Assembly (NCBI GenBank): GCA_013416795.1
Contig: RQSC01001361.1
Location: 2,919 to 20,473 of the forward strand
Length of the DNA: 17,555 nt
Reading direction: 5' to 3'
Source of the DNA: Prasinococcaceae sp. CCMP 1430
Lineage: Eukaryota; Plantae; Prasinodermophyta
In this document: piece by piece, positions 1 through 17,555 of the stretch
Position numbering within the stretch: the first letter of the stretch is position 1
Layout of the letters: each line of letters opens with the position of its first letter
Notes under the pieces: generated by a model
What the model was told of the DNA's origin: nothing
The model's input: only the letters and a program-made list of their open reading frames with translations
Database searches by the model: none
Translations under genes and position numbers: made by a program

Positions 1-194
1 CGCTCGCGAGCGCACGCGCACGCGCGGCGGGAGCGGGAGCGGGAGCGGCGGCAGGAACGGCCGTGGCGGCGGCAGCAGTGGCGCTGCAGGCGGGGCTGCG
101 CAGCGCACGCAGGGTGTGGCGCACACGGATAGCGCACGCAGCTTCGTAGCCGGTGCCCTCGCGCAGGGATTAGGCCGTGAGGTGGCGAGCGGCG

Positions 195-1892
195 ATGTTC
201 GGCTACCCGAGCGGCGGCGGCGGCGGCGGGGCGATGGCGCCGCCGCCTGCGCCTGGAGGCAGGCGCCTCGCCGAGCACTTCAGCCAAGTGCAGCTGCGTG
301 ACGGCAAGGGGCAGGGCGAGAATGGAGGCTTCATGTACGATTTGCCCGATGACGCGGAGGACATGGCCGCCGACGGAAGTGGCGACGGGATGCAATGTGG
401 CTCAGACGGCGGTGCGCAAGGGGGCGGGGGCGGCGGGCTCTTTGGCACGGGCGGCGGGAATACCTTCATGCCACCGATTGAGTCCCAAGGGTGCGGTGGC
501 GCAGGCGCGGGTGACTACGCGACACCCGCCGACGCTGCCGGCGCCTACGGCATGTACAGCACCCAGGACAACCAGTACTGCACCCAGGAGGGCGACAAAG
601 AGAACTACTGCACGCAGGAGGGTGCGGGCATCCAGGCCCAGACGCCGGGGTCGATGCCCCCCGTCGGCAAGATGCTCAAGCGCAGGCGCCCTGCGTGGCA
701 CAACAACAGCGGCGTGGGGGGCAGTCAGGTCTCGCATGGCTACGGCTCGCAGTTCAACGGCTCGTACATGAGCAACCCCTGGGACTCGTGCACCGAGCAG
801 AGCACGCAGGAGACGGGCAACACGCGCATGGAGGCGCCGGGGGGGCTCTTCGGCACGCAGGGGGAGGCGACTTCGGGACCCGCCGCGGGCTCGCAGGGCA
901 TGCCGTACGTCATCGCCGCCCCGCGCGTCGGCCTCTCACGGTCGCGCAAGCCGGGCGTCAAAAACGCGCTCTCGTCGCCGGGCATCGCGCGCAACCCCTT
1001 CTTGGCCGATGAGGACGCCGGCAAGAGCAACAGCAGCCGCCCGCTGCCGCGCCTCAAGCCGATGCCCAGCCGCTACCGCTCGGACTTCCGCGAAGAGGGC
1101 GAGCTGGGCAAGGGCGCCTACAGCAAGGTGTTCAAGTGCCGGCGGCGACTGGACGGCTGCCTGTACGCAGTCAAGTGCAGCCGGCAGCCGCTGCACAACG
1201 ACGGCGACCGGCGACACGCCGTCGGCGAGGTGCAGGCGCTGGCGGCGATGGGATCGCATCCCAACCTGGTGCAGTACTTTGGGGCGTTCGAGGAGAACGC
1301 GCACCTGTACATTCAGCTCGAGCTATGCGCTGGCGGCGCCCTGGACTCGGCGCGCGAGGCCGGCACGCGGCTGACGGAGCGCACGCTGATCGCCATCGTC
1401 GCCAACATAAGCGCTGCGCTCGCGCACATGCACAGCAAGGGGGTCGCCCACATGGACGTCAAGCCCGACAACATCTACTGCACGGGCGACCTGCACGCAC
1501 CTGAGGAGTGCTCGTTCAAGCTCGGCGACCTTGGCAGCGCCACGCACCTCGACGGCACGCACGGCTTCAAAGAGGGTGACTGCCGATACATGCCCGCCGA
1601 GATCCTCAACGACGATTTCAGCGCGCTCGACAAGGCCGACGTCTGGAGCCTGGGCGCCACGGTGTATGAGCTCGCGCGACCACCGCCCGATGGCGAGTCG
1701 ACTGTGGCACCGCTACCGCGCGAAGGCCCGCAGTTCGCCGCGATCCGCGCGGGCAAGCTCACGCTGCTGCCTGGGCTCACGAGCTCCTTTCAGGCGCTGC
1801 TCAAGCGCATGATGGAGCGCGACTCGGCCAAGCGCCCGACCGCCGCAGAGGCAGCCAGCACGGCGATGAAGCTGCTGGCGCAGGCTGACTGA
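195..1892 (+). CDS. WEE1: Wee1-family CDK-inhibitory kinase, apparently intronless, 565 aa from the first in-frame ATG
   Basis: Complete kinase domain with Wee1-type motifs: ELGKGAYSKVFK, YAVK, EVQAL, HMDVKPDNI, KLGDLG, EGDCRYM, DVWSLG. Long low-complexity N-terminus. The ORF track starts at GTG 177; ATG 195 (gcgATGt) is the more plausible eukaryotic start. Confidence 0.93.
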   Translation: MFGYPSGGGGGGAMAPPPAPGGRRLAEHFSQVQLRDGKGQGENGGFMYDLPDDAEDMAADGSGDGMQCGSDGGAQGGGGGGLFGTGGGNTFMPPIESQGCGGAGAGDYATPADAAGAYGMYSTQDNQYCTQEGDKENYCTQEGAGIQAQTPGSMPPVGKMLKRRRPAWHNNSGVGGSQVSHGYGSQFNGSYMSNPWDSCTEQSTQETGNTRMEAPGGLFGTQGEATSGPAAGSQGMPYVIAAPRVGLSRSRKPGVKNALSSPGIARNPFLADEDAGKSNSSRPLPRLKPMPSRYRSDFREEGELGKGAYSKVFKCRRRLDGCLYAVKCSRQPLHNDGDRRHAVGEVQALAAMGSHPNLVQYFGAFEENAHLYIQLELCAGGALDSAREAGTRLTERTLIAIVANISAALAHMHSKGVAHMDVKPDNIYCTGDLHAPEECSFKLGDLGSATHLDGTHGFKEGDCRYMPAEILNDDFSALDKADVWSLGATVYELARPPPDGESTVAPLPREGPQFAAIRAGKLTLLPGLTSSFQALLKRMMERDSAKRPTAAEAASTAMKLLAQAD

Positions 1893-2492
1893 GACACGAG
1901 CGCGCCGCCAGCGCGTTTGATCGTGCACGGCGGATGACAGGATGGCTAATGACTCCCGCCCTCTGAGCCGCAACTGTGAGCGCCTGAGGATGTAGAGAGA
2001 GACTATTATCGACCGCGGACGCGCTCGCGCTGCCCACGAGCCGCGGAGCGCGTGCGCGTGGCGAGGGCGCGCGCTCGCACGTGGATGTGTGCAACAACCG
2101 GCTCTGGCCCTTTACTGCGCCGTGGCGTTTGATGGCCCGTCGGCGCGCCCCGTCCCCGGCCGCGCCCGAAAACGCATGCGTTTTTCATGTGGTTCTGCAC
2201 AGACCGCGTCGCCGGGCCCGCGAGCGCAGCCGTTTTGATGAGTCACCGGGTGCGATTTCCCGGCCGAAAATGAAAATGCGGGCGGGCCGCGCGCGCCCGT
2301 GCATGCGTTTCCACGTGCAAAAGCCACGGAAGATCGGTGCGAAAAGGGAGCGCAGCCGTTTTGATGGGGATCCACGCGATATTACGGAGTTAGATTTCGA
2401 CGGGGCGGACGCGCGCGCCGGGGCATGCTTTTCAGGTAAAAGGCGACGGGGATACCGTTTTTACGGTAGTGATCCGCGAAAATAGTGGCAAG

Positions 2493-2715
2493 CCCTCTCG
2501 CATTTCGCGAGTCTCGATCCCTAAAAATGTCCGAACCCAAACCGGGGGCCCGGGCATCGGCGTCAACGCAAACCCTCTCGCATTTCGCGAGTCTCGATCC
2601 CTAAAAATGTCCGAACCCAAACCGGGGGCCCGGGCATCGGCGTCAACGCAAACCCTCTCGCATTTCGCGAGTCTCGATCCCTAAAAATGTCCGAACCCAA
2701 ACCCGGGGGCCCGGG
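2493..2715 (+). repeat. 80-bp tandem repeat, ~2.8 units
   Basis: Unit ccctctcgcatttcgcgagtctcgatccctaaaaatgtccgaacccaaaccgggggcccgggcatcggcgtcaacgcaaa starts at 2493, 2573 and 2653. Confidence 0.97.
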
Positions 2716-2770
2716 GGGCGCTTTTTTGGACGGAATATCCGCGCACAAAAATGCCCGAAAATAAAAAATC

Positions 2771-2794
2771 AAAATCGCGGCATGCCGCGATTTT
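2771..2794. other. Perfect 24-bp palindrome AAAATCGCGGCATGCCGCGATTTT (also at 7167-7190)
   Basis: Read directly; the sequence equals its own reverse complement. Confidence 0.95.
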
Positions 2795-3613
2795 CCCGCC
2801 GTGATTTTCGGCGGACTTTTTGATTGAAAAGAAATCGAAAAGGAAAAAAAGGAAACGCATCTCGCAGCATTTGCGGCGTTGCGCGCCGGTGTGCGCGTTG
2901 AACTCCGGCTTCGCGGCGTCCGCGCGCTGTAGCGCCCCCGCGCGCGCCCGCCCGCACGCAGGCGCGCGCGCGCGTGCGCGGGTGCTAATGACGGCGCGCG
3001 CGCGCGCTCCGCGGGAAATCTCATAACGGGTTTATAGTAAGTAGGGTTTATTTAGTATGAGTTATTGCATGTACAATTTTGCGGATTTGGCAGGGCGGGT
3101 TGCGGTTTGGTGATTGGGACCCGCGCGGCACTGACGGGAGCGCGTGTCAAATGCTTTTTTACTCGCAGTGCGGGCACACCCCGCGCGCGGGTTCCGACTC
3201 GCAGGCAGTGCCGAGGGCTCGCGCGGGCGCATTGAGCCCACCACCGTGGTCGCCTGCCCGGTGGGCGTCTTCGTGTTCGTCGCCGCCGCTGCGGCGCCGC
3301 AGGTCGCCTTCCGGCCCACCGCTGCGAGGCGGGTGGCCAACCGCGCGCCGTTTTTTCGCGTCGATGCGCGCTCGCCTCGCTGACCCGCGCCGCGCCGCAC
3401 GGGACCGCGCGCTGCGAGCAGGCCTGCGGCCGCGGCACGTTCGCGGCCGCGCGCATCCTCTGCGGCGAGCCCGTCGTGGAGCCGCCGCGCTCGGCCGTGC
3501 TGCACGGTGGTGGAGGGCGAGCCCGGCGCGGCTGCCCTGAGCTGTGCGCCGACGGCGCGTGGGCGCGGCTGCCCTGAGCTGTGCGCAGCTCGCGCTGGCG
3601 CTGTTGGCCGAGG

Positions 3614-3795
3614 GCTGCAAGGGGGCCACCTCGCGCTGCAAGGGGGCCACCTCGCGCTGCAAGGGGGGCGCCTCGCGCTGCAAGGGGGCCACCTCGCGCT
3701 GCAAGGGGGCCACCTCGCGCTGCAAGGGGGGCGCCTCGCGCTGCAAGGGGGCCACCTCGCGCTGCAAGGGGGCCACCTCGCGCTGCAAGGGGGGC
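3614..3795 (+). repeat. 21-bp minisatellite with AAB (63-bp) higher-order period, running into an N gap
   Basis: A=gctgcaagggggccacctcgc, B=gctgcaaggggggcgcctcgc; order A A B A A B A A B(partial). Confidence 0.97.
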
Positions 3796-4520
3796 NNNNN
3801 NNNNNNNNNNNNNNNNNNNNNNNNNNNNNNNNNNNNNNNNNNNNNNNNNNNNNNNNNNNNNNNNNNNNNNNNNNNNNNNNNNNNNNNNNNNNNNNNNNNN
3901 NNNNNNNNNNNNNNNNNNNNNNNNNNNNNNNNNNNNNNNNNNNNNNNNNNNNNNNNNNNNNNNNNNNNNNNNNNNNNNNNNNNNNNNNNNNNNNNNNNNN
4001 NNNNNNNNNNNNNNNNNNNNNNNNNNNNNNNNNNNNNNNNNNNNNNNNNNNNNNNNNNNNNNNNNNNNNNNNNNNNNNNNNNNNNNNNNNNNNNNNNNNN
4101 NNNNNNNNNNNNNNNNNNNNNNNNNNNNNNNNNNNNNNNNNNNNNNNNNNNNNNNNNNNNNNNNNNNNNNNNNNNNNNNNNNNNNNNNNNNNNNNNNNNN
4201 NNNNNNNNNNNNNNNNNNNNNNNNNNNNNNNNNNNNNNNNNNNNNNNNNNNNNNNNNNNNNNNNNNNNNNNNNNNNNNNNNNNNNNNNNNNNNNNNNNNN
4301 NNNNNNNNNNNNNNNNNNNNNNNNNNNNNNNNNNNNNNNNNNNNNNNNNNNNNNNNNNNNNNNNNNNNNNNNNNNNNNNNNNNNNNNNNNNNNNNNNNNN
4401 NNNNNNNNNNNNNNNNNNNNNNNNNNNNNNNNNNNNNNNNNNNNNNNNNNNNNNNNNNNNNNNNNNNNNNNNNNNNNNNNNNNNNNNNNNNNNNNNNNNN
4501 NNNNNNNNNNNNNNNNNNNN
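3796..4520. other. Assembly gap (725 N)
   Basis: N run. Confidence 1.
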
Positions 4521-4556
4521 CCGCCCCCGCGGCGCGCGCCGCCGCAATTCGCGGCC

Positions 4557-5381
4557 ATGGCCATGGCGCAAGGCGCCCCCGCCGCCACTGCGAGAGCGGT
4601 GGTGGCGGAGGTCGGCCAGGCGGACGCGCCGCGCTCGGCGAAGGCGGCGGCCGGGCTAATTGCCGCCGCCCTGTGTAAGGCCGCCGCCACCGAGGCCGGC
4701 CTCGAGCCGGACTTGGTGACGGCGGCCTTACTCAGCCGCCGTACGCTGCCGACGCCAGGCTGGACCCGGGAAATCAAGCGCACCGCGCGGCTCGAGGCGC
4801 TTCGGGGCATCGCCGCAGAGGAGGCGGCGGCCGCGGCGGACGAGGCAGCCGAGGACGAGGGCGACGCCAAGGACGAGGACGAGGCGGCGCTGCCGCCGCG
4901 CAAGCGCCCCCGCAAGGGAGCGTACGCCGAGGGAGAGAAAGAGGGAGAAGTAGAGGGAGAGGGGCAGGAGAAGGAGCCTCCACCGCGTCTCTCCACGCGA
5001 GAGGCGCGGTGGGTGATGGGCGCTCTCGTCGTTCAGGTACAGGCGGTGCCCGACGGCCTGCCGGCCGCCGGGCACCGCCTCGTGCGCGAATATTTGCTCA
5101 CTCTTCTTAAAGAGGAGGTAGGAGGATGGGCGCCGTCGTGGGCGGCGACCGCCTACGGCGGTCAAGTCGAAGACGTACTTCAGCGGCAGGCAAACAAGTT
5201 CAAGACGAATTTGTTTATACGCGGCAGCGCAGGCGAGAGCGAGCGCGGCAGCGAGAGCGGCAGCGACAGCGACAGCGAGAGCGAGAGCGAGAGCGGCAGC
5301 GAGAGCGGCAGCGAGAGCGAGAGCAAGAGCGAGAGCGAGAGCGAGAGCGAGAGCGAGAGCGGCAGCGAGAGCAGCGAGTAA
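4557..5381 (+). CDS. Hypothetical protein, 274 aa from ATG 4557 (frame is open back to the gap at 4521); acidic, with basic NLS-like motif and Ser/Glu tail
   Basis: GC3-rich codons; gccATGg start context; PPRKRPRK at 4893-4916; non-repetitive core (GWTREIKRTARLEAL...REARWVMGALVV...VLQRQANKFKTNLF); stop TAA at 5379-5381. No family recognised. Confidence 0.6.
   Translation: MAMAQGAPAATARAVVAEVGQADAPRSAKAAAGLIAAALCKAAATEAGLEPDLVTAALLSRRTLPTPGWTREIKRTARLEALRGIAAEEAAAAADEAAEDEGDAKDEDEAALPPRKRPRKGAYAEGEKEGEVEGEGQEKEPPPRLSTREARWVMGALVVQVQAVPDGLPAAGHRLVREYLLTLLKEEVGGWAPSWAATAYGGQVEDVLQRQANKFKTNLFIRGSAGESERGSESGSDSDSESESESGSESGSESESKSESESESESESGSESSE
5235..5378 (+). repeat. (AGCGAG/AGCGGC)n hexamer microsatellite encoding the (SE/SG)n tail
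   Basis: Read directly. Confidence 0.92.
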
Positions 5382-5389
5382 GTACGAGT

Positions 5390-6093
5390 TTGTGTGTGCG
5401 TGCGTGTGCATGTGTGAATAGTGTGTGCGCGATGTGTGCATATGTGTGTGTGTGCGCGAGTGTGCGCGCGTGTGCGTGCGTGTGTGTGCGTGTGTGTGCC
5501 CGTGTTTGTGTCAGTGTGGACGTGCGCGCGCGCGACTGCGCGGCCGTGCGTGCGTGCGTGCGTGCGTGTGCTTGCGTGTGTGCGTGCGTGCGTGCGTGCG
5601 TGTGCTTGTGTGTGTGTGTGTGTGTGTGCTTGTGTGTGTGTGTGTGTGTGCGTGCGCGCGCGCGCGTGTGCGTGTGCGCGCACACCTGTGCGTGTGCGCG
5701 CGTGCGCGTGCGTGTACGCGCGCGCGTGTGTTCGTACGTCCACGTCTACGCATGTGTGTGTGTGCCCGCGTGTGCGCGCGTGTGTGTGCGTGTGTGTGTC
5801 GCGTGTGCGCGTGTGTGTGCGCGCGTGCGCGCGTGTGTGTGTCAGTGTGGACGTGCGCGCGCGCGACTGCGCGGCCGTGCGTGCGTGCGTGCGTGTGTGT
5901 GCGTGTGTGTGCGTGTGTGTTGTGTGTGTGTTGTGCGTGTGCTTGTGTCTGCGTGTGTGTCTGCGTGTGTGTGTCTGCGTGTGTGTGCATGTGTGTGTGC
6001 GTGTGCATGTGTGTGTGCGTGTGCATGTGTGCATGTGTGTGTGCGTGTTCGCGCGCGCGTGTGTGTGCGTGAGTGTGCGCGCGCGCGCGCGCG
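5390..6093 (+). repeat. ~700-bp (GT/GC)n alternating purine-pyrimidine low-complexity tract with an internal ~60-bp duplication
   Basis: Mixed TG/CG dinucleotides; gtcagtgtggacgtgcgcgcgcgcgactgcgcggccgtgcgtgcg starts at 5510 and 5841. Confidence 0.95.
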
Positions 6094-6182
6094 CGAGCGC
6101 ATCGGCGGGCTCCACGCCGGCGTTGGCGCCCGCTGTGCTCGCCGACGCCGGCTGCGTGCTCGGCACGAAGCCGCGCAGGCCG

Positions 6183-6886
6183 NNNNNNNNNNNNNNNNNN
6201 NNNNNNNNNNNNNNNNNNNNNNNNNNNNNNNNNNNNNNNNNNNNNNNNNNNNNNNNNNNNNNNNNNNNNNNNNNNNNNNNNNNNNNNNNNNNNNNNNNNN
6301 NNNNNNNNNNNNNNNNNNNNNNNNNNNNNNNNNNNNNNNNNNNNNNNNNNNNNNNNNNNNNNNNNNNNNNNNNNNNNNNNNNNNNNNNNNNNNNNNNNNN
6401 NNNNNNNNNNNNNNNNNNNNNNNNNNNNNNNNNNNNNNNNNNNNNNNNNNNNNNNNNNNNNNNNNNNNNNNNNNNNNNNNNNNNNNNNNNNNNNNNNNNN
6501 NNNNNNNNNNNNNNNNNNNNNNNNNNNNNNNNNNNNNNNNNNNNNNNNNNNNNNNNNNNNNNNNNNNNNNNNNNNNNNNNNNNNNNNNNNNNNNNNNNNN
6601 NNNNNNNNNNNNNNNNNNNNNNNNNNNNNNNNNNNNNNNNNNNNNNNNNNNNNNNNNNNNNNNNNNNNNNNNNNNNNNNNNNNNNNNNNNNNNNNNNNNN
6701 NNNNNNNNNNNNNNNNNNNNNNNNNNNNNNNNNNNNNNNNNNNNNNNNNNNNNNNNNNNNNNNNNNNNNNNNNNNNNNNNNNNNNNNNNNNNNNNNNNNN
6801 NNNNNNNNNNNNNNNNNNNNNNNNNNNNNNNNNNNNNNNNNNNNNNNNNNNNNNNNNNNNNNNNNNNNNNNNNNNNNNNNNNNNNN
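6183..6886. other. Assembly gap (704 N)
   Basis: N run. Confidence 1.
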
Positions 6887-7815
6887 AGCCCTCTCGCATT
6901 TCGCGAGTCTCGATCCCTAAAAATGTCCGAACCCAAACCGGGGGCCCGGGCATCGGCGTCAACGCAAACCCTCTCGCATTTCGCGAGTCTCGATCCCTAA
7001 AAATGTCCGAACCCAAACCGGGGGCCCGGGCATCGGCGTCAACGCGAACCCTCTCGCATTTCGCGAGTCTCGATCCCTAAAAATGTCCGAACCCAAACCC
7101 GGGGGCCCGGGGGGCGCTTTTTTGGACGGAATATCCGCGCACAAAAATGCCCGAAAATAAAAAATCAAAATCGCGGCATGCCGCGATTTTCCCGCCGTGA
7201 TTTTCGGCGGACTTTTTGATTGAAAAGAAATCGAAAAGGAAAAAAAGGAAACGCATCTCGCAGCATTTGCGGCGTTGCGCGCCGGTGTGCGCGTTGAACT
7301 CCGGCTTCGCGGCGTCCGCGCGCTGTAGCGCCCCCGCGCGCGCCCGCCCGCACGCAGGCGCGCGCGCGCGTGCGCGGGTGCTAATGACGGCGCGCGCGCG
7401 CGCTCCGCGGGAAATCTCATAACGGGTTTATAGTAAGTAGGGTTTATTTAGTATGAGTTATTGCATGTACAATTTTGCGGATTTGGCAGGGCGGGTTGCG
7501 GTTTGGTGATTGGGACCCGCGCGGCACTGACGGGAGCGCGTGTCAAATGCTTTTTTACTCGCAGTGCGGGCACACCCCGCGCGCGGGTTCCGACTCGCAG
7601 GCAGTGCCGAGGGCTCGCGCGGGCGCATTGAGCCCACCACCGTGGTCGCCTGCCCGGTGGGCGTCTTCGTGTTCGTCGCCGCCGCTGCGGCGCCGCAGGT
7701 CGCCTTCCGGCCCACCGCTGCGAGGCGGGTGGCCAACCGCGCGCCGTTTTTTCGCGTCGATGCGCGCTCGCCTCGCTGACCCGCGCCGCGCCGCACGGGA
7801 CCGCGCGCTGCGAGC
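6887..7815 (+). repeat. Long direct repeat, copy 2 (left end hidden in gap); includes the 80-bp array at 6889-7111
   Basis: Near-identical to 2491-3419. Confidence 0.95.
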
Positions 7816-8042
7816 GAGCGCGCGGGAGCGAGCGCGCGAAATTCGGCCCACGCGGCGCTCTGGACCCCGCCGCCGCGCTGGCAAACTCTCGCGCGCTGCG
7901 GTGCGCCGAGGGAGTCGCGGGCAGTGAGCCAGCAGCCGCTCAACAGCCCCATTTCGATCGCGTCACGCCGACTGCGCAGCGCCTCACTCGCAGCCGCGCC
8001 GCGCGTGCACGCGCGCGCCGCAACACGCGCTACTCGCACGCC

Positions 8043-9260
8043 ATGCGCACGGGCACGCCTTTGGCACGCTCCGCGAGTGGCGCGTGCTCTCGCGCGCAGA
8101 CGCGGCCGCGGCGATGGTGCGATGACAATGCGATCACGAGCTTCGTTTTCACGTCACTGACTGCGCCGCACTCTGGTCGCACACGCGCGGCGCGTGCACG
8201 CGCGCGCCGCAGCGCGCCACGCTCGCAAGCCATGCGCACCGGCACGCCTTTGGCACGCCCCGCGAGTGGCGCGTGCTCTCGCGCGCAGACGCGGCCGCGG
8301 CGATGGTGCGATGACAATGCGATCACGAGCTTCGTTTTCACGTCACTGACTGCGCCGCACTCTGGTCGCACACGCGCGGCGCGTGCACGCGCGCGCCGCA
8401 GCGCGCCACGCTCGCAAGCCATGCGCACCGGCACGCCTTTGGCACGCCCCGCGAGTGGCGCGTGCTCTCGCGCGCAGACGCGGCCGCGGCGATGGTGCGA
8501 TGACAATGCGATCACGAGCTTCGTTTTCACGTCACTGACTGCGCCGCACTCTGGTCGCACACGCGCGGCGCGTGCACGCGCGCGCCGCAGCGCGCCACGC
8601 TCGCAAGCCATGCGCACCGGCACGCCTTTGGCACGCCCCGCGAGTGGCGCGTGCTCTCGCGCGCAGACGCGGCCGCGGCGATGGTGCGATGACAATGCGA
8701 TCACGAGCTTCGTTTTCACGTCACTGACTGCGCCGCACTCTGGTCGCACACGCGCGGCGCGTGCACGCGCGCGCCGCAGCGCGCCACGCTCGCAAGCCAT
8801 GCGCACCGGCACGCCTTTGGCACGCCCCGCGAGTGGCGCGTGCTCTCGCGCGCAGACGCGGCCGCGGCGATGGTGCGATGACAATGCGATCACGAGCTTC
8901 GTTTTCACGTCACTGACTGCGCCGCACTCTGGTCGCACACGCGCGGCGCGTGCACGCGCGCGCCGCAGCGCGCCACGCTCGCAAGCCATGCGCACCGGCA
9001 CGCCTTTGGCACGCCCCGCGAGTGGCGCGTGCTCTCGCGCGCAGACGCGGCCGCGGCGATGGTGCGATGACAATGCGATCACGAGCTTCGTTTTCACGTC
9101 ACTGACTGCGCCGCACTCTGGTCGCACACGCGCGGCGCGTGCACGCGCGCGCCGCAGCGCGCCACGCTCGCAAGCCATGCGCACCGGCACGCCTTTGGCA
9201 CGCCCCGCGAGTGGCGCGTGCTCTCGCGCGCAGACGCGGCCGCGGCGATGGTGCGATGAC
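8043..9260 (+). repeat. 189-bp tandem satellite, 6 full units plus a partial one, cut by the N join at 9261
   Basis: Unit starts (ATG) at 8043, 8232, 8421, 8610, 8799, 8988, 9177. Units 2-6 look identical; unit 1 differs at 2 positions; a degenerate part-unit lies at ~7996-8042. Confidence 0.98.
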
Positions 9261-9328
9261 NGCCCGCCCCCCCCCCCTCCCCCCCCCTTCCTGACCCCCG
9301 CAGCTAGCTAGCTAGTCTAGCCTCCCCA

Positions 9329-11164
9329 ATGACACCACCAACAAATCCTCCCCACCAAACGACGCCGACGCCGACGGTGCACACCGTCTTCAGCACCGAG
9401 TGCACGCCCTACTTCGACTGGCAGAGCCTGGGCATGGCGTACACCCACCGCCTCGTCGGCCAGCCCGGCCGGCTGACGCGCCTGCTCGCGTGCGACGGCG
9501 AGCGGCTGGGGGCGTACCGCGCGGCCGGCCGCGTGGCGCTCGGCGCGCCCCACATGGAGACGCACGTGCACCCCAACTTCGCGCGCCACCCGAGCGGCGA
9601 CGTGTACGCGCCGTACAACAAGCCGGGCAGCGTGGACCACTGGCTGCGGCACGCCGATCCGCCCGTGACGGCCGACTACGTCATCGTCGCCGACGCCGAC
9701 ATGGTGCTGCGGAAGCCGCTGCTGCCGTTGGAGCTGGGCGCGCGGCCGGGGCGGCCGGTGGGCGCCAAGTTCGGCTACCTGCGCACGAACAACTACCTGT
9801 GCGAGCGGCACGTCGAGGCGTCCAAGCGCCACCTGTGCTCGCAGTGCGGCGGCTTCGTGGTCTACCACCGCCCGGACCTCGAGCGCGTGGCGCCGCTGTG
9901 GTACCACTACACCGACGTGATGCGCCACGACCCCGAGTCGTGGCACGACACGGGCGACGCGTACTGCGACGGCAAGCACCCGCCGTGGATCTCGGAGATG
10001 TACGGCTACATGTTCGCCGCGGCCAACGCCGGCGTGGAGCACGTCACCAACGGCGACTTCATGATGTACCCGGGCTACGTGCCCCCGGCGCGCATCGACC
10101 CGGGCCTGCTGCACTACGGCCTCGAGTTCCACGTCGAGGCGCCCGGCCGCCCCAAGTGGTCGTTCGACAAGCACGCGCACACCTCCAGGGACATGCTGGC
10201 GTGTCCGGGCGAGCTCTTCCCCGAGCCGCCCGACGAGGCCGCGCTCGCGGGCATGCCGCTCTCCGACGAGACGCGCGGCAAGCTGCTCGTCATCGAGAAT
10301 GCCAAGCTGCTCAACGCCGCGCTGGAGTGGCACCACAACGCCACGTGCGGCAACCGCGGCTCGCTGCGCGCCGACGGCGTCAGCGCCAAGTTCCACGTGC
10401 CCGTGCCGCAGAAGGCCACCGAGCTCTACGAGCTGCAGCGGCGGCGGCGGCGCTGCGTGGACCAGAACGACAGGTGCGCAATGTGGGCCGACCGGGGGGA
10501 GTGCCAGCAGAACGCGCCATTCATGCGCTCGCAGTGCGCGCGGAGCTGCGGCGAGTGCCAGGCCGCCGCCACGCCAGCCGCGGGGGGGGCCGGCCTGAGG
10601 GGCGGACGCGGCGGCAGCGGCGACGGAGCGGCCGAGCCAGAGGGCGCGACCGCCGCGACCTTCGAGTTCGCCGTGCGGCTGCCCGAGATTGCGGCCGCCG
10701 GCGAGGACGGCGCCGGCGAGGACGGCGCCGCCGAGGAGCAGCTCGCCGAGGACGGCGCCGGCGAGGAGCAGCTCGCCGAGGTCCTGCAGGATGACGTGGG
10801 CGAGGGGGGCGACCCGCTCGGGGGCGCCGACGTGGGGGCCATGCGGGCGCGCGAGGGCCACCGGGCGGGGGAGCTCCCGCGCGGCGGGGGGGGTCACGGG
10901 TTCGTCGTGCGCGCGGACGTCCGGTCGGGGGCGCCGGAGCGCGCGCGAGAGGCCGTGGAGGTCCGCCCGTTCCAGCGCGTGGAGCGCGCGCACGTGGGCA
11001 ACGTGGGCAGCAGGGACCTCTTCACCGGCGGGGCGGCCGTGTGGCTCGTCGCGGTGCTCGCGTTCGTGTGCGCGTGCTTCGCGCCGCCCGGGCGGAGGGG
11101 GGCGGGCGCGCCGCGCAGGGCCAAGCTGGCGGCGATGCAGCGGAGGCCCGCGGCGCGGCGCTGA
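9329..11164 (+). CDS. Peptidyl-serine alpha-galactosyltransferase (SGT1/SERGT1, GT96)-like glycosyltransferase with ShKT domain, acidic linker and C-terminal TM helix; 5' end possibly incomplete
   Basis: VHTVFSTECTPYFDWQ...GQPGRLTRLLAC, YAPYNKPGSV, DADM (DxD, 9692-9700) and WISEMYGYMF match GT96/GT95 motifs, and the FSxECxxYFDWQ start points to GT96. Six-Cys ShKT at 10454-10558; hydrophobic stretch at ~11033-11083; no signal peptide visible. Confidence 0.85.
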   Translation: MTPPTNPPHQTTPTPTVHTVFSTECTPYFDWQSLGMAYTHRLVGQPGRLTRLLACDGERLGAYRAAGRVALGAPHMETHVHPNFARHPSGDVYAPYNKPGSVDHWLRHADPPVTADYVIVADADMVLRKPLLPLELGARPGRPVGAKFGYLRTNNYLCERHVEASKRHLCSQCGGFVVYHRPDLERVAPLWYHYTDVMRHDPESWHDTGDAYCDGKHPPWISEMYGYMFAAANAGVEHVTNGDFMMYPGYVPPARIDPGLLHYGLEFHVEAPGRPKWSFDKHAHTSRDMLACPGELFPEPPDEAALAGMPLSDETRGKLLVIENAKLLNAALEWHHNATCGNRGSLRADGVSAKFHVPVPQKATELYELQRRRRRCVDQNDRCAMWADRGECQQNAPFMRSQCARSCGECQAAATPAAGGAGLRGGRGGSGDGAAEPEGATAATFEFAVRLPEIAAAGEDGAGEDGAAEEQLAEDGAGEEQLAEVLQDDVGEGGDPLGGADVGAMRAREGHRAGELPRGGGGHGFVVRADVRSGAPERAREAVEVRPFQRVERAHVGNVGSRDLFTGGAAVWLVAVLAFVCACFAPPGRRGAGAPRRAKLAAMQRRPAARR

Positions 11165-11255
11165 CGGCGCCGGCGACGACGGCTCGCTCGCTCGCCCGCT
11201 CGCTCGCCCGCGCGCGCGAATGCCATCGAGTGGATCACAGCGCGCAAATTGTACA

Positions 11256-11260
11256 TGTAA
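11256..11260 (+). terminator. TGTAA polyadenylation signal for the glycosyltransferase gene
   Basis: TGTAA ~90 nt after stop 11164, in an AT-richer patch; the known chlorophyte near-upstream element. Confidence 0.6.
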
Positions 11261-11331
11261 CGGAGAACAACGAATCGCAGCACCGGACGGGAGGGCGCGC
11301 CCGGCGCCCCGCGCCGCGGCGCCCGCGCTCC

Positions 11332-11843
11332 TCAGGCGTCCGCCATCCGGAGCGCGTAGTCGAGCGGCGTCTCGAGGCTCTTGACGCGCGTCTGCCCCCA
11401 CGTCTGCTCCTGGACGGGCAGCGTGGTGATGTAGTCGACGAGCGCCATGCTTGCGTCGTCCACCACCCCGAAAACGGTGAACTCGGCGCCCCATTCCCCG
11501 TGGTCGCCGACGGCGATGAAGAAGTCAGGCCCTTCGCCGATCAGGCACGCCATGCCGCGCGCCGCGCTCGGCTTGTTCTCCTGGCCGCCGGCGGGCACCT
11601 TGCGCGGCAGGCGGCCCTGCACGAGCGCGTACGGCGGGCCCGGGCCGCCGAAGTTGTCGGTCGCCCCGGGCTCGGGCAGGGCCTCGCTGCGGTACAGCTG
11701 GCACGCCGCGCCGCCGTCGCACTCGCCCCGCTCGGCGACGCTCGCCACGAGCGCCGCCGTGCGCGGCGCCGACCCCTCCAGCAGCCGCACGGTGATCCCG
11801 CCGACGCCGGCGACGTCGATCACCACGGCGCGCGGCGGCCACG
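11332..11843 (-). CDS. Divergent cyclophilin-type PPIase-fold protein (C-terminal part; 5' end in gap)
   Basis: Frame open from the gap (WPPRAVVIDV...ITVRLL...APRTAA...LYRSE...GPPYALVQG...RGMACLIGEGPDFFIAVGDHGEWGAEFTVFGVV). The cyclophilin-like FFI...H..W...FTVFG.V pattern is present; it resembles the atypical plant cyclophilin-like family as I recall it. Confidence 0.75.
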
Positions 11844-12341
11844 NNNNNNNNNNNNNNNNNNNNNNNNNNNNNNNNNNNNNNNNNNNNNNNNNNNNNNNNN
11901 NNNNNNNNNNNNNNNNNNNNNNNNNNNNNNNNNNNNNNNNNNNNNNNNNNNNNNNNNNNNNNNNNNNNNNNNNNNNNNNNNNNNNNNNNNNNNNNNNNNN
12001 NNNNNNNNNNNNNNNNNNNNNNNNNNNNNNNNNNNNNNNNNNNNNNNNNNNNNNNNNNNNNNNNNNNNNNNNNNNNNNNNNNNNNNNNNNNNNNNNNNNN
12101 NNNNNNNNNNNNNNNNNNNNNNNNNNNNNNNNNNNNNNNNNNNNNNNNNNNNNNNNNNNNNNNNNNNNNNNNNNNNNNNNNNNNNNNNNNNNNNNNNNNN
12201 NNNNNNNNNNNNNNNNNNNNNNNNNNNNNNNNNNNNNNNNNNNNNNNNNNNNNNNNNNNNNNNNNNNNNNNNNNNNNNNNNNNNNNNNNNNNNNNNNNNN
12301 NNNNNNNNNNNNNNNNNNNNNNNNNNNNNNNNNNNNNNNNN
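11844..12341. other. Assembly gap (498 N)
   Basis: N run. Confidence 1.
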
Positions 12342-13194
12342 CGCTGCGGCGCCGGCGGCGCGGCGAGCGCGGCCCGCTCCTCGCCCTCGGGTGCGTGGGA
12401 CGACCTCGCGCGCCGCGCGCTCATCGTCGTCATTGAGCGCCTGGGTGCCACCCGCGCGCACGCCGAAGCCTCCGAGGCAGAACTGGAGGCCCTGCGCGTC
12501 GCCGTGACCGGGGGCGGCGGCGCCCGCTTCGACCTCGTTCATCGCGTCGGCGCGTCCGCCGCCGGCGACTCGGCCGCGCGCGTCTGGTGCGCGTCGCGCG
12601 CGCCAGTCGCGCCGATAGCGGACACGGCATGCGCGGCAGCGCTGCTCGCGTCGCAGGGCGTGGGCGCGCATGGCGCGCGGGTGATCGCGTGCGCTTCCGA
12701 GACGCGCCAGCTGATGCGCTCGGCCGAACGGGCCTGCCCGCGGGCTCGCGCCACAATGCTCCTGCGCGCCGCGGGTCCCGAGGGAGGCGAGGACGCGCCC
12801 GCGGCGGCGGCGGTGCTGGCGGTTGTCGGCGCGGGGATGGTGGACGTCGACGCGCGCTGCTGCTGCGAGGTCGGGAATACTGCCCTCGCCCTGGCGGCCC
12901 TGTACGGCCGCCAACAGGTCGTGCGCGCGCTCCTAGCAGCGGGCGCGAGCGTCCGAGCGGACAACGCGCACGGCCACACGCCGCTCATGCTGGCGGCGTG
13001 GGAGGGTCACGCCCCCGTCGTGGAGTTGCTGCTCGAGCGCGGCGCCGACGCCGGCCAGCGCAGCGCCAGCGGTGGCACCGCCCTGCTGCGCGCGTCGACG
13101 GCGTCCTGCGTGCGGCTCCTGCTGGCTGCGGGGGCCGATCCGGAGGCGCGCAACTACGCCGGGTGGAGCCCACTGATGTTCGCGGCGGTCCGAG
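12342..13194 (+). CDS. Ankyrin-repeat protein, visible exon 1 (frame open from the gap; start not visible)
   Basis: Ankyrin repeats GNTALALAALYGRQQVVRALLAAGA, GHTPLMLAAWEGHAPVVELLLERGA, GGTALLRA...CVRLLLAAGAD, GWSPLMFAAVRG. The upstream frame also reads protein-like (WDDLARRALIVVIERLG...ELEALRVAV) back to 12342. Confidence 0.85.
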
Positions 13195-13590
13195 GTGCGC
13201 CCGCCCCTTCTTCCCCCCCCCCCCCTCCCGCTGNGCGCGCCGCCCCGCCCGCCGCCGCCGCCTGTGCCGCCCGCAAACCCCGCCGCCGATGGCGCGAGAT
13301 GCGGTATGCATCAAAACCTGAACCACGTCCCTCGAGTACGCGCGCTTCCGTATATCAAAACGAGTCATTCCATGCGACGAAGGAGACCCTACTTTGCAGC
13401 GCTCGCGTGTGCAGTCCGACCAGCCGCCCCCCGCGCGTGCCCCACCGCGAGCGCTTCCTTCAGCCTCTCGCGCCCGTGCCCGGCCGCTGCGAGTCGCGCC
13501 CGGGCCTCGCCCTCGACCTGTCTGACATCTCTCTCTCTCGCGCGCGCTCGCGCACTCTCCCGCGTGCGCGTGCCGGCTCGGCGACACCAG
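13195..13590 (+). other. GT-AG intron in the ankyrin gene
   Basis: Donor CGAG|GTGCGC, acceptor ACCAG|GAC. Removal restores a consensus ankyrin repeat SPLMFAAVRG-RAACVCALLEAG. Confidence 0.8.
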
Positions 13591-13799
13591 GACGCGCCGC
13601 GTGCGTGTGCGCGCTGCTCGAGGCGGGCGTCGCCAAGGACGCCGTTGGTCCGGCGGGGCGCACCGCGCTCGAGATCGCGCGCTCTCGGGGCCACGAGGAG
13701 TGCGTCCGGCTGCTGAGCGGCCCCAGCGACGCAGAGGGCAGCGTGCCGCCGCCCCGGCCGGCGGTCGCCGGCGCACGCACCAAAGCGGCGCACTCGTGA
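13591..13799 (+). CDS. Ankyrin-repeat protein, terminal exon
   Basis: RAACVCALLEAGVAKDAVGPAGRTALEIARSRGHEECVRLLSG...; stop TGA at 13797-13799. Confidence 0.85.
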
Positions 13800-14982
13800 G
13801 GAGCGGAGCGCGGTGCCGCACGAAGTCCTTTTTAGGTTCAGGGTTTATTTTCTGTCTAACCCCATACCGTCTGTACCCTAACTCCTCGGACCGCTCGGCG
13901 CACCCGCGCGCGCGCGCGGCGCGGGGCGGCGTTCGAATGGCGCGCGGAAGCGCGCTGCGGCACGACGGGGAAGAGAGCCCGCACCGGCCGCTTCGGACGC
14001 CCCCCCTCCCTCCTACCCTCATCTGACTGAGCCTCGCGCGCGGCCCTTCCTCCTTCCTCGGGCGCGCGGTGCGCGCCGGCACCGCACCGCGCTCGGGCCG
14101 CCGAATGTAGACAGACCTACGACCGAGTCCCTCATGTTTTGACCAGCGCGCCGTGTGGAACCGCGTGCTCACGCGGCGCGCGCGCGCCGCTGTGCCGGCC
14201 AGCGATCGATGGAAGGCCTTTTTTCGCGGAAAAAGGCCTCCGCCTTTTTTCGCGTACCGCGCGACCGACCGACCGACGGCGCGCGCTTTTTCGCGCGTCC
14301 AAATCCAGCGCCGCCCCGCAGACCGGCGCGCTTTTCCGCGCGTCTCGCGGCGCGCTTTGCGGTCTTTGCTCATCGAATTAAAGGCGAACGCATTCGGCGC
14401 AAAGCGAATCCAATCCGCTACACGCGGATTGGATGGATTTCCTTTGGCGCCGGCGTTTGTTTGCGCGTTTCATCCCGAGACTTTCGAAACGCGCGCACCC
14501 GACACCTGTGCGCTCGGCGCTTTCGCTCCCGCAGCTTCCGGTACATCAGCTTCCGGGCCCCGCGAACCCGGCAGCCCCGCGGCCGGCGGCCGGCGGCGGA
14601 AGCGAGCGCCAGTCGGTCGCGGGGTGAAGGGCCGGCGGCGCCGCGCCGCCAATTATTCCGTCCCTCAATTCGCGCTCGGTCGCGCGTTTCGCTCGGCGCG
14701 GCCTCGTCTCTCTTCCCATCACTCCTGGTGTCGCGGTCCCCTCGCGGCCGCGCGTTTCGCGCCCGCCCCTCCCGCCGGATGCCCCCCGCGGCCGCGCGNC
14801 TGCGCAAGGCGGCCTCGCTCGCACCCAGCAAGCACGGCGAGGGCGCCGCGCGGCGCTCACGCGCACGCGAACGATGGCGACGCGGCAAGGACAAGGCGTT
14901 GCTGTACGCCCGTGGGCAGCTAGTTCTGCCAAAATCGCCTGTGTGGGGCAAGGTGGTGAGGATGCTCGGATTGTTCGTGGTG

Positions 14983-15204
14983 ACGACAGTCGGCGTTTCG
15001 AGGACTCTTGAACGTCGACGGCGCAAAGCAATCTCCGACAGCTCCGCCACCGAAGCACCTCCAATTGCGCGCCGCGCGCCGCGATCGGGTGCTGACGCGC
15101 GCTCGCGTGGCGCCTCACCCGCGCCCGACGCGTTCGCGCCCACTCCCCCGGCCCCGCACGCCTCACAGGACGCGCTGTCGATGGCCGGCGGTGGCTCCCA
15201 GTAG
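14983..15204 (+). promoter_or_regulatory. Putative conserved-peptide uORF of VTC2/GGP (ACG start 14983, 73 aa; alternative in-frame ATG at 14962)
   Basis: ACG-initiated peptide TTVGVSRTLERRRRKAIS...RSRGASPAPDAF...QDALSMAGGGSQ* matches the recalled plant GGP uORF landmarks in order (T..GVSR.L, RRK, RGALP, DLLFLAGGG). It ends 270 nt upstream of the VTC2 ATG. Confidence 0.65.
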
Positions 15205-15473
15205 AGGTATAGTAGGAGTGGGCAGCACAGCAACCGCACGCGCGACTTACGAGAGCGACAACCGCTCGACCGGCGCGACACGGGGCTTCGGGAGGCGGCA
15301 GCGCACCGCGCCCTCCCTCTCTTCCCTGGAGCAAGCCTCCTCGCGCCGCCCGCCAGGCGACGGCCGCGGGCCGCCGCGGGCGCCAGGCGCACAAGCAGCC
15401 CACGCACACACACACACACACGCGCGCGCGCTCGCAGGAGCGAGAGGCCCGACCGCTCTCCTCTGCGGCGACG

Positions 15474-16949
15474 ATGCCGCCCCACACGGGCCTGCACATG
15501 GGCCACGCCGCCACCACGGGCGACCTGGTCCGCCTGGGCCGCATGGTGAGCACCATGTCGGCCGTCCCCGCCGCCTCCGACGGGGCGCGCGGGCCGACAA
15601 CGCCGCCGCTCACGCCGGGGGCCGAAGGTGAGCCCCCCGCCGCCGGCGCCAAGGCGCCCTTCCTGCCGGCGGACGCGGCCTCCAAGTTTCTCAACGCGGA
15701 CGACCTGCCCACGTCGGTCCTCCCGACCATGCGCTTCGACCCGGCCTTCAACGAGCCGCTCTCGTCGCGCATGGGCAGGCGCGTGGTCAGCTGCGGGGAC
15801 CTCGCGTCGCTGTCGCGCAGGCAGTCGCGCGTGAACCTCGAGGCGCTCGGCGGCTCGCCCCCCCGCGCCGACGGCGCGAGTGCGGATGGCTCGCCGCCGC
15901 CCGCCATGTCCCCCTCGGGATCCGACGCGTCGCTCTTCGACGCGACGCTCCTCGAGCGCTGGGAGGACCACCTGGCGGAGGGCCGCTTCCGCTACGACGT
16001 GACCGACTGCCCGACCAAGACGCTCGAGGGGCGCTTCCGCTTCATCATGCAGCTCAACCTGGGGCGCGCGTCCAAGAAGCGCCAGACCGAGTTCTCCGCC
16101 GACAACGTGGTGCAGTCCTTCGACGGGTCCAAGTTCAACTTCACCAAGGCGCGCCAGAACGAGATGGTGTTCTCCTTCCAGCCGACCCTGCCGCTCCACC
16201 GCACGGTCATGCGCAAGTCGCCCTCCATGGCCGAGTTCTCCAACGCGCAGACCGCCGAGGAGGCGCCCAACTGCGTGCTCATCAACGTGTCCCCCATCGA
16301 GTACGGCCACGTGCTGCTCGTGCCGCGCATCACCGACTGCCTGCCGCAGCAGATCACGCTCGACACGCTGCACCTCGCGCTGCACATGGCCGCCGAGTCC
16401 AACAACGAGCACTTCCGCATCGGCTTCAACTCGCTGGGCGCGTACGCCACCATCAACCACCTGCACTTCCAGGGCTACTACCTCTGGCAGAATTTCCCGG
16501 TGGAGCTCGCCGCGACGGCGCCGATGTTCAAGGCGAGCGGCGTGACGGTCGCGCGCACCGTCGACTACCCCGTGCGCGTGCTCGTGTGCTCCGCCCGCGA
16601 CAGCGGCGCCAACCTGAAGGAGCTCGCGCGCGTCGTGTCGCACATGTGCGAGGCGTTCCAGGCGACCAACACGCCCTTCAACCTGCTCATCACGGAGAGC
16701 GGGCGCTGCATCTACGTCATCCCCCAGCGCTTCTCGCGCGCCATCGCCAACGGCGAGGTGCCGCAGGACGTCATCGACACCGGCGTCAACCCGGCCGTGT
16801 TCGAGATCGCGGGGCACATGGTGCTCAAGAGGCAGGAGGACTACGACCAGCTCGACGAGCCCAAGACCGTCCGCATGCTCGAGCAGGCGACCCTTTCCGA
16901 GGAGGACTTCGGCTCCATCGCCGCGCGCTTCCAGCGCGACCTCGCGTGA
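15474..16949 (+). CDS. VTC2: GDP-L-galactose phosphorylase (ascorbate biosynthesis), intronless, 491 aa
   Basis: WED...GRFRYDVT.C.TK, QLNLGRASKKRQTEF, FDGSKFNFTK, INVSPIEYGHVLLVP, GFNSLGAYATINHLHFQGYY (HIT-like HLHFQ at 16458-16472), PFNLLI, VNPAVFEIAGHMVLKRQEDY. Confidence 0.95.
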   Translation: MPPHTGLHMGHAATTGDLVRLGRMVSTMSAVPAASDGARGPTTPPLTPGAEGEPPAAGAKAPFLPADAASKFLNADDLPTSVLPTMRFDPAFNEPLSSRMGRRVVSCGDLASLSRRQSRVNLEALGGSPPRADGASADGSPPPAMSPSGSDASLFDATLLERWEDHLAEGRFRYDVTDCPTKTLEGRFRFIMQLNLGRASKKRQTEFSADNVVQSFDGSKFNFTKARQNEMVFSFQPTLPLHRTVMRKSPSMAEFSNAQTAEEAPNCVLINVSPIEYGHVLLVPRITDCLPQQITLDTLHLALHMAAESNNEHFRIGFNSLGAYATINHLHFQGYYLWQNFPVELAATAPMFKASGVTVARTVDYPVRVLVCSARDSGANLKELARVVSHMCEAFQATNTPFNLLITESGRCIYVIPQRFSRAIANGEVPQDVIDTGVNPAVFEIAGHMVLKRQEDYDQLDEPKTVRMLEQATLSEEDFGSIAARFQRDLA

Positions 16950-17045
16950 GCGACTGGCGCGCCGCGGGCCCCGACGGGGCAATGTGGCACGCGAAGGTTT
17001 CGGGCCGGGCTCGGCCCCGCCCACACCGCGTGTGGGCGCGAGGGT

Positions 17046-17136
17046 AGGCGTCTGGAGGGAGGGAGCCAGACATCGTGTCAAGAGCGGGGGAAGGGGGGGG
17101 AAGGAGGGAGGGAGGGAGCGGGGAGAATAGTGGGGA
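17046..17136 (+). repeat. G-rich polypurine tract (potential G-quadruplex) in the VTC2 3' region
   Basis: Multiple GGG+ runs: ggagggagggag...ggggaagggggggg...ggagggagggagggagcggggg. Confidence 0.55.
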
Positions 17137-17187
17137 GCGCAACGACGACGCGCGCGCGAGTGGGCGCGCGCGCCTTTCGGGTGGGTT

Positions 17188-17197
17188 TTACATGTAA
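17188..17197. terminator. Palindromic TTACATGTAA giving a TGTAA poly(A) signal on both strands
   Basis: Read directly, 239 nt downstream of the VTC2 stop in an AT-rich patch. Confidence 0.6.
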
Positions 17198-17555
17198 AGG
17201 CTGCCACCAGCATTCGCATAGTACTGAAGTGCCTCCCGAGACTCGCCGCCGACGGGCGCCGCGGGCGCTCGCGGCGCGAGTGGCACGCGCGCGCCATGCC
17301 AGCCTAGCCCAGCCCCAGGAGCAGACCCGGCCGCGGACGCCGCCCGTCTGCACGCAACGGGCGCGCTTCCATGGGGTCGCGGTCAGAGCCGAAGCGTCTG
17401 GCCATCGTCGGCGCTGCACCCTCCCTTTCTCCGATCACGCGCGCGATGGCACCCCACCTCCAAGCCCCTCATTTCGCGTGCGCCGCCAGCTGTGGGGCGG
17501 GCGTGCCACAGCGCGCCGCGGCGGCAGCCCGCGCGCGCGCGCGCGCGCGCGCGCG

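What the first reader, a model, noticed from the sequence alone, without database searches (positions are those of the whole stretch)
14962..15204. Divergent homolog of the land-plant ascorbate-feedback uORF upstream of an algal VTC2
Seen: a frame ending at TAG 15204 which, from ACG 14983, reads TTVGVSRTLERRRRKAISDSSATEAPPIARRAPRSGADARSRGASPAPDAFAPTPPAPHASQDALSMAGGGSQ. Established: land-plant GGP/VTC2 mRNAs carry a ~60-65 aa ACG-initiated uORF (roughly T..GVSRPL...RRKG...PHGGRGALPSEGGSPSDLLFLAGGG, recalled from memory) that represses translation at high ascorbate. Here the ACG-Thr start, GVSR.L, RRK, RGAxP and terminal D.L..AGGG are all present in order, with insertions. To my recollection this feedback has been considered absent or different in Chlamydomonas, so a copy in this alga would suggest the system is ancient within Viridiplantae. 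An in-frame AUG seven codons upstream (14962) hints at a canonical-start variant. No annotation pipeline would call this.
Basis: partly seen in the sequence, partly recalled or inferred. Interest (0 to 1): 0.82.

Follow-up and report, generated by a model that had tools for sequence, protein, structure and literature searches.

The report
Spliced vitamin-C uORF before algal VTC2
The vitamin-C gene VTC2/GGP of this early-branching green alga does carry a relative of the land-plant regulatory leader peptide, but it is a 30-residue, AUG-started, intron-split version of which this window holds only the last 11 codons, and the same element turns up across green algae, so it probably dates to the common ancestor of green plants.

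Summary
The frame 14962-15204 reads exactly as described, and the ORF 269 nt downstream (15474-16949) is a GDP-L-galactose phosphorylase. Only the last 11 codons (15169-15204, DALSMAGGGSQ*) are homologous to the plant GGP uORF.

Four same-species Tara contigs (99% identical) match the window only from 15067 onward. Upstream they carry an AUG exon (MARRGGGRGVSPSFGGKPQ) and a GT-AG intron of 182 or 183 nt. The spliced 30-aa peptide is identical to the annotated Prasinoderma coloniale model PRCOL_00002883-RA.

The window holds no exon 1, because of a rearrangement or a misassembly.

The core GRG..[PS].GG.P.D....AGGG lies upstream of GGP in 42 of 80 metagenomic loci, always on the sense strand. 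It is also present in Ostreococcus, Micractinium, Chlorella, Tetradesmus, Cymbomonas, Pyramimonas and land plants. A matching Chlamydomonas predicted protein exists.

Eight distinct versions carry an intron at the same codon boundary. dN/dS is 0-0.6. The uAUGs mostly have a pyrimidine at -3.

The scan had already noted a similar intron-split SAMDC uORF elsewhere in this genome, but not this element.

Verdict: a real element and a new variant of a known kind.

The parts
15169..15204 (+). Exon 2 of the GGP conserved-peptide uORF: codons DALSMAGGGSQ plus stop TAG.
   Evidence: This is the only part of the window that matches the uORF profile. It is identical in Tara contigs L001-L004. It forms the C-terminal 11 residues of the annotated 30-aa P. 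coloniale peptide P0329.
15067..15168 (+). The 3' 102 nt of the uORF intron, ending in the acceptor CTCACAG at 15162-15168. The first 80 nt of the intron are missing from the window.
   Evidence: The alignment with L001-L004 starts exactly at 15067. The intron is 183 nt in L001 and 182 nt in L002. The difference is one C in the run at 15145-15149, so the two exons share a frame only after splicing.
14962..15066 (+). Window-specific non-coding DNA.
   Evidence: It has no similarity to the four same-species contigs. It shows no codon-position GC periodicity. Its peptide similarity to plant uORFs is at chance level.
15205..15473 (+). Intercistronic spacer of 269 nt between the uORF stop and the GGP AUG. 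It contains a (CA)n(GC)n microsatellite at about 15400-15440.
   Evidence: The microsatellite varies among the Tara contigs, including a 15-nt deletion in L003.
15474..16949 (+). Main ORF: GDP-L-galactose phosphorylase (GGP/VTC2), 491 aa, with no intron. Its AUG has A at -3.
12504..13799 (+). Upstream neighbour in this assembly: an ankyrin-repeat protein gene (given as context for the breakpoint).
   Evidence: Pfam Ank_2 matches at 2e-26 and the GC3 periodicity fits this frame. Tara contig L003 has a different upstream gene end.

Best explanation
Window 15169-15204 is the second exon of a short conserved-peptide uORF in the 5' leader of the GGP/VTC2 mRNA of Prasinoderma coloniale.

In the species as sampled in nature, the uORF starts at an AUG in weak context (T at -3). 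It encodes MARRGGGRGVSPSFGGKPQ, is interrupted by a phase-0 GT-AG intron of 182 or 183 nt, and ends with DALSMAGGGSQ-stop, 269 nt before the GGP AUG.

The spliced 30-residue peptide is the algal form of the land-plant GGP uORF core (HGGRGALPSEGGSPSDLLFLAGGG).

Shown: homology, the position upstream of GGP, the splice structure, purifying selection on the peptide, and the wide distribution in green algae.

Inferred: some scanning ribosomes start at the weak uAUG. The nascent peptide then stalls the ribosome near the GGG-stop region and blocks access to the GGP AUG. This would be a repressive switch dependent on the peptide sequence, probably tuned by ascorbate or a proxy as in land plants. The weak-context AUG would play the part that ACG plays in land plants, by allowing leaky scanning.

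In this particular assembly exon 1 and the first 80 nt of the intron are replaced by unrelated DNA. This is either a strain-specific rearrangement or an assembly error.
For: 1. Same-species contigs L001-L004 carry exon 1, the intron and exon 2, with GTGCGC...CACAG borders.

2. The predicted spliced peptide equals database protein P0329, which is EukProt Prasinoderma_coloniale PRCOL_00002883-RA.

3. The sister species (GGP 63% identical) has the same uORF without an intron, on genomic contigs and on 2.0-2.3 kb transcript-like contigs.

4. The land-plant cores from Raphanus and Acorus align column for column.

5. The profile hits 42 of 80 metagenomic GGP loci, always on the sense strand and 192-837 nt before the GGP coding region. 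No antisense hit reaches 15 bits; the best is 8.0.

6. Named genomes carry it: Ostreococcus tauri, Micractinium, Chlorella variabilis, Tetradesmus and Cymbomonas.

7. The intron lies at the identical codon boundary in eight distinct uORF versions from named genomes and metagenomic contigs. The spliced forms of Cymbomonas and Tetradesmus exist as database proteins.

8. dN/dS is 0-0.6. For example, two Ostreococcus species differ by 12 synonymous and 0 nonsynonymous changes, and the window species against its sister gives 0.18.

9. The uAUG has a pyrimidine at -3 in 19 of 25 cases, while the main AUG has a purine at -3 in 9 of 9.

10. In land plants, changing ACG to AUG strongly lowers translation, and disrupting the uORF raises ascorbate (PMC11066809).
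Against: - No RNA evidence from this species was read directly. The search for the spliced junction in JGI metagenome contigs found nothing. Splicing therefore rests on the annotated model and on conserved splice sites.
- The window itself lacks exon 1, so the element may be broken in this strain.
- No functional data exist for any algal copy.
- Chlamydomonas is reported to lack ascorbate feedback in the physiological range (PMC9916717, PMC7020166).
- One abundant low-GC Mamiellales-like clade (28 loci) has no detectable uORF.
- Part of the second profile was trained on the loci it scores.
Confidence: 0.88

Rival explanations
1. One reading: an unspliced uORF of 74 residues started at ACG (14983), or 80 residues started at AUG (14962), colinear with the whole 60-65-residue land-plant peptide with insertions.
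For: The frame is open and ends with D....AGGG. Against the leave-out profile it scores higher than its other frames and higher than all but 3 of 2000 shuffles.
Against: - All of the score comes from the last ten residues.
- The N-terminal matches are at chance level.
- 14962-15066 is absent from four same-species contigs.
- 15067-15168 carries a 1-nt indel polymorphism and, in L004, an in-frame stop, as expected of an intron.
- The real GRG..PS.GG.P half lies in a separate exon.
- The plant N-terminus is not conserved even between Raphanus and Acorus.
Confidence: 0.04
2. The 30-residue peptide is a free-standing small protein gene, as several genome annotations list it, and works in trans rather than as a cis-acting uORF.
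For: It is annotated as a separate gene or hypothetical protein in P. coloniale, Chlamydomonas, Tetradesmus and Tetraselmis. The peptide is under purifying selection.
Against: - In every locus examined it lies on the same strand, 48-394 nt upstream of the GGP AUG.
- It sits on the same 2-kb transcript-like contigs as GGP.
- Its land-plant homolog acts in cis (PMC11066809).
- No copy was found away from a GGP gene among the fetched loci.
Confidence: 0.05
3. The element is a conserved uORF that represses GGP constitutively, or in response to a signal other than ascorbate such as redox state, light or GDP-sugars. On this view the ascorbate link is specific to land plants.
For: Chlamydomonas is reported to lack ascorbate feedback, yet a predicted protein there has the core. 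Even in land plants no direct ascorbate-peptide interaction has been shown (PMC11066809).
Against: The core residues are the same from Prasinoderma to angiosperms, which argues for one conserved molecular task. Adjacency of the Chlamydomonas peptide to VTC2 was not checked here.
Confidence: 0.3

Closest known systems
Land-plant GGP/VTC2-VTC5 conserved-peptide uORF (homology group 131; Laing et al. 2015, Plant Cell 27:772)
   Same: - It lies in the 5' leader of GGP on the sense strand.
- It shares the core GRG-x-x-P/S-x-GG-x-P-x-D-x4-AGGG.
- The peptide sequence is under purifying selection.
- The start site is weak, which allows leaky scanning.
   Different: - The algal form is 25-60 residues, and 30 here, against 57-64 in Arabidopsis.
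- It starts at AUG in poor context instead of ACG or AUC.
- In most clades it lacks the plant N-terminal extension.
- The stop codon follows the GGG motif within 1-6 codons.
- In many chlorophytes and in this species it is split by a phase-0 intron just before the conserved Asp.
- Its response to ascorbate is untested.
SAMDC/AdoMetDC conserved-peptide uORF (homology group 3), reported by another agent of this scan as intron-split in the same genome (s1-393015)
   Same: It is an ancient metabolite-pathway uORF kept from green algae to angiosperms. It guards the rate-controlling enzyme of the pathway. Here it is likewise hidden by an intron.
   Different: The peptide family, the metabolite (polyamines) and the gene are all different. 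That claim was not re-tested here.
Fungal arginine attenuator peptide (CPA1/arg-2 uORF), from general knowledge
   Same: It is a short AUG-started uORF in weak context. Its nascent peptide stalls the ribosome at or near its own stop codon when the pathway product is abundant.
   Different: It is unrelated in sequence and lineage, and is named only as a mechanistic analogy.

Membership tests
GGP conserved-peptide uORF (HG131) | It lies in the 5' leader of a GDP-L-galactose phosphorylase gene, on the same strand. | tested here: met
   Exon 2 ends 269 nt before the GGP AUG. All 42 positive metagenomic loci and the named genomes show the same arrangement.
GGP conserved-peptide uORF (HG131) | It carries the conserved core peptide GGRG..PS.GG.P.D....AGGG. 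| tested here: met
   This is met for the species. The spliced peptide from L001 scores 47.7 bits and equals PRCOL_00002883-RA. In the window itself only the D....AGGG half is present.
GGP conserved-peptide uORF (HG131) | It initiates at a non-canonical ACG or AUC codon. | tested here: not met
The uORF starts at AUG in same-species contigs and in most algae. Two Pyramimonas versions have no in-frame AUG, as in land plants.
GGP conserved-peptide uORF (HG131) | The amino-acid sequence is under purifying selection. | tested here: met
   Pairwise dN/dS is 0-0.6 in four clades. The only exon 1 differences among the Tara haplotypes are synonymous: TTT/TTC and CCC/CCA.
GGP conserved-peptide uORF (HG131) | It is present on the mature GGP mRNA. 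| tested here: inconclusive
   The sister species' uORF sits on 2.0-2.3 kb contigs that look like transcripts, and an MMETSP transcript is in the same protein cluster. For this species the only support is the spliced gene model. The junction search in JGI contigs found nothing.
GGP conserved-peptide uORF (HG131) | It represses GGP translation in response to ascorbate. | not testable with these tools
   This needs reporter assays or ribosome profiling.

The most novel reading that the evidence does not exclude
The GGP leader peptide is a translational sensor that was already present in the last common ancestor of all green plants. In this reading it began as a short, weak-context AUG uORF with an intron before the conserved Asp. 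It still mediates feedback by ascorbate, or by a proxy of ascorbate status, in algae, including Chlamydomonas, where feedback is currently thought to be absent. Land plants later lost the intron, extended the peptide and changed AUG to ACG.
Probability: 0.35. Interest if true: 0.8.

Novelty: new variant of a known kind. Interest (0 to 1): 0.62.

Why it matters
The GGP uORF is the best-known metabolite-linked non-AUG uORF in plants and a favoured gene-editing target for raising vitamin C in crops. Its mechanism is still unsolved.

In the papers I could search, its range is given no further than plants beyond the angiosperms, and my recollection of the original abstract is "mosses to angiosperms". 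Algal ascorbate control is described as different, with no feedback in Chlamydomonas.

Finding the same peptide core upstream of GGP in Prasinodermophyta, Mamiellophyceae, Pyramimonadales, Picocystis-like, Trebouxiophyceae and Chlorophyceae has three consequences:
- It moves the origin to the root of green plants.
- It narrows the functional core to about 22 residues.
- It shows that a weak AUG can stand in for ACG.

It also offers fast, tractable unicellular systems (Chlamydomonas, Ostreococcus, Chlorella) for testing how the peptide stalls ribosomes and what it senses.

Finally, it shows that intron-split uORFs escape ordinary uORF scans and are annotated as orphan mini-genes instead.

Tried and rejected
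no hit.
- **Spliced junction:** an exact search in JGI metagenome contigs gave 0 hits.
- **Synteny with the sister-species contig L005** (ABC transporter, 242-aa gene, Mog1): none of these genes is in the window or in L001-L004.
- **Exon 1 elsewhere in the window:** neither BLAST nor the profile finds one. Three N gaps (3796-4520, 6183-6886, 11844-12341) could hide sequence, but the gap flanks do not match the Tara upstream region.
- **ORF 12985-14373(-) as a handle for finding contigs across the breakpoint:** it has no homologs. GC3 periodicity shows the real gene is on the + strand.
- **Repeats at the breakpoint:** none.
- **A weak, ATG-started ORF at 14875** that loosely resembled exon 1 by eye does not score with the profile.
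- **My first dinucleotide shuffle** barely shuffled the sequence and was replaced by a proper Euler shuffle.
- **Papers not held:** Laing et al. 2015, Vidal-Meireles et al. 2017 and Urzica et al. 2012. I therefore could not check whether any of them mentions an algal uORF.
- **Nicotiana locus:** the look-up returned no DNA.

Full report
**1. The observation**

ATG is at 14962, ACG at 14983 and TAG at 15202-15204.

The ORF 15474-16949 (491 aa) has the HIT-type HLHFQ motif. It is 100% identical to a database protein carrying PF26216/PF26217 (GDPGP1 N and C domains) and about 50% identical to land-plant GDP-L-galactose phosphorylases. It is therefore a VTC2/GGP gene.

Openness alone therefore means nothing.

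**2. What same-species DNA shows**

The GGP protein is encoded identically on four Tara Oceans metagenome contigs (L001-L004).

These contigs are about 99% identical to the window from 15067 to their ends. They have no similarity to it upstream of 15067.

Upstream of that point they carry ATG GCG AGG AGG GGA GGA GGA CGC ... AAG CCC CAG, followed by GTGCGCGG. Then, 182 or 183 nt later, comes CTCACAG followed by GAC GCG CTG TCG ATG GCC GGC GGT GGC TCC CAG TAG.

Read as exon-intron-exon, this gives MARRGGGRGVSPSFGGKPQ|DALSMAGGGSQ*. Three things mark the intervening stretch as an intron:
- Its length differs by one C among haplotypes, so the exons are in frame in L001 and out of frame in L002 (and in the window).
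- L004 has a stop in the read-through frame.
- The only exon 1 differences among haplotypes are synonymous: TTT/TTC and CCC/CCA.

**3. Confirmation of the splice and of the organism**

A profile of unsplit uORF peptides was searched against 1.84 billion representative proteins. It returned 98 small predicted proteins at E <= 0.001.

One of them, P0329, is 30 residues long and identical to the spliced peptide predicted above. Its source name is EukProt EP00793_Prasinoderma_coloniale_P003509, gene model PRCOL_00002883-RA.

This names the organism. The name agrees with several other observations:
- The 69.8% GC reported for that genome (PMC7455551).
- Notes by other agents of this scan.
- A GGP tree in which the window protein and three relatives form a 100/100 clade on a long branch, set apart from all chlorophyte and streptophyte GGPs.

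It also shows that an annotation pipeline did call the element, as an unexplained mini-gene.

**4. What the window actually holds**

- 15169-15204 is exon 2.
- 15067-15168 is the last 102 nt of the intron.

No exon-1-like sequence exists anywhere in the 17.5 kb, by BLAST or by profile.

The upstream gene in the window is an ankyrin-repeat protein ending at 13799. The Tara contig L003 has a different gene end upstream. The breakpoint therefore lies inside the uORF intron.

The assembly has sized N gaps and single Ns. I cannot tell a misjoin from a real rearrangement in the sequenced strain.

**5.

The N-terminal 69 residues align to the Raphanus, Acorus and Brassicaceae uORF peptides no better than shuffles do (p 0.07-0.6).

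I also built a profile that leaves out this species and its sister. The four other frames that registered a score reach at most -1.8, and the fifth gave none. Three of 2000 dinucleotide shuffles reach 5.9 bits. A plant-only profile gives 1.6 bits, reached by 42 of 2000 shuffles.

The signal is real but comes only from D....AGGG.

**6. Homology with land plants and spread in algae**

Land-plant cores were taken from genomic loci of Raphanus sativus and Acorus gramineus. Both read HGGRGALPSEGGSPSDLLFLAGGG.

The sister species of the window organism (GGP 63% identical) has MARRGGGRGVRPSFGGKPSDMQSMAGGGF* without an intron. It appears on genomic contigs and on 2.0-2.3 kb contigs that look like transcripts. 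Two further relatives have MGGRGVPPSLGGKPKDACALAGGGQRC* and MGGRGCRPSFGGKPQDALLLAGGGI*.

I fetched 80 algal GGP loci from metagenomes and scanned them with the profile:
- 42 have a hit of at least 15 bits. All are on the sense strand, 192-837 nt before the first GGP-homologous residue.
- No locus has an antisense hit above 8.0 bits.
- 10 negatives have too little upstream DNA to be informative.
- The other 28 negatives have enough upstream DNA. Those sampled belong to one low-GC clade (GC about 0.47) that seems to lack the element.

By best identity to named proteins, the positive loci include Ostreococcus species, Micromonas-like clades, Pyramimonas obovata (100% identity) and Picocystis (94%).

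Named genomes confirm the picture:
- Ostreococcus tauri has an unsplit, AUG-started copy ending 48 nt before GGP.
- Micractinium conductrix has MILHLSGGRGAPSSLGGAPQ|DAVRKSGGGNA*.
- Chlorella variabilis has MLIHRSGGRGVPPSLGGRPQ|DAVRKSGGGRA*.
- Tetradesmus obliquus and Cymbomonas tetramitiformis have split copies.

Database proteins add three more:
- Tetraselmis striata model TSEL_015894, whose gene number is next to its GGP model TSEL_015893.
- A Tetradesmus hypothetical protein that joins across the same intron.
- Chlamydomonas reinhardtii XP_001693880.1, which ends ...CSGGRGAAPSCGGKPKDALSKAGGGQ.

I could not check that the Chlamydomonas peptide lies next to VTC2.

**7. A shared intron**

Eight distinct uORF versions carry an intron: the window species, Micractinium, Chlorella, Tetradesmus, Cymbomonas and three metagenomic versions.

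In all of them the intron sits at the same place, in phase 0 immediately before the conserved Asp codon. The donors are GTGCGC, GTGCGT, GTAAGT, GTACGT, GTATGG or GCAAGT, and the acceptors are YAG.

The Cymbomonas spliced peptide occurs as a contiguous ORF on a 1914-nt Logan contig. I take this as transcript evidence.

**8. Signs that the peptide is translated and matters**

Pairwise dN/dS over the core is 0-0.6:
- Ostreococcus tauri against a second Ostreococcus species shows 12 synonymous and 0 nonsynonymous changes in 22 codons.
- The window species against its sister gives 0.18.
- Micractinium against Chlorella gives 0.16.

The stop codon follows GGG within 1-6 codons in algae.

**9. Start codon**

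An in-frame AUG precedes the core in nearly all algal versions. Two Pyramimonas versions lack one, as land plants do.

The uAUG has a pyrimidine at -3 in 19 of 25 cases (T in 17). The GGP AUG has a purine at -3 in 9 of 9. These cases are not phylogenetically independent, but the pattern recurs in several clades.

In land plants, turning ACG into AUG strongly lowers GGP translation (PMC11066809). A weak AUG would serve the same purpose as ACG, because it lets part of the scanning ribosomes pass.

**10. Mechanism**

The structure, conservation and position are shown.

The rest is inferred. A fraction of ribosomes would translate the uORF. The nascent peptide would stall them near the GGG-stop region and block ribosomes scanning toward the GGP AUG. 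The degree of stalling would be set by ascorbate or a related signal.

The ascorbate link is the weakest step. Reviews state that Chlamydomonas lacks feedback in the physiological range. Even in plants no direct peptide-ascorbate contact has been shown.

**11. Novelty**

I made eight full-text searches and read reviews on ascorbate and on conserved-peptide uORFs. None mentions a GGP uORF in chlorophyte or prasinodermophyte algae.

A curated table marks the group as conserved in asterids, rosids, monocots and "other".

The original 2015 paper was not available to me, so I cannot exclude a remark there.

I class the element as a new variant of a known kind: AUG-started, short, often intron-split, and pan-Viridiplantae.

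Noticed in passing
window 15066/15067: The assembly departs from four independent Tara contigs of the same species exactly here, inside a GC-rich run (GCGCGCCGCGCGCC). The upstream neighbour gene also differs: ankyrin in the window, another gene end in L003. This is either a misjoin or a strain-specific rearrangement that removes uORF exon 1.
   Followed up: partly
window 9329-11161 (+): An ORF with hydroxyproline O-arabinosyltransferase (HPAT, 3e-17) and ShK-like (5e-9) Pfam domains.
   Followed up: no
window 7988-9260: A tandem array of 6.7 copies of a 189-nt unit, 98% identical.
   Followed up: no
window 2488-2715 and 6889-7111: Two nearly identical arrays of 2.8 copies of an 80-nt unit. 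They bracket a (TG)n tract (5391-6077) and two N gaps.
   Followed up: no
window 15400-15440: A (CA)n(GC)n microsatellite in the spacer between the uORF and GGP. Its length varies among the Tara haplotypes, with a 15-nt deletion in L003.
   Followed up: partly
L041-L080 (metagenome loci, GC about 0.47): An abundant marine GGP clade (59% identical to the Micromonas-like P0006). It shows no recognisable uORF within about 1 kb upstream, which may be a secondary loss.
   Followed up: partly
L015-L029, L061, L068, L082, L091, L094: In the Micromonas-like clades the uORF is 49-57 residues long. It has an extra conserved N-terminal block (VQ.KA.H..TGRG) and an AUG at a fixed distance of 25-32 codons before the core. 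A conserved His sits near the position of the His in the land-plant motif PHGGRG.
   Followed up: partly
P0313 (Chlamydomonas reinhardtii XP_001693880.1): A 55-residue 'predicted protein' carries the full uORF core, although Chlamydomonas is described as lacking ascorbate feedback. Its position relative to VTC2 was not checked.
   Followed up: no
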